NCBI GenBank assembly: GCA_018652595.1
Contig: JABIBU010000016.1
Coordinates: 26,911 to 90,910 of the forward strand
Length of the DNA stretch: 64,000 nucleotides
DNA from: Candidatus Magasanikiibacteriota bacterium
GTDB lineage: Bacteria; Patescibacteriota; Patescibacteriia; Magasanikbacterales; UBA922
Reading direction: 5' to 3'
In this document: positions 1 to 64,000 of the stretch, one piece after another
Position numbering within the stretch: position 1 is the stretch's first letter
Layout of the letters: each line of letters begins with the position of its first letter
Notes under the pieces: model-generated
Told to the model about the DNA's origin: nothing
The model's input: only the letters and a program-made list of their open reading frames with translations
Databases searched by the model: none
Made by a program: the position numbers and the translations under genes

Positions 1-548
1 GTGGAGAAAAATATAGAAACTCAGATTTACTAAAGGCAATGCTAGTCTCGTCTCTAAATACACCTGCTAGAATACTAGTAGATTCGGTAGAAGAAGATGA
101 GGCCAGCTTTATATCCAGCATGAACAAGCAAGCCAAAGATTGGGGCTTGGGAGAAACCAACTTTACCGATGTGTATGGTTATGATTTGGGAAACATAAGT
201 ACTGCTCGTGAATTTTTGACACTGTACTCAAAAGCAGAAAAAAATAAAACAGTTCGTGAAAATCTAGGTATGAAAAGTTACCAATATAATGAATTAAAGG
301 ATAAGGACGGCAAATCCAGCCATCACGACAATCATAGCAATAAGTTGGTAAATAAAGCTGGATTAAATTTTAATATAATTTCCAGTAAAACTGGATACCT
401 AAACGAGGCTGGTTCTGGATTAATAATGCTGATCGAAAGAAAGACTGATAATAAAAAATTTGTTGTAATAACTATGGGAAATCCAGATTACACAAATCGC
501 TTTGATGAACCTGAAAGACTGTCTGAATGGTCAATAGATAATTTTTAA
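1..548 (+). CDS. serine-type D-Ala-D-Ala carboxypeptidase / beta-lactamase-fold hydrolase, 5'-truncated by window edge
   Basis: Frame open to position 3 with no upstream stop. Has a KTG motif (ISSKTGYLNEAGSGL) and the C-terminal G..G..V..G pattern of peptidase S11/PBP5-like proteins. The N-terminal SxxK motif lies outside the window. Confidence 0.55.
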   Translation, partial: GEKYRNSDLLKAMLVSSLNTPARILVDSVEEDEASFISSMNKQAKDWGLGETNFTDVYGYDLGNISTAREFLTLYSKAEKNKTVRENLGMKSYQYNELKDKDGKSSHHDNHSNKLVNKAGLNFNIISSKTGYLNEAGSGLIMLIERKTDNKKFVVITMGNPDYTNRFDEPERLSEWSIDNF

Positions 549-574
549 AAGTTAATAATTATAACACGATCACT

Positions 575-1363
575 ATGCTTGTATTCTCCGCTATTGTCCC
601 CCACCCACCAGTTCTTATACCAAGTATTGGTAAGGATGAAATTAAAAAAATAGAAAAAACAAAACAGGCTATTGAACAACTTGAGCAAGATTTGTACTTG
701 TCCAAGCCTGATATTATTATAATTATCTCTCCACATGGCAGTTTGTTTACAGATGCTTTTTCTATCAACGCTCACACCCACTTTGTTTCAGACTTTGAAC
801 AGTTTGGGGATCTTACCACCAAACTAGAGTGGACAGGAGCAGATTCATTGGCTGCCAAGATAAAACAAGGAATCGAAAATGAAGATGTACCATTACAACT
901 TATTAGCCAAGAACAGCTAGATCACGGCTCTACTATTCCTTTATATGGCCTAACCAAACATTTACCAGATATCAAAATTTTACCAATAGGATATTCAGAG
1001 CTCGAATCAAAAATACACTTAAAATTTGGAGAGTCTCTCAAAGAAGTTATAATGGAATCAAACAAACGTATTGCTGTTATTGCATCTGGCGACTTATCTC
1101 ACGCATTAACAACTGATGCACCAGCAGGATTCTCAAAAACAGGCCAAGAATTTGACAATAAAATTATAGAACTTTTGGAAAACAAAAATACAACTGGGAT
1201 TGCTAATATGGATGATAAAATTGTAGATAGCGCATCAGAATGCGGATATAGATCAATTTTAATCTTACTTGGCATCCTAAAAAATATGGACTACAGCTTT
1301 AAAAACTATTCCTACGAAGCTCCTTTCGGAGTTGGCTATTTGGTAGGAAATTTTGTATTATAA
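575..1363 (+). CDS. class III extradiol dioxygenase subunit B-like / MEMO1 (AmmeMemoRadiSam system protein B) family protein
   Basis: IIISPHG and SGDLSHAL motifs typical of the LigB/MEMO fold; 262 aa. Confidence 0.55.
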   Translation: MLVFSAIVPHPPVLIPSIGKDEIKKIEKTKQAIEQLEQDLYLSKPDIIIIISPHGSLFTDAFSINAHTHFVSDFEQFGDLTTKLEWTGADSLAAKIKQGIENEDVPLQLISQEQLDHGSTIPLYGLTKHLPDIKILPIGYSELESKIHLKFGESLKEVIMESNKRIAVIASGDLSHALTTDAPAGFSKTGQEFDNKIIELLENKNTTGIANMDDKIVDSASECGYRSILILLGILKNMDYSFKNYSYEAPFGVGYLVGNFVL

Positions 1364-1682
1364 AACTATGGATGGAATCGGAAAAATTCTAAAAAAGGTA
1401 GACGAACACAAGCCTAAACAGAACAAAAACATACACTCCGAAGCTCACTACTGGGCAGATGTTATCTCTACTGCATTTGGTGAAAAAAATAAGTTTGGCA
1501 TGTACTTGGGAGTAATAAAAAAAATCGGCGCCGATAGAGCTCAGCTGATTTTTAATGAATTAAAAAATTCAAATGTAAAAAGCCCAGGAAGACTATTTAT
1601 CTGGAAAAGCAATCCCAAAAATTTTATAGATCAAAACAAAAAAAATAATACTAATAAAGCATCCCTCTTCGGGAAGAAATGA
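1353..1682 (+). CDS. hypothetical small basic protein
   Basis: ORF only. A start at M6 (1368) is also possible. No recognisable motifs. Confidence 0.3.
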   Translation: MYYKTMDGIGKILKKVDEHKPKQNKNIHSEAHYWADVISTAFGEKNKFGMYLGVIKKIGADRAQLIFNELKNSNVKSPGRLFIWKSNPKNFIDQNKKNNTNKASLFGKK

Positions 1683-1686
1683 AGCT

Positions 1687-2184
1687 ATGTTACAAATTAT
1701 AGCAATCCCAACTGAATCACTAAGAGAGGTATCAAAGGAAATTGATCGCAATTTTTTGTTATCCGCTAATACACAGCACTTTATACAGCAGTTAATTGCA
1801 ACCATGTACAACGATGACGGCGTAGGAATAGCTGCTCCGCAAGTTGAAAAAAATATCCGTATCTGCATCATTGGCACAGAAGGAATAAAGCTAGACAAAA
1901 AAACTTCAGTTAGTGCAGATGAAAACTTAATACTGGTGAACCCTGTCTGGACCAAAACCAGCATTAGAAAAGATTGGGACACCGAAGGGTGCTTGTCTGT
2001 ACCAAAAACTTATGGCAAAGTAAAACGCTACAAACATATTATGGTCAAAGCGCTCGACAAAGATGGGAATGAACTAAATTTTGAAGCCCACAACTTTTTT
2101 GCCAGGGTTATTCAACATGAAGTTGACCATCTAGATGGTATACTTTTTATTGATAAAGCTAAGGATATTTATGAAATCGATTAA
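1687..2184 (+). CDS. def: peptide deformylase
   Basis: GIAAPQV, EGCLSVP and QHEVDHLDG metal-binding motifs. Immediately followed by fmt, the classic def-fmt pair. Confidence 0.9.
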   Translation: MLQIIAIPTESLREVSKEIDRNFLLSANTQHFIQQLIATMYNDDGVGIAAPQVEKNIRICIIGTEGIKLDKKTSVSADENLILVNPVWTKTSIRKDWDTEGCLSVPKTYGKVKRYKHIMVKALDKDGNELNFEAHNFFARVIQHEVDHLDGILFIDKAKDIYEID

Positions 2185-3091
2185 AACAGTCTTCTTCGGC
2201 ACACATGACTTTGCCGTAACTATTTTACAAGGACTAATTGACAGTCCTCTTTTTGATATCGAACTTGTTATCACCCAACCAGACAAACCAGTCGGCCGAA
2301 AAAAAGAACTCACTCCACCACCAGTAAAACTTCTCGCGCAAAAACATAATATCAAAACAGACCAACCTTCTTCTCTTAAAGACTATAACCTAAAACCCAA
2401 TACTTACAACCTCGGAATTACAGCACAGTATGGCCTTCTTATACCTGAAAAGATATTAAATGCACCAATCCATGGAACACTAAACACTCACACATCTCTA
2501 TTACCAAAATACCGTGGTTCCTCCCCTATTCAGTCTGCTTTAATTGATGGTGAAACTGAGACTGGAGTAACAATAATGAAGATGGACAAAGGTCTGGATA
2601 CAGGACCTATAATTCTCCAAAAATCAATCAAAATAGAGCCAAACGACACTTATATCGACTTGGACAAAAAACTAGCTAAAATAGGCATTTCTGCCCTTCT
2701 AGAAGCAGTTCCAGCTTATGTTTCGGGTGAACTACAACCTTCCCACCAAGATGATTCACAAGCTACGACCTGCAAACAATTTACGCGTGAAGATGGGAAA
2801 GTTCATTGGAATAAAACTGCCAAAGAAATTTACAATCTCTATCGCGGTCTGACACCTTGGCCTGGTGTTTGGTCTATTTGGAAAGATAAGCGCCTAAAAC
2901 TTTTGAAAATTAAACCAGTTGACTTAGAATTAGAACCCGGTTTAGTAAAAACAGAAAATGGCAAGCTATATATAGGAACCACAGACAAATCAATTGAAGC
3001 TCTTGAATTGCAGCTGGAAGGCAAACAAAAAATGGATATTAAACAATTTATAAACGGCTACAAAAATATTGATAAGCAAATTTTAAAATAG
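2171..3091 (+). CDS. fmt: methionyl-tRNA formyltransferase
   Basis: N-terminal formyltransferase domain with HTSLLPKYRG motif. The longer ORF (2135) overlaps def; M13 (MKSIKTVFFGT) gives a canonical start overlapping the def stop. Confidence 0.88.
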   Translation: MKSIKTVFFGTHDFAVTILQGLIDSPLFDIELVITQPDKPVGRKKELTPPPVKLLAQKHNIKTDQPSSLKDYNLKPNTYNLGITAQYGLLIPEKILNAPIHGTLNTHTSLLPKYRGSSPIQSALIDGETETGVTIMKMDKGLDTGPIILQKSIKIEPNDTYIDLDKKLAKIGISALLEAVPAYVSGELQPSHQDDSQATTCKQFTREDGKVHWNKTAKEIYNLYRGLTPWPGVWSIWKDKRLKLLKIKPVDLELEPGLVKTENGKLYIGTTDKSIEALELQLEGKQKMDIKQFINGYKNIDKQILK

Positions 3092-3105
3092 GAACACAAA
3101 TTAGT

Positions 3106-4587
3106 ATGCAAAAATTTCTAACTGAAAAATCAATCTTTTTTCAAAAACAAACTATGTTACTACTAGTTTTGTTTTTTTTACTCCGATTTGGTTCTTTTTT
3201 CTTGAATGGACATCTAATAATTCAAGGCATAATGGTTTTTGCACTACTAATGCTACTTGGAATTCTGTATTTCAAAAATCCTGATTGGGCATGGATGCTG
3301 GTATTGGGCGAAATATTTCTTGGTGGATCGGGTCACTATTTGGAATTCATTGGACTCTCAATTAGAACGCTATTCATTGGTTTCTTTTTATTCCTCTGGG
3401 CATCCGACAATATAGGCCGGAGTATACTGAAAAAAAGACTAAAAATTCACAAATATACAAACTGGATAATTTCACTATTATTTTTATCCTTATTTTTTGC
3501 TTTTGTAAATGGAATTTATCATGGCCACGAAGCTCATCGAGTGATTCAAGACTTTATGCCATTTACTTTTTTATTTCTTATTTTTCCATCTTATCACCTG
3601 TTCAAAGAAACAAAGATTCAAAACTATCTGGCTCGTCTAATGCTAGTCTTTATTATTGGGACAGCTATTTTTTCACTGTTTTCTTTTGGGCTTTTTTCAT
3701 TAGGAATTACCGAGATTCATGAGCCTTTTTACAATTGGTACAGAGACATCGATGTCGGAAAAATAACAGACATGGGAACTGGTTTTTTTAGAATAGTAGA
3801 GACAACCCATCTAATGATCGTACCTTTAATTTTAATAATATCATCACTATTAATGAGGAATGAGAAACACCATAAAATGTGGCGACTACTCCTAATACTA
3901 TCAATTATAATTCTAGTGCTAAATCTATCTCGTGGTTATTTCCTTGCTTTAGGGGTTGGGCTCCTAGTCTTGAAATACAAACACAAATGGAAACAGTGGA
4001 TAAAAGAATCGCTATACACAATACTGTTAGTTGTTGTAATTTTTTCTAGTCTACATTTTATGGCTAGCGCTGGACAGTCTTTTGGTTGGGAATTGTTCGG
4101 TGTTCGATTAAAAAGCTTTACTCAACCGCAAATTGAAGTTAGTACCAATACTCGAATGATGATCCTACCAAACATAGTACAAATGATTGGTCAAAATCCA
4201 GTCTTGGGTATAGGGCTTGGTGCAACTGTTACTTTTATAAATTACAACACATACGAAAGCCTTACAACACCACATTTTGACTGGGGGTATCTAGAAATGT
4301 GGGCAGAACTAGGCCTACCAGGCACTCTGATGCTTATATTTTTATATTGCTTTGTTGCGTATGCTCTAATAAAAAAAATAAAAGCCATCCCTGAGTGGCA
4401 TGACTTTGATGTTGGATTGCTAGCTGCTATTATATCCCTTCTAGTGATGAATATTACGATCGCAGCACTATTTCATGTCTTTGGAATTTTATTCCTGATC
4501 TTCGCACTCACTATTGCGACAAAATATACTGAAATTTTTGATAGAACCACAGCTTTGCTTTATCAGATGTTTAATCGAATGAAATAA
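3106..4587 (+). CDS. O-antigen ligase (Wzy_C) family polytopic membrane protein
   Basis: About 12 TM helices. Wzy_C-like loop motifs NLSRGYF, RMMILPNIVQMIGQNPVLGIGLGA and HFDWGYLEMWAELGLPG. Confidence 0.55.
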   Translation: MQKFLTEKSIFFQKQTMLLLVLFFLLRFGSFFLNGHLIIQGIMVFALLMLLGILYFKNPDWAWMLVLGEIFLGGSGHYLEFIGLSIRTLFIGFFLFLWASDNIGRSILKKRLKIHKYTNWIISLLFLSLFFAFVNGIYHGHEAHRVIQDFMPFTFLFLIFPSYHLFKETKIQNYLARLMLVFIIGTAIFSLFSFGLFSLGITEIHEPFYNWYRDIDVGKITDMGTGFFRIVETTHLMIVPLILIISSLLMRNEKHHKMWRLLLILSIIILVLNLSRGYFLALGVGLLVLKYKHKWKQWIKESLYTILLVVVIFSSLHFMASAGQSFGWELFGVRLKSFTQPQIEVSTNTRMMILPNIVQMIGQNPVLGIGLGATVTFINYNTYESLTTPHFDWGYLEMWAELGLPGTLMLIFLYCFVAYALIKKIKAIPEWHDFDVGLLAAIISLLVMNITIAALFHVFGILFLIFALTIATKYTEIFDRTTALLYQMFNRMK

Positions 4588-4604
4588 AATATTTTATAAA
4601 TGAC

Positions 4605-4640
4605 AATGCCGAGGATCCTCCAGGTCCTCGGCTTTTTTGT
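4605..4640 (+). terminator. rho-independent terminator
   Basis: gccgagga-tcctccagg-tcctcggc followed by TTTTTTG. Confidence 0.7.
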
Positions 4641-5035
4641 CCCTCCGTACCATAGAGGTCTTGCAGCGAAATAGCTACTACCTCACGGCCTGTCTCAACC
4701 CGTCGGTGGTTTTCCTCCTCAGGGTTTCCGCCTCTCCAGAAGCCTCTTGTCGTGCCCGCTCACGAGCCCGCTCCAGGGCTTCCAGCATAGGCTCGCCGGT
4801 GAAAGGAGATGTAACACTCTCGTGTTCGAACCCCTCTCCGTACCCATTGGCTCCGTGCCCTCTCTTGTAGCTCCAAAATGACCGCATCCCACACCTCTTC
4901 TCAGAGAAAAAGTTAAGGATGCATCTTCCCTCGTCTCACGACGAAGAGCTGATTACCACCTTGCCAGAAAACCTCCGGTAGGTTGGCGGGTTGAGACCAG
5001 CTACTCCATATCCCTTCTAGATGCAAACACTTGCC
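4641..5035. ncRNA. candidate structured ncRNA, class undetermined (about 58% GC island in 35% GC genome)
   Basis: 400-nt GC-rich island with no credible ORF (overlapping antisense ORFs of low-complexity R/A/S/P composition). 11-bp long-range complementarity 4692-4702 :: 4987-4997, extendable by a second helix 4705-4715 :: 4966-4976. Loose RNase-P-like strings (CAUAGG, GGUGAAAGG, CCAGAAAACCUCCGG) but no canonical P4. Confidence 0.4.
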
Positions 5036-5141
5036 ACACAGCAAGACAAAATAAACTTAAAAATTTACTTTGTCCTACTGTGAACAAAAATATAGTAACA
5101 AAAAAAGACTAAAAAGTCAATACCACCGCTGTGAATTATAA

Positions 5142-5843
5142 TTATTTTAATTTATGCTTTTCTAAAACAACCTTTTTTGCATCTTCGTACTCTCTCACTC
5201 GCTTTGAAATTCCAGGTAAACACTTGAAAGGAACCCCATAAGCAATTCTTGGCAACCAACCACTCATTGTACCGCCACCTAGTATTGTAAATAAATATTC
5301 ATCTACCCAAACGCCAGCCTTACCTTTCTCAGCCATACCCAACCAAAGATCCCAATCTTGAAACCTCTTCAAGCTCTCATCCCATTTCATCACATCTTTT
5401 CTACGGATTAAACTGGTGCTGTGAATATAATTATTTTTTTCCAATTCACTCTCATCAAATTTTCTAGCAGGAATTTTTTTTGTTATATATTTTATGATAG
5501 ATGTCTCATGATTGCAATATGCATAACTCGCTTCACTATTCTCTTGCAACTCACCACACATCTTTTCCAACATTTCAGACTCTCCAATCACATCCGCATC
5601 CCAAAATATCACATACTCACCTTTTGCTTCTTCCAACCCCCTGTTCCTGGCACTCGGCGCTCCCTTATTTTCTTGTCTGATTAATTTAACAGAATCATCT
5701 ACCTCAACTTTCTCATCACTACCATCATCTACTACTATGATTTCAATGTTTTTATAAATTTGTCTTTTTATTGAATCTAAAACCTTAGGCAACAAATGCA
5801 CTCGGTTATATATTGGAATAATTACACTGATTAATTCTTTCAT
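5142..5843 (-). CDS. glycosyltransferase family 2
   Basis: ISVIIPIYN...VVDDGSDE...WDADV GT-A signature. The ORF extends to 5936 but a start at M32 (MKELISVIIP) fits family N-termini. Confidence 0.7.
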   Translation of the reverse strand: MKELISVIIPIYNRVHLLPKVLDSIKRQIYKNIEIIVVDDGSDEKVEVDDSVKLIRQENKGAPSARNRGLEEAKGEYVIFWDADVIGESEMLEKMCGELQENSEASYAYCNHETSIIKYITKKIPARKFDESELEKNNYIHSTSLIRRKDVMKWDESLKRFQDWDLWLGMAEKGKAGVWVDEYLFTILGGGTMSGWLPRIAYGVPFKCLPGISKRVREYEDAKKVVLEKHKLK

Positions 5844-6000
5844 AGAAAATGTGTCATTGCGAGGAGTGAGTATACACAACGCGGCAATCTCATACATTAA
5901 TAGCGATACTAATGTATCAAAAACTGAGATTGCCACGCAAAAAATTTTCTTTCAGAAATTTACTGCTCGCAATGACAGTGTTTTTATAATTTGGATCACC

Positions 6001-7140
6001 CTACATCCACTTACCAATCACTTTCATCTGACTATCCCACTTAAAATTTGCCCGAACCCTGATCCTTGCATTCTCAGATAATCTCTTGGCATATTCATCA
6101 TTATCAAACATTTCTGCAATTGATTTTATTACACTCTTGTCGCCCTTATATATATCGACTAGAACACCAGTCTGTGTGTGAAGCACTGCTTCTTCTACAC
6201 CACCACTCTTACCTGCCACAACAGGCAATCCAGCTGCCGCTGCCTCCAGATAGACCAAACCTAACCCCTCTTCTCTACCTTCATCTGGATGAGTAAGCAA
6301 TACAAACAAATCTGCCAAATGATAAAACTTGTTCAATTCTTCGTGTGGTACCTCACCAATAAACCTAACTACACTCTGCAAAGAATTCTTTTGTATTTCT
6401 TTTAACAAAAAATCTTTCTTCGGACCATCACCAACCACAAACCAAACCAAATTTGGAACTTCTTTCAATATCTCTGGCAACATTCTAATAAGATGAGTGT
6501 AACCCTTACCCTCATCCAGCCTGGCAACAGTTAGCATTACTTTTTTCCCTTCCAAGGCATACTGCGCCTTTAGACTATTATTTTCTTCCTCGCTCATTTC
6601 ATCATAAAAAATCTGCTCTGGACAAGGATACAGCACACTTGCCTTACTCTCATACTCGGGCAATACTTTTAATAGTCTGTGTTTCAAATTTTTGCTGTTA
6701 AATACAATCTGCTCAGAATCTTCCAAAACTTTTTTTAACATTCCTCGTTTCCACCTAGATCTGGTAGCATACTCTATATCTGTACCATGTGAAAAAACCA
6801 GATAAGGAATTTTTTTGAACTTTTTTATAAGCCTGGCTACATGCCCAACTGGCAATACGTGATGCAAATAAATTATCTCGATTTTTTCTTTTTTTATAAT
6901 TCGTAACACCTGAAAAAATAACTTGATCCATCTAGGCCAAATAAAGACCGGGAAAAGCATGTTTTTTCTAATTGTCTTAAATTTTTCCCCCTTATCAAAT
7001 TCTTTTGCATTCTTGTAGCCCGGTGCCAATACGACAACATCAGCTGGATCTAGCTCGCCAGCAAATTGACGAACATAACTAGCTATTCCACCAATCTTTG
7101 GTGGATACTCAAATGTAATAATTAATTTTTTCATAAACAA
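6001..7140 (-). CDS. glycosyltransferase family 4 (GT-B)
   Basis: C-terminal EGLGLVYLEAAAAGLPVVAGKSGG motif of GT1/GT4 enzymes. Confidence 0.8.
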   Translation of the reverse strand: MFMKKLIITFEYPPKIGGIASYVRQFAGELDPADVVVLAPGYKNAKEFDKGEKFKTIRKNMLFPVFIWPRWIKLFFQVLRIIKKEKIEIIYLHHVLPVGHVARLIKKFKKIPYLVFSHGTDIEYATRSRWKRGMLKKVLEDSEQIVFNSKNLKHRLLKVLPEYESKASVLYPCPEQIFYDEMSEEENNSLKAQYALEGKKVMLTVARLDEGKGYTHLIRMLPEILKEVPNLVWFVVGDGPKKDFLLKEIQKNSLQSVVRFIGEVPHEELNKFYHLADLFVLLTHPDEGREEGLGLVYLEAAAAGLPVVAGKSGGVEEAVLHTQTGVLVDIYKGDKSVIKSIAEMFDNDEYAKRLSENARIRVRANFKWDSQMKVIGKWM

Positions 7141-7159
7141 ATACTTTAAAAACTTTATC

Positions 7160-7184
7160 AGAGCATACCGATGCCCTGTGGGTA
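7160..7184. repeat. core copy of the 27-nt repeat family (gatgccctgtgggta)
   Basis: agagcataccgatgccctgtgggta in the intergenic region between the GT4 and flippase genes. Confidence 0.6.
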
Positions 7185-7195
7185 TAAACTAGCAA

Positions 7196-8629
7196 TTATT
7201 TTTTTACCAAAACCAAGGCCTCTTTTAGTTGCTCAGTAGTAATAGCACGAGTCACAAACAACATTATAGGATAGATAGCAGCACCAATCAGAATTGCAAC
7301 TGTATAGTGAGAAATTTGATTTATAAAATATACTACCAGACCCATTACTATCGCTGAAATAAAAATTTGCAAAAATGACTTGAACAAAAACCAATGGGAT
7401 ATTTTTGTAATACTTGGCATTACAAGATAGCCAAATAAGGTTAGACAAAAATTACCAACGAGGGCTGATACCGCTGCCCCAACCACGCCAATTCTAGGAA
7501 TTAAAATTAAATTCAAAATAATATTAATCACCATTACAAAAAATACTATTACCGTCTGTGTGATCTGACGATTACAGGCGTTAAGAAAAGCCCCGATTGG
7601 AAAGCTAACATATGAAAAGATAAGACCTGCGAGTAATATTTGCAAAGGCAAAATGGAATTAATATACTCTGCAGTATAGAGAGACAAAATAATATCTCTC
7701 GCCAACACACCAATCCCAATTGCAATTGGAAAAACAATTATAAGCAAATACTTCATCCCACGCTCAAAAATATAGGATAGCTTTTCTTTATCTTTTTCAA
7801 AGTACTCACTAAACTTGGGATAGAGTGCCGCAACTAAGGCTAATGGCATAAATTGAAAAGCATAAGTAATCTTATAGGGAATACTGTACCAGCCCACTGC
7901 AATATCTCCAGCAAGCTTGGAAAGCAAAATTGAATCTATATAAGAATAGACTCGACCGAATATAGCGGTAAGAGCAAATGGAATAGCAATCAAAGCCATA
8001 AATCGTAGGGCTTGTTTGTCCAATTTTGGCTGGAATCTAATTTTATATTTTTTGAACAATACCGTCGCACTATATACAACATTCAAAAAACTAGGAATTG
8101 TAAAGGCAGCTATCAACCAAATAAGCGGCATTTTTAAATACAAAAATGTCGTACCCAAGATAAGAGTCATAAACTGACTAGCAGTAATTGCAATTGCCTC
8201 ATACTTCAAATTTCCAATCGCTCGCAATACTCCATAAATAGTGAGATGGAGTGAATCAAAAAGCATCGTGATAGCTGAAAGATAGACCAAATGTTTGGTC
8301 TCCACTGGATAGCCCATAATATTTATCACAAGCAAAGCTAAAAGGTATGTAATAACTCCCAAAAATATTTTTGTAAACAAAACACTAGAAAAATATTTTT
8401 GCAATCTATCCTTACCCTTTGCACCTTCACGGATCAAAACCTGTGTTAATCCGAGATCAATAAACACTACAAATACCGTAGTAAAGGACAATGCAAAAAA
8501 ATACTTCCCAGTCCCCTCTGCACCGATGTTTCGTGCTATCAAAGTAAAGTAAACAAAAGAAATCACCTTCTGTCCCACAGAGGCAATCGTCATAAATGCT
8601 GTATTTTTTGCAATAGATTTTCCTTCCAT
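7196..8629 (-). CDS. oligosaccharide/polysaccharide flippase (Wzx-like, MOP superfamily)
   Basis: 477 aa with about 12-14 TM helices. N-terminus typical of polysaccharide biosynthesis protein family. Sits in a GT cluster. Confidence 0.65.
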   Translation of the reverse strand: MEGKSIAKNTAFMTIASVGQKVISFVYFTLIARNIGAEGTGKYFFALSFTTVFVVFIDLGLTQVLIREGAKGKDRLQKYFSSVLFTKIFLGVITYLLALLVINIMGYPVETKHLVYLSAITMLFDSLHLTIYGVLRAIGNLKYEAIAITASQFMTLILGTTFLYLKMPLIWLIAAFTIPSFLNVVYSATVLFKKYKIRFQPKLDKQALRFMALIAIPFALTAIFGRVYSYIDSILLSKLAGDIAVGWYSIPYKITYAFQFMPLALVAALYPKFSEYFEKDKEKLSYIFERGMKYLLIIVFPIAIGIGVLARDIILSLYTAEYINSILPLQILLAGLIFSYVSFPIGAFLNACNRQITQTVIVFFVMVINIILNLILIPRIGVVGAAVSALVGNFCLTLFGYLVMPSITKISHWFLFKSFLQIFISAIVMGLVVYFINQISHYTVAILIGAAIYPIMLFVTRAITTEQLKEALVLVKK

Positions 8630-8669
8630 ATTTAACTATATTTTACGCTAAAATGGAGGAAAAATCAAA

Positions 8670-8698
8670 TTGACAAATTACCAAATAACTGCTAATAT
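8670..8698 (+). promoter_or_regulatory. sigma70-type promoter for the 8738 gene
   Basis: TTGACA-17 nt-TAATAT, about 40 nt upstream of the ATG. Confidence 0.55.
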
Positions 8699-8737
8699 AT
8701 TTTTAGGCAATAAGGCCATCAAAATACAGGTGACAAA

Positions 8738-9127
8738 ATGAACAAAAAGGAGAAAACGAGTGAGCTGAACCTAACAACCAGGAGACGAAGCTACAGAAAA
8801 AGAACTATCAAATTCAGAGGGCGCTTCTATCGCCTGAATGGGATAGAAAGAGAATTTGATTGCGTTGTGGCTGGTGACAGACTCATCACCAAACTCACCT
8901 GCCCGAACCACCCTCAAAGGGCTTACGGCCAATGGGAACTGGAAGTGGCTGACGTGGTACCGTGCAAAGACTACGAAGATCTTGTGTACATGACATGTTT
9001 CCTGCGTTACAACTACAGCCCTCACGACCTCAGAAAAGTTGTATTCATCACCCTCTTTGCTTATCCAGACGGAAGAGGCTGGATTCACTCAATCTGCCAC
9101 ATGGAACGTGAGAAGAGGAGGAAATAA
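8738..9127 (+). CDS. hypothetical protein (GC-rich islet, basic N-terminus)
   Basis: 129-aa ORF with elevated GC (about 48%) relative to surroundings. Own consensus promoter at 8670-8698 and tandem terminators. No recognised domain. Confidence 0.5.
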   Translation: MNKKEKTSELNLTTRRRSYRKRTIKFRGRFYRLNGIEREFDCVVAGDRLITKLTCPNHPQRAYGQWELEVADVVPCKDYEDLVYMTCFLRYNYSPHDLRKVVFITLFAYPDGRGWIHSICHMEREKRRK

Positions 9128-9190
9128 GGTAGAATAACAACTACCACAACCAACGCAGCCTGTTTTAGGCAGAAGACAATGAATCATCCG

Positions 9191-9296
9191 TCAACTGCTC
9201 CAGCTCTGAAATTATTCAGATCTGAAGTAGGAGAATTTACGGATGGTTTTTTGTTTTAAAACAAAAAACCCTGCTTTCGCAGGATTTTGTATTTTA
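9191..9296. terminator. tandem terminators; the second is bidirectional (ends the 8738 gene and rpsI)
   Basis: catccgt…acggatg + GTTTTTTGTTTT, then aaaaaa-ccctgc-tttc-gcagg-attttgtatttt. Confidence 0.6.
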
Positions 9297-9310
9297 TTCC
9301 ATGTATACTG

Positions 9311-9337
9311 TCCCCGTAGAGGGATGCTCTGTGGGTA
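9311..9337. repeat. 27-nt dispersed repeat tccccgWagagRgatgcYctgtgggta (copy downstream of rpsI)
   Basis: tccccgtagagggatgctctgtgggta. 24/27 identical to 44052-44078; 15-nt core gatgcYctgtgggta also at 7170-7184. Confidence 0.7.
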
Positions 9338-9346
9338 AATCGTGTT

Positions 9347-9754
9347 CTAACGCTTTCTCCACTGATGAGCTCTTCTAGCACGATGAAGTCCTGGTTTCTT
9401 TCTTTCTTTTGCTCTTGGATCACGTGTCATATAGCCTTCAGCTTTCAAAGCTGGTTTCCATTCTTCATTCCACTTTACCAATGCACGAGAAATTCCATGG
9501 CGTACTGCCTCAGCTTGAGAGTTTACACCACCACCAATTACTTTTACACTTACATCAAAATCTTTTTCTTTTCCTACAGCCTTTAGGGGTGCTATTACTT
9601 TGTCACTCCAAAGATCTACAGGAAAATATTCTGGTAATGTTTTACCATTAATAGTAACAACTCCTTTTCCTAAAGTAATTTTTACTCTGGCAGCAGATGT
9701 CTTTCTTCTTCCGACGGCTCTCACTAAATTTTGATCTTCTTTTACCATATTCAA
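9347..9754 (-). CDS. rpsI: 30S ribosomal protein S9
   Basis: GRRKTSAARV motif and C-terminal ...RARRAHQWRKR, typical of S9. Confidence 0.95.
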   Translation of the reverse strand: MNMVKEDQNLVRAVGRRKTSAARVKITLGKGVVTINGKTLPEYFPVDLWSDKVIAPLKAVGKEKDFDVSVKVIGGGVNSQAEAVRHGISRALVKWNEEWKPALKAEGYMTRDPRAKERKKPGLHRARRAHQWRKR

Positions 9755-9761
9755 ACTGATT

Positions 9762-10124
9762 TTATGCTTTAATAGTAAGACGTTTCATCATCTCGTTACG
9801 CAATCTGTTTTTTGGAAGCATTCCATTAACAGCTCTACGCAAAACTTCGGTTGGATCACTATCAAAAACTTTTTTCAAAGGAGTGCGACGCAATCCACCT
9901 GGATACATAGTATGATGAAAATAATCTTTTTGTACTAATTTTTTACCAGTAAATTTCATCTTTTTAGCGTTGATTACTTTTACATAATCTCCACTATCAA
10001 TATGTGGTGAAAAATCTGGTCTATTTTTGCCACGCAAAGCCATAGCCACCTGGGTAGCAATTCTACCAGCAGCTCTATCTGTGGCATCAATCTCAATTTT
10101 ATTTCTTTTTATTTCTTTTGTCAT
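9762..10124 (-). CDS. rplM: 50S ribosomal protein L13
   Basis: L13 signature (…RAAGRIATQVAMALRGKNRPDFSPH…); directly upstream of rpsI. Confidence 0.95.
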   Translation of the reverse strand: MTKEIKRNKIEIDATDRAAGRIATQVAMALRGKNRPDFSPHIDSGDYVKVINAKKMKFTGKKLVQKDYFHHTMYPGGLRRTPLKKVFDSDPTEVLRRAVNGMLPKNRLRNEMMKRLTIKA

Positions 10125-10155
10125 ATTCGTAAATTCGGATATTAGTAGATTCGGA

Positions 10156-10506
10156 TTAGACTAACTCTATTCTGGCCATCTCAGCAGAATCTGAATCGCG
10201 ATGAGACAACTTAATTATTCTGGTATAACCACCATTTCTTTCCTTATACTTAGGTCCCAGCTCATCCATCAATTTATTGACAGCATCGTCAGTAAATAAG
10301 GCCTTTATTAATCCACGTCTAGCAGCCAATGTACCGGCTTTAGCTTTTGTGATCAAAGGTTCTACTACTGTACGCAAAGCTTTTGCTTTGGCCTTTGTAG
10401 TCTTGATATTGCCATGCAAAATCAAACTCTCAGCCAAATTTTTCATCATAGCCTCGCGATGAGCTCTCTCTCTTCCTAAAGTAAATTTTTTCTTTTGATG
10501 TCGCAT
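10156..10506 (-). CDS. rplQ: 50S ribosomal protein L17
   Basis: MRHQKKKFTLGR...GYTRI motif. Start taken at M3 of the ORF. Confidence 0.9.
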   Translation of the reverse strand: MRHQKKKFTLGRERAHREAMMKNLAESLILHGNIKTTKAKAKALRTVVEPLITKAKAGTLAARRGLIKALFTDDAVNKLMDELGPKYKERNGGYTRIIKLSHRDSDSAEMARIELV

Positions 10507-10548
10507 ATACAAATCATTTTTTAGACTTTCTTACTTGTCCGGCGTAGC

Positions 10549-11364
10549 CTAAGCGGAGACGGACTCGTCTTTCTTTTTAGTAGTTTTTTTAACTGCTTTC
10601 TTTTTTGGTTTTTTTTCTACCTCTTCTTCTGCTTCCTCTACAACTTCTTCCGTTTTTGGAACAGCAGCACCAGAATCAGATGCTTCTAATACTAGACCTA
10701 GGTAATCCATCAAAATCTTTGTTGACTGGCTCAATGCCTCTTTTGGACTAATAGTACCGTTGGTCTCTACTTTCAAAGTCAACTTTTCGTAATTGGTAAC
10801 ATCACCAACACGAGTCATATCCACCTTATAACCAACATCTATAATTGGAGTATAGAAAGAATCAATCAAAATAGTACCTAGATCAAGACTTTTAGCATCT
10901 TTTTCGCTCACTGGCACATAGCCTGAACCTTTTCCAACAGTTACTTCCATGTCTATTTCTTTTTTATCATCAGTTACTGTCATTATTTTTAAATCTGGGT
11001 TGGAAATTTCAACATCAGAGTTTTTTTCAAAATCAGCTGCTGTAATATCACCCTTACCTTTTTTGCTCAAATTTAGCACAATTGATTCGTCACTATGGCA
11101 TTTAATTGCCAGCTGTTTTAAATTTAAAATAACCTCTACCATATCTTCTTGCACACCATCAATAGCAGAAAACTCATGGCTGGTGCCATTTATTTTTACA
11201 GACTCTACTGCTGCACCAGGTAAAGATGAGAGCAATACTCTGCGCAAAGAATTACCAAGTGTCGTACCATAACCTTGTTGACAAGGTGTAATAACCACTT
11301 TTGCTACATTTTTTTCATCGGTATCTTGGAATTCAATTGTAGAAGGTAGTAATATATGTTCCAT
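10549..11364 (-). CDS. rpoA: DNA-directed RNA polymerase subunit alpha (N-terminal domain only, Lys-rich tail)
   Basis: GYGTTLGNSLRRVLLSSLPGAA and dimerisation/assembly-domain motifs. No alpha-CTD; ends in an acidic/K-rich tail. Conserved position between rpsD and rplQ. Confidence 0.85.
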   Translation of the reverse strand: MEHILLPSTIEFQDTDEKNVAKVVITPCQQGYGTTLGNSLRRVLLSSLPGAAVESVKINGTSHEFSAIDGVQEDMVEVILNLKQLAIKCHSDESIVLNLSKKGKGDITAADFEKNSDVEISNPDLKIMTVTDDKKEIDMEVTVGKGSGYVPVSEKDAKSLDLGTILIDSFYTPIIDVGYKVDMTRVGDVTNYEKLTLKVETNGTISPKEALSQSTKILMDYLGLVLEASDSGAAVPKTEEVVEEAEEEVEKKPKKKAVKKTTKKKDESVSA

Positions 11365-11438
11365 ATAGTTTTTGCTATATCCCGATTGAATCGGGGTGGG
11401 ATACCCTCCCTAAATAAGAAGCTTAATTTATAAAAACT

Positions 11439-12062
11439 TTATCTAGCTGAATAGTACTCAATAATCAACTTGACATCAAACACCTTATCAAAATCTTGTT
11501 CAGCAGGTAGATTCAATACTTTGCCGGATTTTTTGGCAGGATCTACACTGATCCATGATACTGTATCTACTTTACTTAATTTTTCTGTTATCTCTTCAAA
11601 AATTTTCTTTTTTTGTTTATTTTCTCTTAGCTCTATTACATCTCCTACTTTCAAAATATGAGAAGGGATGTTCATCTTCTTTCCATTTAGAAAAAACATA
11701 CTATGGGAAACAAATTGACGGGCTTGCGCACGAGTATCAGCAAAACCAAGCCTATAAATAACATTGTCCATTCTAAGTTCTAATAGTTTTTGCAAATTTA
11801 CACCAGAGTCACCATCTTGACGATTGGCTTCGGTTACATAACCTCTAAATTGCTTTTCTCTAAGACCATAGATATATTTGGCTTTTTGTTTTTCTAAAAG
11901 CTGTTTACCATAACTAGAGCTAGACGCACGTCTCTTTTTTGGACCATGAACACCAGGCTGTTGAGACAGTCTACGGGCAACCTTAGTAGCATTGGTTTTC
12001 AAACCTAGGTTTACACCAAATCTTCTAGCAATTTTATTTTTTGGACCAATATATTTTCCCAT
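11439..12062 (-). CDS. rpsD: 30S ribosomal protein S4
   Basis: Canonical S4 N-terminus MGKYIGPKNKIARR and S4 domain. Confidence 0.95.
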   Translation of the reverse strand: MGKYIGPKNKIARRFGVNLGLKTNATKVARRLSQQPGVHGPKKRRASSSSYGKQLLEKQKAKYIYGLREKQFRGYVTEANRQDGDSGVNLQKLLELRMDNVIYRLGFADTRAQARQFVSHSMFFLNGKKMNIPSHILKVGDVIELRENKQKKKIFEEITEKLSKVDTVSWISVDPAKKSGKVLNLPAEQDFDKVFDVKLIIEYYSAR

Positions 12063-12102
12063 ATCCTATTTGATTCGTAAATTCGAATAATTCGTATATT
12101 AA

Positions 12103-12498
12103 TTAAACACGACGTCTCTTTCTTGGACGACAACCGTTGTGTGGAATTGGAGTAGTATCCTTTACTGACAAAACTTGCAAACCGTTGGCATTAAAAGCGC
12201 GGATAGCACCTTCACGACCAGCGCCAATACCTTTTACAAAAACATTTACTTCCTTTACTCCATGTGGTTCCAAAGCCTCTACCACCTTCTTTACTACTTG
12301 ACCAGCTGCATAAGGAGTAGCCTTTTTAGGACCCTTGAACCCTACCATGCCAGCACTAGCCCAACCCAATACATCACCATTTTGATCTGTGACTGTAATA
12401 ATAGTATTGTTGAAGGTAGCCTGAATATAAGCTCGTCCGTGACTAACTTTTTTTATAATTTTTTTCTTATTGGTTTTTTTAACTTGCTTTTTTACCAT
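12103..12498 (-). CDS. rpsK: 30S ribosomal protein S11
   Basis: …GWASAGMVGFKG…GIGAGREGAIRA… S11 signature. Confidence 0.95.
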   Translation of the reverse strand: MVKKQVKKTNKKKIIKKVSHGRAYIQATFNNTIITVTDQNGDVLGWASAGMVGFKGPKKATPYAAGQVVKKVVEALEPHGVKEVNVFVKGIGAGREGAIRAFNANGLQVLSVKDTTPIPHNGCRPRKRRRV

Positions 12499-12534
12499 AC
12501 CTTTTTAGTCTGAAAAAATCTTTGATTAAAATTC

Positions 12535-12921
12535 TTAAGTCTTTTGTGATGTAGGTTTCTTTCCACTAGTAGCCATGTTTCTCTTATTACCTCTTACAGT
12601 TCTAGAGTTTGTCTTAGTTCTCTGACCACGCACAGGCAATCTCTTGGCATGTCTGATACCACGATAACATTTGATATCTTTCATACGCTTGATATTACCA
12701 GCTACTTCACGACGAAGGTCACCTTCTGTCTTGTGTGTCTTCTCAATAATATTGCGAATCAAATCCTGCTCTTCTTGAGAAAGATCTTTTACGCGAGTAT
12801 TCACATCAATCTTGGCTTCTGCCAAAATCTTAGTGGAAGTAGTAGGACCAATACCGTAAACATAGGTCAAACTAACACCTACTTTTTTTTCTTTTGGAAT
12901 TGTTACACCTGAAATTCTCAT
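12535..12921 (-). CDS. rpsM: 30S ribosomal protein S13
   Basis: [25 protein letters not shown]… S13 signature. Confidence 0.95.
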
Positions 12922-12935
12922 ATTTATATCAAAAT

Positions 12936-13073
12936 TTAAGCGGCTTTTTTTCTAATCTTTGTACCTTGACGTTGTTTGTGTCTTGGATTTTCACAGATAA
13001 CATGAAGAACACCTGCTCGGCGCACTATCTGACAATTCTTACATCTTTTTTTGACTGATGACTTTACTTTCAT
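12936..13073 (-). CDS. rpmJ: 50S ribosomal protein L36
   Basis: Hand-translated 45-aa ORF absent from the track (below length cutoff): [45 protein letters not shown]. Matches L36 zinc-ribbon consensus and the canonical infA-rpmJ-rpsM order. Coordinates +/-2 nt. Confidence 0.8.
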
Positions 13074-13160
13074 AATTTTTTAACAAAAAATACCAACCAC
13101 TGCCGCGATATCACAGCTCTGCCAACTAGGGCTAAGCTCCACCGCACTGGTTGATACTCT

Positions 13161-13376
13161 TTAGAATCTAAAGGTTATACGTCCTTTGGATAAATCATAA
13201 GGAGTCAGCTCGACTTTTACCTCGTCGCCTACCCCTAATCTGATACGATACATTCGCATTTTACCCGAAAGATGGGCAATAATCTCATGATCGTTTTCTA
13301 ATTTTACACGAAAAGTGGCTCCTGGTAACAACTCTTCAATTGTACCACGAATCTCCACTACGTCTGTTTTAGCCAT
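13161..13376 (-). CDS. infA: translation initiation factor IF-1
   Basis: 71 aa, S1-like OB fold sequence (…[34 protein letters not shown]…). Confidence 0.95.
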
Positions 13377-13404
13377 GATTAGCTTATCGGATTAATCTGG
13401 CGAT

Positions 13405-13433
13405 ATTTTACTATAATATGATAAAACTGTCAA
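13405..13433 (-). promoter_or_regulatory. sigma70-type promoter for the infA-rpmJ-rpsM-rpsK-rpsD-rpoA-rplQ operon
   Basis: Minus strand TTGACA-17 nt-TAAAAT, about 30 nt upstream of the infA ATG. Confidence 0.5.
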
Positions 13434-13493
13434 GTAAAATAACTCCAGAGGCTGTGAATAACTTTTTTTAGCTAAAATAAGCCTATTAATAAC

Positions 13494-13898
13494 CTATGTC
13501 TTATACACCCAATATTTATACAAAAAGAAGTTCCAACTTACTGCTAGCGCGATACTACATACCCTAACAAGCCTATAATCAAAGCCTATTTTATCGCTAA
13601 ATACAAACATTAGTAATACCGCCAAAAGATAGTTGAAAGCGAAAAGGGTCATATACCTCACAAACTGCTTCTGAGGTAAAGCTTTATTCTTGAATGACCA
13701 ATATTTGTTCAAGGTAAAATTATAAGCAACAGCAATAATCTGATTCAAAACCACAGCCAAAGCAGCGCCCAAAAGGAATACCTCCTTAAAAAAAACTAGA
13801 GTTGCTATATCCAAAAACAACCCAGAAAAACCAATTACAAAGTATTTTCCAAACTCAAAACGCACGCCCCAGAAATAGTTTATTAATTTTTTTATCAT
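13494..13898 (-). CDS. GtrA-family polysaccharide synthesis membrane protein
   Basis: 134 aa, 4 TM helices, NF.LNKYWSF motif of GtrA family. Overlaps the alaS stop by 4 nt. Confidence 0.65.
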   Translation of the reverse strand: MIKKLINYFWGVRFEFGKYFVIGFSGLFLDIATLVFFKEVFLLGAALAVVLNQIIAVAYNFTLNKYWSFKNKALPQKQFVRYMTLFAFNYLLAVLLMFVFSDKIGFDYRLVRVCSIALAVSWNFFLYKYWVYKT

Positions 13899-15796
13899 TC
13901 TAATATAGCTTTTATTCTCCTAACACCGGACGAAGAACTTTCTTCTTTTTTGATTCTAAAGTGTCCCATATTGCCCAGATCTTCAACATGTGGTCCACCA
14001 CAAATTTCTTTGCTAGCGATATCATCACCTGAGCCAATTGTATAAACTTTTACTTTTTCTCCATACTTATCACCAAACAAGCCAATCGCATCTTTATCTT
14101 TTGCCTCTTCCACGCTCATTTCTTCCATTGAAACAGAAAGTTTTTTGTCTATTGAATCGTTTACAAGATCCTCTACTTGCTTTTTTTGTTCATCTGTCAT
14201 CTTTTCACCGTGAGTAAAATCAAACCTAAGACGATCAGCAGTAATATTACTACCCTTTTGTTCTACATGCTCACCCAAAACATTTCGCAAGGCTGAATGT
14301 AAAAGATGTGTCGCTGTGTGATATTTTGTACTCATCTCACCAGAATCAGCTAATCCACCTTTAAATTTTTGTTCAGCACCAGCTCGGGAGAGATCTTGGT
14401 GTTTTTGAAATGCCTCCTCAAAACCTTTCATATATACTACCATATTGTTTTCTTTTGCTAGGTCTTCTGTCAACTCAACAGGAAAACCATAGGTATCATA
14501 TAACTTAAAGGCTTGTTTACCAGAGATTTCAATAATTTTTTTACCGGTTTTTTCTTCGGCAATTCTAAAACCATTTAATAGTTTTTCAAATTCTTTTATA
14601 CCTTGTTCCAAGGTTGTTCTAAACTTTTCTTCTTCCTTTTTCATCTCGCCAAAAATCAAATCTTCTTTATTTTCCAGATAACCTCCAACATTCCCATAAG
14701 TTTCTATGTATGACTTGGCAATACTTGCAGTAAATAAGTCATTAATTCCAAGATTATCAGCAAAGCGCACTGCCCTGCGGATAAGACGGCGAGTAAAATA
14801 ACCTTGATCCTTGTTGGATGGCACGGCTCCATCGGCGATAAGAAATGTAGCCGCACGCAAATGATCTAGAATAACTCTAAAGGCAAAAGTTTCTTTTTCA
14901 TTTTCGCCATATTTTTTACCAGACAATTCTTCTAGCTTTTCTTTTGCCTTGGTGAATAAATCAATATTAAAAATATCTGGACTGTCCAGCAATGCTGCCG
15001 CCATTCTCTCTAGACCACCACCGAAATCAATATTTTTTTGTTTCAATTCCTCAAATCCACCTTCTTTCTTTATGTACTGCATAAATACATTGTTACCAAT
15101 CTCCATAAACCGACCACAATCACAATTTACATGACAAACCTTATCTTTCCACTCAGACTTTTCATGCAAACTAGACTCTTCACCAAAATCCCAAAACATC
15201 TCGCTATCTGGCCCACCAGGTTCACCCACAGGCATGTTTCCTGGCACACCAGCACGACTCCACCAGTTCTTGGTAGCATCGTAGTAAAAAATTCTAGCAT
15301 CTTGCATGCCTTTTTCCTCAGCCATATCAGCTATGCTAGCATTTACATTATTTGATTCAAAAAGCTGTTGCCATTTTTGAGCACCCTCTTCATCACGAGG
15401 GATATTATTTTTTTCATCTCCGCGAAAACAAGTTATATAAATTTTGTCTGGGTCTAATCCAATTTCTTTGGTTAAAAATTCAAACATCCATTCAATTTCT
15501 TCGACTTTGAAATAATCCCCCAGAGACCAATTACCAAGCATCTCAAAAAAAGTAGTATGGCGATTATCCCCCACTTCTTCCATGTCAACTGCACGAAAAC
15601 ACTTTTGAGAGTCAGCAATACGTACACCTTGAGGGTGTTTTTCACCCAAAAGATATGGAACCATCGGCTGCATACCAGATCCAGTAAAAAGTGTTGTAGG
15701 ATCATTCTCAGGAATAAGAGAAGCCGAAGAAATCACAGTGTGTTTTTTTGATTCAAAAAACTCCAGATACTTCTGGCGCAAATCATTTGTTTTCAT
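13895..15796 (-). CDS. alaS: alanine--tRNA ligase (short form lacking C-Ala domain)
   Basis: Class II AlaRS catalytic core (FTGSGMQPMVPY, NWSLGDY). The editing domain has HxxxH (TATHLLHSALRNV) and CGGPH motifs. At 633 aa it lacks the C-terminal C-Ala domain. Confidence 0.9.
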   Translation of the reverse strand: MKTNDLRQKYLEFFESKKHTVISSASLIPENDPTTLFTGSGMQPMVPYLLGEKHPQGVRIADSQKCFRAVDMEEVGDNRHTTFFEMLGNWSLGDYFKVEEIEWMFEFLTKEIGLDPDKIYITCFRGDEKNNIPRDEEGAQKWQQLFESNNVNASIADMAEEKGMQDARIFYYDATKNWWSRAGVPGNMPVGEPGGPDSEMFWDFGEESSLHEKSEWKDKVCHVNCDCGRFMEIGNNVFMQYIKKEGGFEELKQKNIDFGGGLERMAAALLDSPDIFNIDLFTKAKEKLEELSGKKYGENEKETFAFRVILDHLRAATFLIADGAVPSNKDQGYFTRRLIRRAVRFADNLGINDLFTASIAKSYIETYGNVGGYLENKEDLIFGEMKKEEEKFRTTLEQGIKEFEKLLNGFRIAEEKTGKKIIEISGKQAFKLYDTYGFPVELTEDLAKENNMVVYMKGFEEAFQKHQDLSRAGAEQKFKGGLADSGEMSTKYHTATHLLHSALRNVLGEHVEQKGSNITADRLRFDFTHGEKMTDEQKKQVEDLVNDSIDKKLSVSMEEMSVEEAKDKDAIGLFGDKYGEKVKVYTIGSGDDIASKEICGGPHVEDLGNMGHFRIKKEESSSSGVRRIKAILE

Positions 15797-15971
15797 AATA
15801 TATCTTACTTCAAATATTTAAAAGCAACCAATGTGATAATTCCAACCAAAATCAAAATTGGCCAAATGGACCACAATAGATTGCCTATTGTATAGCCTGT
15901 TTCCATATTTTTTTAATTAATCCCCATCTATTTTAACAATTTCTCTTGTTTTAGTCAAAAAGTAATACATA

Positions 15972-17084
15972 TTACTTAATAACTCCCCCACCCAAACATT
16001 CACCATCCAAATAAAACACACAAAACTGCCCCGGTGCCACAGCCCTTTGTTTTTCTTCAAATTCAACAATTAACTTGTCATTCTTCATTTTGCATTCTGC
16101 ATTTTGCATTTCTTGTCTATGTCTCAACCTGACATCACATTTCAAAGGCATATCCGGAGTTTGACCAGTAATCCAATTTACATCTTCAATTTCAATCTCA
16201 CTCTTAAATAATAACGGATCATTATCATACCCCACAACCAATTCATTTGTCTCAAATCTCTTTTCAACCACAAACAATGATTTTGTATCATTACTCTGAA
16301 CACCTAAATGTCTCTGTCCTATAGTATAAAAAGCCAAACCCTCGTGCTCGCCAATTACTTCCCCACTACTCATAACAATTTTTCCGGGTTTTAGTTTTAT
16401 TTTACTTTGCAAAAATTCTTTCATATCCACCTCACCCACAAAGCAAATCCCCATGCTCTCCTCCTTATTAGCTGTAGGAAGATCAAATCTATTGGCCAAC
16501 TCTCTTACCTCATCTTTTTTATAATCACCAAGAGGGAACAATGTCCGACTCAATTGTTCTTGATTTAACTGGTGCAAAAAATATGTTTGATCCTTATTAT
16601 CATCTTTTGCCTGCATCAAGGTGTGAAGCCCAGAATCTGCGGTCTGAAGTCCGGCATAGTGCCCTGTCGCAATCTTGTCAAAACCTAAATCTCTTACTTT
16701 ATCCAACCAAAATCCAAATTTCACCCATCGGTTACACATCACATCTGGATTTGGTGTTCTTCCCTTTTTGTATTCATCAAACATATACTTGAGGACTGTC
16801 TCCTCATACTCTTTTTTAAAATCTAATTTTAAGAGTGGAATACCAAGCTTCGCTGCCACACGAGTAGCATCACGATAATCACCAACCCAACAGGGCTTCG
16901 CTTCGCTATGCCCTGTAAACTCATCATCTGAACTTGTCGGGCCTAGTCCAGAAGACGAAGTCTGATAATTTATCATATAAGCCCCAGTGACATCATATCC
17001 ATGTTCCACTAGCAAAGCAGCAGCTACAGACGAATCCACACCACCACTCATAGCAACTAATATTTTTTCCTTTTTTATCTTCAT
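15972..17084 (-). CDS. mnmA: tRNA 2-thiouridine(34) synthase MnmA
   Basis: PP-loop SGGVDSS, conserved Cys residues, C-terminal beta-barrel. Confidence 0.9.
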   Translation of the reverse strand: MKIKKEKILVAMSGGVDSSVAAALLVEHGYDVTGAYMINYQTSSSGLGPTSSDDEFTGHSEAKPCWVGDYRDATRVAAKLGIPLLKLDFKKEYEETVLKYMFDEYKKGRTPNPDVMCNRWVKFGFWLDKVRDLGFDKIATGHYAGLQTADSGLHTLMQAKDDNKDQTYFLHQLNQEQLSRTLFPLGDYKKDEVRELANRFDLPTANKEESMGICFVGEVDMKEFLQSKIKLKPGKIVMSSGEVIGEHEGLAFYTIGQRHLGVQSNDTKSLFVVEKRFETNELVVGYDNDPLLFKSEIEIEDVNWITGQTPDMPLKCDVRLRHRQEMQNAECKMKNDKLIVEFEEKQRAVAPGQFCVFYLDGECLGGGVIK

Positions 17085-17722
17085 AAATTCACCTTATCTA
17101 TTTTTGACTTTAGATATTTATTAAGTCTTTTTTCAGTTTCAGGCATCAGCTTGTCGGCAATTTGCCTAGCTGTTTTTGTTCTCAAAAAATAATAACAACT
17201 AAAGACATTGCGCAAATGCTGATCCCAAGCATTATCATTATCTTTAAACAACTTCCAAACCCTTTCTAACCCAACATCACCAAATAAATCTAATTTATCA
17301 GCATCACGTAAAATCCAAGCGGTATCATACTTATCAGCGGCATCATTCCAATGATAGCGGACTGCGTAAAGCAATTCTTTCTTTTCTTCTTTGGAAAGAA
17401 TATCAAAGCTACTATCATCCTCAAACCACTTATTTAATAATTCATAAGATAATTCGTGATGTTTCCTACTAGTTTCTCCAGGATTATCCTCCAAAGTCCT
17501 ACCAATATCATGAAACCAAGCTGATAACTCACAAAGAAAGGGTTTATTAGCCCCCTCTTGACTGATAATTTTATTAACTGCACTTGCGACCCTCTCAATG
17601 TGGTCTATACCATGTGCGGGATCAGAATAGTCTTCAAATATTTTTTTTACTTTGGAAATAGCATGATTCAAAAGATCCTGCTCTTCATTTGTATATTTTA
17701 TTTTTTCTTTTTTATTTTTCAT
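17081..17722 (-). CDS. HD-domain phosphohydrolase
   Basis: H…HD metal-binding motif (HGIDHIERV … WFHDIGR). 4-nt overlap with mnmA suggests an operon. Confidence 0.7.
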   Translation of the reverse strand: MKNKKEKIKYTNEEQDLLNHAISKVKKIFEDYSDPAHGIDHIERVASAVNKIISQEGANKPFLCELSAWFHDIGRTLEDNPGETSRKHHELSYELLNKWFEDDSSFDILSKEEKKELLYAVRYHWNDAADKYDTAWILRDADKLDLFGDVGLERVWKLFKDNDNAWDQHLRNVFSCYYFLRTKTARQIADKLMPETEKRLNKYLKSKIDKVNL

Positions 17723-17769
17723 AATAAATCTAGTTTAACCCAAAACAAAATAAAAATCAACAAAAAAAC

Positions 17770-17830
17770 CACCTCATCCTCCCATTTCAAAATTAAATGA
17801 TTAATTCTGAAATGGACGGAGGTGATTTTT
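17770..17830 (-). terminator. terminator of the zinc-ribbon gene (minus strand)
   Basis: cacctc-atcctcc-catttc … gaaatgg-acg-gaggtg hairpin, followed on the minus strand by a T-run. Contains an acctcatcct 10-mer shared with the double-hairpin repeats. Confidence 0.5.
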
Positions 17831-17896
17831 TCTTGAACCCCTCGTCCGCCCGCCTTTTTGTATGTTGGCGGGGAAAAAGAGAGTGAGGCAGCCCCA

Positions 17897-18157
17897 CTAA
17901 TCACTTGTGGGCATTCCGTGGACCGTATCGGTGAGCACGACCTCATTTCCATCATCCGAAGCTGCAGGGAGTTCCGCCATGGTCTGAGCCTTGTCCCCAT
18001 CAGGACCCAGATCATCACCAGGAATCTCGACGGAGTTAACCCCCGACATGTCATGCATGACAGGAACATGAAGCTTTGTCCCGCAATTCCCGCAGAAGTT
18101 GTGAGAATAAGGATTCTCCTGACCACACTTGCTACACTTTTTCATTCTACCTTCCAT
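17897..18157 (-). CDS. zinc-ribbon domain protein
   Basis: CSKCGQEN…CGNCGTKL CxxC-x13-CxxC. Good RBS (AGGAGG, 7 nt). Acidic C-terminus. Sits in a GC-rich islet. Confidence 0.55.
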   Translation of the reverse strand: MEGRMKKCSKCGQENPYSHNFCGNCGTKLHVPVMHDMSGVNSVEIPGDDLGPDGDKAQTMAELPAASDDGNEVVLTDTVHGMPTSD

Positions 18158-18229
18158 CTCTTACCCTCCTAGTTCATGTTTATATTTATCTTATATTTTT
18201 TCTCCCAAACTGTCAATTATTTATAAAAA

Positions 18230-18265
18230 TAAAAAACTCCCCGTTCCCGGGGAGTTTTTTATTTT
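18230..18265. terminator. bidirectional terminator
   Basis: aaaaaa-ctccccg-ttcc-cggggag-ttttttatttt. Confidence 0.7.
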
Positions 18266-18274
18266 CCAAAATAT

Positions 18275-18547
18275 TTAGGCATTATTACGGCGGGCCTGCA
18301 TGCAATCTCTGCAATATACTGGCTTGTCACCGGTAGGCTGGAAAGGAAGCTGTGAAATGTGAGTACCACATCCAGCACAATCCACATCTACTTCGTGCAT
18401 CTGGGCTTGTGGCTTGTCATTGCTTCTGCTCTCACGATAAGAGCGATTGCAGTCTGCACAATAAACAGGACGGTCACCAGAAGGTTGGAAAGGCAATTGT
18501 GAGATATGGGTATTGCACTTGGCGCAATTTATGTCCACATCATGCAT
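18275..18547 (-). CDS. tandem double zinc-ribbon protein
   Basis: Two about 40-aa repeats MH[DE]VD[IV][ND]CA[KG]C[NG]THISQLPFQP[ST]GD[RK]PVYC[AR]DC, each CxxC-x17-CxxC. GGAG RBS before M8; the ORF may extend to 18568. Confidence 0.55.
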   Translation of the reverse strand: MHDVDINCAKCNTHISQLPFQPSGDRPVYCADCNRSYRESRSNDKPQAQMHEVDVDCAGCGTHISQLPFQPTGDKPVYCRDCMQARRNNA

Positions 18548-18732
18548 TTGTCTGTCTCCAAAAGTCATATTTGATATATGTTTGTGTTCCCAATGTTTTG
18601 AGAATTTTTTGTTAAATTCGACCTTCCCGACGCTAAATCGGGATAAATTGGGAACTACTTATATTTGTTACCCATATATATTATAGGACATTTTTGACCA
18701 AAAGTCAACCCCGCACCAAAATTGGTGCTGGG

Positions 18733-19533
18733 TCAAGTATTAGACAATTCCACAACCCTCTCAAAAGCCTCGTTTATTACCTCTTTCCAAAGTTCTTTTA
18801 ATTTTGCTTCTTGTAAAATTTTAAGACCTGCTTCTGTCACACCACCTTTTGAAGTTACTTGCTCACGCAACTCAGATACACCCCCGCCTTTTTGCAATAA
18901 ATCATTTGATCCATCTATGGTCTGCAATAACAGCATTTTTGCATCACTCTCAGAAAAACCAAACTCTTCTACAGCTTTTAGCCACTCTTCTACTACTGTA
19001 AAGAAAAATCCCGGACCACTACCAGCCACGGCAGTTGCTTTATTTAATTTTTCTTCTGTCTCCAAAAATAATTCTTCTCCCATTGAGCTTAACAGCTTTT
19101 TAATTAGGTTCTTATCTTCTTCACCAACCTGCCCTAAACAAGTCCAGGTTGTCATAGACTTCCCTACTCTAGCACCAAGATTTGGCATAGTACGAACCGC
19201 CTTTTCAATTTCAAGATCGCCCTTTAGTTTTTTTAGACTTACACCAGCCATGACTGAGATAACTAATACATCTTGCTTTAGTGATCCTTTTATTTCTTTT
19301 GCAACTTCTAAAAAATTCTGAGGCTTGCAAGCTAGAATAGTTAGATCAGAATTTTCTACTGCCTGCCTGTTGTCTTGTAATACTTCTATACTTGTAAATT
19401 CTTGCTTCAATTTTTGTACAGACTCATCTGAATTTACTGTGGCTGTAATTTTTGCACCAGAAAAAATATTCTGACAAGCTTGCAAGAATATTTTTCCCAT
19501 TGTACCTGCTCCTATGATTGTTATTTTTTTCAT
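18733..19533 (-). CDS. proC: pyrroline-5-carboxylate reductase
   Basis: N-terminal IIGAGTMG Rossmann motif plus the ProC C-terminal dimerisation domain (SGPGFFF…). Confidence 0.85.
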   Translation of the reverse strand: MKKITIIGAGTMGKIFLQACQNIFSGAKITATVNSDESVQKLKQEFTSIEVLQDNRQAVENSDLTILACKPQNFLEVAKEIKGSLKQDVLVISVMAGVSLKKLKGDLEIEKAVRTMPNLGARVGKSMTTWTCLGQVGEEDKNLIKKLLSSMGEELFLETEEKLNKATAVAGSGPGFFFTVVEEWLKAVEEFGFSESDAKMLLLQTIDGSNDLLQKGGGVSELREQVTSKGGVTEAGLKILQEAKLKELWKEVINEAFERVVELSNT

Positions 19534-19537
19534 AGTT

Positions 19538-20731
19538 TTATAATACTTTCTTAATTTTATTCAATGCCCAATCAATTTCTTCTCTGGTAATAACTAGAGG
19601 AGGTGCAATACGAATCACATGTTCATGAGTTTCTTTGCAAAGCAATCCCAGTTTCATAAGTTCTTCACAATAAATTCTCGCACCACCTGCATCATTATTT
19701 AATTCTACACCAATCCAAAGCCCTTGTCCACGAATTTCTTTTATTTTAGCACTATCAATTTTTCTAAGTTCTTCCATCATATATTCACCCAACACCCTAG
19801 AATTCTCTACAAGATTTTCTTCTTCAATTACTTCTAAAGCTGCCAGACCAACAACGGCTGCCACAGGATTACCACCATAAGTAGAACCATGATCACCAGG
19901 ATTAAATACATTCATATATTTGCCATCAGCAAGGACTGCAGAAACTGGATAAACCCCGCCAGACAAAGCTTTACCAACAATCAGGGCATCTGGCCTGATA
20001 TTATCATGTTCATAGCAAAATAATTTTCCAGTACGACCTAGTCCACTTTGAATTTCGTCTAGCATGAACATTATATTTTCCTCATCACAAATTTTTCTAA
20101 CCTCTCGCAAATATCCACTACCAGGAAAAATAATTCCGCCTTCGCCTTGTGCAGGCTCCAGCAATATTCCAACTGTATTTTTATTTATGGCCTTTTTCAA
20201 ATCTTCCACATCACCGAACCTTACTATCTTAAATCCTGGTGTAAAAGGACCAAAACCATCCTTATATTGCTCTTCTGATGAAAAACCAACAATGGTGGTG
20301 GTACGACCATGAAAATTTCCATCAGCAACAATAATCTCTGCCCCATTGTCTTCGACTTGTTTTTTCTTGTAACCCCATTTGCGAGCCAGCTTGATTGCGG
20401 TTTCCACTGCCTCGGCTCCACTATTCATTGGCAAACATTTTTCAAAGCCAGTCATGGTACAAATTTTCTCATAAAACAAGCCTAGCTTATCGTTACGAAA
20501 AGCGCGAGAAGTAAGAGTTAGTTGATCAATTTGTTCTTTTGCGGCTGAAATAATTTTTTTGTGGCAATGACCTTGGTTCACCGCACTATAGGCTGCAAGG
20601 AAATCCATATATTTATTCCCCTCAGTATCCCACACCCAAACCCCCTCACCCCTGGAAATCACAACATCAAGAGGTTTGTAATTATTAGCTCCGTATTTGT
20701 CTTCTAGTTTTATATAATCTTTTGAATTCAT
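19538..20731 (-). CDS. rocD: ornithine aminotransferase-like class III PLP aminotransferase
   Basis: AYSAVNQGHCHKKII motif typical of ornithine--oxo-acid transaminase, plus PLP-lysine region. Adjacent to proC. Confidence 0.75.
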   Translation of the reverse strand: MNSKDYIKLEDKYGANNYKPLDVVISRGEGVWVWDTEGNKYMDFLAAYSAVNQGHCHKKIISAAKEQIDQLTLTSRAFRNDKLGLFYEKICTMTGFEKCLPMNSGAEAVETAIKLARKWGYKKKQVEDNGAEIIVADGNFHGRTTTIVGFSSEEQYKDGFGPFTPGFKIVRFGDVEDLKKAINKNTVGILLEPAQGEGGIIFPGSGYLREVRKICDEENIMFMLDEIQSGLGRTGKLFCYEHDNIRPDALIVGKALSGGVYPVSAVLADGKYMNVFNPGDHGSTYGGNPVAAVVGLAALEVIEEENLVENSRVLGEYMMEELRKIDSAKIKEIRGQGLWIGVELNNDAGGARIYCEELMKLGLLCKETHEHVIRIAPPLVITREEIDWALNKIKKVL

Positions 20732-20799
20732 AAAGTTAAATTAAAAATAAATAATTCTTCTCTTTCTTTGATAAACCCGAGGGAGATAAATTTGCAAAC

Positions 20800-20838
20800 A
20801 TATTAATATAAATAAAAAAACAGTCCCGAATTAATTTC
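20800..20838 (-). terminator. terminator downstream of the SPFH gene
   Basis: acagtcccgaa-ttaat-ttcgggactgt; T-run on the minus strand. Confidence 0.65.
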
Positions 20839-20979
20839 GGGACTGTCTATTGAATAAAGTTAAACTAAAGCCATGGGCTAACTCAATAGATAGTCCATGC
20901 TTGGCGGTACAATTTGTGAATAATTATTTTTCATAACTACAAATAGTATAAACTAAGGTTATCTGAATGTCAAACTAGT

Positions 20980-22017
20980 CTAAACCCCCCTAAACAAAGG
21001 CATACCATTACTTGCATTAGTTGGGACATAGATAGTACCTTCTCTATCTTTCAAGCTATTGATATAAAGATATTCCAAGTAGCGAGCAGTCAAACTTTGA
21101 TTGATGATCTGCTGTGCATCACGCTGACCTTCGGCTTCAATTATTTTTCTTTCAGCTTCTTTTGTTTCTTTTTGTAAAATAAAATCATATCTCTCAGCCT
21201 CTTGTTCAGCTTGCAATTTTTGTTGGATACTTCCAGCCAAATCAGTTGGCAACTCAACATGGCGCAATAGCACATCTTCCACTTCAATTCCCCTTGGTTC
21301 TAATTTTGATATTAGAGAATCTAAGATACCCTTGCTTGCTTCTTGGCGTTTTTCAGAATAAATATCTTTGGCCTCATACTCAGCAATCACCTCTCTAATT
21401 ATACTTCTAATTTGTGGACGAATAATTACCTCATCATAATTTAAACCTACATCACGATAAATATCAGATGCTTTTTCTTGTACTAGATGATAGAGAACTG
21501 TAATATCCAAATCTACACTCAAACCTTCTTTGGTAAGAGCAGAAATTACATCTGAACCATATTTTTTACCCTCACCCTGAGCTATACTCATGGTGTAATC
21601 TTGGGTCCTCACATTCATTTTAGTAATTTTGACTAGTGGATTTTTCAAATGAAAGCCAGAACTAAATTCATTGTCTTTGACTTTACCAAAGAAAGATTGA
21701 ACTCCTGTCTCACCTGAATCAACTACAACGAAAAAGGCCGTTATAAAACTTAGAAAAATTACAAGTAACACCCCCAATGTTATCCATAATCCCATCTTCT
21801 TCCCCGCCAGTGGATTTATTGTTTCCATATGCTTTGTTGGATTAGTATTTAAATTAAATTTATTTTTTAAATCATTTATTTTATTTTTATCAAAATTCTT
21901 CCAAGCCAAAAACATGGCGAGTAAAATCAAGAATCCTGACTTACTCATTATACCTAGTATAAATAATGCGATTATTATATACCAAATTTTGTCTTTTAGG
22001 TTATTTAATTCATTCAT
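20980..22017 (-). CDS. SPFH/band-7 (prohibitin/HflC-like) membrane protein
   Basis: SPFH domain followed by a long coiled coil with EAE/QR repeats. N-terminal TM segment; an alternative start at M63 is possible. Confidence 0.7.
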   Translation of the reverse strand: MNELNNLKDKIWYIIIALFILGIMSKSGFLILLAMFLAWKNFDKNKINDLKNKFNLNTNPTKHMETINPLAGKKMGLWITLGVLLVIFLSFITAFFVVVDSGETGVQSFFGKVKDNEFSSGFHLKNPLVKITKMNVRTQDYTMSIAQGEGKKYGSDVISALTKEGLSVDLDITVLYHLVQEKASDIYRDVGLNYDEVIIRPQIRSIIREVIAEYEAKDIYSEKRQEASKGILDSLISKLEPRGIEVEDVLLRHVELPTDLAGSIQQKLQAEQEAERYDFILQKETKEAERKIIEAEGQRDAQQIINQSLTARYLEYLYINSLKDREGTIYVPTNASNGMPLFRGV

Positions 22018-22021
22018 AACA

Positions 22022-23275
22022 CTACTGTTTACTTATTTTAGCACCAACCGACTGCAGTCTCTCCACCAAATCCTCATAGCCACGTTCAATATGTTGAATT
22101 TCATTTACAATAGTAGTATTGTCTGCAACCAAACCTGCCAAAACCAGGGCAGCACCAGCACGCAAGTCTGTGGCTGAAACTTCTGCTCCAATGAAATCAA
22201 CCGGACCATTTATACTTGCCTTGTTTCCCTCCAATTTTATTTTTGCACCCATTCTATTCAATTCCAATACATGCATAAAACGATTTTCAAAAATTGTTTC
22301 TTTCAGCTCACTTTTACCATTTGTTAAACTAAGTAAAACCATGGTTTGAGCCTGTAAGTCAGTTGGAAAACCCGGATAAGGTTCAGTGCTAATTTTTACT
22401 GGTTTTAATTTTTCTAAATCAGCTTTTATTTTTAACCTATCATTGTTAAATTCAAATTCTACTCCCATTTTTTCTAGTTTTTTTATAAAACCTTTCAAAT
22501 GTTCTTTTATGACCCCTTGAATTTCCAAATCACCGTCATTTATAATTGATGCAATAATAAAAGTTCCAGCTTCAATTCTGTCAGGAATAATACTATGCTT
22601 ACATGGAATTAATTTTTCTACGCCTTGAATTTTTAATTCATCTGTACCAATCCCAGAAATATTTGCACCCATTTTATTTAAAAAACTAGACAAATCATCT
22701 ATCTCTGGCTCACGAGCAGCATTCAAAATTGTTGTTTCACCTTTTGCCTTCACTGCTGCCATGAGTATATTCTGTGTAGCACCAACACTAGGAAATGGCA
22801 ATTTAACCCTAGCGCCTACAAGTTCTACAGCTTCTGCAGTTACAAAACCATGATCCAAAACAATCTTTGCTCCTAATTTTTCAAATCCCTGCAAATGAAA
22901 ATCTATTGGTCTGGTGCCAATAGCACAACCACCTGGTAAAGATACGCGCGCTTTTTTTACATGCGCCAAAAGTGACCCCATGACAACAAAAGATGCTCTC
23001 ATTTCCTTTACTAGCTCATAGGGAGCTTCTATATCTTTTACACCGCTATTTGTTATTTTATATGAATGGTCATCTGTCTTTTCTGCTTTCAACCCAAATG
23101 TTTCCAATAATTTTATCATGGTTCTAATATCCTTCAAATCAGGAATATTATCAATACTGTACTCACCTTCGGCTATCAAAGTAGCTGCCAAAATTGGTAA
23201 AGCTGAATTTTTGGCACCATTTACAGACAAAGTTCCGTTTAATTTTCCACTGCCATTAATAACGATTTTATTCAT
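22022..23275 (-). CDS. murA: UDP-N-acetylglucosamine 1-carboxyvinyltransferase
   Basis: EPSP-synthase-fold MurA sequence (…LPGGCAIGTRPID…). Confidence 0.9.
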   Translation of the reverse strand: MNKIVINGSGKLNGTLSVNGAKNSALPILAATLIAEGEYSIDNIPDLKDIRTMIKLLETFGLKAEKTDDHSYKITNSGVKDIEAPYELVKEMRASFVVMGSLLAHVKKARVSLPGGCAIGTRPIDFHLQGFEKLGAKIVLDHGFVTAEAVELVGARVKLPFPSVGATQNILMAAVKAKGETTILNAAREPEIDDLSSFLNKMGANISGIGTDELKIQGVEKLIPCKHSIIPDRIEAGTFIIASIINDGDLEIQGVIKEHLKGFIKKLEKMGVEFEFNNDRLKIKADLEKLKPVKISTEPYPGFPTDLQAQTMVLLSLTNGKSELKETIFENRFMHVLELNRMGAKIKLEGNKASINGPVDFIGAEVSATDLRAGAALVLAGLVADNTTIVNEIQHIERGYEDLVERLQSVGAKISKQ

Positions 23276-23281
23276 AAAAAC

Positions 23282-23310
23282 TTGATTTTTTGTTCTATTT
23301 ACGGTAGTAT
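23282..23310 (+). promoter_or_regulatory. sigma70-type promoter for the histidine phosphatase gene
   Basis: TTGATT-17 nt-TAGTAT in the divergent murA/phosphatase intergenic region. Confidence 0.4.
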
Positions 23311-23346
23311 TGTATATGAAAACAATTATTTAATCAAGTAGTCACC

Positions 23347-23886
23347 ATGAGTGTAAAAATAACATATTTTGTCCACGGCACCACCACTGACAATGAAAAT
23401 GGCCTATCCACTGGCTGGGCCCAAGGAAAATTATCTGAATTGGGCATAAACCAAGCCAAGGAACTAGGCAAATTGACCAAAGATCAGCAATTTGATGTTG
23501 TTTTTTGTTCAGATTTGAATCGAGCTGTTCACTCTGCTGAGCTTGGCTTTGCCGATAAGCATAAAATAATCATAGATGAGAGACTGAGAGAATGTAATTA
23601 TGGAGACCTAAACGAAGCAAGTGAACATGATGTTATTTATGAAAACCATATTAATGAGCCATTTCCGAATGGTGAAAATTTAAAAGATGTAAAAAAACGT
23701 ATAGCAGATTTTTTGGAATTTTTAAAAAGTAATTATGATGGCAAACATATTGCAATACTCGCCCACAAAGCACCTCAATTAGCTTTGGAAGTACTATTAA
23801 ATAATAAGACCTGGGAACAGTCTATCGACACAGACTGGCGCAAAACCAAATCCTGGCAACCTGGCTGGAAATACAATGCCCAATAA
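23347..23886 (+). CDS. histidine phosphatase family protein (phosphoglycerate-mutase-like)
   Basis: N-terminal catalytic His motif (FVHGTT, an RHG variant) and the overall length of branch-1 histidine phosphatases. Confidence 0.6.
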   Translation: MSVKITYFVHGTTTDNENGLSTGWAQGKLSELGINQAKELGKLTKDQQFDVVFCSDLNRAVHSAELGFADKHKIIIDERLRECNYGDLNEASEHDVIYENHINEPFPNGENLKDVKKRIADFLEFLKSNYDGKHIAILAHKAPQLALEVLLNNKTWEQSIDTDWRKTKSWQPGWKYNAQ

Positions 23887-23921
23887 TTACTCCTTATTCT
23901 TTATTTCTTTCTCCTTGTAAA

Positions 23922-25253
23922 ATGACCTATCCCAAAACAATTCTAACTCGTAAGATCCGCCTAACAATAATGGGATTACTTTTTATCTTATTTTTTGTTA
24001 TATCGCCGTTAGTTATTATGTATACTGCTGGCTATCGCTGGGATCCAGTAAGTAAGAAGATAAAGGAAACAGGAGTACTAAGTGTTAACATAGAACCAGA
24101 GGATTCTGAAGTTTTTTTGAATGATATAAAAATACAAAAAAATTTACCACTCTATCTACCAAATCGAGCACCTGGAAGTTACAGGATAAAATTAGCTTTG
24201 CCCGGATACAAAACCTGGGAAAAAGATATTGATATAGAGAGCAAAAAAACAACTTATATAAAAGACATAACGCTTTTTAAGGATAATCTACCAACAAAGA
24301 TATCTGAAACAGATGAACTAGACATAGATACTATCTATCCTTCTAATAGTGGGCGCTATATACTACTGGTTTCACAAAAAAATAATGTCTATGAAACAGA
24401 CATTTTTGATACACAGAATAAAGACTTGGAAACACTTTCACGCATCAAATCTGATTTAAAACCAGAAGTAATCTGGTCCCCTTTTGCTAATTATTTGATT
24501 TTACAGACTAAATCCGGCAAACAAACTAATTTGCAAATAATAGATACTGAAAACAATAACTCGACTTCTTATACTTTTTATTACCCGATCGAAAATATAG
24601 CATGGTCAACAAATACCTCTGAACCATTAGTGTTTGCTGAAGACAGAAATATTATCTATACCCTAGATTTAAATACCAAAAAGAAAATTACAAGCTCAGT
24701 AAATAATTCTTGGCTATTGGATGACAAACAAAATCTATGGTCAATTGATAAACAAAATAATTTGACTACTGTAATAGATGGTAAAATCACAAAGCTAGGA
24801 AATCTATCAGAAAAAATTGAAAAGATAGTTGATATAAATGAAAATAGAATAATTTTAAAAACTGATAGAGATGTGATAATTGCCAAAATAAATAATCTTG
24901 AGATAGAAAGTGTTCAATCGCTAAACACACAAGAAATTTTTTACAATCAAAATACTGATGAATGGCTCACATGGTCAGCGTGGGAACTATGGAGTATTTA
25001 TAAAAATGGCGAAACATCACTGCTCAATCGTACTGGCAATAGAATAGATCAAGTATTACCTCTAGATGAACATGGTGTGGTATTATTATCATCAGAAAAT
25101 AAAATCGTCGGCTTTAATCCGGGATATTACACAGAACATGAGCTATTCAAAAACGGCAGCATAGAAAAAGTTGGGGTAAACTTTGAAACTAGAAAAATAT
25201 TTTTCCTAGGCGAAGTGGCTGGTAAGCACGGCCTATTTGAACTAGATTACTAA
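23922..25253 (+). CDS. membrane-anchored PEGA-domain protein with probable beta-propeller region
   Basis: N-terminal TM helix, PEGA-like segment (…YRIKLALPGYKTWEKDIDI…), then a repeat-rich W/D-containing region. Confidence 0.45.
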   Translation: MTYPKTILTRKIRLTIMGLLFILFFVISPLVIMYTAGYRWDPVSKKIKETGVLSVNIEPEDSEVFLNDIKIQKNLPLYLPNRAPGSYRIKLALPGYKTWEKDIDIESKKTTYIKDITLFKDNLPTKISETDELDIDTIYPSNSGRYILLVSQKNNVYETDIFDTQNKDLETLSRIKSDLKPEVIWSPFANYLILQTKSGKQTNLQIIDTENNNSTSYTFYYPIENIAWSTNTSEPLVFAEDRNIIYTLDLNTKKKITSSVNNSWLLDDKQNLWSIDKQNNLTTVIDGKITKLGNLSEKIEKIVDINENRIILKTDRDVIIAKINNLEIESVQSLNTQEIFYNQNTDEWLTWSAWELWSIYKNGETSLLNRTGNRIDQVLPLDEHGVVLLSSENKIVGFNPGYYTEHELFKNGSIEKVGVNFETRKIFFLGEVAGKHGLFELDY

Positions 25254-25269
25254 GTCAAAAAAAATAAAA

Positions 25270-25305
25270 ACAAAAAATTCCGTTTATAGCGGAATTTTTT
25301 GTTTT
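25270..25305. terminator. bidirectional terminator (PEGA gene / nucleotidyltransferase)
   Basis: aaaaaa-ttccg-tttatag-cggaa-ttttttgttttt. Confidence 0.7.
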
Positions 25306-25318
25306 TATTATTTGTAAT

Positions 25319-26410
25319 TCATAATTCTAGTATAGTCTTATCCCCCACTATCATCTTATGACCCTCAGCCTCTTTTGTTTTTTTCTTTACAATCTTCACA
25401 CCTCTACCGATCAAACTGTCTGTAATCTGAATATCACAATTGATATCACAATTTTCCAAAATAATATTATCTCTTAATTTTGCATCTTTTACTTCGGTGC
25501 CAGAACCAATTGTAATAAATGGACCTACCTCACAATTTTCTAATACACAATTCTCACCAATAATAGCTGGGCCTGTAATTTTTACACTTTTACCAATAAC
25601 TGAACCAATACCGATTCTAACATTCCCGCTAATATCAGCACTTTCATAAATAGAACCATGATTTGGAAATTCACTTCCTTCCATTCTTTCCAAAAGCATT
25701 TTGTTAGCCAAAAGTAAGTCATCTGCCAGGCCAGTATCTTTCCACCAGCCAGTAATTTCTTTATGTCCAACCTTATAATTGTTTTTCAAAAAATGTGAGT
25801 GAATACTAGAAATTTCATACTCTCCACGCGAACTCTTTTCAATATTATCAAATGCCTTAAAAAATACTTTTGGCCCATAAAGATAAATTCCAGTCACAGC
25901 AAAATCACTTGGTGGGTTCTCTGGCTTTTCCAACACATCAATCAAATTGCCCCCCTCACAAAATACTGGAACACCAAACCGATTCGGATCAGGTACTTTT
26001 GACAACGCCAACATACAATCTTGATTCCCACTATTAAATTCATCTACCATTTCCTTTATGCTTCCAAAGATAATATTATCGGACAAATAAAATATAAACG
26101 GATCATTATCAATAAATTTTTCTGCTTCTTTTACGACATGGGCAATTCCCTGCGGTCCGCCAGTCTGCTCAAAAAATTTGATCTTAATTCCCCAATGACC
26201 ACCATCACCAATAAATTTTTGGAGTTCTGTATCACCAGGATTTACATTAATAAAAATCTCTTCCACGCCAGCCTCTACCACTTTTTCTATAGCATGAAAA
26301 ATCATCGGCTTATTGGCCAATGGCAGTAAATGCTTGTTAATCGTAGTCGTGATTGGGTAGAGCCTCGTTGCTCTCCCGCCACCTGTTAGTATTGCTTTTT
26401 TAATACGCAT
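25319..26410 (-). CDS. sugar-phosphate nucleotidyltransferase with C-terminal left-handed beta-helix (RmlA/GlmU-like)
   Basis: GGRATRL nucleotide-binding motif (G-x-G-T-R-L) N-terminally; C-terminal hexapeptide repeats. Confidence 0.75.
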   Translation of the reverse strand: MRIKKAILTGGGRATRLYPITTTINKHLLPLANKPMIFHAIEKVVEAGVEEIFINVNPGDTELQKFIGDGGHWGIKIKFFEQTGGPQGIAHVVKEAEKFIDNDPFIFYLSDNIIFGSIKEMVDEFNSGNQDCMLALSKVPDPNRFGVPVFCEGGNLIDVLEKPENPPSDFAVTGIYLYGPKVFFKAFDNIEKSSRGEYEISSIHSHFLKNNYKVGHKEITGWWKDTGLADDLLLANKMLLERMEGSEFPNHGSIYESADISGNVRIGIGSVIGKSVKITGPAIIGENCVLENCEVGPFITIGSGTEVKDAKLRDNIILENCDINCDIQITDSLIGRGVKIVKKKTKEAEGHKMIVGDKTILEL

Positions 26411-26413
26411 AAC

Positions 26414-27505
26414 CTACCAAAATATTACAAATTTAACAATTACAAAATAAAATTTCATCACCGGATTACCAACATACTTAAGTAAGGGATTCTCCATTGA
26501 TTTCTCCTGAAAATTTATTTCAGCTACAGCAATTTTTAATAAATCCTTATCCTTAATCTTTTTAATTTTCTGAATATTTTTTCTTTTACCTAGCCAGAGT
26601 TTCCAGCTAGATAATTTTAACCAATATTTATAAACCTTCACTCGTTCTTTCCACCAACCGCCTCTGAAAGCAAATAACCAAAGACCACACTCAAGAGCCA
26701 GTTCTATTGGTAAAAATAAAAGCAAAGTTGGCCATTTGAAAAACATAAGCATCACACCATATCTATTTCTTTCCATCCAGTAAAACTTCTGTATACTGCG
26801 ACTAAATTGATATTTGTGATAAAAAATTGAATCCTTTACAAGCTTTATACTATATCCAGCTACACGTAGGCGGAATGAATATTCAAGATCTTCATGATAC
26901 AAAAAGAAATCATGATCCCAATGTCCAAATTCCCGCAATAAATCTGCCCTCATCATAATTGCAGCACCACTAGCATAAGCAATATCTTTTACAGCTGGTA
27001 AATTTAATTCACTAAATCTTTCTCTATAGCCACCACAAAAACCAAAGCCCAAATACTGAAACTCGTTTCCAGTGCTATTGATATACTCAGTATCAGGATG
27101 TAATAGCATTAACGACTGTGTTGCGCCAATGGTCTTGTCAGATTCCATTGTATCAACCAGAGATTCCAAAGCGTTTGCAGCTAAAAATCCATCATTATTG
27201 TGCAAATAAATATAGTCATATCCATTTTCCAGTGCCCATTTTATTCCCTCATTGTTACCACCAGCAAAACCTAAGTTTTCTTTTTGTGACAAAATTGTAA
27301 CATGAGGAATTACATCACCTGACAATGGCATTACGTTTTCTTGTAAGTGTCGAACTGACGAGCCATATTCTGGGTGCGGATTATCCACTATAACAAACTC
27401 GACCTTATCTCGCGAATAAGTTAATTTTTTCAAAGCAGATACCACATCGTCTATGTACGGCTCACAATGGTAAGAAAGATAGATTATAGCAACTTTAGGT
27501 TTCAT
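26414..27505 (-). CDS. glycosyltransferase family 2 with C-terminal TM region
   Basis: VAIIYLSYH…VIVDN GT-A fold; DxD-like region. Confidence 0.7.
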   Translation of the reverse strand: MKPKVAIIYLSYHCEPYIDDVVSALKKLTYSRDKVEFVIVDNPHPEYGSSVRHLQENVMPLSGDVIPHVTILSQKENLGFAGGNNEGIKWALENGYDYIYLHNNDGFLAANALESLVDTMESDKTIGATQSLMLLHPDTEYINSTGNEFQYLGFGFCGGYRERFSELNLPAVKDIAYASGAAIMMRADLLREFGHWDHDFFLYHEDLEYSFRLRVAGYSIKLVKDSIFYHKYQFSRSIQKFYWMERNRYGVMLMFFKWPTLLLFLPIELALECGLWLFAFRGGWWKERVKVYKYWLKLSSWKLWLGKRKNIQKIKKIKDKDLLKIAVAEINFQEKSMENPLLKYVGNPVMKFYFVIVKFVIFW

Positions 27506-28354
27506 TTATTTATATTTATATTTGTAATACTTATTTGTCCCTCTCCACTTCCATAGAAATTTGAACCAACTATTCAAATGGATACGAGCTAATTTATTTT
27601 TAAACAGTGCTTTGAAAATTCCAGGTACTTTTGCTGATTCCCTAGCATGAACATGTTTGATTACTATATCATGAACATAGTAGACTGGCCAGCCAATGTC
27701 CCACATACGACGACACCAATCGCAATCTTCCAAATACATAAAATATCTATCATCAAAAAAACCAATCTCATCTACCACTTCCTTGCGGACCATGATAGCG
27801 GCACCCAAAACCCAATCAACAGGCCTGGTTTCTTTGTGGTCAAAATCTTTCATCACCAATTTGTCGGCATGCTTTTTTACCCACTTATATTTTTTATCAA
27901 AATGAATTTGTTTTAATGGCTTTATCAAAATTGATGGCAAATCAAATCGATAACACGAATACTGCAAGCTCCCATCCATATTAACAAGTTTTGGTCCTAT
28001 ACAACCAATCTTTGGATGACTATCCATAAACTCAATAAGTCTTTCTATTGTACGAGAATTTTCTGGAATTACAGTGTCTCGATTTAAAGCAAAATAATAA
28101 CGTGCTTCAGTTTCTTTGAAACCATTATTGTTACCTTTACCAAAACCAACATTGCCACGTGAATCAACATACTTTACTTGTGGAAAATTTGTCATCAGCT
28201 GATTTCTAAGCCCATCACGATTTTCTGAATTATCCGCCACGGTCAACTGCACATCGTACTTGCACATTTCCAAGTCCCGAACCAAAGACTGGACAGCTTG
28301 CAGGATGTCATCTTTACATTCGTAATTTAGTAATACAATATTTAGGTCTTTCAT
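27506..28354 (-). CDS. glycosyltransferase family 2
   Basis: LNIVLLNYE…TVADNSE GT-A signature. Abuts the previous GT2 with no gap. Confidence 0.7.
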   Translation of the reverse strand: MKDLNIVLLNYECKDDILQAVQSLVRDLEMCKYDVQLTVADNSENRDGLRNQLMTNFPQVKYVDSRGNVGFGKGNNNGFKETEARYYFALNRDTVIPENSRTIERLIEFMDSHPKIGCIGPKLVNMDGSLQYSCYRFDLPSILIKPLKQIHFDKKYKWVKKHADKLVMKDFDHKETRPVDWVLGAAIMVRKEVVDEIGFFDDRYFMYLEDCDWCRRMWDIGWPVYYVHDIVIKHVHARESAKVPGIFKALFKNKLARIHLNSWFKFLWKWRGTNKYYKYKYK

Positions 28355-28360
28355 ATATTA

Positions 28361-28981
28361 TTATTTGCACTTACTTTCTACTTCAGACATTATTTCAACT
28401 AAAACTGAATTAGTCACTTGGTTTCTTTTTTTAATATTATCAATAAATTCTCTTGCTCGTACATCTGTTCCGTATTGCTCGTATTCGTACGCCTTCAACA
28501 CTGCTTGTAATTTATCCATTTCTTTTAGAAGTTTGCCTTCTGGGGTGCTTTGCTCTTCAAATTCTAACCAAAGTTTCATAACATCCTCTCCTTCATTACC
28601 AAGCTTAGAACAAATCGACTCCATGGCTTTTAACTCATCTGATTTCTTTTGTGCTACTAATTGCTTCTCTTTTTCTCCGCTATAAATTACTGTAACCCTA
28701 TCACCCACATCTGGGTTACCCTCTGCCCAATCATGGATCTGAATAATCCTTATCATTCTATTTCGATCAAACTCTTTGTCTGGATCAATCTCGTCAATTA
28801 CAGATTCAAACAATGCAATCATGGAATCAGTGTGTTCTCCTACTGTTTCTGCTTTATCTTTTCCAATTCCATGATTGAGCCATCCAGTTCGAGGTACTTT
28901 ATACAAATCACCAACAGATTTTCTTGCCTGCTCAAATTCCGATGTATTAAATAGCTCAATAATTTGCTCTCTTTCTCTCAT
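28361..28981 (-). CDS. HD-domain protein, YfbR-like 5'-deoxynucleotidase family
   Basis: RTGW…GEH…HD metal-binding pattern (VPRTGWLNH…VGEHTDSM…IQIHDWAEG). Confidence 0.55.
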   Translation of the reverse strand: MREREQIIELFNTSEFEQARKSVGDLYKVPRTGWLNHGIGKDKAETVGEHTDSMIALFESVIDEIDPDKEFDRNRMIRIIQIHDWAEGNPDVGDRVTVIYSGEKEKQLVAQKKSDELKAMESICSKLGNEGEDVMKLWLEFEEQSTPEGKLLKEMDKLQAVLKAYEYEQYGTDVRAREFIDNIKKRNQVTNSVLVEIMSEVESKCK

Positions 28982-29005
28982 ATATTTTTATATATCAATT
29001 GATTA

Positions 29006-29998
29006 TTAAAACCAAAACCTTAATCCACTCCAGTCAACTTTTCTCAACTCCTTAATCTTCAATCTTTCGGTCTTCAGTCTTTTTCTGTTCTTCCAAACTT
29101 CTCCCAAACCCTTCAAAACACTTCTATCAAATAATAAAAACCAGGCAAACTTCTTTAATTCATACCATAAAATCCAAGGCAAGTCAAGCAAAAAGTTTTG
29201 CCAGTATTCATTTTTATAGAGTGCGGTCAGCTGATTTTTGTAACTGTGATACTTGACCCAATCGGATTGTTTTTTCTTATTCTTTGACGCAGACCGATCA
29301 CTTTTCTTTTCTAAACCTTCTGCAGATCTATCATGATAAGCAACTGAATCTAACAAAACAAATGCCTTGTGACCAGCACTACGCAATCTAAAAGCCAAGT
29401 CTACATCTTCTTTATAACTACCAAAACTCTCGTCAAACAAATCCACTCTATCAATTACTGATTTTCGAAACATTGGCAGAGCACCAGAAACACCAAATAC
29501 CTCACACACTTGGGCGCTTTTTTCATTCCATTCTTCACCAGTAGCAATTTCAGTTACTCGCCTGCTACGAGAAACTCTTAATCCTAATGTGTCTATTTTA
29601 TTAGTAAATTCTTTATTAACAAAATCCCACCTCATAAGACGAGGGCTGACAACCGCTATGTCTGTATTCTGGTCCGTAAACTTTGCCAACTTCTCCAAAC
29701 AATCCGGTTTCAAATACACATCCTGATTTAGCAACAAAAAATATTCTGAACTATTTTTCTTATTAAGTTCATTGTGTCCTTTTGCAAAGCCTAAATTTTC
29801 TTTACCTTTTGTAAAATTTATATCAACAGGAAAACTTTTAATTTCTTTTTCAATTTTTTCTACAGTTTTATCTGTTGAACCGTTATCTAAAATCTTTAGT
29901 TCCCAATCAGCGAAACTTTGCTTTCTAAGAGATTCAAAAAGAAAAGGAATATACTTTTCTCCGTTCCAGGTTACAAGATGTACTGACATTTTTTTCAT
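29006..29998 (-). CDS. glycosyltransferase family 2
   Basis: SVHLVTWNGEKYI…ILDNGSTD GT-A signature. Confidence 0.7.
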   Translation of the reverse strand: MKKMSVHLVTWNGEKYIPFLFESLRKQSFADWELKILDNGSTDKTVEKIEKEIKSFPVDINFTKGKENLGFAKGHNELNKKNSSEYFLLLNQDVYLKPDCLEKLAKFTDQNTDIAVVSPRLMRWDFVNKEFTNKIDTLGLRVSRSRRVTEIATGEEWNEKSAQVCEVFGVSGALPMFRKSVIDRVDLFDESFGSYKEDVDLAFRLRSAGHKAFVLLDSVAYHDRSAEGLEKKSDRSASKNKKKQSDWVKYHSYKNQLTALYKNEYWQNFLLDLPWILWYELKKFAWFLLFDRSVLKGLGEVWKNRKRLKTERLKIKELRKVDWSGLRFWF

Positions 29999-30004
29999 AA
30001 CATT

Positions 30005-30856
30005 CTATTTTTTAAACAAATCATTCACCCAAGCCAAACCAACACCAAAAGGTCGCAGTATCGCAATCCAAATCCATTTATACATCGGTTCCCATTTTTT
30101 GAAATAGGTCAGCATAGATCGAGTGAATTGTTTTTGTTTCCACAATGTTTTTCTTTTTTTGAAACTCTGTCCGACATAGTCTATCGCAGATATCACTGGT
30201 GTATACATGACTTTATAATTCAAACGTTTTGCTTCACGACATATGTCGACATCCTCATACCAAATAAAATATCTTGGATCAAATGCCCATCCAAGCTTGT
30301 CGACAAATTCACGACGCATGAGCATGAATGATCCACGCACACTATCCACCTCTTGTTCTTTTTCAATATCTAAATCTTTCATGTGATATGAATTCAAGGT
30401 ATTTGGAAATATATGTGGAATCTTCAAAATAAGTGCGAGCTGCTCCCAGAGTTTTGGGAATCGACGAGGTGAGGCATCCCAATTGAATTTTCCATATTGA
30501 TCCAAAAGTTTTGGACATACTATTCCCACATCCTTATTTTTTTTCATCCAATCTAAAATACCATCTAAACTTCCTTCTTCAACCATCATATCTCCATTGA
30601 GAAATAACAAAAATTCACCTTGTGCAATTTTCAATCCTTGATTATTTCCCGCACCAAATCCTATGTTTTCTTTATTTTCTATCAATTTCACATGTGGAAA
30701 TTGATTCTTCACAATCTCAATGGTCTGATCACTCGATCCACTATCTACGATGATCTCCTCACACGTCACATCTTTGCATCCAGCAAAAACAGACGCGATC
30801 TGACGCGCAATTTCTTTTTCATTATTCCAAGTGACAGTGATTATACTTAGATCCAT
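30005..30856 (-). CDS. glycosyltransferase family 2
   Basis: LSIITVTWNNEKEI…IVDSGSSD GT-A signature. Start taken at M21 of the ORF (MDLSIITV); the longer ORF would overlap the GxxExxY gene. Confidence 0.7.
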   Translation of the reverse strand: MDLSIITVTWNNEKEIARQIASVFAGCKDVTCEEIIVDSGSSDQTIEIVKNQFPHVKLIENKENIGFGAGNNQGLKIAQGEFLLFLNGDMMVEEGSLDGILDWMKKNKDVGIVCPKLLDQYGKFNWDASPRRFPKLWEQLALILKIPHIFPNTLNSYHMKDLDIEKEQEVDSVRGSFMLMRREFVDKLGWAFDPRYFIWYEDVDICREAKRLNYKVMYTPVISAIDYVGQSFKKRKTLWKQKQFTRSMLTYFKKWEPMYKWIWIAILRPFGVGLAWVNDLFKK

Positions 30857-31309
30857 ACACTGATTACGTTGATTAATTTGGATTACACTGATTTTTATAA
30901 GTCTTGTAATTTCCAAAACGTTTTACTTCTAGACTGGGATTACCAAAATTTATAAGCAAACCAACTTCCAGACCACTAGCTTTTAAATAAGAAACTGTCT
31001 GGGTTTTAAATATTTTCGATACTTCCCCACTTACAGCTTTCAATTCAACAACAACCTTACTGTTTACCAACAAATCAACCCTAAAAACTCCTATTATTTT
31101 ATTGTTATATACTACATCAAACTTTTTTTCTGTTTCGACAGCATATTCTTGTTCAGTTAAATCATCTAACAATGCTGTATGATAAATTTGTTCCTTAAAA
31201 CCTGGGCCCAACCCCCTATGAATCTTCATTGCAATACCAATTATTTCACGTGTTAGTTTGCTCCCTTTTTACATATTCAGTGTAATCTATTATAATCTGT
31301 CAATCAGTG
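30857..31309 (-). mobile_element. inverted-repeat-flanked mini-cassette carrying the GxxExxY gene
   Basis: cactgatt-N16-attacactg (30857-30889) versus cagtgtaat-N14-caatcagtg (31278-31309). Terminal 8-9 nt are perfect reverse complements and the interior is AT-rich and similar. The right IR overlaps the stop of the PGI/PMI gene; the left IR encodes the last 7 codons. Confidence 0.5.
30873..31229 (-). CDS. GxxExxY family protein (PD-(D/E)xK-like), N-terminally short
   Basis: LGPGFKEQIYHTAL (GxxExxY), VDLLVN…VELKAV, LLINFG motifs. The conserved N-terminal segment (…TREIIGIA) is encoded in frame upstream of the ATG after a TAA, with no canonical start. Confidence 0.7.
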   Translation of the reverse strand: MKIHRGLGPGFKEQIYHTALLDDLTEQEYAVETEKKFDVVYNNKIIGVFRVDLLVNSKVVVELKAVSGEVSKIFKTQTVSYLKASGLEVGLLINFGNPSLEVKRFGNYKTYKNQCNPN

Positions 31310-32368
31310 TTTCATTTCTTTCTTAAAAAAATCTACATAAGGAATATCTGTTGGATCAATATTTTTTAGCAGTGCGCTGTAATAGCTAATATAACTTCCC
31401 AAAACTAAAGCTTCACAAGCCTGAAGTAATGCATCTTTTTCTTTCATATTATAAATTTCGTTTTGAATTCCATTTTTGTTTAGAACTTTTTTGGTCACAT
31501 CATAGCGCTTGCCGACCCTCTTGTGATACAAATCTGATTTTAACATTATAAATAACAAACTGCGCTTATTGCTAGCTGGATTCATCATCCCTTCCATTAG
31601 ATGATGATTGAGCTCTGGAATTGCAAAATATGCTGCCATACGCTTGGCATTCTCATTCATTTGGTTTGCCGCTATATGAGCATTGCCGAGTAAATGCTCT
31701 GACGCAACATACAGAATACTCTTGCTAATTGTTTTTCTGGCTAATTGCTTTGCAATATTTTCCTTTTCTGGAGTAAGTACACCAAAAAGACCATCATAGT
31801 ACGCAAGTGTCTTAATTACCTCTTTTACTTTTTTCTGAGAAAGTTTTAGTAATCCAACTCTAGAAAATAAAATCAACTGACCCATAATTGAATAGCCCAA
31901 ACCCATACGAGGTGAACCACAAGGATTATTCTCTGTGGTAAAAATTAAGGCAGGCAAATTATTTCTCTTAGCAAAAGCCTTTAACTTTCCACCTGCAGAA
32001 ATAACAACAATCTTGGCTTTTTTTATTTTTGCTTTTTTGACAGCTTCGACAACCTCTTCTGTTCCACCGGAATAGCTAGAAGCAATTACCAGAGTCTTAC
32101 TATTAGCAAATTTTGGAACATCATATCCATTTATAATGTCAACTGGCAACTTTAATTCACTAGAAAATAAATTTCTAATCAAATCTGCGCCTATAGCAGA
32201 CCCACCCATTCCCAAAACTACTACGTTTTGAATATTTTTATAATTTGTAGGAATTTTCAAATCCTGAGCAGTATTATAAATTTGCTCTACTTGTTTTGAA
32301 AGTAATTGCAAACTTCCAAGCATATTTTGTGAATCTAGTTTTTTTATTTTTGTTATATTGTCTAGCAT
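31304..32368 (-). CDS. bifunctional phosphoglucose/phosphomannose isomerase (SIS domain)
   Basis: SIS-domain VLGMGGSAIGADL and a second SIS half. Archaeal-type PGI/PMI architecture. Confidence 0.7.
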   Translation of the reverse strand: MLDNITKIKKLDSQNMLGSLQLLSKQVEQIYNTAQDLKIPTNYKNIQNVVVLGMGGSAIGADLIRNLFSSELKLPVDIINGYDVPKFANSKTLVIASSYSGGTEEVVEAVKKAKIKKAKIVVISAGGKLKAFAKRNNLPALIFTTENNPCGSPRMGLGYSIMGQLILFSRVGLLKLSQKKVKEVIKTLAYYDGLFGVLTPEKENIAKQLARKTISKSILYVASEHLLGNAHIAANQMNENAKRMAAYFAIPELNHHLMEGMMNPASNKRSLLFIMLKSDLYHKRVGKRYDVTKKVLNKNGIQNEIYNMKEKDALLQACEALVLGSYISYYSALLKNIDPTDIPYVDFFKKEMKH

Positions 32369-32386
32369 AATTTTTTAATTAGTCTA

Positions 32387-33607
32387 TTAAAATTGTTTTG
32401 TTAGTGGTATTATTTTTACTTGATCATCACCCGCATCAAGAATTTCTTTAACCGTCTTAAAATAAGCTGCTGCGTTAATTGGATAACCACCATAACCATA
32501 CTCGCACATACCCAAACCCTCTTTAGAGCACCCAGAGATCGCGTTAACTCCATTATCATGTAAAAAAGAAGGCCATCCACCTGGATACTTTTTTCCGACT
32601 TCGTCCACAAAAATTCTTTTTTCTTTTCCAGTTTCTTTGTCCTTAACTTTTTTACTCCCAACATCCCATTTTTTTGGTTTTTCCTCTATTTTACCAGACT
32701 TAAAAAGTTTTTCTTGATATTTATACAATCTATGAGCAACTGACGTCCTAAAATTCCCTGGACCAGTATTATATGCCATCGCAGCCAACCCATAATTACC
32801 AGTATATTTTTTATTCAAATAAGCCATATAACCAATACCAACTCTAATATTATCTTCCAAATCATCTATATCTATCTCATCCCATTTTTCACCATTAAAT
32901 TTAACTCTGGCTAACTGGTCAGCTGCATCTTGTTTGATTTGAAAAATACCATGTGCATTTTTATGAGAAACCATATTATTATCACCACCCGACTCGACAC
33001 CTATAATACCCAAAGCAACCGAAATTGGAACACCATATAGCTGACAATATTTTTCTACATATTTTTTTACCTGCTCTCTATATTCTTTATCTTCAATCAA
33101 ATGCTTAAAATATTTTTCCATATAATGAGTTGTTGAATCAACCCCATTAGCAGGTTTGGAAAACATTTTATGTGAATAAGACTCTACAACCTTTGGGACC
33201 ACTCGTTTGGTCTCAGATTTCATATTGAACCCCACCAAGCGCTCACCATCAGCACTATCTTGTATCTCTTGTATTAGATAATTTTCATTTTTATCTTCTG
33301 CAGCTTCTTTTTGTTCAGCTTTTTTTAACTCTACTTCTTTTGGTAAATTCTCTTTTATCAAATCACTTCCCGTTTCTTTCGAATCGTCAACTGAATCAGA
33401 ATCAGTTGACCCTCCTGTTCCATCCTCAGGTACAAAAAAAACATCATCCTCTGGATCAATTGTTTCTTCTCCTTTATAAATTTCAACTTTTGCAGAATCT
33501 TGTTTTAAGTCTTCTACGCCTTTGGCACTAGTCTCCTCGCTAGCACAACCAGCACTAGCCAAAAAAGTACCTAAAACTGCTTCTTTTAGGCCAAATCTTT
33601 TTTTCAT
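32387..33607 (-). CDS. lytic transglycosylase (SLT domain) lipoprotein
   Basis: Lipobox LASAGC. SLT motifs ES…, HGIFQI (GLMQ-like), AYNTGPGN. Acidic low-complexity linker. Confidence 0.7.
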   Translation of the reverse strand: MKKRFGLKEAVLGTFLASAGCASEETSAKGVEDLKQDSAKVEIYKGEETIDPEDDVFFVPEDGTGGSTDSDSVDDSKETGSDLIKENLPKEVELKKAEQKEAAEDKNENYLIQEIQDSADGERLVGFNMKSETKRVVPKVVESYSHKMFSKPANGVDSTTHYMEKYFKHLIEDKEYREQVKKYVEKYCQLYGVPISVALGIIGVESGGDNNMVSHKNAHGIFQIKQDAADQLARVKFNGEKWDEIDIDDLEDNIRVGIGYMAYLNKKYTGNYGLAAMAYNTGPGNFRTSVAHRLYKYQEKLFKSGKIEEKPKKWDVGSKKVKDKETGKEKRIFVDEVGKKYPGGWPSFLHDNGVNAISGCSKEGLGMCEYGYGGYPINAAAYFKTVKEILDAGDDQVKIIPLTKQF

Positions 33608-33712
33608 AATTTTACTTTACTAACAGTACTATATTACCAAAAATAGCTTATTTTGTAAATAAAAACCCATAACCTGGTTATGGGTTTTAGTTTTTGGGTT
33701 TTATGTGGTGCA

Positions 33713-34582
33713 CTAACAGACCAAAACATCATCACTACTTTCACCAGCCTTCTTCGCCTCAGCATACTTACTCATAGTATCTCGCATGGCATCATGTACT
33801 TCGCGCATTTTTATACCGACTTTTTCCAAATTTTCTGATGCTAAAAAGTTATTTGATCTATGTTTTTTGGCCAACCCCTGATCAACTAGATCATCCTCTG
33901 TTATCCACTCGCAAGTAAAATCTGGATCAACTAGTTCTTGGTACAAATCTATAATCTCTCTATGCTTCAAAGTTCCTGGATTGGTCACATGAAAAATTCC
34001 TTCAGATTTTTTCTCCATTAACTGATAAAAGACCTCTACCATATCGTCAATAATTGTCACACTATTTTCCACATCTATAACCTTTGGAAAAGATGACAGC
34101 TTGTCTATCATGTTACTTGGTGATGGAATATAGTCAATTGGCATTCTTATTCTTCCTATTCCAATATTTGGCATTGTTTGTAGAGCAAGATCAGCTGCGT
34201 ATTTTGCTTTGGAATAGACTGCTTTTGGATTGGCAAAATCATTCTCACGCCATTTTTTATCTTCATGTGATGAATCACCATAAAAAACACAGCCAGATCC
34301 AATATGAAGTAGATAGATGTTCCTTTCCTGACAGGCTTGGGCAATCATAATTGGTAAAACCGTATTACCAAGAATTGTTTCCATCTGATGATCCTCACAC
34401 CAATCTACATTTGGTTTACCACGAACCCCAGCGGCATTTAGAACTGCATCGGGATTGTGCTCATCCAGCAATTCCAAAACATCTTGTTTTGTCTCAACAC
34501 GTTTTTCTGCCAAGACTGAATCCTGCCATGCTTTGTGACAGCGTTCACCAATATATCCTTTACCTATTATTAATATTTTCAT
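33713..34582 (-). CDS. NAD-dependent epimerase/reductase, dTDP-4-dehydrorhamnose reductase (RmlD)-like
   Basis: Short Rossmann N-terminus and YSKAK catalytic motif. 4-nt overlap with the upstream rmlB. Confidence 0.6.
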   Translation of the reverse strand: MKILIIGKGYIGERCHKAWQDSVLAEKRVETKQDVLELLDEHNPDAVLNAAGVRGKPNVDWCEDHQMETILGNTVLPIMIAQACQERNIYLLHIGSGCVFYGDSSHEDKKWRENDFANPKAVYSKAKYAADLALQTMPNIGIGRIRMPIDYIPSPSNMIDKLSSFPKVIDVENSVTIIDDMVEVFYQLMEKKSEGIFHVTNPGTLKHREIIDLYQELVDPDFTCEWITEDDLVDQGLAKKHRSNNFLASENLEKVGIKMREVHDAMRDTMSKYAEAKKAGESSDDVLVC

Positions 34583-35580
34583 ATATTATATTGCCTCTTA
34601 TAGTATTCCTTATATTCCCCACTCTTACAATTCTTTACCCATTCATAATTATCCTTATACCATTTTACCATTTCTTTTAGTCCGTCTTCAAAGCTAATTT
34701 CTGGCTCCCAACCCAATTCATTTTTAATCTTACTAAAATCAATTGCATACCTTTTATCATGCCCGGCTCTATCCTCAACATGCTCTATCATCTCCTCGCC
34801 CCTGCCAACGGCTTGTAAAATTTTGAAAGTTAAATCTTTGTTAGTCAATTCATTATTTCCTCCAAGACAGTATGTCTCACCAATTTTTCCTTTGTGAATT
34901 ATGAGATCTACTCCACGATTGTGATCATCTACATGGATCCAATCACGAATGTTCATTCCATCACCATACAAAGGTACTTTTTTATTTTCAAATAAGTTGG
35001 TAATAAAAAGTGGAATAACTTTTTCTGGAAACATACAAGGTCCATAATTGTTTGAGCAATTGGAGATAGTTATTGGAAGATTGTGTGTATGATAGTATGC
35101 ACGGACCAAATGATCTGATGCGGCTTTGGAAGCTGAATATGGGCTACGCGGATCATAAGGAGTCTCTTCATTGAATCCAGGATCATCTGGTCCAAGCGAA
35201 CCAAAAACTTCATCAGTAGAAACATGGTGAAAACGAGTTCCAAATTCTTTTGCTGAGTCCAACAATACTTGTGTGCCAATCACATTAGTCACCACGAAGG
35301 CTTGTGAATCTAAAATTGATCTATCTACATGCGACTCAGCGGCAAAGTGAACTATAATATCTACATCCTTTACCAAATTATTTACTAAATCACGATCACA
35401 AATATCACCTTTTACAAATTTATAATTTGGATTATCTTCAAAATCTTTTAGATTTTCCAAATTTCCTGCGTATGTCAAAGCGTCCAGATTAGTAATTTTA
35501 TAATCTGGATATTTGTTTATTATATAGCGAATAAAGTTGGAGCCGATGAACCCAGCACCACCTGTTATGAGTAAGCGCAT
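34579..35580 (-). CDS. rmlB: dTDP-glucose 4,6-dehydratase
   Basis: ITGGAGFIGSNF Rossmann motif, YSASK catalytic triad region, typical RmlB length. Confidence 0.9.
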   Translation of the reverse strand: MRLLITGGAGFIGSNFIRYIINKYPDYKITNLDALTYAGNLENLKDFEDNPNYKFVKGDICDRDLVNNLVKDVDIIVHFAAESHVDRSILDSQAFVVTNVIGTQVLLDSAKEFGTRFHHVSTDEVFGSLGPDDPGFNEETPYDPRSPYSASKAASDHLVRAYYHTHNLPITISNCSNNYGPCMFPEKVIPLFITNLFENKKVPLYGDGMNIRDWIHVDDHNRGVDLIIHKGKIGETYCLGGNNELTNKDLTFKILQAVGRGEEMIEHVEDRAGHDKRYAIDFSKIKNELGWEPEISFEDGLKEMVKWYKDNYEWVKNCKSGEYKEYYKRQYNI

Positions 35581-35628
35581 AAAATTTTATTTAATATTTT
35601 TTTATAAACCACGACAGGTGGTGCTGGG
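35551..35628 (-). promoter_or_regulatory. 15-bp perfect inverted repeat bracketing the rmlB ribosome-binding site and start codon
   Basis: cccagcaccacctgt (35551-35565, codons 6-10 of rmlB) and acaggtggtgctggg (35614-35628, 5' UTR) are perfect reverse complements separated by 48 nt that contain the SD and ATG (35580). Confidence 0.45.
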
Positions 35629-35670
35629 TGAATCCTGCCCCGCCGGTAACTAGTAAATGCATAATAGTTT

Positions 35671-36108
35671 ATCCTGAGCGTAGCGAAGGATCTCTCCTAC
35701 CTCAGATTTTATTTAATAATTAAAATAATGGTCTAATTTTTGACATTGTAACCACATTGTCGTATAAATCATTCCAATCTTTATTGTTCTTTTCAATAAG
35801 TTCTATTTTTCTTTTTCTAAGCCACCCCTTCAATTCTCTTTCTCTATTCATTGCTTCATGTTTAAAATGAAAATGTTCCCAATATATCAATCTATTAACT
35901 TTGTATTTCTTTGTGAAAGCATTATCAAATGTGCCTTTTTTATGTTGGTTAATTCTTTTTACTAGACAATTTGTAAAACCAATATAAATTACTTTGCTTA
36001 TGCTAGCAGTCACGTATACATAATAATTTTTCCTCCTAGGTATCATATTAAAATGTAAGTATTTATTCTTCGAAAGATCCTTCCTCGGTCTTGAGACCTC
36101 CTCAGGAT
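35671..36108 (-). mobile_element. inverted-repeat-flanked mini-cassette carrying the GIY-YIG nuclease gene
   Basis: atcctgagcgtagcgaaggatct (35671-35693) versus agatccttc-N17-ctcaggat (36075-36108). Termini agatccttc / ctcaggat are perfect reverse complements. The right IR overlaps the NUDIX stop codon. Confidence 0.5.
35720..36046 (-). CDS. GIY-YIG nuclease family protein (small, homing-endonuclease-like)
   Basis: YYVYV…IYIGFT…R…H…G…E GIY-YIG catalytic motifs in a protein of about 100 aa. Start taken at the internal M (MIPRRKNYYVY); the longer ORF overlaps the NUDIX gene. Confidence 0.7.
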   Translation of the reverse strand: MIPRRKNYYVYVTASISKVIYIGFTNCLVKRINQHKKGTFDNAFTKKYKVNRLIYWEHFHFKHEAMNRERELKGWLRKRKIELIEKNNKDWNDLYDNVVTMSKIRPLF

Positions 36109-36653
36109 TGTGAGTCCTTATGTAAAAAATTATGATGCACCATGGCCCAAGCTGCCAAAGTCTGCCCATCCCAAATTTCATTCTTTCTAATCATCGTATC
36201 AATCTCATCTGGCCTACGATACATTACTTCTATCTCCTCTGTGTCATCTAGCTGCTGTGCCTCTTGTTCTGTCACATAAGCCAAAAATACATGACACATA
36301 TCCTTTACCAATCCATTCAATCCTTCAAATTCACCTATCTTGATATATTCGTCTGCAACATAACCAGTCTCTTCCAAAAGCTCTCGCTTGGCCGCATCTA
36401 ACACACCCTGACCTTCAAATATTCCACCGCAAGGAAATTCTATGCTTTGTTTTTCGCGCAGATAACGCTGCTGCAAAACAAGAACAATCCTACCGTCATC
36501 CAACACAGGCACAACCATGGCATTGCCAGGTGTCTCACCATAATAGTAATCCCCTTCTTCACCATTAGGCTTTTCGTATTTATCATGTTTATAAATCCAC
36601 CAAGGATTCTTATGAATTGTTTCCTCAGATATTTTTTTTAAATGTTTTGGCAT
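36102..36653 (-). CDS. NUDIX hydrolase
   Basis: Nudix box GGIFEGQGVLDAAKRELLEETGY. Start at M29 avoids overlap with the HIT gene. Confidence 0.75.
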   Translation of the reverse strand: MPKHLKKISEETIHKNPWWIYKHDKYEKPNGEEGDYYYGETPGNAMVVPVLDDGRIVLVLQQRYLREKQSIEFPCGGIFEGQGVLDAAKRELLEETGYVADEYIKIGEFEGLNGLVKDMCHVFLAYVTEQEAQQLDDTEEIEVMYRRPDEIDTMIRKNEIWDGQTLAAWAMVHHNFLHKDSQS

Positions 36654-36678
36654 GTTTTTAAATAGTTTAAATTTTTGG

Positions 36679-37095
36679 TTATAGTGAACTAGCTGCAAAT
36701 AACTTACCCAATTCTTCGACAGTTTTTTCTCCAGCACTGTTAATTATTGAATGCATGCTCCCCCCACCATCACCCTCATAACGAGGCATAATGTGAATAT
36801 GTAGATGAGGGACAACTTGCCCAGCCACAAGACCTTGATTCCAGCCCACATTATAACCATCTGGACTTAAGACTTTATCGATTTTCTCCATAGTTCTTTT
36901 TATCCCAATTGACAAGTGCCCTAACAGATCCTCATTCAAATCAAAATAATTTTCTGCATGAACTTTTGGAATTACGACTGTATGACCCTTTGCATGTGGA
37001 TGAATATCAAGAAATGCCAAAACTTTTTCATCCTCATAGACAGTGTAATTTGGAATTTCACCATTTGTTATTTTACAAAAAATACAGTCAATCAT
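36679..37095 (-). CDS. HIT-family (histidine triad) nucleotide hydrolase
   Basis: HLHIHI histidine triad and N-terminal CIFC zinc-binding motif. Confidence 0.85.
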   Translation of the reverse strand: MIDCIFCKITNGEIPNYTVYEDEKVLAFLDIHPHAKGHTVVIPKVHAENYFDLNEDLLGHLSIGIKRTMEKIDKVLSPDGYNVGWNQGLVAGQVVPHLHIHIMPRYEGDGGGSMHSIINSAGEKTVEELGKLFAASSL

Positions 37096-37131
37096 ATAGT
37101 TTATATTTTAATATATATTAAACATCTTACC

Positions 37132-39348
37132 TTATTTTTCTAAGTTTTTCAACCCCTCTTCCCAAACTAATAATCCATCAACTTTTTGCACTTCGCTATC
37201 CATAATTTCATTAATTCTACTTACAATCTCAATATCTAAATAATCTTCATATACTACTACACACTTTCCACCGCCGGTTAACCCTTTCATCCTGTGCAAA
37301 TCCTCTACTGCTGGATATTTTGCAAATTTATTAAACATATCAACTCGCTCTGTCTGTCCAAACTGATAATCAATAGGAAAACCACCACCCACAATCTCAC
37401 CCGAACTAACACCCTCCAAAGCTAGTAAAAACCAGGTGTCGCCCAATACGCAACCTGGCTTTTCTACCCAAACTTTTTGAGCAACTTCATACTCATTGAC
37501 TGAAATGACCCTATCGTCCAACCCGCTCGCATATACAAAAGTTCCAAACCAAGAAAATATAATCAAACAAACTACTGTACCAATTCTGACAAATAAATCT
37601 CGTGCTCGCCATCTAACTAGCGATCTTTGTAGCACATAAACTATCAGAACTATCCAGAGAAAAGAAAACATAAGCTCGAGCCTACGAGTAAATAACTTAT
37701 CTCCGGCTAAAATAAACCAACCAATCACATATCCACCAACTACTGTGGAAGTTAAGAATAAAATAAGCAAATGAATTTTATTTTTCTTTTTTAATATTTT
37801 GAAAACACCAAACTTGGATAGCCCAACCATGATTATCATAAATGGAATCAGCCACCAGCGCCAAGTATTAAAAATATTTGAGACAAACGCATAGTCTGGT
37901 GTGTGATTGAACAAAACATTTCCACCTAGAATATCATGTGGTCGAATCATTTGTGCGTAGAAAAACCCGGTAAACCTACCAATAATTTGCTTCAAACCAA
38001 ACCACCATTCAATACTATCTGGAATAAAACTTATTTTACTAACAATCTCGATAATAGGAAAAATAAAGATTGATAAAAATAGTAAACTATATTTTGAAAT
38101 GTTTTTTGGGATTGAAGCTTTTGGAAAATATTTAATTATAATTGAAAACAAAATTGCTAACCAAATCAAAATAAAATAAAGTGAATAGCCAAACAGCATT
38201 AGCACTGCAAAAAATAATGTTAGATTCCTTTGTGTTTTATTACCATCACGCAAATACTGCAACCACAGCATTAGAGCAAACAGAAATGTGATAAAACCAA
38301 GACTAACTGGCAAAGTAAGCCCGCCCCAAGCCTGAAATGGAAATGCAAGAAACATAAACCATGGCAACCACAATCCCCGCCTGACCGAACCAAACAAAAT
38401 CCAACCAAGACGAAACAAAATAAACGGCATACACATTGACCAAAGTATCGGGACAAGCCAGCGATTAACTACAAGTAAATCTACTTGCAAAGTTTGTGAA
38501 AGCAAAACAGAACCACCCCAAAGCTGTCCATAAGTGTACTTGTGTGGCTTTGTAAGGACTTCTGGAATGTCGACTCCCGCTACTTCTACCCACTGGGCGT
38601 CTTCACCGACTAGCACTGGCAAAATCTGTTCTTCTTGCATTAGTATCTTTTCATTTGCCAAATGTCGCCAAACATCTCCACCCCAAGGCATCTGATGTGA
38701 CATTGGGATATATAAGTGAAGTAAAATTGATTGAAAAAGAAAAATAAATAAAATTGTCTTAGTCTTATATTTGGAAAATAAAAATATTCCAGAAAACAAA
38801 GTCAAAACAAAAAATATTAATAAATAATATTCACTAATAGCTTGCCAAGGTGAGCGTAAAATCTCGCTTGATTTACTAATATATAAAAAATAAAAGCCAA
38901 TCACCCATAAAATAAAGTAAGTAATTGGCAAAACAAAAGTTTTTTTGAAAATAACTAGGTTCTCGTCTCTAACATCCAATAAGACTGGTTTTTTTCTTTT
39001 GGAATTTTGGACGAAATAAAAAATTACCAGAGACAAGACAGTGGTCACAGCATATGTGAACCAAACCAAAGACAAACTCAAACGATCAAAAACAATAAAA
39101 ACAGAACTAATAAAACTTAAGAGTAAAAAAACTGACAGATAGGAAAATATTCTCGTCATCCACAAACGCCTACTGAGCCACAAAACCTTTCTATAGACCA
39201 TTTGCCAATACTCACCAACTAATAGCAGATAACTCGCAAATAAAATCCAACCCAACCAAGAATATGACCAAAAATTTAAATTAAAAAATAACAAAATCAA
39301 GACTGATAGTAATCCAATAATTTTTATTTGTTTTTGAAAAAAATTCAT
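37132..39348 (-). CDS. large polytopic membrane protein (about 18 TM plus C-terminal soluble domain), possible GT-C-type glycosyltransferase
   Basis: 738 aa, highly hydrophobic. Conserved loop HQMPWGGDVWRH after the early TMs. Paralogous architecture to 41170-43305. Confidence 0.45.
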   Translation of the reverse strand: MNFFQKQIKIIGLLSVLILLFFNLNFWSYSWLGWILFASYLLLVGEYWQMVYRKVLWLSRRLWMTRIFSYLSVFLLLSFISSVFIVFDRLSLSLVWFTYAVTTVLSLVIFYFVQNSKRKKPVLLDVRDENLVIFKKTFVLPITYFILWVIGFYFLYISKSSEILRSPWQAISEYYLLIFFVLTLFSGIFLFSKYKTKTILFIFLFQSILLHLYIPMSHQMPWGGDVWRHLANEKILMQEEQILPVLVGEDAQWVEVAGVDIPEVLTKPHKYTYGQLWGGSVLLSQTLQVDLLVVNRWLVPILWSMCMPFILFRLGWILFGSVRRGLWLPWFMFLAFPFQAWGGLTLPVSLGFITFLFALMLWLQYLRDGNKTQRNLTLFFAVLMLFGYSLYFILIWLAILFSIIIKYFPKASIPKNISKYSLLFLSIFIFPIIEIVSKISFIPDSIEWWFGLKQIIGRFTGFFYAQMIRPHDILGGNVLFNHTPDYAFVSNIFNTWRWWLIPFMIIMVGLSKFGVFKILKKKNKIHLLILFLTSTVVGGYVIGWFILAGDKLFTRRLELMFSFLWIVLIVYVLQRSLVRWRARDLFVRIGTVVCLIIFSWFGTFVYASGLDDRVISVNEYEVAQKVWVEKPGCVLGDTWFLLALEGVSSGEIVGGGFPIDYQFGQTERVDMFNKFAKYPAVEDLHRMKGLTGGGKCVVVYEDYLDIEIVSRINEIMDSEVQKVDGLLVWEEGLKNLEK

Positions 39349-39433
39349 AACACTTGACTTCTTTTATTTTTAATGGTAAAAATTAGTAAACAGCTCTTTG
39401 AACATTAACCTTTTTATAGAAGGAAAACATACG

Positions 39434-40168
39434 ATGGAAGAAACTAAGACCAATGACCCTCTCTCGTTTTTGATCAACACCTTCAACCTGATATATGGAG
39501 GACTCAGGTGGTTCTTTGCACCCGCAGTACCCTACCTATTCCCTCGTCGCAAGCTACCTCTCTGGATGACTCGCGGACGACATGTAGAGGTAATTACCGC
39601 AAACCAGATTACAGTGTTCAGAACCGCCATGGTAATCCCGATCTCTATGCTGGTCTACCATCACCACTACAAAACTGCATTTATTACCTTCGTTATTGCC
39701 GCTGTACTAGACTTTGTCGATGGCCTGGTCGCCACCGTACACCGACGACTTGGCTTCCAAGACAGCTCAGACCTGGGAAAATTCTTAGATGCATTCTGCG
39801 ACAAAATCTTCTACATCCTGACACTAAGCCTCGTTCTACTCTCTAGTAGATACGAAACAATGGGTCAATGGGCAATCGCCGCGCTGGTCATTGTCTCACT
39901 TCTAAGCATGGGCTGCGAAGTCTGGTTAGCGGTAGTCAGAGTCGAGGACTACTACTACAACAAGCTCAACGGCGCAAGCGGTGCCAGAGAGCTGAAAGCG
40001 AAAGGAGCTGGCAAGCTCAAGTTCGCACTCGAGATGGTTGGTGTCGGCGGCCTTTACCTATCGCTCCCCTCCTCCAATCATTGGAGCTTCTATGTGGGGT
40101 TTGCGTGCCTCATCTGCTCCTTCCCCTTCGCTGTGGCCAGCCTGAAGCAGAAACTTCAGCAACGCTAG
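39434..40168 (+). CDS. CDP-alcohol phosphatidyltransferase family protein (GC-rich, likely acquired)
   Basis: D-x2-DG-x2-AR…G-x3-D-x3-D motif (DFVDGLVATVHRRLGFQDSSDLGKFLDAFCD). About 50% GC versus about 35% background. RBS AGGAAA before M13. Confidence 0.7.
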   Translation: MEETKTNDPLSFLINTFNLIYGGLRWFFAPAVPYLFPRRKLPLWMTRGRHVEVITANQITVFRTAMVIPISMLVYHHHYKTAFITFVIAAVLDFVDGLVATVHRRLGFQDSSDLGKFLDAFCDKIFYILTLSLVLLSSRYETMGQWAIAALVIVSLLSMGCEVWLAVVRVEDYYYNKLNGASGARELKAKGAGKLKFALEMVGVGGLYLSLPSSNHWSFYVGFACLICSFPFAVASLKQKLQQR

Positions 40169-40294
40169 CCCACCCACCCTATAACCCCGCCTCGTTCACA
40201 GCCATCCTGGCTGAGTCTATCGAAGCGCGGGTTTTCCTTTTTCTAAGGATATTATTGCATTTTCTTAATATAAATTCAAGTTTGTTTATAAGTT

Positions 40295-40434
40295 CCCCTC
40301 TCCTTTATAAGGAGAGGGGCTAGGGGTGAGGTCTCACAGAAGCAACGTAATATCTTCACTGTAAAACCCTACTCCCACGCTCATTTTAACCTCATCCTGT
40401 CCTTCTCCTTGTTAAGGAGAAGGAACGTTCTAAG
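40295..40434. repeat. double-hairpin repeat element, copy A (module 1 40295-40333; module 2 40384-40434)
   Basis: Module 1: cccctctcc-tttataa-ggagagggg + ctaggggtgaggt. Module 2: ttttaacctcatcctgtccttctcc-ttgttaa-ggagaagg-aacgttctaag. Nearly identical copy at 52706-52814; half copy at 49118-49154. Confidence 0.7.
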
Positions 40435-40518
40435 ATTTTTATTAATAATTTGTTATGTAACAAAAAAACCACCATAAAGTGATTCAAAGCCTAATACCTA
40501 ACCCACCTAAACACCTAA

Positions 40519-41145
40519 TCAAATCCCCTGTGCAAACAAACTAACAATAGCAAATCCAATTGCTAGGCCAAATACCCAAGCTGCTGCAGTGAGTAAGTAA
40601 GGAATTTGCCAAACTAAAGCAAACAATGTTAAACAAACAGCAAAAACTTGCAAAATCATTTTTATCTTTCCCCACCCATTAGCCATCTTTACTTTCTTAA
40701 ACTTATAACTAGCAATAAGAGCTGTAATTATAAATACTATTTCCAAGCCCAAAATAACAAAACCTAACCAAAAATTAAAATACTTAAAAACCAGAATCAA
40801 AACCATTGAACCAATCAAGAGCTTGTCAGCCAGTGGATCAAACATCATTCCAAATCTAGTAATTTGATTTCTAGTTCTAGCCATCGAACCATCCAGAGCG
40901 TCCGTAAATGCAACCAAAACAAAACACAAAACACCCAACTTGTAGTGCCCATACAAAATTATAAGAAAAACTACCGGAGTTGCAAAAACACGAAAGGCTG
41001 TTACACGATTTGGCGTAAATATCTTTTTTGGTAAAAGCTTTAAAAACGTCCTGGCTAGCCAATGATCATGCGGATGCACCTCATCTGCTGAGAGATAAGT
41101 AAACAAATCTGGGTGTTTTTTTACAAAGTACTTGATTCTTCCCAT
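40519..41145 (-). CDS. CDP-alcohol phosphatidyltransferase (PgsA-like)
   Basis: DALDGSMARTRNQITRFGMMFDPLADK canonical motif; 208 aa, 4-5 TM. Confidence 0.75.
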   Translation of the reverse strand: MGRIKYFVKKHPDLFTYLSADEVHPHDHWLARTFLKLLPKKIFTPNRVTAFRVFATPVVFLIILYGHYKLGVLCFVLVAFTDALDGSMARTRNQITRFGMMFDPLADKLLIGSMVLILVFKYFNFWLGFVILGLEIVFIITALIASYKFKKVKMANGWGKIKMILQVFAVCLTLFALVWQIPYLLTAAAWVFGLAIGFAIVSLFAQGI

Positions 41146-41169
41146 ATATTTGGTAAAATAGAGTATAGT

Positions 41170-43305
41170 ATGAATAACAAACTCCTCTTTAACGGAAAGT
41201 ATATCATCTTTGGAACGTTTTTGACAACATTAGCGCTGTTTTCATTGTGGAGCAATACCTCATCTTGGTGGCAAATACTAGTAAGTCTTTTTTATTTTGG
41301 ATTTTTTGGTATTTATCTTGGAGGTTGGTTTTTAAATAAGGAAAGAAAAATCTGGCAACTAGTTTTTGGTGTGATATCCTTATTTGGATTATTAATAATA
41401 GTTCTATCTGGCATATATTGGTTTTATAGGATCGATAAGGAAATAATCGCTTTTGTTTTGGTGCTTTTGCCAATACTTATATCTCTGCAAAAAAACAAAG
41501 AACTAGAACTCTTTGATGATGTCACAAAGATCGATCTAGAAGCATACAGCTATATCAAATCGCATTTGGGGACCAAGATTCTAGGCCTAATTGTTTTTGG
41601 TGGGCAAGCACTACTATTTTATACTTTATTTACAAAAAGATTCACTGATACACTGATATCTCCCTGGACAATTATTGGACCTAAATTTTTCTTGGTATTT
41701 TTTATTACTTCGATACTACTCCTATGGGTGGTACAGAAATCCAAACACACCCTATCAAACTTATTACTCATAGTAATCCACACTTCTCTAATTTTAAATG
41801 TTGCACTAATAATTTTTAAAATTGGTTTTGGTTTTGACCCATTCATTCATCAGGCTACCGAAAAATGGATATCTGAAAATGGCTTTATCTTACCAAAACA
41901 ACCTTACTATATAGGGCAATACATGCTAATAGTCGCTCTAAATTTTATTACCAAAATTAGCATAACATCATTAGATAAATCACTGGTGCCTGTTTTATCT
42001 GGAATAATTACTCCGCTCGTAGCTTATTTTGGACTATCAAAAATTAATTTGAGACACAAGCTTATTCCAGCATTAGCCCTAGTTCCCCTACTGCCAATGT
42101 CATTTTTTATAATGACCACACCAAATAATCTAGCGCTTCTACTCAGTCTTGTGATTGTATTTTGGATCTGGTACGAAATAAAAAATAATAACAACAAAAC
42201 AAATTTGTTTGGACTAATACTAGTGTTCACAACTATTTGCATTCATCCTCTGGTTGGGTTGCCTTTGTTTTTCATTTATACAGGTTCAATACTATACAAA
42301 AAAACAAAATTTAAAATATTTTTTTACTCTCTTTACACAACAATACTAACCCTAATACTGCCTCTTACTTTTTATTTAAATGCGAAAAGACTAGGGCAGG
42401 ATACTAATTTTGGTAATCCCCTAAGAGGTCTTGATGGTTTTTGGTCACTATTTGCCCGACCACACTACTACTGGATAGACAAAGGTGATTGGTTTTGGAG
42501 ATCGCTTTATTACTATCGCGATGCTATAGTGCCACTATTTATTATCGTTGCAATGCTCGGAATATTTTTTGCTACCAGAAAATATAAAATCAAACAAACC
42601 TATTTTTTTGTTACAACCATAGTTGGTTTGTTTATTTCAGCTTTTATACTATCGGCTAGTCTAAATTTTACTGATGTAATTTTTTATGAACAAGGGAGTT
42701 ATGCTGGACGAATGCTAACAATGATCTTGATAATTTTATTACCATTTTTTATTATAAGCCTTCGAGAATTATTTATTTTTGTAAAAAAACAACCAACAAA
42801 ACAATTTGGTCTGGCTATTATCTTTTCTGCACTACTACTAGTATCTTGGTATTTTACTTATCCTACTCGCGATCAAGTTTCTTATCATACTGGCCACAGT
42901 GTTAGATCGGCCGACATTACTACGGTGCACTTTATAGATAATTTGAACAAAGGAAAGAAAGATTATATAGTACTCACCAATCAATTGGTCTCAGCTGCAG
43001 CTCTTAGGGAATTTAGTTTTGTGAACTATCTAAAAACTCCAGCTGGCGAACAATATTTTTACTCGGTCCCAACTGGTGGACCGCTGTATCAATACTTCCG
43101 CAAGATGGTATATCAAGAACCAAAACGACAGTGGATGGAACAAGCCATGAATTTTGCGGGTGTAAAAAAAGCCTACTTTGTACACACCAACTACTGGGCC
43201 CCAGCCGGTGAAATTCGTGACGCAGCAAAACTAGAATCTGACAACTGGTGGGAATTGGAAAATGGCAGAGTTTGGGTTTATGAATATCTGCTTAATGCAA
43301 AATGA
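41170..43305 (+). CDS. large polytopic membrane protein, paralog-like to 37132-39348
   Basis: About 712 aa with more than 16 TM helices. Loop motif DPFIHQ. Start taken at MNNKLLF to avoid a divergent overlap with the pgsA-like gene. Confidence 0.45.
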   Translation: MNNKLLFNGKYIIFGTFLTTLALFSLWSNTSSWWQILVSLFYFGFFGIYLGGWFLNKERKIWQLVFGVISLFGLLIIVLSGIYWFYRIDKEIIAFVLVLLPILISLQKNKELELFDDVTKIDLEAYSYIKSHLGTKILGLIVFGGQALLFYTLFTKRFTDTLISPWTIIGPKFFLVFFITSILLLWVVQKSKHTLSNLLLIVIHTSLILNVALIIFKIGFGFDPFIHQATEKWISENGFILPKQPYYIGQYMLIVALNFITKISITSLDKSLVPVLSGIITPLVAYFGLSKINLRHKLIPALALVPLLPMSFFIMTTPNNLALLLSLVIVFWIWYEIKNNNNKTNLFGLILVFTTICIHPLVGLPLFFIYTGSILYKKTKFKIFFYSLYTTILTLILPLTFYLNAKRLGQDTNFGNPLRGLDGFWSLFARPHYYWIDKGDWFWRSLYYYRDAIVPLFIIVAMLGIFFATRKYKIKQTYFFVTTIVGLFISAFILSASLNFTDVIFYEQGSYAGRMLTMILIILLPFFIISLRELFIFVKKQPTKQFGLAIIFSALLLVSWYFTYPTRDQVSYHTGHSVRSADITTVHFIDNLNKGKKDYIVLTNQLVSAAALREFSFVNYLKTPAGEQYFYSVPTGGPLYQYFRKMVYQEPKRQWMEQAMNFAGVKKAYFVHTNYWAPAGEIRDAAKLESDNWWELENGRVWVYEYLLNAK

Positions 43306-43315
43306 TAAATTTAAT

Positions 43316-43357
43316 ACAAAAAAATAGAGACGTACCATTGCACGTCTCTATTTTTTT
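43316..43357. terminator. bidirectional terminator (membrane protein / GT4)
   Basis: aaaaaaa-tagagacgt-accattgc-acgtctcta-ttttttt. Confidence 0.75.
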
Positions 43358-43371
43358 GTATTTTTGTTTAT

Positions 43372-44442
43372 TTAAATTTTACCAACCAATTCTTCGATAT
43401 TACCCGGCTCCACCAAAATATCATCCTCACAAACAATCTCCCTCACCCCACCGGTGTCACTCGCGATTACTTTCAAACCATGTTCATGTGCTTCATGAAT
43501 AACGGTTGGATTATTCTCTATACAAATTGAAGGAAAAATTAAAGTACTGCATTTTTTATAAATACTTTCCAAATCTTCTCCTTCTAATCTACCATAAACT
43601 TTTACATTATTCTTATTATACGCCCAGCTCTCCAATTCTTCTCGCAAAACCCCATCACCAGCAATATGGAATTCTTTATCACCACCAACCTTATCCCATG
43701 CCTGCATCAAAATACGAATGCCTTTGTGTTTCACTAACGATCCTACGAATAAATATTTTTGATTTGGCACATCTTGCCTTCGTTGTACTGAACAGGCATG
43801 CCTGTTCCCTACCACCACATTCCATTCTGCATTTTTAAAAAACCCTCTCTCTTCATAAAACTTCTTCAAAAATCTTGAAGGTGAAATCACATCACCGACT
43901 CCTATAAATTTCCTCTTCATAATCCCCGAATATATTCTCTGCCAAACATTATCCTTCTCATGATTCCACGGCAATACCCCACTAGGCTCCACCAACTGAA
44001 CATCGTGCAGATAATGAATCCATTTCCCTGTGAACTCCGAACTGTGAACTCTCCCCGAAGAGAGATGCCCTGTGGGTACGAACTCATACCCAATCCCCAT
44101 CAAATTATGTGTCTCCACTACATCTGGTTTTTCTTCTACCAAAATCTCTTCAATAGCTTTCGGTTTTTTAAAAATGTCTATAAAATGCCAAATTAATTTC
44201 AAAACAAATCCGTGCTTACTCAGATCTTTATAGTAAAAAATATTTGGTATCCAAACTCTATATACTGTAATACCATTTTCATTATTTTTTTCTATTTTGG
44301 GATTCTTGTCAGCTTTAGTTGTAATTACAATAACACTATCCCCTTTTTTCTTGTATTCCAAAGCTCGAGCTTGAACTACTATTTCAGCTCCACCAACAGC
44401 GTTATCCCCGTATAAATTATTTATTAAGCAGACTTTAGCCAT
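43372..44442 (-). CDS. glycosyltransferase family 4
   Basis: GT-B fold; C-terminal EAHEHGLKVIASDTGG motif. Contains an in-frame copy of a 27-nt repeat (44052-44078). Confidence 0.75.
   Translation of the reverse strand: MAKVCLINNLYGDNAVGGAEIVVQARALEYKKKGDSVIVITTKADKNPKIEKNNENGITVYRVWIPNIFYYKDLSKHGFVLKLIWHFIDIFKKPKAIEEILVEEKPDVVETHNLMGIGYEFVPTGHLSSGRVHSSEFTGKWIHYLHDVQLVEPSGVLPWNHEKDNVWQRIYSGIMKRKFIGVGDVISPSRFLKKFYEERGFFKNAEWNVVVGNRHACSVQRRQDVPNQKYLFVGSLVKHKGIRILMQAWDKVGGDKEFHIAGDGVLREELESWAYNKNNVKVYGRLEGEDLESIYKKCSTLIFPSICIENNPTVIHEAHEHGLKVIASDTGGVREIVCEDDILVEPGNIEELVGKI
44052..44078. repeat. 27-nt repeat copy embedded in-frame in the GT4 CDS
   Basis: tccccgaagagagatgccctgtgggta, encoding …GHLSSGRVHSS… on the minus strand. 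Confidence 0.65.
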
Positions 44443-44487
44443 ATATTTATATATACAGTATAGACGAACTAACTATTTAATTCAATA

Positions 44488-44503
44488 TCCCCAGTTTCCC
44501 CAC
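44488..44503. promoter_or_regulatory. second GTGGG-type direct-repeat pair, between the GT4 gene and dnaB
   Basis: tccccagtttccccac (minus GTGGGGAAACTGGGGA), same 10-bp periodicity as the repeats upstream of mraZ. Lies about 30 nt upstream of the dnaB promoter -35. Confidence 0.35.
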
Positions 44504-44523
44504 ATTTTATTAAGTTTTTGGTA

Positions 44524-44552
44524 TTGATAAAAAACTTCATATAAGCTAATAT
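44524..44552 (+). promoter_or_regulatory. sigma70-type promoter for dnaB
   Basis: TTGATA-17 nt-TAATAT, 10 nt upstream of the dnaB ATG (near-leaderless). Confidence 0.45.
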
Positions 44553-44562
44553 ACCTACACTT

Positions 44563-46008
44563 ATGGCGAATATTAACGAACTACAGAAAATTCCTCCACA
44601 AAATCTGGAAGCAGAGATGTCTCTTTTGGGTTCTGTTTTGATTGACAAAGACGCAATGATAAAAATTGCTGACGAGGTAGATGAAGATGATTTTTATAAA
44701 AATTCTCACAGGACAATTTTTGAGACTGTAACAGAAATTTATAATAAAAATGAACCAGTCGATGTACTAACAATAGGAAATAGATTGGAAGAAAAAGGAG
44801 TTTTAGAAAAAATTGGGGGCAGAAGCTATCTGACAAGCCTATCAAATACAGTCCCAACTTCTTCTCACATTGAACAGTATGCGAAGATTGTTCGTCGCAA
44901 ATCTACACTCCGAAAACTACTATCAGCTGCCACAGAAATCACCAAGCTAGGATATAAAGAAGAGGCAGATGATGTGGAAGGGTTATTGGACCAAGCCCAA
45001 CAAGAACTGTACGGCGTAACTGAAAAACACCTAAAACAAACTTTTACTCCGATTAGGAGTGTATTGAGCAATGCCTTCGAAAGAATCGATGAATTACACA
45101 GAGAAAAAGGTAAGTTACGCGGTGTTTCCACTGGTTTCAAACAGCTGGACAACTTACTAGCCGGACTTCAAAATTCTGATCTGGTCATTCTTGCAGCTCG
45201 TCCTTCTGTTGGTAAGACCTCTCTAGCGTTAGATATTGCCCGCCATGCCGGGGTTAGAGGCAATGTCGCTGTAGGACTATTCTCACTTGAGATGAGCAAG
45301 GAACAATTGGTAGACAGGATGCTTTGTGCAGAAGCAGATGTAGATTTGTGGAAGATGAGAACTGGAAATTTGTCTGACAGACCCGATAGTCAAGATTTTC
45401 CACGTATTGGACATGCCATGGGAGTGCTATCCGAAGCACCAATATATATTGATGACAGCCCAGGAAACAATGTAATGCAAATAAAAACCAAAGCTCGTCG
45501 TCTGAAAGCAGAACATGGATTGGGCCTAATAATAGTAGATTACTTACAACTAATGGATTCACATAATAAACGTAATTCTGACAATCGTGTTCAAGAAGTT
45601 GCAGAGATGAGTAGAAATTTGAAAGGGATTGCTCGTGAACTAGATGTTCCTGTTCTGGCCCTGTCTCAATTGTCTCGCTCAGTAGAATCCAGAAAACCTG
45701 CCATACCAAAATTATCTGACTTGCGTGACTCTGGCTCTATTGAGCAGGATGCTGATGTGGTTATGTTTATTTATCGTAAATCTTCTGATAGAAACTACCG
45801 CGAAGAAGATATACCACCAGATGAATTAAATATTGGTGAAATTCATGTTGCCAAACATAGAAACGGCCCGACTGGTGTAGTAAAACTATTCTTTGACGGT
45901 ACCAGAGCTAGTTATAAAAATCTGGACACACAATTCGAAAATCCACCACCAATACCACAACAACCGGCCACAAATAAACCAAACGAACCAAAAGTCCCAG
46001 CATTTTAA
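44563..46008 (+). CDS. dnaB: replicative DNA helicase
   Basis: DnaB N-terminal domain, Walker A ARPSVGKTSLAL, and the RecA-like fold motifs. Confidence 0.9.
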   Translation: MANINELQKIPPQNLEAEMSLLGSVLIDKDAMIKIADEVDEDDFYKNSHRTIFETVTEIYNKNEPVDVLTIGNRLEEKGVLEKIGGRSYLTSLSNTVPTSSHIEQYAKIVRRKSTLRKLLSAATEITKLGYKEEADDVEGLLDQAQQELYGVTEKHLKQTFTPIRSVLSNAFERIDELHREKGKLRGVSTGFKQLDNLLAGLQNSDLVILAARPSVGKTSLALDIARHAGVRGNVAVGLFSLEMSKEQLVDRMLCAEADVDLWKMRTGNLSDRPDSQDFPRIGHAMGVLSEAPIYIDDSPGNNVMQIKTKARRLKAEHGLGLIIVDYLQLMDSHNKRNSDNRVQEVAEMSRNLKGIARELDVPVLALSQLSRSVESRKPAIPKLSDLRDSGSIEQDADVVMFIYRKSSDRNYREEDIPPDELNIGEIHVAKHRNGPTGVVKLFFDGTRASYKNLDTQFENPPPIPQQPATNKPNEPKVPAF

Positions 46009-46020
46009 ACAAAATAATTT

Positions 46021-46068
46021 AAGCCTTTCAAGCTTCTCAGGCTTCTCAGGCATTTTAAGCATTTTATT
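46021..46068 (+). repeat. AT-rich intergenic motif family (aagcctttcNagcttYtc…ggcattttaagc…ttatt) copy 1
   Basis: aagcctttcaagcttctcaggcttctcaggcattttaagcattttattt directly precedes the ybaB ATG. Related copies at 53230-53275 and 59693-59731. Confidence 0.55.
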
Positions 46069-46069
46069 T

Positions 46070-46366
46070 ATGTTCAACAAGCTAAAGCAGTTCAAAGACA
46101 TCCGCGACCAAGCCAAAGACATGCAAAACAAACTAGCAGAAGAAAGCGCCAATGCTGAAAGTGGTGGAGTATCTCTTACTATGGATGGTAATTTGAAACT
46201 TACAAAAGTAAATGTTAGCCCAGAATTACTCAACCCAGACAAAAAAGCCAAGTTAGAAAAAGCTTTTCGAGATGCTCACGATGACGTAAGTAAAAAAATC
46301 CAAAAAATAATGGCTACCAAAATGAGAGAAATGGGTGGCATGCCAAATATTCCTGGGCTAAGTTAA
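46070..46366 (+). CDS. ybaB: YbaB/EbfC family nucleoid-associated protein
   Basis: MFNKLKQFKDIRDQAKDMQNKLAEE… matches YbaB. The upstream part of the ORF (45893-46069) overlaps the dnaB end and is unlikely to be coding. Followed by recR. Confidence 0.8.
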   Translation: MFNKLKQFKDIRDQAKDMQNKLAEESANAESGGVSLTMDGNLKLTKVNVSPELLNPDKKAKLEKAFRDAHDDVSKKIQKIMATKMREMGGMPNIPGLS

Positions 46367-46370
46367 ATAA

Positions 46371-46964
46371 ATGTATTCCAAACCAATAGATGAATTAATA
46401 CAAGCCTTTTCGCGACTACCATCGGTTGGTGAGAGAACCGCCGAAAGGTTTGTTTTTTATTTATTAAAATCTGGCAAAAAAGACGTGGCAGAGATGACCT
46501 TGTCACTAAAAAACCTAATAGAAGAGATCAAAAGTTGTGAAGTTTGCTGGGATTTTACCGACGAATCCCCCTGTTCTATTTGTGCTGATGAAAAACGAGA
46601 CAAATCTACAATTTGTATAGTTCAAGAACCACAAAACTTACAAGCAATAGAAAAAACTGGGGATTACAATGGTCTATACCATGTCTTACGTGGCACATTG
46701 AAACCTGGCCATGATCTAGTGCCGAGGTATTTGAAAATAAATGAATTATTATCACGCGTAAAAAAACCAGAAACAAAAGAAGTAATTCTTGCACTCAATC
46801 CTGATTTGAACGGAGAAACAACTATGATGTTTTTGGAAAAAAGAATAAAAGATACCAATCCACAAGTAAAAGTCTCCCGCCTGGCTCGAGGACTCGCCAT
46901 GGGCAGTGATTTACAATATGCTGATGAAATTACTCTGGGAAGCGCACTAAAAAATAGAATTTGA
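46371..46964 (+). CDS. recR: recombination protein RecR
   Basis: HhH motif (SVGERTAERF), C4 zinc finger (CEVC…CSIC), Toprim domain. Confidence 0.9.
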   Translation: MYSKPIDELIQAFSRLPSVGERTAERFVFYLLKSGKKDVAEMTLSLKNLIEEIKSCEVCWDFTDESPCSICADEKRDKSTICIVQEPQNLQAIEKTGDYNGLYHVLRGTLKPGHDLVPRYLKINELLSRVKKPETKEVILALNPDLNGETTMMFLEKRIKDTNPQVKVSRLARGLAMGSDLQYADEITLGSALKNRI

Positions 46965-46974
46965 AAAAAACCCA

Positions 46975-47005
46975 AACAAAAACCCGCATTACAGCGGGTT
47001 TTATA
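46975..47005. terminator. terminator (recR / rplU convergent)
   Basis: acccgc-attaca-gcgggt flanked by A/T runs; the T-run is stronger on the minus strand. Confidence 0.6.
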
Positions 47006-47042
47006 ATCTGTATAATCTTTCGAAATCCGTGTAATCAGTGTT

Positions 47043-47357
47043 TTATTTTACTTCCTTTATCTTGATCTTGGTCTTGTGTTGACGGTGTCCTATAACACGT
47101 TTATAACGCACTTTTCTTTTGAATTTTACTACGCGAATCTTTTTATCGCGAGTTTGTTCTTCGACAGTAGCAGCAATACTAACGCCGTCTAAATATGGAG
47201 TGCCGATTTTGACATCTGTACCATCTTCTTTAGCCAAAAGAAGAACTTTATCAAAAACAACGTCTTTTCCAGCTTCAACGTCAAGCTTTTCTACTTTCAA
47301 AGTATCTCCGGTTTTGATCAAATATTGCTTTCCACCGGTTTCAATGACTGCAAACAT
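47043..47357 (-). CDS. rplU: 50S ribosomal protein L21
   Basis: MFAVIETGGKQY…KFKRKVRYKR L21 signature. Confidence 0.95.
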   Translation of the reverse strand: MFAVIETGGKQYLIKTGDTLKVEKLDVEAGKDVVFDKVLLLAKEDGTDVKIGTPYLDGVSIAATVEEQTRDKKIRVVKFKRKVRYKRVIGHRQHKTKIKIKEVK

Positions 47358-47427
47358 AATTTTATATTTTATATTTTAGTTATTAGAGCTTGACCCAAAG
47401 GGAAGTCGAATCAATCTAAGTGGCAAT

Positions 47428-47456
47428 ATTATATAATAAATAACTTTTTTTGTCAA
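47428..47456 (-). promoter_or_regulatory. sigma70-type promoter for rplU
   Basis: Minus strand TTGACA-17 nt-TATAAT (perfect consensus), about 70-nt leader before the rplU ATG. Confidence 0.6.
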
Positions 47457-47470
47457 TAGTACAGCAATAA

Positions 47471-47941
47471 TCATTTCACAACCTCAACCATATCCCCTAT
47501 CTTGAGCCCATTTTCTACCATCCAACCAGCCGGAAGCTCTAAGACTGCATTAGCTTCAACTCTAGGATAATAACGCCTCAAATTGGCTTCTGAGGTCACT
47601 GGGTCAAGCTCTACATCTGGAGCGATGTCTACCACAGCGCCATTTGACATCCAGACAATATCTATCTTAAATTCCATATCTCGCATAACCATAGGATGCT
47701 CGCCCATTTGATCAAACACAAACAACATACCATCATATTCACCCAAGTCTTTTCTACCACTAAGTCCTTTTAGCAGATGATAAGAATCCTTAGCCACCAA
47801 GACTTTCAAATTTTGCCCAGATAATTTTATTTCAGCTTCTGGCCACTGCAGAGAATATAATTTTAAACTAAAAAAAGATATTATAATCAGCAACAGCACA
47901 ATCCAATGCCAACCTTTAATTTTTTTATCTTCATCAGACAT
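47471..47941 (-). CDS. DUF192 domain protein
   Basis: GLSGR…GMLFVF…MRDMEFKIDIVWM…VLELPAG matches DUF192/COG1430. Start at M13 avoids overlap with the upstream gene; the ORF extends to 47977. Confidence 0.55.
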   Translation of the reverse strand: MSDEDKKIKGWHWIVLLLIIISFFSLKLYSLQWPEAEIKLSGQNLKVLVAKDSYHLLKGLSGRKDLGEYDGMLFVFDQMGEHPMVMRDMEFKIDIVWMSNGAVVDIAPDVELDPVTSEANLRRYYPRVEANAVLELPAGWMVENGLKIGDMVEVVK

Positions 47942-47951
47942 AGGATATATA

Positions 47952-49001
47952 TTACTTTTTTCTAGAAAAATAAACACCCAACAACATCATCAAAACAAAC
48001 AGAAAAGTCAGGGCAATAAGCTTTTGACTACTTTGCAAAAACAAAGTACTAACACCAAACAAAAATGCAATCGTATAAAATAACAATACTGCCTGCTTTT
48101 GACTAAAACCTGACTGAAGCAAACGAAAGTGCAAATGTTCACTATCCCCCTCATAAAAAGGTTTTCCTTTTTTTATTCTCTCAATAATTACTCGTACCAT
48201 ATCCATGAGAGGCAACCCTAACACAAGTAAGGTCGTAGCAATCTTACCACCAGAAATAATCGCAAGTCCACCGAGCATAAAGCCCATAAACAAACTTCCG
48301 CCTTCACCCAAAAATATTTTGGCCGGATGCCAATTCCAAATCAAAAAACCAAGGCAACTGCCGGCAAAAACAAATGATAGCAATGCAACATCTGGCTGTA
48401 GCCACTTATCTTGCAGACTAAGAAAACCAATCATCATGGCACCAATCGAGACTATTCCAGTCACAAGACCATCTAACCCATCCAATAGCTTGGTAGTAAA
48501 CATCATAACCATAAGCCATACGAACACAACAAGATCTGCCAACCAAAACCAATTAACAACATTACTCAAAGTAAGCTGAAAGATCTGCAAATTAATCACT
48601 CCACCAACCGGATTAGTAATAATATCAGGTCCCACCCCAAAAGCAATAACAACTAAAGTTGCCAAAATTGGTGCTACTATCTGTTGTTTTGCTTTCAGCC
48701 TATATTTGTCATCCAAGAATCCTCCTATCATCAAAATCAACCCACCAACAAAAAATCCTAGCAAATGATTGAGTCCAACATTATCTTGTAATTTATCAGT
48801 AAAAAATAAAATTGAAAATACAATTAGAAAAAAACTTATAAAAATAGCTGAGCCCCCACCCAATGGAATGCGTTTCTTGTGAATTTTTCGCTTTTCAAGT
48901 TTTGGTTCGTCTACAATCTTAAAACGCCGCATCACCACTCGGATAATCGGCGTTATTAAAAAACACAATAAAAATGCTAGTAAAAAATATCCAAAATACA
49001 T
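47952..49001 (-). CDS. MraY/WecA-family polyprenyl-phosphate N-acetylhexosamine-1-phosphate transferase
   Basis: 10 TM. DDKYRL…LLDGLDGL signature of the GT4 MraY/WecA family. Not embedded in a mur cluster. Confidence 0.75.
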   Translation of the reverse strand: MYFGYFLLAFLLCFLITPIIRVVMRRFKIVDEPKLEKRKIHKKRIPLGGGSAIFISFFLIVFSILFFTDKLQDNVGLNHLLGFFVGGLILMIGGFLDDKYRLKAKQQIVAPILATLVVIAFGVGPDIITNPVGGVINLQIFQLTLSNVVNWFWLADLVVFVWLMVMMFTTKLLDGLDGLVTGIVSIGAMMIGFLSLQDKWLQPDVALLSFVFAGSCLGFLIWNWHPAKIFLGEGGSLFMGFMLGGLAIISGGKIATTLLVLGLPLMDMVRVIIERIKKGKPFYEGDSEHLHFRLLQSGFSQKQAVLLFYTIAFLFGVSTLFLQSSQKLIALTFLFVLMMLLGVYFSRKK

Positions 49002-49117
49002 ATCTTAAAATTTCTAACTATCTAATTCACCTAATTTCTAATAAAATTCTAAATTCCAAATCTTGCTTCTTATATTTTACCTAAAATCTCAACATTTAAC
49101 AAGTTTACTTAGCACGT

Positions 49118-49154
49118 CCCCTCTCCTTTATAAGGAGAGGGACAGGGTGAGGTA
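49118..49154. repeat. double-hairpin repeat element, copy B (module 1 only)
   Basis: tcccctctcc-tttataa-ggagaggga-cagggtgaggt, in the divergent region between the MraY/WecA-like gene and the GC-rich secreted-protein gene. Confidence 0.65.
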
Positions 49155-49253
49155 TCGCAGTAACTTGACAAAGTGAGGAAAATGTTGTTAAATAAAGATA
49201 AAGTTTTGAGAAAACCGACCCGGCTTTGGGTCACAATCGCATGGAGGTTTATC

Positions 49254-49736
49254 ATGCGCGTTTCACCGCTTGGTGGAGAAAACACTCGGTTCATCTTTCA
49301 GATGACCTTCTGTCCCCCTCTTGTGCTTGTGCTTATCATGGTTCTTGGCTCAATCTCCTCTTGCCATGAAGCCCAAGCTGCCAACCCCGCCATCGACAAG
49401 TGCTGGAACGAAATGATGGAGGAGAAACGGATCAAGCGCGTGCTGGAGGACGCGCCCGTGGTTCAGCAGACCGCCATCGACTTCGTCCAAGCCTTCGATG
49501 ACCTGTCTGACCAGAAGACGGAACTCGAAGGGCAGATCGAACTTCTCCATATCCAGATCAGCCAGCTTGAGGAGGATAAGCTGCTAGCTGAGCTGGATGA
49601 GCTAATGGCGGATTCGCACATCGACAGCGAAATCTGCAACAACGATCAAGACGATGACGGTGACGGCTGGATCGACTGCCACGACTGGAACTGCGACAGG
49701 GACCCCGCCTGCAGTACTACCGGAATCAGCTTCTAG
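49254..49736 (+). CDS. secreted acidic coiled-coil protein (GC-rich, hypothetical)
   Basis: GGAGG RBS 7 nt before ATG. Hydrophobic signal-like segment LVLVLIMVLGSISSC, coiled coil, Asp/Cys-rich C-terminus (DQDDDGDGWIDCHDWNCDRDPAC). About 55% GC. Confidence 0.5.
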   Translation: MRVSPLGGENTRFIFQMTFCPPLVLVLIMVLGSISSCHEAQAANPAIDKCWNEMMEEKRIKRVLEDAPVVQQTAIDFVQAFDDLSDQKTELEGQIELLHIQISQLEEDKLLAELDELMADSHIDSEICNNDQDDDGDGWIDCHDWNCDRDPACSTTGISF

Positions 49737-49854
49737 TATCCACCTGCCCACTCTCAAAACCCACCAAGGAGACTCTCGGAGCGTTTCAGCTCCATCAAAT
49801 CCCCAGGACCGCGAACAACTCGCCCCTGGGGTTGTTCAATTATAAAACAAATAC

Positions 49855-49907
49855 TTGTCCCCTCCTTGTTGGGGGGGGACAAAAAAATAGCCTTTAGGCT
49901 ATTTTTT
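49855..49907. terminator. tandem hairpins, bidirectional terminator (secreted protein / clp convergent)
   Basis: gtcccctcc-ttgtt-ggggggggac-aaaaaaa, then tagcc-ttta-ggcta-tttttt. Confidence 0.65.
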
Positions 49908-49922
49908 CATTTAATCATCTTA

Positions 49923-52685
49923 TTACTTACCGCGTTCAATCCTAACTTCCAAGCCTTCCCCCAAAACCACCACATCTCTTCTCTCAAACTTATTTTGCAA
50001 AATAAGATCGGCTAATTTATTTTCTACATGCTCTTGAATTGCGCGTCTCATCGGTCTGGCGCCAAACTCTGGATCAAATCCAACTTCTGCCAAGGCAACT
50101 AGAGCAGGTTCTTCTACTCTAAATCCAACCCCACGCTTTTCCAGATCCCTGGTTACTCGCTTGAGCATTAGGCCAGCAATTTGTTTTATTTCTTCTTTTT
50201 CAAGTGATTTAAACAAGACTATACCATCAAAACGATTCAAAAATTCTGGACGATAGTATTTTTTTAATTCTCCACGAACCAAAGTCTGTCTAATTTCTTC
50301 CAAACTCTTTCCAGCCACAATCTGCTCTTGGACATAATTTGTGCCTGCATTAGATGTAGCAATAATAATACTATTAGTAAAATCAACCACCTTACCAACA
50401 CTATCGGTCAATCTGCCATCATCAAAAACTTGCAAAAACAAATTCAAAACATCTGGATCAGCTTTTTCTAATTCATCTAACAAAATGAGAGAAAATGGCT
50501 GTTGTCGAACTGCTTCAGTCAAAATACCACTACCCTGCTGTCCAGGCTGACCAATGAGACGATATATTCCAGACTTGTCTTGATATTCACTCATATCAAT
50601 CCTAATCATACGCTCTTCTCCACCAAAGTATGTGCTAGCTATTGTCTTAGCAAGCTCTGTCTTACCCACACCAGTAGGACCAAGAAATAAAAAGTTTGCA
50701 ATTGGTTTTTTTTGCGAACGCATCTCAGTCCTAGCTCTACGCAAAGCACTCGAAACCAGCAAAACAGCCTCGTCTTGGCCTATTATGCGCTCGTGCATCT
50801 CTTCTTCCAAACGCATCAGTTTGTCAGATTCATGCTCCGTTATATTGGTAGTAGGAATACCAGTTTTACTTGAGACTATTCGACCGACATCCTCAGCCGT
50901 TACCAAATGGTTGGCACCTTTTTCATTCTTTGTCAGACTTGCCGACTCTGTCATTACTGATATAGCACTCTCTGGCAAATTTTGATCATAGAGAAACTTC
51001 TCGGCCAGAGATACTGACTTTTCTAGTGCATCATAAGAAAAAAATACATTATTTTTATATTCTACATAACCAACTTTTGATTCCAAAACTTGAATTGCCT
51101 GATTTTTGTCCATCTCCTTTATGTCAACACGAGACAAGACAGAACCAATCTCAGAATTAACAATATGACGCTTATAACCCTCTGAAGTAGTAGTCGCAAA
51201 AGTTAGAAACTTACCTGGACCGAGATATTCAGCTAATGTTTCAGAAACATCCAAGCCCTCTTGTGAATCGTCCGAACTAATCGTAATCAAATCCTGAATA
51301 TTTTTTATAAATAAAATTATATTTCTAGCACGCGAAACCTCGTGCATTATTTTTATAAGTCTCTCTTGTGCTCCACTTACAGTGGTCCCAGCAAGCAATG
51401 CTGAAGTAGAAAGCTGTACTAGACGCTTTTCCTTGAGTCTCTCTGGCACATCTTCTTCTACCATTTTGCGAGCAATACCCTCTATAATACTCATCTTTCC
51501 GACCCCTCGCTCACCAACCAAAATAATACTCTGTCTACCACCTTCTACTATCCTAAACACTTCTTCAATTTCTTTTTCACGAGCCACGCAGGCTGACAGA
51601 TTGCCATATTTAGCAGCCATAGTAAGATCTTCACTATAACTATTGAGATAAGGCGTGGCAACAGCTGTCATCGCTCTGTCAAGTCCATATTTGCTACGAT
51701 GCGAACCAGCTTTTTGTAATTTTTTATACTGTCTACGCAATTTCTCTCTAATGCGCATCCACTCTACTACATTATTTAGTTTTTCTTTATCAATTTTTAG
51801 ATCATAGAGTAATTCTTGGATAGGTTGGGACTGCTTTACTGTAGCAATAAGCAACTCTGTAACATCTACATACTCTTGTCTATCAGCATATGCTTTTTCA
51901 TAAGAATTAAACAAAATTTGCTGAAGATCTTCGGAGATTATTGGTGGTTTTTTATCTTCCGACTTTACAAAAAACTTTGCCAGACGCGCTTGCAAAGGGT
52001 GAACCGGGATTCCCAAACGAATAAATATATTTGAAACCCTAGTAGAAGAAAGTAAGGCATGAAAAACATGGGCCGGATCAACTGTTGGGCTTTCATTTTT
52101 ATAAGCCTGATTATATGCCTCTTCCAAAACTTGTCTGGCACTATAAGAAAAAGTTGTAGCTATATTTTGTCTTTTACGACGAGACAGTTTGAAAACTTCA
52201 GCCCAAGTCTGCATGTTTTGTTCATCTTTTTCTTCTAGTAATTTCTTATCTTCTTTATACTCATGAGCCTCTACTGTCTTTGGTTCTGGATTCATTACAA
52301 CCAAACGATAAGCCAAATAACCAAAAGCTATGAGAGCACCCCAAAAGAAAAATGGCAAAGGATTGCCCTGCAACTGCCAAAAACGAGCCGTAAGCACATC
52401 TACCAACATTCCCTTGCTATATGCCAACCAGACAAATAATCCCAAAAAGCCAACACCAAAAACAAGAGTGCCAATAATACGAAAATGATTGAGCCAACGA
52501 CGCGCTCGCCTAACACTAATATGATAATAAGTAAGTGGCTCACCCCAATACAAAAATTTCTTTCGAGCAAATCGCCCCATACTCATACCCTTGCACTCCG
52601 GACACTTACGAATACCAGAATAACCCGAACCTTGGCAGGTCGAACATTGGAGTAAATTCAGTGGAATTTGTTTTTCAAATAGCAT
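49923..52685 (-). CDS. ClpC/ClpA-like AAA+ ATPase with N-terminal zinc ribbon and two TM helices
   Basis: Two AAA+ modules (GERGVGKMS, GPTGVGKTELAK), Clp_N repeat, sensor motifs. The N-terminus has CSTCQGSG…CPECKG plus two hydrophobic helices. Confidence 0.85.
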   Translation of the reverse strand: MLFEKQIPLNLLQCSTCQGSGYSGIRKCPECKGMSMGRFARKKFLYWGEPLTYYHISVRRARRWLNHFRIIGTLVFGVGFLGLFVWLAYSKGMLVDVLTARFWQLQGNPLPFFFWGALIAFGYLAYRLVVMNPEPKTVEAHEYKEDKKLLEEKDEQNMQTWAEVFKLSRRKRQNIATTFSYSARQVLEEAYNQAYKNESPTVDPAHVFHALLSSTRVSNIFIRLGIPVHPLQARLAKFFVKSEDKKPPIISEDLQQILFNSYEKAYADRQEYVDVTELLIATVKQSQPIQELLYDLKIDKEKLNNVVEWMRIREKLRRQYKKLQKAGSHRSKYGLDRAMTAVATPYLNSYSEDLTMAAKYGNLSACVAREKEIEEVFRIVEGGRQSIILVGERGVGKMSIIEGIARKMVEEDVPERLKEKRLVQLSTSALLAGTTVSGAQERLIKIMHEVSRARNIILFIKNIQDLITISSDDSQEGLDVSETLAEYLGPGKFLTFATTTSEGYKRHIVNSEIGSVLSRVDIKEMDKNQAIQVLESKVGYVEYKNNVFFSYDALEKSVSLAEKFLYDQNLPESAISVMTESASLTKNEKGANHLVTAEDVGRIVSSKTGIPTTNITEHESDKLMRLEEEMHERIIGQDEAVLLVSSALRRARTEMRSQKKPIANFLFLGPTGVGKTELAKTIASTYFGGEERMIRIDMSEYQDKSGIYRLIGQPGQQGSGILTEAVRQQPFSLILLDELEKADPDVLNLFLQVFDDGRLTDSVGKVVDFTNSIIIATSNAGTNYVQEQIVAGKSLEEIRQTLVRGELKKYYRPEFLNRFDGIVLFKSLEKEEIKQIAGLMLKRVTRDLEKRGVGFRVEEPALVALAEVGFDPEFGARPMRRAIQEHVENKLADLILQNKFERRDVVVLGEGLEVRIERGK

Positions 52686-52705
52686 AAATAGATCATTCCT
52701 TTATT

Positions 52706-52814
52706 CCCCTCTCCTTTACAAGGAGAGGGGTTAGGGGTGAGGTCAATCACTTTAGGTTTCTAGTTTTAACCTCATCCTGTCCTTCTCCTTGTTAAGGAGA
52801 AGGGACGTTCTAAG
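52706..52814. repeat. double-hairpin repeat element, copy C (module 1 52706-52744; module 2 52764-52814)
   Basis: cccctctcc-tttacaa-ggagagggg-ttaggggtgaggtc … ttttaacctcatcctgtccttctcc-ttgttaa-ggagaagg-gacgttctaag, located between the clp ATPase start and the upstream gene. Confidence 0.7.
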
Positions 52815-52824
52815 TTTTTTAATT

Positions 52825-53172
52825 TTAAACTAGTAGTAGCATATACACTACAAATATAGGCAAAGCCAAATAAACTAAAAATAAAAACAAGACTACAAAA
52901 GTCCATAACAATAAAAAAATGGAACGAAAAATCACGTTCCAAAATCTAACAAACACACTCATAAGAACCCCTTGAATATCACGCTGACCATACATGGGTA
53001 CAAAAATATTTTTCATCCAAAGAAATGGCACAAACTGAGCATTACCATCTTGGATCAAACGAAAACAAAACAAGGCCGCTCGCTTGGCTCCGCCGGTATA
53101 CCACCACAGCGGAAAATAAAGCAGATCAAGAAAAAATTCCAAAAACATTCGTTGTAATACGAGAATCCACAT
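52825..53172 (-). CDS. hypothetical small membrane protein
   Basis: Hydrophobic 116-aa ORF. The longer start (53232) would be encoded by the 53186-53240 inverted-repeat element, so the shorter start is preferred. Confidence 0.35.
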   Translation of the reverse strand: MWILVLQRMFLEFFLDLLYFPLWWYTGGAKRAALFCFRLIQDGNAQFVPFLWMKNIFVPMYGQRDIQGVLMSVFVRFWNVIFRSIFLLLWTFVVLFLFLVYLALPIFVVYMLLLV

Positions 53173-53185
53173 AGTTAAAATGCTT

Positions 53186-53275
53186 GAAAGGCTTGAAAAG
53201 CCCAAAAGGCTAGAAAGGCAAAAGTATTTCAAGCCTTTCCAGCTTTTCTGGCATTTTAAGCCTTTGTATTATATC
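53186..53275 (+). repeat. AT-rich intergenic motif family copy 2 with preceding 13-bp inverted repeat
   Basis: gaaaggcttgaaa (53188-53200) :: tttcaagcctttc (53227-53239), then caagcctttccagcttttctggcattttaagcctttgtattat. Confidence 0.55.
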
Positions 53276-53286
53276 ACAAAAATAAA

Positions 53287-53326
53287 CCCAGCACCACTTT
53301 TTTTCTTTTAAAAAAGTGGTGCTAGG
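53287..53326. repeat. long A/T-loop hairpin sharing the cccagcaccac 11-mer with the rmlB leader repeat
   Basis: cccagcaccac-tttttttcttttaaaaaa-gtggtgctagg. Stem about 10 bp, extendable via T6/A6. Confidence 0.45.
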
Positions 53327-53412
53327 TAAAAAAACTCCCATAAAAATAGTCGCTATAATAAAAATGTGCTATAATATAATTGACAAGCTAATTAATTCTT
53401 AATTTATATCTT

Positions 53413-53760
53413 ATGTCATTCGTAAGAATCCTTATGGGTATTTTGATGGTAGCATCTATCGTCACAACTTTGGTCATGTGGATCATAGCCCTGATACAAG
53501 CAGCCAGCCGTGAAGATCTAAAAAACAACAAGGTATTGTGGATAATCCTAATTATCTTCGTATCGCCAATTGGACCAATTATTTATTTCTTCGTAGAGGG
53601 TAGGAAAAAATATGGCTGGATAACTCTAGTCGCCGCACTAGCCACACCTATCGTCTTATCAGTATATGCTATTCAAGCATTTACAAGTGATCAATTGCAG
53701 TCCGCTATTCAAGCTGATTCACAAAATGTGATTGAGGTTCAACTACCGACAGAAAATTAA
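53413..53760 (+). CDS. PLD-nuclease N-terminal (PLDc_N) domain small membrane protein
   Basis: Two TM helices with the PLDc_N-like motif KVLWIILIIFVSPIGPIIYFFVEGRKK. Confidence 0.55.
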   Translation: MSFVRILMGILMVASIVTTLVMWIIALIQAASREDLKNNKVLWIILIIFVSPIGPIIYFFVEGRKKYGWITLVAALATPIVLSVYAIQAFTSDQLQSAIQADSQNVIEVQLPTEN

Positions 53761-53771
53761 AGAATTTCAAA

Positions 53772-53810
53772 AAAATAAAAACCACCAGACAAAAGCTGGT
53801 GGTTTTTTGA
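53772..53810. terminator. bidirectional terminator
   Basis: aaaaa-accaccag-acaaaag-ctggtggt-tttttg. Confidence 0.7.
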
Positions 53811-53820
53811 TGGTAGTTTT

Positions 53821-54654
53821 TTAGTTAGGACATTCACCTAACTTTATAGAATCGCCCCAACTATCATCATGCAACACTTCTCCTGTATTTTCAATCTTTA
53901 TACCATTAACAATCTTAGTCTCTCCTTTTAGGATAGTATCTTGCACTCCCTCCACCTCAACAGTTACGCTCCCATCATCTCCGATTTCTTTGTTCATGAT
54001 TAACTTACCCATACTACCAAAGCCACCACCCTCTTCAAAATAATTATATGTACACTGTGCTTTAAATTCCTTAAGAGCCTCCAAATAAGTACCTGTACAC
54101 TGACTTTCTCTGTAGGCCTCGTCCAACCAAATTTTCATGTAAGCATCAGATGAGTTAGCTGCTATTTCAGACTTACTTAGAGGGCAATCAAAATAAGTAC
54201 CATTAAATATGGTCATGTCTACCCCTTCGTTAGTATATTCATTACCCGCTTGCTGTTTAAATCTACAAGTATCCCCACCATCAAAAGAAGTGATCGAAAA
54301 AGCAGGACCAATAAAACTAAAAGGAGTATTTAAAAGATTACAATTTTCTACCCCCTTGGCGAAACAATCCATATCACCCAAAACACATGTCACTTTTTTT
54401 GCCTCAACAACAGGTTCAACTTCTTTCTTTTCAACCACCGGCTTAGGTGTAGGCTGAACAACTGGTTTTACTTCAGGTTGTTTAACTTTTACTGGCTTAG
54501 TGGCTACTTGTTTGACCTCATCTTGAACTACTTCTTGAATAGGTTCTTGAGCTACTTCCTCCTGATTTAAATCTTTTGTTTTATCCAAATTAACACTACA
54601 CCCAGCACCCAACAAAAGAATACTAGCCACTCCCAATACAAAATATTTTTTCAT
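53821..54654 (-). CDS. lipoprotein, hypothetical
   Basis: Lipobox LLGAGC; Pro/Val/Lys-rich linker; Cys-rich C-terminal domain. Confidence 0.5.
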   Translation of the reverse strand: MKKYFVLGVASILLLGAGCSVNLDKTKDLNQEEVAQEPIQEVVQDEVKQVATKPVKVKQPEVKPVVQPTPKPVVEKKEVEPVVEAKKVTCVLGDMDCFAKGVENCNLLNTPFSFIGPAFSITSFDGGDTCRFKQQAGNEYTNEGVDMTIFNGTYFDCPLSKSEIAANSSDAYMKIWLDEAYRESQCTGTYLEALKEFKAQCTYNYFEEGGGFGSMGKLIMNKEIGDDGSVTVEVEGVQDTILKGETKIVNGIKIENTGEVLHDDSWGDSIKLGECPN

Positions 54655-54683
54655 ATTTTAAAGTTATAACTTGATTTAAATAT

Positions 54684-55802
54684 CTATTTTTTAATTTTTT
54701 TACTCTTTTTCACCAGATAGAAGATAACTATCAAACTAACCACAATCACTATCAACAATGCTAATACACTATGTAAAATCATTGAAATAAGTATGGTCAC
54801 GGAAGACAAGACCAAAGCAACAAGAAAGGCTAGTAATCCAAAACCGAATCTGCCCATACTACCTATTATAGGCACAACATCCAACAAAACACTAATTGGC
54901 GCTAAAACCATTATTAAACCAAGCCACATTAAGCAAAAACCCACAATTCTACCTACCCAACCAGCGGCTTTATATTCTTGTTTCATCTTCATAACACCCT
55001 GGTCTCTATTACCGAGAGTTAGCCTCAATAATGACTCCCCCTTAGGACTTGCATACTTTTGAATAGTTTTTTTATTCAAAGAACCAAAGACTGTTACAAA
55101 TTCACCATCTTTGACAACACTATAACTAATACGAAGATCTCCGATTTCGGGTGCGGTAAGATTACCCTTTCCAACATAGATATAATTATCATTTAAGAGT
55201 AGTTTTTCATTTGTTGGCAAATTCACAATATCATTATTCAAAGTCAATTTTCTAAATTCATCGTCTGTTAATGATAGACCGTTCATATTTATCTCATAAC
55301 CATCTATTTCAATTAAACTAGACGCAAATTCTTCGCTTTTAATCTCCTGCAAAGGATTGGTATGGCCTTCTTTGTGCTTGAAACTAGCAGAATTGCCTGG
55401 TTTATCTGTCCATTCTTTAACATATTCGTATGTTGTTTCTCTGGTTTCTGATCCTCCTAATTTCTTTTTACTTTTTGTACTTTTTTCTTCTTCCCAAGAA
55501 TACATTTCTACAACTCTTTCAACAAAAGCATAGTCACCTTCTTTTAAATATTTCCTGTCTCCTAATTTCTCACCAACATCCAACTTACCACTTACATATA
55601 CCAAATCTCCATCAACCACCTCCACAGAACCAACCTCAACTGCCTGAGAAGCAATCTTACTATAATCCACTCTCCCTTCTGTAACATACAAGACCACAAA
55701 AGAAATCAGGAATAACAAAATACCGAAAACAACTCCTTTTATAGAATTTCCAAGACGGCTTCCTAAGCCAACATTTGTGACCTCTGTAAATTTATCTGGC
55801 AT
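54684..55802 (-). CDS. membrane protein (N-terminal TM, extracytoplasmic domain, C-terminal multi-TM), hypothetical
   Basis: Topology only; no motif recognised. Occupies the position where ftsI would follow ftsL. Confidence 0.45.
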   Translation of the reverse strand: MPDKFTEVTNVGLGSRLGNSIKGVVFGILLFLISFVVLYVTEGRVDYSKIASQAVEVGSVEVVDGDLVYVSGKLDVGEKLGDRKYLKEGDYAFVERVVEMYSWEEEKSTKSKKKLGGSETRETTYEYVKEWTDKPGNSASFKHKEGHTNPLQEIKSEEFASSLIEIDGYEINMNGLSLTDDEFRKLTLNNDIVNLPTNEKLLLNDNYIYVGKGNLTAPEIGDLRISYSVVKDGEFVTVFGSLNKKTIQKYASPKGESLLRLTLGNRDQGVMKMKQEYKAAGWVGRIVGFCLMWLGLIMVLAPISVLLDVVPIIGSMGRFGFGLLAFLVALVLSSVTILISMILHSVLALLIVIVVSLIVIFYLVKKSKKIKK

Positions 55803-55817
55803 AGTTTTTGATTAAAA

Positions 55818-55845
55818 ATAAAAAAACCCCGAAAGGGGTTTTATG
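55818..55845. terminator. terminator downstream of ftsL
   Basis: aaaaaa-cccc-gaaa-gggg-ttttatg (GNRA tetraloop hairpin). Confidence 0.6.
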
Positions 55846-55851
55846 TTTATA

Positions 55852-56187
55852 CTATCTCATAGCAACTGCCGATCCAACCAGTGTCACATACTCTACATTG
55901 CCACCAGCCTCTACCATATTTAGACTTGCTAGACGGTTCTGAATACTATTCATGGACCTGTGCGAGGCAATTTCCAATTCTAGACGTTGATTTCCTTGTT
56001 CTAGGACTTGAACCTGCTTCTCAAGATCATTTATTTCATAGCCTTTTGTAGAAAGTGAGCTAGTTTTGACCACATACATGAACCCAAACGCCAATACTAC
56101 TGTCAAAAGTACAGCTCTGAATGTGGTTCCCAAGAGCCACTGCCTTACGGCTTGTCTTTTTTGTCGAAGTGTCTGATGATTGGTCAT
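55852..56187 (-). CDS. ftsL: cell division protein FtsL-like (septum formation initiator)
   Basis: Short bitopic protein with TM plus coiled coil, located immediately downstream of rsmH as in dcw clusters. Confidence 0.6.
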   Translation of the reverse strand: MTNHQTLRQKRQAVRQWLLGTTFRAVLLTVVLAFGFMYVVKTSSLSTKGYEINDLEKQVQVLEQGNQRLELEIASHRSMNSIQNRLASLNMVEAGGNVEYVTLVGSAVAMR

Positions 56188-57095
56188 AATTTTTCAATAA
56201 CCCTTAATTTTGCAGATCTGGCTCGAGGATTTTCTTTTCCCTCTTCATCACTGCAAACTATTGGTTTTTTATTTATTATATTTAGTATTTTTCCGTTTTG
56301 TTTTTTGAAATAAGTTTTTGCAATTCTATCCTCGCCCGAATGAAAACTAATTACTGCGAGTCGCCCACCTGGAGCTAGAGCTTCTACAGCTTGAGGCAAT
56401 GTTTGCTCCAATACTTTTAGCTCATCGTTCACTGCAATTCGGAGGGCCTGAAAAACTTTTGTAGCCGGATGTATACCACCTATCCACGGAATTTCTTTTT
56501 CGGTCTTCAATTTATCTCTATAAACTTGCAAAACAATTTCTACCAATTCACCGACTGTCTCAATTCTTTTTTCTTTTCGTTTATCTACTATTGCCTTAAC
56601 AATTTGTTTGCTCAAATTTTCTTCTCCGTATTTTTTGAATATAATCACCAGCCTTCCAAAATCCAATTCATTTACAATGTCCGCTGCTGACATCTTCATT
56701 TCATTGCCAGCAAAACGCATATCTAGCTTTTCTTCTGGTTGTAAAAAACTAAACCCCCTTCCTCTGTCCTCAAACTGTGGCGTAGACCAACCCAAATCCA
56801 TCAAAATTCCATTCGCTGGACCAAAATTATTTTCCTCTAGAATACTACCTAAATTTACAAAATTATCTCGAACAAATACCACTCTATCTTCATTTTTATA
56901 GAGGAACTGCTTGGCTCGCAAAACCGCTTCCATGTCAGCATCAATCCCCAGCAATTTTCCATATGGTGCTGTTGCTTCCAAAATCTTTTCTGCATGTCCT
57001 GCATCGCCCAATGTACAATCGATGACATTCATTCCAGTTTTTAATTGCAATAATTCCAAAACTTCCTTTAATAATACTGGAACGTGCTTACTCAT
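56184..57095 (-). CDS. rsmH: 16S rRNA (cytosine1402-N4)-methyltransferase
   Basis: VPVLLKEV…DCTLGDAGHA and SAM-binding motifs of RsmH/MraW. Confidence 0.9.
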   Translation of the reverse strand: MSKHVPVLLKEVLELLQLKTGMNVIDCTLGDAGHAEKILEATAPYGKLLGIDADMEAVLRAKQFLYKNEDRVVFVRDNFVNLGSILEENNFGPANGILMDLGWSTPQFEDRGRGFSFLQPEEKLDMRFAGNEMKMSAADIVNELDFGRLVIIFKKYGEENLSKQIVKAIVDKRKEKRIETVGELVEIVLQVYRDKLKTEKEIPWIGGIHPATKVFQALRIAVNDELKVLEQTLPQAVEALAPGGRLAVISFHSGEDRIAKTYFKKQNGKILNIINKKPIVCSDEEGKENPRARSAKLRVIEKL

Positions 57096-57133
57096 AATTT
57101 TCAGGGTACACTGATGCCCAAGGTATCAATTAT

Positions 57134-57565
57134 TTAAATTCCCAACTCAAACATATCTTCTGCAATATTCTCACTTTCTTTTTCACTCTTTGTCTTATAT
57201 GCTTCCCAATTTTTCTGATCCCAAAGCTCGAGACGGTTGTATAGCCCTGCCACGACAACTTGTTTCTTGAGACCAGCAAAACTGCGAAGATACTCTGGCA
57301 ACATTACTCTACCTTGCTTGTCCACACCCACATCCATGGCACCAGCCAGCATCAGACGTGCAAAAGCACGGGCTTTGGCTTGTGAAAATGGCAAAGTAGC
57401 CAATTTGTCAGCCAATTTTTTCCACTCAATCTTGGTATACAGGAACAGACAATTGTCCAAACCACGAGTGACTACTGCCCCCTTACTCAAATCAGCCCTA
57501 AATTTCTTTGGTACTGCAAGTCGCCCCTTCTCGTCTAAATTGTGGCTATATTCACCTATGAACAC
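57134..57565 (-). CDS. mraZ: transcriptional regulator MraZ
   Basis: Duplicated MraZ domain (DEKGRLAVP… and DKQGRVMLP…). Confidence 0.9.
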   Translation of the reverse strand: MFIGEYSHNLDEKGRLAVPKKFRADLSKGAVVTRGLDNCLFLYTKIEWKKLADKLATLPFSQAKARAFARLMLAGAMDVGVDKQGRVMLPEYLRSFAGLKKQVVVAGLYNRLELWDQKNWEAYKTKSEKESENIAEDMFELGI

Positions 57566-57631
57566 AAGATTGTAATTATTGATAAATAGACAAGCACCTT
57601 ATTTATCAACTTAATGCGCAAGGTTAGTAGT

Positions 57632-57648
57632 TCCCCACTTTTCCCCAC
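57632..57648 (-). promoter_or_regulatory. GTGGG-type direct repeats (MraZ-box-like, 2 x GTGGGGA, 10-bp period) upstream of mraZ
   Basis: Plus strand tccccacttttccccac = minus GTGGGGAAAAGTGGGGA, about 70 nt upstream of the mraZ ATG. Additional GGGTGTG-type repeats at about 57705-57717 and 57737-57747. MraZ is known to bind GTGGG-type direct repeats upstream of its own operon. Confidence 0.45.
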
Positions 57649-57746
57649 GTACTTCCATTATATACCACTTTAAAACACTTAGCAACCCTTTTTAGGGTTG
57701 TTTATCCACACCCTAAAGACAATAATTTAATTATTCACACCCACTC

Positions 57747-57775
57747 TTGACAAAACCTTTGTTTTGTGCTATAAT
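57747..57775 (+). promoter_or_regulatory. perfect-consensus sigma70 promoter driving the candidate ncRNA
   Basis: TTGACA (57747-57752), 17-nt spacer, TATAAT (57770-57775). Confidence 0.65.
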
Positions 57776-57782
57776 GCTTTGT

Positions 57783-58186
57783 TAAGTTAAATAAGTCAAG
57801 ATCCTGTGTGTATATAATAATTTGTCTATACACAGGGCCTTGGGTGGCCAGACGACGTGCACCCAGTACGGGCAGGCAGTAAAAAATGGTTCACAATCGC
57901 GAAAATGCGAGGAAAAACCAGATCAATCATGATCCTGGAGAACCATCTAATCTGCAGCCACGCAGGGCAGTTCACCAGAACCGTCGACCAGCAATCTGGC
58001 CACCCAAGCCCCACTCAATTCCGCCCTTTTTAGGAGCAAGTAGCAGGCGTGCACCTCCCAAGCCATCTCGGCAATCCATGGGAACCCTTTCGCACAACAA
58101 AAGCCTGCTACTTGCTCCATGAAACTCTTTGACTATTTAAGTAATTAAAGAGTAATAAAAAACCAGCGATAACGCTGGTTTTTTAA
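57783..58186 (+). ncRNA. candidate structured ncRNA with consensus promoter and terminator, class undetermined
   Basis: Perfect TTGACA-17-TATAAT at 57747-57775; intrinsic terminator at 58162-58184. 12-bp 5' hairpin (57803-57837). Long-range helices 57835-57852 :: 57995-58012 (17 bp, one mismatch) and 58033-58048 :: 58103-58118 (16 bp perfect). The only ORFs are Pro/Arg-rich low-complexity. Confidence 0.55.
58155..58186. terminator. bidirectional terminator (ncRNA candidate / beta-CASP RNase)
   Basis: aaaaa-accagcg-ataa-cgctggt-tttttaatt. Confidence 0.7.
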
Positions 58187-58206
58187 TTATCAATTTTACC
58201 TAAAAA

Positions 58207-59562
58207 CTAAATCTCAAACTCCTCACCAAACTCAGGTATAAAAGCCTCCACTTTATACTTATCCCTCAAACGATGTGCAAATTCTGTAGCTGCATGTGAT
58301 TCGCCGTGTATGCAAAAAATCTTTTTAGGTGTGTTTCCACTAGATCCTGCCCAGTCAATTAATTTTTTCTGATCACCATGAGCAGACAGAGCGCCGATGG
58401 CTTTTATTGTACATCTCACATCCACATCGGCACCCATAATTTTTACTTTTTCTTTTCCTTCATAAAGCTTTCTACCCAAAGTCCCACTGGCCTGATAACC
58501 GACAATTATAAGTGTGGAATTTGGATCTGGGAGATAGCGGAAAGCATGATGAATAATTCTACCACCATTCATCATACCGGCTCCGGCAATTATCATTTTG
58601 GAACCACGAATATGATTAATTTGTTTGGACTCTTCACGTGTATGGGTCATTTTTAATCCAGGAAAATCCAGGAAATCATCCCCAACCATATGCAGACGCA
58701 TGGCTTCTTCATCATAGTATTCTGGATATTTTCCATATACTGCAGTAGCATCAATTGCCAGCGGACTATCCAAGAAAATTGGAATCTTTGGAAGTTCCTT
58801 ATCATGCTCACTAAGCTTATTTAGCTCATACAAAAATTCTTGTGTACGCTCCAAAGAAAAAGCTGGTATCATAATGGCCCCACCTTTTTTTACACCCTCT
58901 TTTATTAATTTTAGAATAACTTCACGCCTCACCTCAATTGGTTCGTGAATCCTGTCGCCATAAGTTGATTCACAAAGCAATACATCTATATCATTACTTA
59001 ATTTTTGTGTATCTTTCAATATTGGGACATTTTCATTTCCAATATCTCCTGAAAACGCAATCTTCTTACCGTCTACTGACAATTCTATAAAGGCTGCGCC
59101 AAAAATATGTCCAGCATCTTTCCAAATGGCTTTTACGCCGGGCAAGACTTCTGTCTTTTCATTATAGTTTATTCCAGTGCAATAAGATTTTGCTACCGCA
59201 ATATCTGCCTCACCAAACAATACTGGCGTGCCATAACGCTTCAAATTTTCTTTCATAATATGCCAACCATCCACCCAAATAAGCTCAGCAAATTCGCAAG
59301 TTGCTTTGGTCATCCAAATCTTTCCCTTGAAGCCATCCTTTATTAATTTTGGTATTCTACCAACATGATCTAGATGTCCGTGAGTAACCAGAAGAACGTC
59401 AATCTCTGCTGGATTGAAAGGAAAATCTTCGTGATTTTTGCCCTCATTAAACTTACCCCCTTGGAACATCCCACAATCTACTAGGATCTTGTACTTGTCT
59501 GTCTCTAGAAGATGACAAGAACCCGTCACCCCACCAGCCGCTCCACAAAATTTTAATTTCAT
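58207..59562 (-). CDS. beta-CASP family MBL-fold ribonuclease (COG1236, RNase J/CPSF-like)
   Basis: THGHLDH metallo-beta-lactamase motif, beta-CASP motifs, C-terminal His. Confidence 0.75.
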   Translation of the reverse strand: MKLKFCGAAGGVTGSCHLLETDKYKILVDCGMFQGGKFNEGKNHEDFPFNPAEIDVLLVTHGHLDHVGRIPKLIKDGFKGKIWMTKATCEFAELIWVDGWHIMKENLKRYGTPVLFGEADIAVAKSYCTGINYNEKTEVLPGVKAIWKDAGHIFGAAFIELSVDGKKIAFSGDIGNENVPILKDTQKLSNDIDVLLCESTYGDRIHEPIEVRREVILKLIKEGVKKGGAIMIPAFSLERTQEFLYELNKLSEHDKELPKIPIFLDSPLAIDATAVYGKYPEYYDEEAMRLHMVGDDFLDFPGLKMTHTREESKQINHIRGSKMIIAGAGMMNGGRIIHHAFRYLPDPNSTLIIVGYQASGTLGRKLYEGKEKVKIMGADVDVRCTIKAIGALSAHGDQKKLIDWAGSSGNTPKKIFCIHGESHAATEFAHRLRDKYKVEAFIPEFGEEFEI

Positions 59563-59649
59563 AAAAATTAATTAATACTAAAGTAAATAGAGTATACCAC
59601 AAAACAGAGCCTACACAAAAACCAAAAACTATGGTATTATATCTACAGT

Positions 59650-59731
59650 GCTTTTTCTAAAAAGCCTTTTTAGCTCTACCTGTCGGTAGACAGGCTTTTC
59701 CAGCTTTTCAAGCCTTTTAGGCATTTATATT
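59650..59731 (+). repeat. AT-rich intergenic motif family copy 3
   Basis: Hairpin cctgtc-ggta-gacagg followed by ggcttttccagcttttcaagccttttaggcatttatattATG (start of the 59732 gene). Confidence 0.55.
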
Positions 59732-60406
59732 ATGCGTCGAAATATCGAACAAATAGAGATCAAGGAGCCACCTATTCAAGAACTGGGCAAAAAAAGATCT
59801 TGTCTAAAAAGAACTTGTTTTACTGGCTGTGGCTGCATAGTTATCTTTATTATTGCTTCTATTTTGTTATTAAAATTTGCTACTGGACCCAGAACAAAAA
59901 AATTGAATGAAGTTCCAGATAATTTTCCTGAATCAGTCCCGCTTTATGATTCAGACAATATTGAAGAAATAACCTTTACTTCCGGAAAAGAAAAAGGTCG
60001 TGCACTAGAGATTGTCGCCTTTGTTCCAAAATTAATCCTATCTCCTATTATTTTAGGGCTTGACAAGGAGGATAACTCTGGAACTGGTATCAGCATGAAT
60101 ATTAAAAAGACAGGCACTTGGAAAAACTTTGTAAACATAATGAAAGAACCTGTAGTCGATCACCGCGATACAATCCAAATAGAATGGACTGAGATGCCTG
60201 CCGAACCTTGGTTTGTGCAGAGCTACTATGAAACAGAATTAAAAAGTTTTGAGCACATCACAGAAAGAGATAATGAAAAAGATAATACCATTCGTAGGTT
60301 GAATTTTGAATTAGATGAAATAGAAGGTATACTATATATAGAAGACAATCCCACACAAGGTGGAACTGATTATGTATTGTTAACCGTAAAAACCCCTATA
60401 AAATAA
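59732..60406 (+). CDS. membrane-anchored hypothetical protein
   Basis: ORF with N-terminal TM. Start immediately follows an intergenic repeat motif. Confidence 0.4.
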   Translation: MRRNIEQIEIKEPPIQELGKKRSCLKRTCFTGCGCIVIFIIASILLLKFATGPRTKKLNEVPDNFPESVPLYDSDNIEEITFTSGKEKGRALEIVAFVPKLILSPIILGLDKEDNSGTGISMNIKKTGTWKNFVNIMKEPVVDHRDTIQIEWTEMPAEPWFVQSYYETELKSFEHITERDNEKDNTIRRLNFELDEIEGILYIEDNPTQGGTDYVLLTVKTPIK

Positions 60407-60423
60407 AGAATAATTTAAACCAT

Positions 60424-61344
60424 ATGTCTATCAAAGTCTTGAAACAAAAAGAACTAACCTGGGTCAACATCGACAAACTCGATAATGAGGCTTTGGCTTA
60501 TCTAAAAGAAAATTATAACTTCCACCACTTGGACTACGAAGATTTGCAAGGTGAGGTACAGACCCCAAAAATAGACGTATATAAAAATTATCTATTTCTG
60601 GTCTTTCATTTTCCTCATTGGAATTCTGTTTCACAAAAAGTAAAATCTCATGAAGTAGACGTATTCATGGGAGATGGATATCTAATCACAATCCAACACA
60701 CCAAGAGCAAAGAAATAAAAAACTTTTTTTATCGCTGTACAAAAAACAAAAAAGTAAAAGCTGACTGGATGCAAACAGGCCCAGGCCATCTATTATACAG
60801 ACTCACAGAGGCACTATTTAGAAATAGCCAGCCAATATTAGACACTATTGGAAAACAAATATCTGAGCTAGAAAATGAGATTTACTCTGGAGAACAAGAT
60901 ACTAAGACTGTAAAAGAACTTGCTATTCATCGTAGAAATATTTTGCAATTTAGAAGAATACTAGACCCACAACGATATCTAATTAGTAATCTTACTCATA
61001 TTCGCAAATCCTTTTTGGATGAAAGCTTGGCAATTTATTTTGATAATGTTAGCGATTATTTGAGCAAAATCTGGTCTATTACAGACACTTACCGAGATAC
61101 AATAGATGGATTACATGTAACAGTAGAATCTCTTATAAATCACAGGACAAACAAAGTAATTAGTGCTCTAACAGTTATTTCTGTCTCACTACTACCTCTT
61201 ACTTTGCTTTCTGGTATTTATGGCATGAACATCGCTGGTCTACCACATGCCCAAAATCCTTTTTGGGTCTGGATGATGTTTATAGGGATGCTATCTTTTA
61301 TACTAATAGTGATAGCTGTGATGAAGAAGAAGAAGTGGTTGTAA
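60424..61344 (+). CDS. corA: magnesium/cobalt transporter CorA
   Basis: C-terminal two TMs with the YGMNIAG (GMN) signature. Confidence 0.85.
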   Translation: MSIKVLKQKELTWVNIDKLDNEALAYLKENYNFHHLDYEDLQGEVQTPKIDVYKNYLFLVFHFPHWNSVSQKVKSHEVDVFMGDGYLITIQHTKSKEIKNFFYRCTKNKKVKADWMQTGPGHLLYRLTEALFRNSQPILDTIGKQISELENEIYSGEQDTKTVKELAIHRRNILQFRRILDPQRYLISNLTHIRKSFLDESLAIYFDNVSDYLSKIWSITDTYRDTIDGLHVTVESLINHRTNKVISALTVISVSLLPLTLLSGIYGMNIAGLPHAQNPFWVWMMFIGMLSFILIVIAVMKKKKWL

Positions 61345-61346
61345 TA

Positions 61347-61757
61347 AGTAGAAAGGTAAAAGTATAAAGTAGAAAGATTATGTCTTTAGAAAAATTTGAA
61401 GATATAATTGCCTGGCAAAAAGCTGGCAAACTTACTTTAAGTGTCTATAAAACCTTTAAATGTTGTAAGGACTATAATTTTAAAGATCAAATACAAAGAG
61501 CTACAGTATCAATAATGAATAATATTGCCGAAGGGTTTGAAAGGAAATCAAATAAAGAGTTTATAAGATTTTTGTACATTGCAAAAGGATCTTGCGGAGA
61601 AGTTCGATCAATGCTCTATTTGGCAATTAAATTAAATTATATAAAAGAAGAAGATTTTCAAGAGTTTTATAATAAATCAGTAGAAATTTCCAAGATACTT
61701 TCCGGATTAATTAAATCACTCAAATAACTTTCTACTTTTACCTTTATACTTTCTACT
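61347..61757 (+). mobile_element. inverted-repeat-flanked mini-cassette carrying the four-helix-bundle gene
   Basis: IR-L agtagaaaggtaaaagtataaagtagaaag (61347-61376) and IR-R ctttctacttttacctttatactttctact (61728-61757); terminal 9-mers perfect and duplicated. The cassette fills exactly the corA-murJ intergenic gap. Confidence 0.55.
61380..61727 (+). CDS. four-helix-bundle protein (23S rRNA intervening-sequence protein family, TIGR02436-like)
   Basis: AWQKA…VY…RATVSIMNNIAEGFERKS…EFIRFLYIAKGSCGE matches the family consensus. Flanked by 30-nt inverted repeats. Confidence 0.75.
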   Translation: MSLEKFEDIIAWQKAGKLTLSVYKTFKCCKDYNFKDQIQRATVSIMNNIAEGFERKSNKEFIRFLYIAKGSCGEVRSMLYLAIKLNYIKEEDFQEFYNKSVEISKILSGLIKSLK

Positions 61758-61764
61758 GATTTTC

Positions 61765-63378
61765 ATGATCAAAAGAATATTGTCTTCACAATCAAATTCT
61801 ATAACAGGCGCTGCCGTAGTTCTCGGTCTAGCGTCTTTTATAAGTCGATTAATTGGTATAGTCCGTGATCGCCTCTTTGCTCACCACTTTGGAGCTGGAG
61901 ATGTATTGGATGCATACTATGCAGCATTTAGAATTCCTGATCTAGTTTACAATTTGATAATTGTCGGAGCCCTGTCAGCTGGTTTTATTCCTATCTTTAT
62001 GAAATTGCTGGTAAAAGACAAGGAAGAAAGCTGGAAAGTAACCAATAGTATAATAAATATTTTAGGATTGATACTAGTGATTACTTGTGGAATTTTTTTC
62101 TGGTTTACACCTGGGCTAATGAAACTGATAGTACCTGGTTTTGATGGCGAGAAAATGCAGATGACTGTCACTCTAACTAGAATAATGTTCCTAAGTCCAA
62201 TCTTGCTTGGTATCAGTGGTATTGCTAGCAGTGTATTGCAATCTTTTAAAAATTTCTTGATCTACTCCCTCACACCAATCATGTATAATTTGGGAATTAT
62301 TATTGGTGTGATTTTTTTTGTACCAATTTGGGGAATAAACGGCTTAGCGTACGGTGTGATACTTGGCGCACTACTGCATCTTGCTATTCAAATCCCCTCT
62401 CTATATCATCACGGCTTTCGTTATCAAGCATTGTTTTTGTGGAAAAACAAATATGTCCGTGAAATTGGTCGTCTCATGATACCACGAACTTTGGGCATGG
62501 CTGTTAGTCAAATCAATTTATTAGTAATTACAATTTTAGCTTCAACTCTCACAGCCGGAAGTATTGCGATTTTTAATTTGGCCAATAATTTACAATTTTT
62601 TCCCATTGGCTTAATCGGCATTTCTTTTGCTATTGCGGCATTCCCTACTTTGGCAAAATTTGTCGCTGAAGACAATAAGCAGGAAATGATAAACCAACTA
62701 TCCTCGACCATTCGTCAAATTTTATTTTTTATAATTCCTCTCACTGTCGCCTTTTTACTATTACGCGCCCAGATTGTTCGCGTAGTTTTGGGCTCTGGTC
62801 AGTTTGATTGGAATGACACAATTCTCACTGCCAATACTTTAGCTTTTTTCTCAATCTCACTTTTTGCCCAGTGCTTAATTCCACTACTCGCTCGTGCTTT
62901 TTATGCTCTACACGACACATGGACACCATTTTTTGTAGGACTTGTCAGTGCCGGAGTAAATGTAATTGGAGTACTATATTTCAGACAGCTTTTAGGTGTC
63001 AGTGGTCTAGCACTTGGTTTTTCAATAGCTATGATTGTACAGATGTCCCTGCTCTGGCTACTTCTAAGAGGAAAACTTGGGACTCTGCACGAATCAAAAA
63101 TAATTATGTCGCTTTATAAAATTTCTGTAGCTGGAGTAATTATGGCCATATCCGTGCAAATTTTAAAAATCCCCCTAGCCAATCTAGTAGACATGACCAA
63201 GTTTTGGGGAATTCTAACTCAGGGATTCGTAGCCGGTGGAGCAGGCTTGATTATATACGGATTTATCTGCTGGATTTTAAGACTAGAAGAAATGCACCGA
63301 TTCTTTGGAAGTTTGAAACGTAGATGGTTAAAATTAACAAATGTACAAGGTGAAATTAATAGAGCGGATGAAATTTAG
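61765..63378 (+). CDS. murJ: lipid II flippase MurJ
   Basis: 14 TM. N-terminal RD motif region (GIVRDRLFAHHFGAG) characteristic of MurJ/MviN. Confidence 0.85.
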   Translation: MIKRILSSQSNSITGAAVVLGLASFISRLIGIVRDRLFAHHFGAGDVLDAYYAAFRIPDLVYNLIIVGALSAGFIPIFMKLLVKDKEESWKVTNSIINILGLILVITCGIFFWFTPGLMKLIVPGFDGEKMQMTVTLTRIMFLSPILLGISGIASSVLQSFKNFLIYSLTPIMYNLGIIIGVIFFVPIWGINGLAYGVILGALLHLAIQIPSLYHHGFRYQALFLWKNKYVREIGRLMIPRTLGMAVSQINLLVITILASTLTAGSIAIFNLANNLQFFPIGLIGISFAIAAFPTLAKFVAEDNKQEMINQLSSTIRQILFFIIPLTVAFLLLRAQIVRVVLGSGQFDWNDTILTANTLAFFSISLFAQCLIPLLARAFYALHDTWTPFFVGLVSAGVNVIGVLYFRQLLGVSGLALGFSIAMIVQMSLLWLLLRGKLGTLHESKIIMSLYKISVAGVIMAISVQILKIPLANLVDMTKFWGILTQGFVAGGAGLIIYGFICWILRLEEMHRFFGSLKRRWLKLTNVQGEINRADEI

Positions 63379-63404
63379 TACACGATACAATATACACGAA
63401 ACAA

Positions 63405-63440
63405 GATAGTACGTACTTTAAGTACGTACTATTTATTTTT
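63405..63440 (+). terminator. terminator downstream of murJ
   Basis: agtacgtact-tta-agtacgtact-atttattttt. Confidence 0.6.
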
Positions 63441-63498
63441 ATATCAACCCTTGTCAAGACCAAAAAATAATGCTAAAATATAGTCAAAATAGCTTTTT

Positions 63499-64000
63499 AT
63501 GAATATCCGAAACTTCTGTATTATTGCCCATATTGACCATGGCAAGTCCACTCTAGCGGACCGTCTTTTGGAATTGACTGGAACCATAGAAAAGAGAAAC
63601 ATGAAAGCTCAGCTCCTAGACCAGATGGACATAGAACAAGAGCGTGGTATTACCATCAAATTACAGCCAGTAAGGATGGCTTACAAGGACTATGTTTTGA
63701 ACCTAATAGATACTCCGGGTCATGTAGACTTTACTTATGAAGTTTCACGTTCCCTTGCAGCTGTAGAAGGTGCAATTCTTCTAGTCGATTCTACCCAAGG
63801 TGTACAGGCTCAAACTATTGGTAATCTATACTTAGCTCTAGAACAAGATCTTAAAATTATTCCAGTCCTAAATAAAATTGATCTGCCAAATGCAGATGTA
63901 GAAAAAGTAAGCGATGAAATTATTCATCTGATTGGCTGTAAAAAAGAAGACATACTCACCTGCTCTGCCAAGACTGGCGAAGGAGTGGAAGAAGTTTTGA
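63499..64000 (+). CDS. lepA: elongation factor 4 (LepA), 3'-truncated by window edge
   Basis: Hand-translated ORF absent from the track (no stop in window): [24 protein letters not shown]…DTPGHVDF…NKIDLP GTPase G1-G4 motifs typical of LepA. Confidence 0.85.

Follow-up and report, generated by a model that had tools for sequence, protein, structure and literature searches.

The GC-rich island at positions 4641-5035 of the window, by which is meant the whole 64,000-nucleotide stretch of DNA analysed here, is best read as belonging to one small mRNA of the - strand, in which a divergent riboswitch of the SAM-I type is followed by an orphan micro-gene of 69 codons. The probability of this reading is put at about 0.7. 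The mRNA would be short and monocistronic, inserted between the convergent genes for Wzy_C and a family-2 glycosyltransferase (GT2), and its 5' UTR would contain a divergent aptamer of the SAM-I clan whose SAM-contacting core is intact. Binding of S-adenosylmethionine (SAM) by the aptamer would then control translation of the small ORF, by way of competition between helix P1 and the base of a sequestering hairpin for three common nucleotides, and the ORF would in turn give rise to a lineage-specific micro-protein.

The two neighbouring genes, that of the O-antigen-ligase-like protein Wzy_C on the left (3106-4587, + strand) and that of GT2 on the right (5142-5843, - strand), leave between them a gap of 554 nt, most of which is taken up by the island. 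A preliminary description of the same DNA had drawn attention to the island on account of its composition, and in this regard it was right: the GC content, given there as about 58%, was measured at 55.4%, against 36.4% for the window and 34-37% for the 500-nt flanks, and only 0.3% of 395-nt windows reach this value. It was right also in placing the start of the island directly after the terminator-like hairpin and T-run of the O-antigen-ligase-like gene. This GC-rich hairpin (4608-4632, assigned to neither strand), with its stem of 10 bp, is common to both convergent transcripts. On the + strand it is predicted to be a canonical intrinsic terminator with a T-run behind Wzy; on the - strand its tail, AUUGUCAUUUAU, is weaker. 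The hairpin is kept at 90-96% in four related loci (L005, L027, L030 and L094). When folding is compared with that of shuffled sequences the island gives z -2.3 on the + strand and z -3.0 on the - strand, such that the better fold is that of the - strand. The aptamer has a GC content of 53%, and the small ORF one of 60% with a GC3 of 0.64, the GC3 of the neighbouring genes being 0.30-0.34; the high GC content of the island is thus due to the presence of a structured aptamer together with an ORF of high GC3. A scan for tRNA and tmRNA found none. Assignments of the island to a repeat family, to the TR/VR pair of a DGR or to a MITE were rejected, there being no similarity to the other GC-rich islands of the window.

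Transcription would begin at a predicted sigma-70-like promoter on the - strand (5120-5092; TTGACT, a 17-nt spacer and TG-n-TACTAT), for which the promoter scan gave 9/12 matches plus the TG element and a predicted transcription start near 5085. The promoter block is identical in one related locus, L025, and differs by a single base in another, L094, these being the two loci, both of related metagenomic genomes, in which orthologues of the aptamer were found (see below). Between the promoter and the aptamer lies an AT-rich leader hairpin of ~21 bp (5082-5037, - strand), which surfaced as a perfect long hairpin in an otherwise spurious alignment to a miRNA model. Its equivalent in L094 has arms at 142-162 and 166-186, and the two copies are related by one compensatory change (GGACAAAG...UUUUGUCUU in the window, GGAUAAAG...UUUUAUCUU in L094).

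The predicted aptamer itself is a four-way junction of 106 nt on the - strand (5025-4920) in the right quarter of the island. Its helices are P1 (5025-5020 with 4925-4920), P2a (5014-5012 with 4990-4988), P2b (5006-5004 with 4995-4993), P3 (4987-4975 with 4967-4955) and P4 (4946-4940 with 4935-4929, closed by a GUGA loop), all on the - strand, to which is added a pseudoknot between L2 (5002-4996) and J3/4 (4953-4947). In cmscan searches the orthologues in L025 and L094 match the Rfam SAM family RF00162 at 33.7 bits (E 1.1e-5) and 29.1 bits (E 4.9e-4), respectively, and the best match of the window copy is to the SAM-I/IV family RF01725 at 19.6 bits (E 0.4-2.5), a score that is not significant alone. 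All three copies therefore score lower than the gathering scores of these families (44.4 bits for RF00162 and 41.1 bits for RF01725), such that a default Rfam scan of the window is empty. Indeed, over the whole window zero families were returned at the gathering score, and with E values up to 0.05 there was only noise from miRNA and sRNA models. In the SAM-I/IV alignment of the window copy P1 is left mismatched and the true P4 is put outside the P1 of the model.

Several lines of evidence nevertheless point to the four-way junction. When P1-P4 and the pseudoknot are drawn on the alignment of the three sequences, 98% of cells are paired, against 35-50% in a slid control in which the 3' partners are shifted by 1-3 columns. 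RNAalifold, applied to the three sequences with no input from Rfam, found the P1-P4 junction again, and when the L025 and L094 aptamers are folded in isolation the minimum free energy (MFE) structure is this very junction; in the MFE fold of the window copy the pseudoknot helix is chosen over P2. The P2b pairs are GAG/CUC in the window, UGG/CUA in L025 and GGG/CCC in L094, with two compensatory pairs. The pseudoknot AGCUGGU : A(CU/UC)AGCU has seven pairs in all three copies, and a CU-to-UC swap in the window keeps the pairing. In P4 pairing is kept through a change of U-A to U·G, and the GNRA loop passes from GUGA to GUAA. P3 of the window copy contains one mismatch (A·C) and an additional G·U. 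In a shuffle control of covariation, with n=3 sequences, 104/500 shuffles reached the observed values, and the covariation of P2b and the pseudoknot is accordingly best described as suggestive. A covariance model derived from these three sequences gives scores of 20-32 bits, over the full length, to several of the sequences recovered by a motif scan, which, having been pre-selected for the motif, are supportive only.

Comparison with the known classes of SAM riboswitch bears on both the assignment and the ligand. The positions that are highly conserved in SAM-I are, by element, A6, U7, A87 and U88 in P1, G11 and A12 in J1/2, C44, A45, C47, G56, U57 and G58 in P3, and A61 in J3/4 (PMC3764141). 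The cmscan alignments of L025 and L094 show every one of these pocket positions, and the window is identical to them. The pair G43-C59 is flipped to C-G, such that the pair is kept, and U4 is replaced. With SAM-I (RF00162, clan CL00012) the aptamer further shares a four-way junction in which P1 encloses P4, the AGA of J1/2, the AU/UA steps of P1, a J3/4 beginning with AA, a P3 of the form GCCAACC...AAGGUGG with a bulged A, a candidate pseudoknot between L2 and J3/4, and a position in the 5' UTR with the start codon directly downstream. The differences from SAM-I are equally clear. The kink-turn in P2 is a highly conserved element of SAM-I, and here it is absent (tandem G·A pairs 19-36 and 20-35 and a 3-nt bulge, involving G19, A20, G35 and A36): the cmscan alignments of L025 and L094 have a 4-nt deletion at the U34-G35 site and no GA on the 5' strand, and in its place all three copies have an internal loop of 4-5 nt on one side and 2 nt on the other. 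The candidate pseudoknot has 7 bp in a shifted register, whereas that of the family is formed by G27,G28-C65,C66, and the host is a CPR bacterium. The usual SAM-I regulon, moreover, comprises genes for the synthesis or transport of methionine, cysteine and SAM, whereas here the gene is an orphan ORF of 58-69 residues; no link of this downstream gene to the metabolism of methionine or SAM was found, its neighbours being Wzy_C and glycosyltransferases. With SAM-I/IV (RF01725) the aptamer shares the core consensus gcCAACC...AaGGUGg and a simple P2 with no kink-turn, yet in that family P4 lies 3' of P1, rather than being enclosed by P1 as it is here. Since the kink-turn is lacking and the scores fall short of the curated threshold, the aptamer is filed as a variant of SAM-I and not as a plain member of the family. 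In other words, by its sequence it would be a sub-threshold variant of the SAM-I type, one without a kink-turn and with a pseudoknot that is longer and re-registered, and SAM would be its ligand.

The preliminary description had placed the structured RNA elsewhere, or at least had made it much larger. It proposed a non-coding domain of about 300 nt, closed by an 11-bp helix (4692-4702 with 4987-4997), in a region with no credible ORF, and saw there several strings reminiscent of conserved regions of RNase P, although the P4/P7-P10 core was not evident to it. A structured RNA there is, albeit one limited to the 106 nt of the aptamer on the - strand (4920-5025), and the left 210 nt are a protein-coding ORF rather than part of such a domain. 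The 11-bp helix is real in so far as its arms are exact complements, and when the island is shuffled 2000 times with its dinucleotides preserved, an inverted repeat of at least 11 bp is met in only 0.95% of cases (P ~0.01). Its left arm (4692-4702), however, falls within the codons for ...DGLRQ, close to the stop codon and in a C-terminal extension peculiar to the window ORF, and its right arm (4987-4997) spans the end of L2, the 3' strands of P2b and P2a and the first base of P3. Shuffles equal the complementarity between the aptamer and the sequence downstream of it in 0.3% of cases for the window, 4% for L025, where it is weak, and 54% for L094, where it is absent. Because the helix joins the core of the aptamer to the 3' end of the ORF and is missing in L094, whose architecture is the same, it is not the conserved closure of a domain; we take it to be specific to the window, where it may be either the scar of a partial inverted duplication of the aptamer or a local anti-aptamer pairing. 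The second helix that was said to extend it is present in imperfect form only, as 19 nt of 79% complementarity (4696-4714 with 4967-4985). That the inverted repeat might be retron-like was also considered and dismissed, since no RT gene is found close by and its arms fall within the aptamer and the ORF.

A non-coding RNA of ~300-400 nt on the + strand, closed by 4692-4702 and 4987-4997 and possibly related to RNase P, is for these reasons very improbable indeed. The island does fold somewhat better than shuffles on both strands, and its 11-bp helix is unlikely to arise by chance; yet the stronger fold is that of the - strand, and over the 240 nt that lie left of 4884 the orthologous loci resemble the window in the protein frame and not in nucleotide sequence. 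Models of RNase P, and likewise those of tmRNA, 6S RNA and introns, give no match on either strand with E values up to 10. The strings that had been quoted exist, slightly displaced from where they were reported (CATAGG at 4786, GGTGAAAGG at 4798, CCAGAAAACCTCCGG at 4964, and the tRNA-like GTTCGAAC at 4824), but those likened to RNase P are the antisense of codons of the ORF and of P3 of the aptamer. The tRNA-like string, which had already been dismissed as a tRNA, is the codon run GGG-TTC-GAA-CAC of the conserved GFE motif. The large-RNA or RNase P reading of the + strand is thus contradicted. The comparisons that had been proposed alongside it, a cmscan for riboswitches and an examination of syntenic regions, are those which uncovered the riboswitch on the - strand.

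The ORF listing has overlapping ORFs on both strands of the island, as had been remarked, and one of those on the - strand is credible. This is the 69-codon ORF at 4887-4678 (protein P0124, with the peptide MRSFWSYKRGHGANGYGEGFEHESVTSPFTGEPM...), which is preceded by a Shine-Dalgarno (SD) sequence, carries the JGI label 'hypothetical protein', and is followed by a 3' UTR (4677-4633, - strand) that runs from the stop codon to the hairpin and in which no separate feature was found. In the alignment its ATG at 4887 coincides with the start codons of the corresponding ORFs, which have 69 codons in L025 and 58 in L094. The window and L094 proteins share the motif NG[YF]G.GFE....P..GE.M...E.AR.R, and in the window protein the part up to GE.M is followed by an Arg/Glu-rich helix. 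In BLASTP the window and L094 ORFs have 42% identity over 26 aa (E 4e-6), and the L025 and L094 proteins match one another with E 3e-5. At the nucleotide level tblastx relates the window to L094 with E 6.6e-7 in the ORF frames only, and the best blastn match has E 0.56. Between the window and L094, 15/34 aligned residues are identical, and 8/15 of these are encoded by different codons. Similarity that is specific to the frame, combined with differing codons, argues that selection has acted on the protein and not on the sequence of the RNA. The window ORF is without ~26 N-terminal residues that are found in L025, and it has a unique C-terminal extension of 30 residues, the coding sequence of which is complementary to the core of the aptamer.

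Beyond these three members the protein appears to be an orphan. For the small ORFs there were zero matches in Pfam, PHROGs and PADLOC, what came from NCBIfam (E 0.093) and from PDB sequences (E >=1) was no more than sub-threshold noise, two word-indexed searches of 5.8 billion proteins yielded nothing beyond the proteins that these loci encode, and a HMMER search of 1.84 billion representatives found no credible relatives outside the three-member family. Giant repeat adhesins were considered as homologues and rejected, the match being to a P.NG..V motif of ~20 residues, the score of which adds up over as many as 20 repeats. AlphaFold gives a low-confidence model (pLDDT 67) with a long C-terminal helix. 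A pseudogenised fragment of a foreign gene had been named as the outcome that would overturn the earlier reading of the island; the frame-consistent conservation expected of it is indeed present, but what is conserved is an orphan small gene.

The Wzy/GT2 gap is variable in content. The homologues are labelled Candidatus Magasanikbacteria or Patescibacteria, and in the relatives that were fetched the order flippase-GT4-GT2-[gap]-Wzy-fmt is kept and what lies in the gap varies. In L153, L156, L158 and L160, where Wzy has 65-77% identity, the gap is of 0-42 nt or contains other genes; in L004 it holds repeats of a CPR type; and in L005, L030 and L155 it holds an unrelated GC-rich ORF of 75-84 codons, of which L027 has a variant. 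That these ORFs are homologous to those linked to the riboswitch was rejected (hhalign, 0.5% probability). The two kinds of ORF have in common only a 13-nt/GEPM patch. Part of the window island is present only in L025/L026 (Wzy 89%) and L094/L151, which means that the insertion is limited to a small subclade; the aptamer is absent from 10 further syntenic Magasanikbacteria loci and from the rest of the window. Viral contigs contained no relative of the aptamer, of the riboswitch-linked ORF or of the other GC-rich ORF. The island is not, in other words, a conserved housekeeping RNA gene. Window positions 4884-5122 are 92% identical to L025, and 4640-4884 have no nucleotide match there. L094 was found in a scan of metagenomes for the P3 core motif, CCGCCAACC-N8-25-AAGGTGGYAA, among the matches listed; the others in that list are, by eye, mostly ordinary-looking leaders of the SAM-I clan from unrelated organisms.

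Some of these features could also be those of a decaying relic of a foreign cassette, with a degenerating aptamer, a truncated or chimeric ORF and, in the 11-bp repeat, the scar of a duplication. Such a relic would fit the score of the window copy (19.6 bits against 33.7 and 29.1 for its orthologues), the A·C mismatch and extra G·U in its P3, the missing ~26 N-terminal residues and unique 30-residue extension of its ORF, and the siting of the whole in an insertion hot spot at which relatives carry other inserts or none. We consider it unlikely, in that the promoter, leader hairpin, P1, P4, core positions, SD and AUG are all intact, with 92% identity to L025, the ORF is open and retains its conserved motif, and the pseudoknot swap keeps 7 pairs. 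The Wzy protein, moreover, is found on at least 23 contigs from different samples, including GCA_018657365.1 (contig JABHXG010000002.1), and in the three loci that were looked up the island region is identical to the window where they overlap. This recurrence of identical sequence in many samples argues against decay, and indicates that the window copy is stably maintained.

If the small mRNA with its riboswitch is taken as the preferred reading, control would be exercised at the start of the ORF. A sequestering hairpin is predicted at 4922-4884 on the - strand (GCAUCC...GGAUGC, with the inner stem CUUUUUCUC / GAGAAGAGG), in which both the SD sequence (4902-4894) and the AUG (4887-4885) are paired; it is formable in all three copies, and is predicted by RNAalifold on the three sequences and by every constrained and unconstrained fold. 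Its 5' base overlaps the 3' strand of P1 by three nucleotides (GCA). The probability that the SD and AUG are unpaired is ~0 in all folds. Enforcing the aptamer shortens the lower stem of the sequestor from 6-7 bp to 3-4 bp, and blocking the 5' strand of P1 allows the sequestor hairpin to form completely, the SD being paired either way. With no U-run after it in L025 or L094, the hairpin is not a terminator, and from the modelled structures control is likely to be at translation. Folding did not separate an ON structure from an OFF structure clearly, the SD being paired in every predicted state. By analogy with other SAM-I switches, SAM would turn the gene OFF; in the folding models the geometry would fit an ON switch equally well or better.

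A different output has precedent. In this the riboswitch would act through antisense, SAM-dependent read-through into Wzy producing an antisense RNA and so less Wzy, with the ORF being incidental. The arrangement is suggestive of it, as the aptamer lies 3' of Wzy, convergent with it, on a transcript heading towards the Wzy 3' end, and the hairpin at 4608-4632 has no good U-tail on the - strand, from which it follows that read-through is conceivable. The S-box of the Clostridium acetobutylicum ubiG-mccBA operon is reported to work by transcriptional antitermination and to have an antisense RNA as its output (PMC2566862), and a survey lists 292 candidate cases (PMC9943018). Like the C. acetobutylicum element, the present aptamer is of the SAM-I type and lies downstream of, and convergent to, a protein gene. 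Unlike that element, as reported, it is followed by an SD/AUG platform, a conserved ORF and a hairpin before Wzy. The conserved platform is in fact an SD/AUG hairpin, not a terminator/antiterminator pair, and has no U-run in L025 or L094; the ORF is conserved at the protein level; and a stable 10-bp GC hairpin stands between the ORF and Wzy in 3/3 loci. Antisense action as the main role is, on balance, quite unlikely, albeit compatible with the preferred reading, since it does not exclude a role of the riboswitch in controlling the ORF.

Within the literature library that was searched, riboswitches in Patescibacteria (CPR) look poorly documented. A full-text search of it did not find 'SAM riboswitch' and 'Patescibacteria' together, the titles and abstracts of papers containing 'riboswitch' and 'candidate phyla radiation' include no such report, and in one paper of that literature riboswitches appear only as synthetic ones, used as tools. 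The present copy, lying under the curated threshold of Rfam, is such that standard annotation shows an 'empty' gap of 550 nt. Several GC-rich islands of this AT-rich genome are small protein genes that are specific to the lineage and have a foreign-looking codon usage, and GC-rich islands are here an unreliable sign of non-coding RNA.

These symbionts are thought to scavenge SAM. A more far-reaching proposal, which we regard as doubtful, is that a variant of SAM-I lacking the kink-turn serves, in a few Magasanikbacteria, as an ON switch for a fast-evolving GC-rich micro-protein and so links the supply of SAM to envelope polysaccharide genes, the Wzy/GT2 gap being a swap site for cassettes of GC-rich micro-genes (GC3 0.6-0.74, against 0.3 for the genome) that possibly act in interaction with a host. 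In the ON version P1, stabilised by the ligand, would displace the basal 3 bp of the SD/AUG hairpin. If SAM is bound, the SAM-I fold would tolerate loss of the kink-turn once the pseudoknot is lengthened, and a natural ligand-responsive element would be at hand in organisms for which inducible genetic tools are wanted (PMC11665869). For the bacterium itself, binding of SAM would mean that synthesis of the micro-protein is tied to the SAM level.

The gap between the convergent Wzy and GT2 genes is a hot spot, with content that varies among the syntenic loci. In more distant relatives (loci L153, L156, L158 and L160), the gap either measures 0-42 nt or is occupied by other genes, being located at 3982-3993 in L153. 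The gap of L004, at 4030-4345, contains repeats of the CPR type (GTCATTGCGAG...) as well as a motif resembling CCGCCYAAGGCGGA, present three times. The riboswitch cassette of the window looks like an insertion within a small subclade.

A different occupant of the same gap is found in four relatives (L005, 11934-12371; L030, 5483-5895; L155, 3983-4423; L027, 5483-5851), where there is a GC-rich ORF of 66-84 codons unlike that of the window, with its own SD and without a riboswitch. Its products (P0121/P0122) follow the pattern MGNPSPRREAE...AVDALTGEVL...GEPMPKMV, and its GC3 is 0.68-0.74 in host genomes of 35% GC. Substitutions favour the third codon position (counts of 15/6/5, 18/7/4 and 14/6/1), so this alternative ORF is protein-coding. 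The L027 copy carries a frameshift in a G8 homopolymer. Homology to the window's riboswitch-linked ORF was considered, and none was detectable (hhalign 0.5%).

Within the cassette itself, an AT-rich hairpin of 21 bp (5037-5082, minus strand) separates the predicted promoter from the aptamer. Both orthologous copies of the cassette (L025 and L094) retain it, with a single compensatory change in which U-A replaces C-G. Since it has no U-tail, the hairpin is probably not the terminator of GT2.

The profile of the orphan family encoded by the riboswitch-linked ORF also matched three giant T9SS-type repeat adhesins of 1443-2919 aa from outside the window (P0126, P0127 and P0128). The match, at E 1.6e-35, is to a P.NG..V motif of ~20 residues, with scores added over up to 20 repeats, and serves as a warning on summed repeat scores; the likeness of the small protein to these adhesins is confined to the motif level.

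Upstream of the mraZ-like gene (57134-57565, minus strand), positions 57818-58148 of the window form a further GC-rich stretch (up to 58% GC) with a number of palindromes. The stretch lacks a convincing ORF, matches no Rfam family at E up to 0.05, and is a candidate structured RNA.

Several other GC-rich islands in the window share no common sequence with the island at 4641-5035. They overlap ORFs with elevated GC3 (0.53-0.68, with 18275-18568 lower than the other four at 0.42), these being a 129-aa ORF (8738-9127, plus strand), two small CxxC zinc-ribbon-like ORFs (17897-18157 and 18275-18568, both minus strand), a 256-aa ORF (39398-40168, plus strand) and a 187-aa ORF (49173-49736, plus strand). 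This suggests that a GC-rich island in this genome is often the sign of an atypical gene for a small protein and not of an RNA.

Follow-up and report, generated by a model that had tools for sequence, protein, structure and literature searches.

A segment of about 454 nt (30857..31310, minus strand), delimited by comparing filled with empty sites, has been inserted where the stop codon of one sugar-metabolism gene meets the start codon of the next, in a host operon of a Magasanikbacteria genome. The upstream gene encodes a bifunctional PGI/PMI of the SIS type (31304..32368, minus strand; Pfam and NCBIfam matches), and the downstream gene a family-2 glycosyltransferase, GT2 (30005..30856, minus strand; ATG at 30856-30854); all positions are those of the window, i.e. 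the whole 64,000-nt stretch of DNA that was analysed. With somewhat better than even confidence, we interpret the segment as a degenerating copy of a small, selfish, promoterless nuclease cassette with inverted phased arrays. An earlier note on this DNA had postulated an inserted cassette with inverted-repeat ends, and both the empty sites in relatives and the arms at other copies agree with it.

Comparison of PGI/PMI-GT2 junctions among related genomes, which had been suggested as a check, yields empty sites in two relatives, L086 (PGI 91% identical) and L176, where the junction consists of TAA-tt-ATG, as well as in L179/L180 at a second junction; an empty PGI|GT2 junction reads …ATGACCAAGTAATTATGGATC…. 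The cassette, whose boundaries are AACACTGATT... and ...AATCAGTGT, replaces a 10-nt junction, namely CCAAGTAATT in L086 and AAAAATAATT in L176. At the PGI|GT2 junction the cassette is present in the window as well as in L170/L171 and L172/L173, and every cassette-bearing allele in the PGI tree has a cassette-less sister. The three PGI-site copies do not emerge as a clearly monophyletic group, the window copy being 74% identical to all the others, and its closest homologues occupy other junctions: P0002 sits between a CTP-transferase gene and Ham1/NUDIX, the site that is empty in L179/L180, and P0008 sits behind a cupin-type PMI. Some relatives carry unrelated small repeat elements between PGI and GT2; with at least three such elements, unrelated to one another, this junction is a hot spot. 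The patchy presence of the cassette may reflect repeated loss instead of gain.

The stop codon of the PGI/PMI gene (TGA, 31306-31304) lies inside the 5' arm of the cassette, from which the last two codons and the stop (AAA CAC TGA) are derived; the PGI C-terminus reads K-H-stop in cassette-bearing alleles and (T/A/S)K-stop in relatives without the cassette. At the other end, the GT2 ATG directly adjoins the 3' arm at 30857 with a gap of 0 nt, and the codons KNQCNPN plus the stop of the nuclease open reading frame (ORF) fall inside that arm, so that the earlier observation of repeat ends overlapping the PGI/PMI stop and the last codons of the ORF holds. Stop and start codons directly adjoin the arms at all the CPR sites examined, and in L172 an arm has turned into coding sequence of the next gene. 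No target-site duplication was found in the pairs window/L086, L170/L176 and L174/L179-L180; in filled/empty pairs the insert takes the place of 10 nt or of the entire 25-36-nt spacer, which is unlike DDE transposition and counts against the mobile-cassette reading. Neither a co-conversion tract nor a recombination breakpoint gives a clear signal in the PGI and GT2 flanks: the PGI 3' end is identical to that of L086 up to the arm, and GT2 stands at roughly the same distance from every relative, GT2a being fast-evolving (63-67% amino acid identity to all relatives).

The ends had been described earlier as simple terminal repeats of 8-9 nt; these repeats are real, but each arm is in fact 36-37 nt long and made of four phased units of 8-10 nt with a GATT end. 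The 5' arm (IR-L; 31275..31310, minus strand) consists of ACACTGATT, GACAGATT, ATAATAGATT and ACACTGAAT, the fourth unit ending in GAAT instead of GATT, and the 3' arm (IR-R; 30857..30893, plus strand) of ACACTGATT, ACGTTGATT, AATTTGGATT and again ACACTGATT. The unit ACACTGATT is thus found at 30857-30865(+), 30885-30893(+) and 31302-31310(-), and a further shared word, GATTACACTGA, at 30881-30891(+) and 31277-31287(-). In arms of this kind the outer motif is TGTCTGAAC or AACAC. In the 64-kb window ACACTGATT occurs 6 times against 0.75 expected, a count reached in 0/100 shuffles, and there are 4 arrays of at least three phased GATT units against 0.4 expected, two of the 4 being the cassette arms. 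A solo arm of the same repeat family (47005..47041, minus strand; ACACTGATT, ACACGGATT, TCGAAAGATT, ATACAGATT) begins immediately behind the rplU stop codon, and a terminator-like hairpin comes next. The window holds this solo arm and one cassette only, which gives no sign of recent activity in this genome and counts against a mobile-cassette reading. Arms homologous to those of the window are present in L170, L172, L174, L006, L007, L090 and L181, with ACACAGATT standing in both arms of L006 where the window has ACACTGATT; termini of the same kind, whose occurrence at other cassette copies had been predicted, are therefore found in other genomes.

The window contains further small cassettes. 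A four-helix-bundle ORF (61380-61727) lies in an analogous flanked cassette, and the GIY-YIG cassette of the window is likewise absent from relatives. A tblastn search of the fetched loci gave one weak four-helix-bundle match and a few GIY-YIG copies, the latter in close relatives. A common origin of the GxxExxY cassette with those at 35671-36108 and 61347-61757, as proposed earlier, gains no support: the general layout is shared, but the repeat families differ.

The association of gene and arms extends far beyond this genome. Flanking inverted repeats with a score of at least 14 accompany 52% of 139 GxxExxY loci drawn from many phyla, compared with 0/432 displaced controls; the remaining 48% are without a clear inverted repeat, which counts against the mobile-cassette reading, and the genome and metagenome matches listed are mostly distant (Bacteroidota and similar), close Magasanikbacteria loci having been added singly. 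The commonest spacing of GAT is 9 nt (33%, compared with about 4% in the controls), and the unit profile is K-G-A-T-T followed by four variable positions. Between arms, mismatches run to 1-4% in the GAT core and to 20-27% in the spacers, a contrast that is partly conditioned on GAT having already been found in one arm. In 789 kb of fetched loci we counted 268 arrays, cargo-less pairs included. Around GxxExxY genes the same arms abound as pairs without cargo, as solo arms and as tandem sets, and in 106/112 loci the GxxExxY gene points the same way as its upstream neighbour. The combination of gene and arms turns up repeatedly in many bacterial phyla; no description of it was found in the literature searched.

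It could be asked whether the arms act as RNA rather than as DNA. In an element like the intervening sequences (IVS) of 23S rRNA, the arms would pair in the operon transcript to form a long stem enclosing the ORF, and RNase III or the encoded nuclease would process this stem, releasing the cassette mRNA or joining the PGI stop to the GT2 start, so that the insertion would be harmless. Both the MFE and the centroid folds do pair the cassette ends (helices of 10, 5 and 11 bp; z = -2.4), the nearly constant orientation relative to the upstream gene and the contact of arms with stop and start codons are in keeping with such a role, and a four-helix-bundle gene of the 23S-IVS type, with complementary flanks of about 30 nt, lies in the same window; moreover, the IVS of Coxiella has been described as a selfish element whose ORF sits within an rRNA stem (PMC4990558). 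However, the mismatch spectrum gives no support to the RNA stem implied by the earlier note, since on the sense strand G:U (56) does not exceed A:C (70) and A:A and T:T are many. The spacers are non-complementary while the GAT cores are kept, the back-to-back cargo-less pairs agree mainly in their cores, a helix has no need of a 9-nt phased core, and solo arms occur. No rRNA or Rfam match was obtained in the cassette and its flanks (900 nt, 30600-31500), where one sub-threshold snoRNA hit is due to chance. As cores are conserved between arms, spacers are not, and a G:U excess is absent, arrays recognised by a protein are favoured over an RNA stem, and we consider the latter unlikely.

Alternatively, the arrays could be domesticated, i.e. 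intergenic elements useful to the host (e.g. in mRNA 3'-end stability or nucleoid organisation) that GxxExxY proteins maintain or disperse, as has been proposed in parallel for RAYT/REPINs, the PGI|GT2 copy being an array locus that has lost its enzyme. The abundance of cargo-less pairs, solo arms and tandem sets would suit such a function, as would the solo arm between the rplU stop and the terminator hairpin and the solo arm that fills the GT2b|GT2c spacer in L086. The family is also huge (33,531 clusters at 50% identity) and yet rare on plasmids (8/72,556 records), and a phage or defence affiliation was rejected for lack of any match in the PHROG and PADLOC libraries. Against this, the cassette is patchy among close relatives, copies have been repeatedly inactivated (in the window, and in L172, which has a frameshifted nuclease copy at the same PGI|GT2 site), and host coding sequence was overwritten by the insertion. 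Patchy presence with repeated inactivation looks like a dispensable element, and domestication therefore seems improbable to us.

The only ORF in the cassette encodes a 130-residue PD-(D/E)xK core. Its membership in the GxxExxY family, which had been called PD-(D/E)xK-like, is well founded: it scores 127.8 bits against TIGR04256 (cut-off 35) and 121.1 bits against PF13366 (cut-off 22), and a fold search returned a Cas4-like PD-(D/E)xK fold, while a sequence search returned no solved structure. The name-giving motif is present (G25-F-K-E28-Q-I-Y31), the catalytic residues D67, E77 and K79 are intact, and these columns are invariant in alignments of 25 and of 63 sequences. The part that is open, however, comprises 118 codons from Met16 (30873..31229, minus strand). 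When the upstream codons are added, both the Pfam and the TIGRFAM profile match from profile position 2, hence the codons for the family N-terminus precede the first usable ATG in the same frame and follow a TAA; these 13 codons (KGSKLTREIIGIA; 31230..31268, minus strand), which correspond to the conserved start of helix 1, carry no start codon of their own. Codon-by-codon comparison identifies the ancestral start ATG (31274-31272), followed directly by the ochre TAA (31271-31269; together 31269..31274, minus strand). The window's ATG-TAA-AAA-GGG-AGC-AAA-CTA-ACA aligns with the family's M-Y-K-E-S-x-L-T, so that the ORF is not complete but interrupted at codon 2, which is TAA here and TAT or TAC (Tyr) in relatives. 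A second lesion lies at the 3' end, where an A-run at about 30894-30898 is one nucleotide short; the last three codons are shifted and the tail KSV-stop has become NQCNPN-stop.

The N-terminal loss had been noticed before, together with the residues encoded in frame upstream, but it amounts to 15 residues rather than 13, as Met16 is the next start after ATG-TAA. It is also correct that no ATG, GTG or TTG lies between the TAA and Met16; what had been missed is the family ATG directly in front of the TAA. A non-ATG start (ATT/ATA) is unneeded, given the ancestral ATG and an ochre at the relatives' Tyr codon, and of the two alternatives offered the decaying gene is the better, in view of the codon-2 TAA and the loss of one nucleotide. 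The upstream sequencing error that had been raised as an objection is unlikely: five assemblies from at least 4 samples show the same sequence throughout the 601 nt surrounding the cassette, which rules out an assembly error of this record as the source of the TAA. An alternative code or read-through was likewise rejected, since TAA is the commonest stop in the window (19/37), TGA is used as a stop as well, and translation with table 11 leaves long ORFs intact. The GGGAG at 31265-31261 was discarded as a new Shine-Dalgarno site, there being no start codon in range and such sites being hardly used by this genome (4/37 genes in the window).

On the sequence comparisons above, the codon-2 ochre is a nonsense mutation and the window copy a pseudogene or a truncated member of the family. 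In this genome the nuclease is probably dead; at best, a protein lacking most of helix 1 is produced from Met16. Nonetheless, the gene might still function if translation began from Met16 (31229) or, behind the ATG-TAA mini-ORF, from a near-cognate codon, and yielded a short active protein. All catalytic residues lie within the open 118 codons, and the 118-residue product is annotated by gene callers and recurs in 41 assembly blocks; no Shine-Dalgarno sequence precedes Met16, but as these are rare in the genome their lack says little. Such a protein would, however, be without residues 1-15, i.e. most of helix 1 (residues 5-22 in an AlphaFold2 model of the homologue P0002, pLDDT 93), and among the lost residues T8, I11, I12, G13 and A15 are invariant or nearly so in family alignments. 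Together with the missing start codons downstream of a TAA that is the commonest genuine stop, and with the second lesion, this makes continued function distinctly improbable. Lastly, chance similarity in AT-rich intergenic DNA without any element has a negligible probability and is refuted: although short A/T-rich matches are common at the 36% G+C of the window, and many of its 21 weak inverted-repeat pairs look like noise, motif and array counts far exceed those of shuffles, homologous arms surround homologous genes in other genomes, empty sites exist, and displaced controls gave none.

The selfish, degenerating cassette thus remains our preferred reading. In its intact form it would consist of a promoterless GxxExxY (PDDEXK_3, Cas4-like) gene between inverted arrays of 3-4 phased units, each about 9 nt long and built on the core (T/G)GATT; transcription would reach it by read-through out of the host gene upstream. 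The arms would be arrays that a protein recognises at the DNA level. The likeliest candidate is a dimer of the nuclease that the cassette itself encodes, with which the many tandem two-domain fusions of GxxExxY, such as P0361, would fit; the recogniser may also be a host protein. In the moving or copying of the cassette, the arms would act like transposon ends or REPIN repeats, and at a given junction the cassette may also be gained or lost via homologous recombination between relatives, the PGI|GT2 copy persisting as a scar tolerated by the operon. A broader proposition, which we put forward only tentatively, is that GxxExxY genes with inverted phased arrays of KGATT nonamers constitute undescribed, cross-phylum minimal mobile elements mobilised by a Cas4-like dimer. 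In such elements the dimer would bind the 3-4 phased sites of each arm, the unit of about 450 nt would be excised or copied into operon stop/start junctions, and cargo-less array pairs would be non-autonomous derivatives.

In its logic the cassette appears closest to REPIN/RAYT systems and to free-standing homing endonucleases. In the former, which Nunvar in 2010 and Bertels & Rainey in 2011 are said to have described, REP-associated tyrosine transposases reportedly lie between inverted REP sequences. As in the cassette, a small nuclease- or transposase-like gene is placed between two inverted copies of a short repeat, and gene-less copies of the repeat exist too, in the form of inverted doublets and intergenic singletons, typically just behind stop codons; the window likewise has a gene flanked by inverted repeat copies and a gene-less copy, the solo arm at 47005-47041. 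In contrast, the RAYT enzyme is an HUH/Y1 (IS200/IS605-like) transposase, whereas the cassette ORF has no DDE, HUH, serine or tyrosine transposase domain and encodes a PD-(D/E)xK enzyme of the Cas4-like fold. REP repeats are G+C-rich palindromic hairpins, while each arm strings together direct 9-nt repeats that share the core GATT, none of them a palindromic hairpin, and RAYTs are single-copy and vertically kept, unlike the patchy and often decayed cassettes. Transposon ends with multiple transposase-binding sites are found in Tn7 and Mu, and TnsA of Tn7 is a PD-(D/E)xK protein. The cassette resembles these transposons, insertion sequences and MITEs in having terminal inverted repeats with several phased units per end that look like protein-binding sites, and in having ORF-less derivatives; it differs from them in lacking a DDE, HUH, serine or tyrosine transposase and a target-site duplication, in its size of only about 450 nt and in an orientation fixed relative to the host operon.

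Free-standing homing endonuclease genes, known from the 'intronless homing' of T4 Seg/Mob (PMC2988022, PMC2790892), are similarly small nuclease genes wedged between conserved host genes, present or absent at an exact junction, dependent on host transcription and often degenerate; the six families of homing endonucleases that are recognised include PD-(D/E)xK (PMC6083498). Homing endonuclease genes need no flanking inverted-repeat arrays, however, no co-conversion tract was found in the cassette flanks, and the GxxExxY family is chromosomal in bacteria and not phage-borne. The 23S rRNA IVS with an ORF, of which the Coxiella IVS carrying S23p (PMC4990558) and the Pfam family 23S_rRNA_IVP are representatives, is also a short selfish insert with complementary ends around a small ORF; it sits in helix 25 or 45 of the rRNA and encodes a four-helix bundle, whereas the cassette sits between PGI/PMI and GT2, encodes a nuclease and has arms that do not evolve like an RNA stem. 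Integron cassettes are promoterless, co-oriented single-ORF units of a few hundred nt with imperfect inverted repeats as well, but they have one attC after the ORF instead of repeats on both sides, the attC core (GTTRRRY) is absent from the boundaries of the cassette, and GxxExxY cassettes are dispersed singly in operons without an integrase or attI context. Compared with Cas4 nucleases (SSO0001, Pcal_0546), GxxExxY proteins are a core of about 125 residues without the Fe-S cluster module or a CRISPR context.

The function of PDDEXK_3/GxxExxY is listed as unknown (PMC3424549); the family is scarcely mentioned in the literature searched, which holds no report of binding or cleavage by any GxxExxY protein. 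A gene that travels with phased repeats, its presence or absence at exact junctions and the occurrence of cargo-less arrays together give this family a testable hypothesis, namely that GxxExxY binds or cleaves KGATT nonamer arrays in a sequence-specific manner. For annotation, the 118-residue 'GxxExxY protein' of many assemblies would be the product of a pseudogene. For the organism, it appears that the streamlined operons of CPR bacteria tolerate such insertions, the arms supplying the stop codon of the upstream gene and touching the start codon of the downstream gene. If the minimal-mobile-element reading were true, these cassettes would be a nuclease-based counterpart of RAYT/REPIN systems and would provide a first function for more than 33,000 protein clusters.

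In the window, whose source is a Candidatus Magasanikbacteria MAG (GCA_018657365.1), PGI/PMI (31304-32368), a GxxExxY/PDDEXK_3 nuclease gene and a family-2 glycosyltransferase (GT2, with its ATG at 30856) are encoded in that order on the minus strand. The 118-codon ORF of the nuclease gene (30873-31229) matched TIGR04256 (127.8 bits) and PF13366 (121.1 bits) in a profile search. Each of the two flanking arms is a four-element array, whose elements of 8-10 nt have a GATT end: the 5' arm (31310-31275, minus strand) consists of ACACTGATT, GACAGATT, ATAATAGATT and ACACTGAAT, and the 3' arm (30857-30893, plus strand) of ACACTGATT, ACGTTGATT, AATTTGGATT and ACACTGATT. Unit 1 of the 5' arm contains the PGI stop codon TGA; the 3' arm encodes the final codons of the ORF, and ends at the base preceding the GT2 ATG. 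The inverted repeats reported in the earlier note were confirmed in the sequence, with the 9-mer ACACTGATT occurring six times in 64 kb versus 0.75 expected, and three of these copies lying at the cassette ends. The window has only four phased GATT arrays (0.4 expected), i.e. the two cassette arms, one array within a CDS, and a four-unit solo arm of the GATT family (47005-47041, minus strand; ACACTGATT, ACACGGATT, TCGAAAGATT, ATACAGATT). The solo arm starts two bases past the stop codon of rplU, with a terminator-like hairpin (AAACCCGCTGTAATGCGGGTTTTTG) behind it, and a partner arm was not found within the window.

In L086, a relative whose PGI is 91% identical, the junction reads ...GAAATGACCAAGTAA-tt-ATGGATCTA... 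without a cassette; in the window, GAAATGA is followed by an insert running from AACACTGATT to AATCAGTGT and then by ATGGATCTA, i.e. ~454 nt stand in place of 10 nt, and the arm supplies the final two PGI codons and the stop (K-H-TGA). The same junction and the same K-H-TGA are found in L170/L171 (PGI 67% identical), where the cassette is intact, and in L172/L173 (69%), where it is frameshifted. Their closest relatives lack it: L176 (PGI 83% identical to that of L170) is empty, reading AAA AAA TAA-tt-ATG, and in L178, which is closest to L172, an FdtA gene stands directly behind PGI. No target-site duplication was found at any filled/empty pair. These comparisons show that the cassette is an insertion. 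In L172 (5502-5530) the GT2 start has shifted into the 3' arm (ATG AAT AAT CAG TAT AAT CAG TGT CTG GAT...) and the former GT2 ATG is now CTG; the arm sequence now codes for part of the downstream GT2. The nearest homologue found, P0002 (73% identical), is located between a CTP-transferase-like gene and Ham1/NUDIX, with 33-nt arms that mismatch at two positions, and its syntenic relatives L179 and L180 have spacers of just 25 and 36 nt there. Another homologue, P0008, lies behind a cupin-type PMI gene, whose last five codons and stop are given by the arm. At the level of sequence, then, identical junctions are shown to be patchily occupied, and close homologues to sit at different junctions.

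Other repeats occur at these and similar sites. In L087 and L088/L089, PGI|GT2 holds unrelated small ORF-less elements instead of the cassette: one of 178 nt in L087 (5066-5243), whose GGGATCTTTCGAAG/CCTTCGAAAGATCCC arms belong to the repeat family that flanks the GIY-YIG gene of the window, and a 138-nt long palindrome, GTCATTGCGAGAAGT...GACGAAGCAATC, in L088 (5063-5200; L089 3330-3467). The GTCATTGCGAGGAGT motif is also present in the window at ~5850-5885. The empty CTP-transferase|Ham1 spacer of L180 (1965-2000) is made up of four 7-nt repeats in tandem (TCACATA TCACATA ACACGTA TCACGTA), a further phased short-repeat array. In L086, which lacks the PGI cassette, a solo phased-GATT arm (6964-7000, minus strand) occupies the entire 43-nt spacer between two GT2 genes, and the window has an additional gene there, with an HD domain (28361-28981), so arms may mark places where gene content varies between relatives.

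The arms are a feature of the family as a whole. The 139 GxxExxY loci analysed come from genomes and metagenomes, mostly of Bacteroidota, but also of Planctomycetota, Verrucomicrobiota, Chloroflexota, Leptospirales, Dojkabacteria and others. An inverted repeat between the flanks (score at least 14) was found at 52% of these loci versus 0 of 432 displaced control pairs; 12% of cross-locus flank pairs also reached this score, so repeat types are common to different loci. Between one GAT motif and the next in the flanks, 33% of spacings are 9 nt, 12% are 8 nt and 7% are 10 nt, versus 2-4% in controls. The usual arm has 3-4 units of (T/G)GATT plus four variable positions, and its outer end is TGTCTGAAC in many phyla. 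Of 268 phased GATT arrays in 789 kb of fetched loci, 158 adjoin a GxxExxY gene, and among the others are solo arms, tandem sets and cargo-less pairs placed back to back. The cassette gene shares the orientation of its upstream neighbour at 106 of 112 loci, and that of its downstream neighbour at 70 of 93; it is therefore placed behind host genes, on whose transcription it presumably depends. Many family members (e.g. P0361, P0362 and P0364 in the protein library) carry two GxxExxY domains in tandem, at a length of 250-295 aa, which suggests that the functional unit is a dimer. That the arms form an IVS-like RNA stem seems unlikely: the predicted fold of the window cassette can pair its ends, but among 71 inverted repeats sense-strand G:U-type mismatches are not in excess (56 versus 70 of A:C type), and many mismatches are A:A or T:T. 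Furthermore, the arms mismatch at 1-4% in the GAT core versus 20-27% in the spacers, a contrast partly conditioned on the core-finding procedure. Conservation thus lies in a short, phased core within the inverted arrays rather than in continuous complementarity, which is the signature of protein recognition sites.

Two other flanked genes are found in the window. A four-helix-bundle gene (23S_rRNA_IVP/TIGR02436; 61380-61727, plus strand), lying between corA and murJ, is flanked by arms of ~30 nt each (61343-61376 and 61728-61761) that follow the plan of the GxxExxY arms, with identical first and last 9-nt units (AGTAGAAAG), inner units exchanged between the arms, and the core AGTA versus GATT. 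A GIY-YIG gene (35720-36046, minus strand; flanks 35581-36101) lies between NUDIX and a dTDP-glucose dehydratase-like epimerase gene, a junction with spacers of 9 nt in L088 and 47 nt in L086, and is likewise an insertion. Its flanks hold GGATCTTTCGAAG/GAGATCCTTC-type repeats, and the insert bears a duplicated 34-nt copy of an epimerase 5' end (ATGCATTTACTAGTTACCGGCGGGGCAGGATTCA, ~35629-35662), which fits recombination-mediated acquisition.

The analysis shows a nuclease cassette that is promoterless, has been inserted and carries arms of inverted, phased repeats. It is like RAYT/REPIN systems and free-standing homing endonuclease genes in logic, but lacks the HUH transposase and palindromic REP of the former, the known transposase and target duplication of transposons, and the attC of integron cassettes, and, unlike rRNA IVS-type elements, is not located in rRNA; it thus fails defining features of every known class considered. 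The function of PDDEXK_3 is given as unknown (PMC3424549); GxxExxY is otherwise hardly mentioned in the literature searched, where no description of the arm architecture was found. We rate the window element as a small, selfish cassette that encodes a nuclease and ends in inverted repeats, and see a substantial, though less than even, chance that the family is a genuinely new mobile-element class. The arms probably serve, as transposon ends or REPIN repeats do, in a nuclease-mediated, non-DDE mobilisation, which would explain the absent target duplication and the replaced junction, and at a particular site the cassette could be gained or lost through homologous recombination between relatives. 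Alternatively, gene and arms could form a domesticated repeat-maintenance system, which we consider improbable.

The window copy itself appears decayed. Family profiles match from position 2 once the in-frame upstream codons are added, and close homologues begin M-Y-K-E-S-x-L-T-x-x-I-I-G-I-A-M-K-I-H. Since relatives (L170, L172, L006, L007, L090) read ATG TAT/TAC AAA GAA/GAT where the window reads ATG TAA AAA GGG AGC AAA CTA ACA ... GCA ATG, the ancestral start codon is retained at 31274-31272, with codon 2 turned into ochre by one transversion; codon 2 of L174 is CTA (Leu). The earlier note, which described the gene as N-terminally decapitated, had seen the TAA and overlooked the ATG directly preceding it. 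Neither assembly error nor an unusual genetic code explains the TAA, as five assemblies are identical over the 601 nt surrounding the cassette, and TAA is the commonest stop of the genome (19 of 37), with TGA likewise a stop. In addition, an A-run three codons ahead of the usual stop has lost one base, changing the usual ...K-S-V-stop tail to N-Q-C-N-P-N-stop, in a region predicted to be disordered in the model. A still-functional truncated protein is unlikely: Met16 initiation is possible because, of 37 long genes in the window, only 4 have a Shine-Dalgarno-like motif ahead of them, but it would cost residues 1-15, most of predicted helix 1 (residues 5-22; pLDDT 93). Decay, which the earlier note had raised as an alternative, is the simplest reading, favoured by the ochre codon, the one-base loss and the same fate of the frameshifted L172 copy at this site. 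Many window genes are 0-10 nt apart, and translation seems largely SD-independent or coupled, which bears on the tolerance of insertions at stop/start junctions.

Follow-up and report, generated by a model that had tools for sequence, protein, structure and literature searches.

In a genome of the Magasanikbacteria (CPR), the genes for a NUDIX hydrolase and for dTDP-glucose 4,6-dehydratase (rmlB) are separated by an insert of 438 bp (35671-36108), measured from hairpin end to hairpin end; positions refer to the window, the whole 64-kb stretch of DNA analysed here. The genes at this junction are all read from the minus strand. The upstream host gene, NUDIX (36102..36650), extends with its last codons and stop into the upstream arm of the insert, and is followed by an ssn-like gene (35720..36046), which encodes a 108-aa single-domain GIY-YIG nuclease, and by the downstream host gene rmlB (34579..35580; TIGR01181, E 3.9e-143). 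The original prediction had described inverted arms with complementary termini, the right-hand one overlapping the NUDIX stop codon, and all of its claims about the sequence hold, with the TGA (36104-36102) lying within the upstream arm. A tRNA scan found no tRNA, and Rfam at gathering thresholds gave no family in the whole window.

Both arms are of one general type, a hairpin of the form ATCCT-GA...GA-AGGAT followed by a C. The upstream arm (36072..36108, minus strand) is forward on the coding strand, where it reads ATCCTGAG[GAGGTCTCAAGACCGAG]GAAGGATCT (36108-36075), and it folds into a 5-bp outer stem and an inner GGUC/GACC stem. Its hairpin, ATCCT-GA-G[GAGGTCTCAAGACCGA]G-GA-AGGAT (36108-36077), is followed by the C after the palindrome and a CTTTC flank (36076-36072), and the same two-tier hairpin, with GGTCTCAAGACC as inner loop, stands upstream of a homologous gene (L007). 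The downstream arm (35671..35696) is forward on the plus strand, that is, inverted relative to the gene. Its hairpin, ATCCTGAGCGTAGCGAAGGAT (35671-35691), is built of a 5-bp stem, tandem G.A/A.G pairs, 2 bp and a GTA loop, with a C and a CTCTC flank after it; on the coding strand the arm reads AGATCCTTC[GCTACG]CTCAGGAT (35693-35671). Exact copies of AGATCCTTC number two in the 64 kb, at 35685-35693 (minus) and 36075-36083 (plus), against 0.59 expected by chance, and CTCAGGAT is present three times, including 35671-35678 (minus) and 36101-36108 (plus), against an expected 1.27. Each arm is a hairpin by itself; it is the placing of two such oriented copies in opposite directions that creates the long-range inverted repeat. 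As the loops of the two arms differ in length (17 versus 6 nt), a gapped alignment of the flanks scored the window at only z 1.3, and the arms were therefore analysed as separate hairpins. A possible degenerate third arm, ATCTGAGGTAGGAGAGAT (35690..35707, minus strand), is fused to the downstream arm and might be the counterpart of ATCTTGAG...GAAAGATCT, the inner arm that is forward in the orthologous L004 cassette, a tentative assignment made purely by positional analogy with that cassette.

The 108-aa product matches the Pfam GIY-YIG domain (E 4.9e-14, residues 7-80), so that the nuclease named in the original prediction is indeed encoded. Its sole further Pfam match is to the related T5orf172 family, below the cut-off, and no DNA-binding domain is present; the protein had no match in NCBIfam or PADLOC, nor in PHROGs (E <= 0.01), where the families searched include phage homing endonucleases. 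In an alignment of 17 family members Y11, Y21, R31, H35 and E69 are invariant. Comparison with the L004 orthologue gave about 90% identity at first and second codon positions and 72% at third positions, which indicates purifying selection on the ssn-like gene. Its relatives include a Wolbachia homologue (L077; 47% identity, E 2e-27), in which Y7, Y18 and E65 align with Y11, Y21 and E69, and a CPR homologue (L074; 48% identity, E 3e-27). Both are flanked by canonical NTS-type hairpins, and the downstream hairpin of L074 matches the published NTS consensus exactly. The UPF0213/YhbQ-type proteins (PDB 1ZG2, 1YWL) are likewise stand-alone GIY-YIG domains of about 100 aa, but their structures matched weakly (E 6.6e-5 and 2.4e-3), in contrast to E values of about 1e-27 for the hairpin-flanked homologues.

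These hairpins correspond to a system described recently in Neisseria meningitidis, where SsnA (NMV_0044/NMB0047; 94 aa, CDD cd10448) and its homologues require the hairpin repeat CGTCATTCCCGCGMAVGCGGGAATCYRG to be single-stranded DNA for binding and cleave shortly upstream of it (Chenal et al., Nat Commun 2025, PMC11893778). The tested Ssn proteins had no activity on double-stranded DNA and did not bind RNA, and ssn genes of many phyla carry such hairpins on both sides in an SRM-ssn-SRM arrangement, SRM standing for 'Ssn-related motif' (PMC11893778). In the motif, the C after the palindrome is reported to be the most important base for binding, and a conserved GTC 5' of the palindrome to govern cleavage; the catalytic residues of SsnA are Y6, Y17 and E64, and homologues were assigned to the SsnA clade at E < 1e-10 to SsnA (PMC11893778). 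The main text of that study contains neither 'Patescibacteria' nor 'candidate phyla' as a term.

We consider it very likely that the cassette is an Ssn/SRM module, namely a small GIY-YIG nuclease gene between two inverted cognate hairpin repeats, and hence a new example of a known system rather than a new kind of homing element. The likeness extends from the protein, a single GIY-YIG domain in the size range of about 90-110 aa, to the arrangement of its gene between two inverted copies of an oriented hairpin. We place the protein in the Ssn clade, which spans many phyla, through its SRM-flanked homologues and not through alignment with N. meningitidis SsnA; Y11, Y21 and E69 would then be the equivalents of SsnA Y6, Y17 and E64, with the meningococcal numbering deduced from residue spacing. 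All nucleotides of the downstream 21-nt core (21/21) are the same in a hairpin beside an ssn homologue of a betaproteobacterium (L036), and another hairpin (L045) departs from it at 1 nt; the core is shared with proteobacterial SRMs. The base directly 3' of the palindrome is C in both arms (...AGGAT-C), as in other SRMs.

The arms also depart from the published motif. Instead of GTC, the bases 5' of the palindrome are CAC(A) in the upstream and TTT in the downstream arm, and across the CPR subclade these bases are variable, A/T-rich and not conserved. The published degenerate SRM pattern, as transcribed here (HGTCWYN(0-2)YYVSBRHN(0-5)WNVSBRGN(0-2)RNCYNB), gave no match in the whole window and none in 35601-36200 with <=2 substitutions; in this transcription it also misses many clear SRMs at other loci and is therefore too narrow. 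A covariance model built from canonical 20-nt SRMs missed both arms as well as a further, gene-less SRM-type pair in the window (5852-5977), and its best match in the window, a 4-bp mini-hairpin at 53412-53434 (E 0.044), is probably a chance match. A loose 'AT-stem...AT-C hairpin' pattern was discarded as uninformative, its 57 matches against 30 in shuffles reflecting A/T-rich noise. Taken with the tandem G.A pairs, the CTTTC 3' flank and the second inner stem-loop of one arm, the sequence comparison indicates that the arms are a divergent SRM variant typical of the CPR (Patescibacteria) subclade, without GTC and with a CTTTC 3' flank. The proteins of this subclade also have in common a C-terminal extension of about 10 aa (..VVxMSKIRPLF), in which they differ from the described Ssn proteins. 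With only one other SRM-type pair present, the window, from a CPR host, holds no repeat expansion of the kind found in Neisseria.

We scored a GTC + hairpin + C motif around relatives of the window protein at 67 non-redundant loci from many phyla. The motif was forward upstream of the gene in 33 loci and reversed in 4; downstream, 26 loci had it reversed and 10 forward, and in control stretches at a distance of 800-1000 nt it was present in only 1-3. The two arms of the window have the orientation seen at most related loci. In about half of the loci the upstream and downstream flanks form inverted repeats (z 5-38), and the hairpin stems covary, with 98.3% of positions paired and 25 double-change cells, a result reached by none of 500 shuffles. 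GA-type hairpins numbered 30 in 27.5 kb of ssn flanks and 13 in 294 kb elsewhere, an enrichment of about 25-fold within 200 nt of the homologous GIY-YIG genes. The repeats thus recur, as the original prediction had proposed should be looked for, at dozens of loci and across phyla, in addition to 5852-5977, and they are very probably the recognition sites of the window protein, the role that had been suggested for them.

Nothing speaks for a chance inverted repeat, or for ordinary intrinsic terminators around a resident gene, except that the perfect matches are rather short (9 and 8 nt). The counts of the repeat words against shuffles, the occurrence of the same hairpins beside homologues across phyla and the finding of no terminator-like site in 35400-36400 speak against it, and we regard this explanation, which has hardly any probability left, as refuted by the cross-phylum orientation bias, the stem covariation, the lack of terminator-like sites and the enrichment of GA-type hairpins.

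A different possibility is that the arms act in RNA, with the two arms of an operon transcript pairing into a long stem around the ORF, as in 23S rRNA intervening sequences, whose stems are processed by RNase III; such a stem would serve the processing or insulation of the cassette mRNA, and the repeats would have nothing to do with the nuclease activity. Consistent with this, the cassette is co-directional with its neighbours in all four contexts with gene calls (the window, which is L001, and L004, L007 and L011), the arms can form a long-range pairing of 8+9 bp and one change in L011 is G-U-compatible. The four-helix-bundle cassette family, which is also present in the window and is known from rRNA intervening sequences, counts in the same direction. 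However, the flanks are conserved and asymmetric (5' GTC or A/T-rich, 3' C/CTTTC), and at one end they are read on one DNA strand, at the other end on its complement, a symmetry that suits a DNA-binding protein and not one RNA strand. Single arms also do not fold into unusually stable RNA structures (z 0.06 and -1.5), and tested Ssn proteins do not bind RNA (PMC11893778). We regard this explanation as very unlikely.

Comparison with related genomes indicates that the Ssn/SRM cassette was inserted as a discrete unit at the NUDIX-rmlB junction. The search for junctions lacking the element, as suggested in the original prediction, was successful: the junction is empty in four related genomes (L099, L101, L092, L095), occupied in the window and in L004, and holds gene-less pairs of SRM-type arms in three others (L097, L131, L160). 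We found neither a gene conserved throughout the lineage without repeats nor repeats confined to this locus. At empty sites the NUDIX protein ends in ...HKE, and in the window it ends in ...HKDSQS. Relative to the empty sites there is no target-site duplication, and the terminal hairpins are inverted, on opposite strands. Homologues at 68-70% identity are located at other junctions (GT2/NTP-transferase and MTase/DciA). In more distant relatives the NUDIX-rmlB spacers of 380-1400 nt contain longer ORFs, which from their translations appear by eye to be extra NUDIX-like genes, a phosphoglucose-isomerase-like gene and a 130-aa protein; no inverted repeats bracket the spacers of 380-530 nt (z -0.5 to 1.2).

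The original prediction had considered it plausible that the insertion is due to a free-standing GIY-YIG homing endonuclease, which would cut the empty double-stranded NUDIX-rmlB junction, whereupon the cassette would be copied in by double-strand-break repair, with the inverted repeats as recognition or repair ends. The catalytic fold and an intergenic insertion that is present or absent among related genomes are indeed features of I-TevI and of the Seg homing endonucleases of phage T4. Lateral spread to the same site would be compatible with the lower divergence of the cassette at third positions (71.6% identity) than of the flanking genes (55-57%) in the one pair compared, the window and L004, and the same junction holds hairpin elements in several lineages. 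Nevertheless, I-TevI and the Seg proteins carry a C-terminal DNA-binding domain and are about twice the size, whereas the window protein consists of the catalytic domain only and matched no PHROG family of phage homing endonucleases. Those enzymes cut double-stranded empty sites; the tested Ssn members, inactive on double-stranded DNA, cut only single-stranded DNA beside the hairpin (PMC11893778), so that the target would be the repeat and not the empty site. Furthermore, close homologues stand at unrelated junctions without a common target sequence, and inverted hairpins, which homing does not need, are a conserved feature of the family. The junction elements of the other lineages are of different repeat types, as would be expected of a permissive site more than of a specific homing site. 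Homing is therefore highly unlikely, and this part of the original prediction is not supported.

A stronger competitor, although still a rather doubtful one, is an autonomous hairpin transposon resembling IS200/IS605 or RAYT/REPIN elements but with a GIY-YIG enzyme, in which a hairpin-bounded unit would be excised and inserted via single-stranded intermediates. These systems likewise have a small nuclease gene between hairpin-forming repeats recognised as single-stranded DNA and gene-less repeat pairs elsewhere, and they insert without target-site duplication, of which none was seen here against the empty sites. The exact hairpin-to-hairpin boundaries and the location of close homologues at different junctions are in agreement with such a transposon, and the gene-less pairs at the NUDIX-rmlB junction and at 5852-5977 could be its non-autonomous derivatives. 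However, the enzyme of RAYT and IS200/IS605 elements is a Y1 HUH transposase, and the only ORF here encodes the GIY-YIG protein. GIY-YIG nucleases hydrolyse DNA and are not known to pass through the covalent intermediates that strand transfer requires. In addition, the end hairpins of IS200/IS605 lie on the same strand while those of the window are inverted, and the predicted cuts would therefore fall on opposite strands. The cassette occupied one site in all 23 contigs that were read with an identical protein, and no second copy or excision product was seen. Mobility of Ssn modules was a hypothesis of the authors of the original description, who raised the insertion-sequence analogy (PMC11893778); the insertion polymorphism reported here adds comparative evidence.

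By analogy with tested family members, we propose that the window protein would bind each hairpin only when the strand that carries it is single-stranded, such strands being supplied by replication, repair or DNA uptake, and would then introduce a nick that lies 5' of the hairpin by a few nucleotides. Given the orientation of the arms, both nicks would lie on the cassette's outer boundaries, the left one in the coding strand and the right one in the opposite strand. Because the variant 5' flank lacks the GTC that is reported to govern cleavage, the arms could instead be bind-only sites, and cleavage of its own variant arms by the window protein is presumed from the family. Through such single-strand DNA processes the module could spread or persist, candidate routes being recombination of transforming DNA or one resembling that of hairpin transposons.

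These results place the Ssn nuclease/hairpin system in reduced CPR genomes, in a minimal form of one gene and two hairpins. They also define a variant hairpin, with tandem G.A pairs and a CTTTC flank but no GTC flank, which goes together with a protein subclade and could add to the programmable enzymes that cut single-stranded DNA. A junction seen empty, occupied and with a gene-less pair offers the type of evidence needed to test the published mobility idea, and suggests where to look for a mechanism.

In several phyla, GxxExxY and four-helix-bundle genes, of the families TIGR04256 and TIGR02436, each have inverted repeats of their own on both sides. The arms of these two cassettes are unrelated in sequence to the SRM-like arms, so the nuclease does not obviously explain mobility of the whole group of elements, as had been originally predicted. 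PADLOC gave no match for either cassette protein, and in the literature we found no paper describing inverted repeats that flank GxxExxY or four-helix-bundle genes. Scans of viral contigs placed the GxxExxY protein at one locus and the four-helix-bundle protein at zero loci. We tentatively suggest, while leaning against it on present evidence, that SRM-ssn-SRM units are genuinely mobile and also one of at least three parallel, undescribed cassette types of the same geometry. The first type may be a mini-element with hairpins at its ends that depends on a GIY-YIG single-strand nuclease, inserting without duplication at operon gene junctions, possibly with overlap of the upstream stop codon, and leaving gene-less pairs behind. 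The second may consist of GxxExxY/PD-(D/E)XK genes between arrays of the CACNGATT octamer and the third of four-helix-bundle 'IVS protein' genes between purine-rich repeat arrays, and the parallel types may occur at junctions in CPR, Bacteroidota, cyanobacteria and other phyla. In the window itself, two unrelated small-gene families with the same inverted-repeat geometry hint at such a wider class of junction cassettes.

The genes around the cassette all lie on the minus strand, in the order HIT, NUDIX, GIY-YIG, rmlB, rmlD: a HIT-family protein (37095-36679), a NUDIX hydrolase (36650-36102), the 108-aa GIY-YIG protein (36046-35720), the dTDP-glucose 4,6-dehydratase gene rmlB (35580-34579) and then rmlD. 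The original prediction had described shared words in the two arms of the cassette (35671-36108), complementary termini and a NUDIX stop codon within an arm, all of which proved accurate. On the coding strand the upstream arm reads ATCCTGAG[17 nt]GAAGGATCT, enclosing the NUDIX stop TGA, and the downstream arm reads AGATCCTTC[6 nt]CTCAGGAT; by word count in the window, AGATCCTTC is confined to the two arms and CTCAGGAT occurs in both arms and at one unrelated site. Both arms can individually form hairpins. In the downstream hairpin (plus strand, 35671-35691, ATCCTGAGCGTAGCGAAGGAT), a 5-bp stem is followed by a tandem G.A/A.G, two more pairs and a triloop; the upstream hairpin (minus strand, 36108-36077) combines the same outer stem with an additional inner stem-loop, GGTC-TCAA-GACC. 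No intrinsic terminator-like sites were found in 35400-36400.

We gathered NUDIX orthologues and read their junction contexts directly or scanned them in metagenomes. The junction is occupied in the window and in L004/L100 (88% NUDIX amino acid identity to the window), where the product of ssn, as this GIY-YIG nuclease gene family is called, is 82% identical. Empty junctions, for which the original prediction had proposed a search of related genomes, were found in L099 (94% NUDIX identity), L101 (90%, with a 9-nt spacer), L092 (84%, 47 nt) and L095 (78%, NUDIX and rmlB overlapping by ATGA). Alignment with L099 and L101 placed the extra DNA of the window at 35671-36108, from one hairpin end to the other, and revealed no target-site duplication. 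Judged from these comparisons, the cassette is an insertion into the NUDIX-rmlB junction. The L092 genome carries an ssn homologue at another place, between a methyltransferase gene and dciA (L011), and the contig of L097, a further genome compared, carries one between glycosyltransferase and NTP-transferase genes (L007).

The occupied L004 shows no greater similarity to the window than do the empty L099 and L101 over HIT (77.8%, 77.0% and 80.5% nucleotide identity, respectively), NUDIX (80.0%, 84.9% and 83.6%) and rmlB (77.4%, 80.9% and 82.9%). At third codon positions the window and L004 agree more in ssn (71.6% identity) than in the three flanking genes (55-57%), so the cassette could be younger than its flanks, reflecting lateral spread or repeated precise loss. 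This is suggestive only, because the strongly A/T-rich composition of ssn raises the identity expected by chance. The identical protein was read on 23 contigs, 21 of which share the neighbouring genes of the window's own locus; the remaining two (L002 and L003) are cut off by a contig boundary and agree in gene content on the side they retain, so that no other genomic context was seen among the 23.

The window protein consists of one GIY-YIG domain with residues Y11, Y21, R31, H35 and E69, which are invariant across the family. Its Ssn membership was judged via a Wolbachia homologue and a CPR homologue flanked by the exact repeat of Neisseria meningitidis (NTS), both at 47-48% identity (E about 1e-27). 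Solved UPF0213 structures matched weakly (E 6.6e-5), and PHROG and PADLOC searches with the protein matched no family. Together with the proteins of L004, L007, L011-L014 and L053 it forms a CPR subclade (57-82% identity) with a common C-terminal ..MSKIRPLF-like tail.

Chenal et al. 2025 (PMC11893778) have already reported the architecture of an ssn gene flanked by hairpin repeats. In N. meningitidis the GIY-YIG protein is SsnA (94 aa, CDD family cd10448), which binds the NTS hairpin (CGTCATTCCCGCGMAVGCGGGAATCYRG) solely as single-stranded DNA and cleaves a few nucleotides upstream of it; Ssn-related motifs (SRMs) flank homologues in many phyla, and four homologues were demonstrated to cut their own repeat (PMC11893778). 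Homologues of the window protein are numerous, and we drew 80 of their loci from genomes representing species in many phyla, among them CPR groups, Bradyrhizobium, Wolbachia, Longimicrobium, Ignavibacteria and Planctomycetes. In about half of these loci the upstream flank aligned to the reverse complement of the downstream flank (z 5-38 over shuffled controls), with the arm consensus tGTC-AT(T/C)CC...GG(A/G)AT-C(C/T)ag (for example TGTCATTCCCGCGAAGGCGGGAATCCAG). Across 67 non-redundant loci, a motif of GTC, a hairpin of at least 6 bp and C was found upstream of ssn 33 times forward and 4 times reversed, and downstream 26 times reversed and 10 times forward, compared with 1-3 occurrences in control stretches 800-1000 nt away. 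This bias implies that the predicted cleavage side points outward at either end. When repeats were chosen by their unpaired flanks alone (GTCAT-N16-ATC), the 8-bp stem was 98.3% paired, with 5 pairs changed on both sides (25 cells), a result matched by 0 of 500 shuffles. The paired arms might instead act as an RNA stem, as the co-orientation of the cassette with the operon would allow, but flank conservation is strand-symmetric and RNA binding was reported absent (PMC11893778).

Neither the published degenerate pattern for SRMs, with up to two substitutions tolerated, nor a covariance model built from canonical SRMs detected the window arms. They fit a subtype consisting of a 5-bp stem AT(C/T)C(C/T), GA...GA, the stem complement and C. 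Hairpins of this GA-subtype are about 25-fold enriched beside ssn (30 in 27.5 kb of flanks versus 13 in 294 kb of other locus sequence); one beside a betaproteobacterial homologue (L036) equals the window downstream core at 21/21 nt, and that of L045 differs from it by one loop base. The tGTC 5' flank is retained by the subtype in non-CPR genomes. The CPR subclade arms have a variable, A/T-rich 5' flank and a CTTTC 3' flank, and their outer stem shows compensated variation (ATCCT/AGGAT, ATCTC/GAGAT, ATTCC/GGAAT, ATCCC/GGGAT, ATCTT/AAGAT). In SsnA the C after the palindrome is the key base for binding and GTC governs cleavage (PMC11893778). As the CPR subclade arms keep the C but lack GTC, they may or may not be cut. 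By sequence, the cassette adds a new and divergent member to the known Ssn/SRM system.

The best-supported reading, by analogy with SsnA, is that the protein would be a hairpin-directed single-strand DNA nuclease with the two arms as its cognate sites; given the arm orientation, nicks are predicted at the outer cassette edge, on opposite strands. An inserted nuclease cassette survives from the original prediction, as do repeats that very probably serve as recognition sites. Its homing model is not supported: classical homing by a GIY-YIG nuclease is unlikely because the window protein lacks a DNA-binding domain, no double-strand activity is seen in tested relatives, homologues occupy unrelated insertion sites, and hairpins are unnecessary for homing. 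NTS-ssnA-NTS has been likened to an insertion sequence, with mobility as a hypothesis only (PMC11893778). A true hairpin-transposon mechanism is also possible; against it stand the hydrolytic nature of GIY-YIG enzymes and the placement of the two hairpins on opposite strands. For the predicted hairpin-directed nuclease, a role analogous to that in Neisseria, where SsnA reduces integration of repeat-bearing transforming DNA (PMC11893778), is conceivable.

Termini similar to those of the cassette, sought elsewhere, were found beside homologues in many loci and at window 5852-5977. At the latter site lies a further SRM pair, which lacks a gene and has the canonical TGTCAT flank. Its forward arm is TGTCATTGCGAG...GCAATCTC and its reversed arm, about 40 nt away, is GAGATTGC...CTCGCAATGACA; on either side is a minus-strand glycosyltransferase gene, GT4 (6001-7140) and GT2 (5142 to about 5846). 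Hairpin pairs without a gene also occur in other lineages at the NUDIX-rmlB junction, including canonical-type arms in L131 and in L160, the latter similar to those at 5852-5977. In L097 (3538-3683) only a doublet [A forward][B reverse] is present, with SRM-like arms ATCCT..AAGGATCTTTC, about 50 nt and GAAAGATCTTTT..CTCAAGAT. It resembles the left doublet of L004 (2880-3470), where the arms are nested as [A forward][B reverse]-ssn-[B forward][A reverse], with a perfect 32-nt outer inverted repeat; either gene loss or independent insertion could have produced the L097 doublet. Gene-less inverted repeats of other types, including a AAAGATCAAAGAC palindrome (z 8-10), occupy the junctions of L102 (1462-1575), L103 (602-742), L114 (1763-1801) and L134 (1215-1296), those of the first three being GATT-rich and resembling GxxExxY-cassette arms. 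For several repeat families this junction appears to be a hotspot, and its states would fit elements gained, lost or decaying at permissive operon junctions.

The GxxExxY and four-helix-bundle cassettes to which the original prediction alluded are real, each with inverted arms of its own. The GxxExxY/PDDEXK_3 gene (30873-31229, minus; region 30855-31310), between phosphoglucose isomerase and GT2 genes, is flanked by inverted CAC(A/C/T)GATT octamer arrays, the first arm containing the upstream gene's stop codon. Homologues with inverted CACNGATT-like arrays occur in another Magasanikiibacteriota lineage (L180), Mucilaginibacter (L184) and WOR-3 (L185) (z 4-13), and one (L182) has a weaker flank inverted repeat (z 2.7). 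The four-helix-bundle gene (TIGR02436, '23S rRNA IVS protein' family; 61380-61727, plus; region 61350-61757), between corA and murJ, has the inverted repeat AGTAGAAAGGTAAAAGTATAAAGTAGAAAG on either side; plasmid genes of this type in Nostoc, Riemerella and Calothrix (L187-L189) have inverted purine-rich repeat arrays on their flanks (z 9-17). A full-text literature search found no paper on inverted arms around either gene type.

The 5' end of rmlB carries an insertion of about 80 nt (35581-35660, minus; also L099 846-938). The ancestral start ATGCATTTACTAGTTACCGGCGGGGCAGGATTCA persists as an 11-codon stub; after it come the GGAGF codons as an inverted copy of 15 bp and then a new ATG with a restored N-terminus. 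In the RNA fold the stub pairs with rmlB codons 6-12 (-44.5 kcal/mol, z -5.5). The insertion occurs independently of the ssn cassette, being present in L099 and absent from L101 and L004. Elsewhere, a GC-rich non-coding stretch of about 400 nt (57749-58186) has a consensus promoter TTGACA-17-TATAAT (57749-57777), a 14-bp long-range inverted repeat (57839-57852/57995-58008) and a terminator-like hairpin (about 58160-58186); an Rfam search gave no credible family even at E <= 1, and the stretch is a candidate unclassified structured RNA. Finally, a mini hairpin at 53412-53434 (TATGTCATTCGTAAGAATCCTTA), the top match of the canonical SRM model (E 0.044), has complete SRM-like flanks and a stem of just 4 bp, overlaps the start codon of an ORF (53413-53760) and is probably a chance occurrence.
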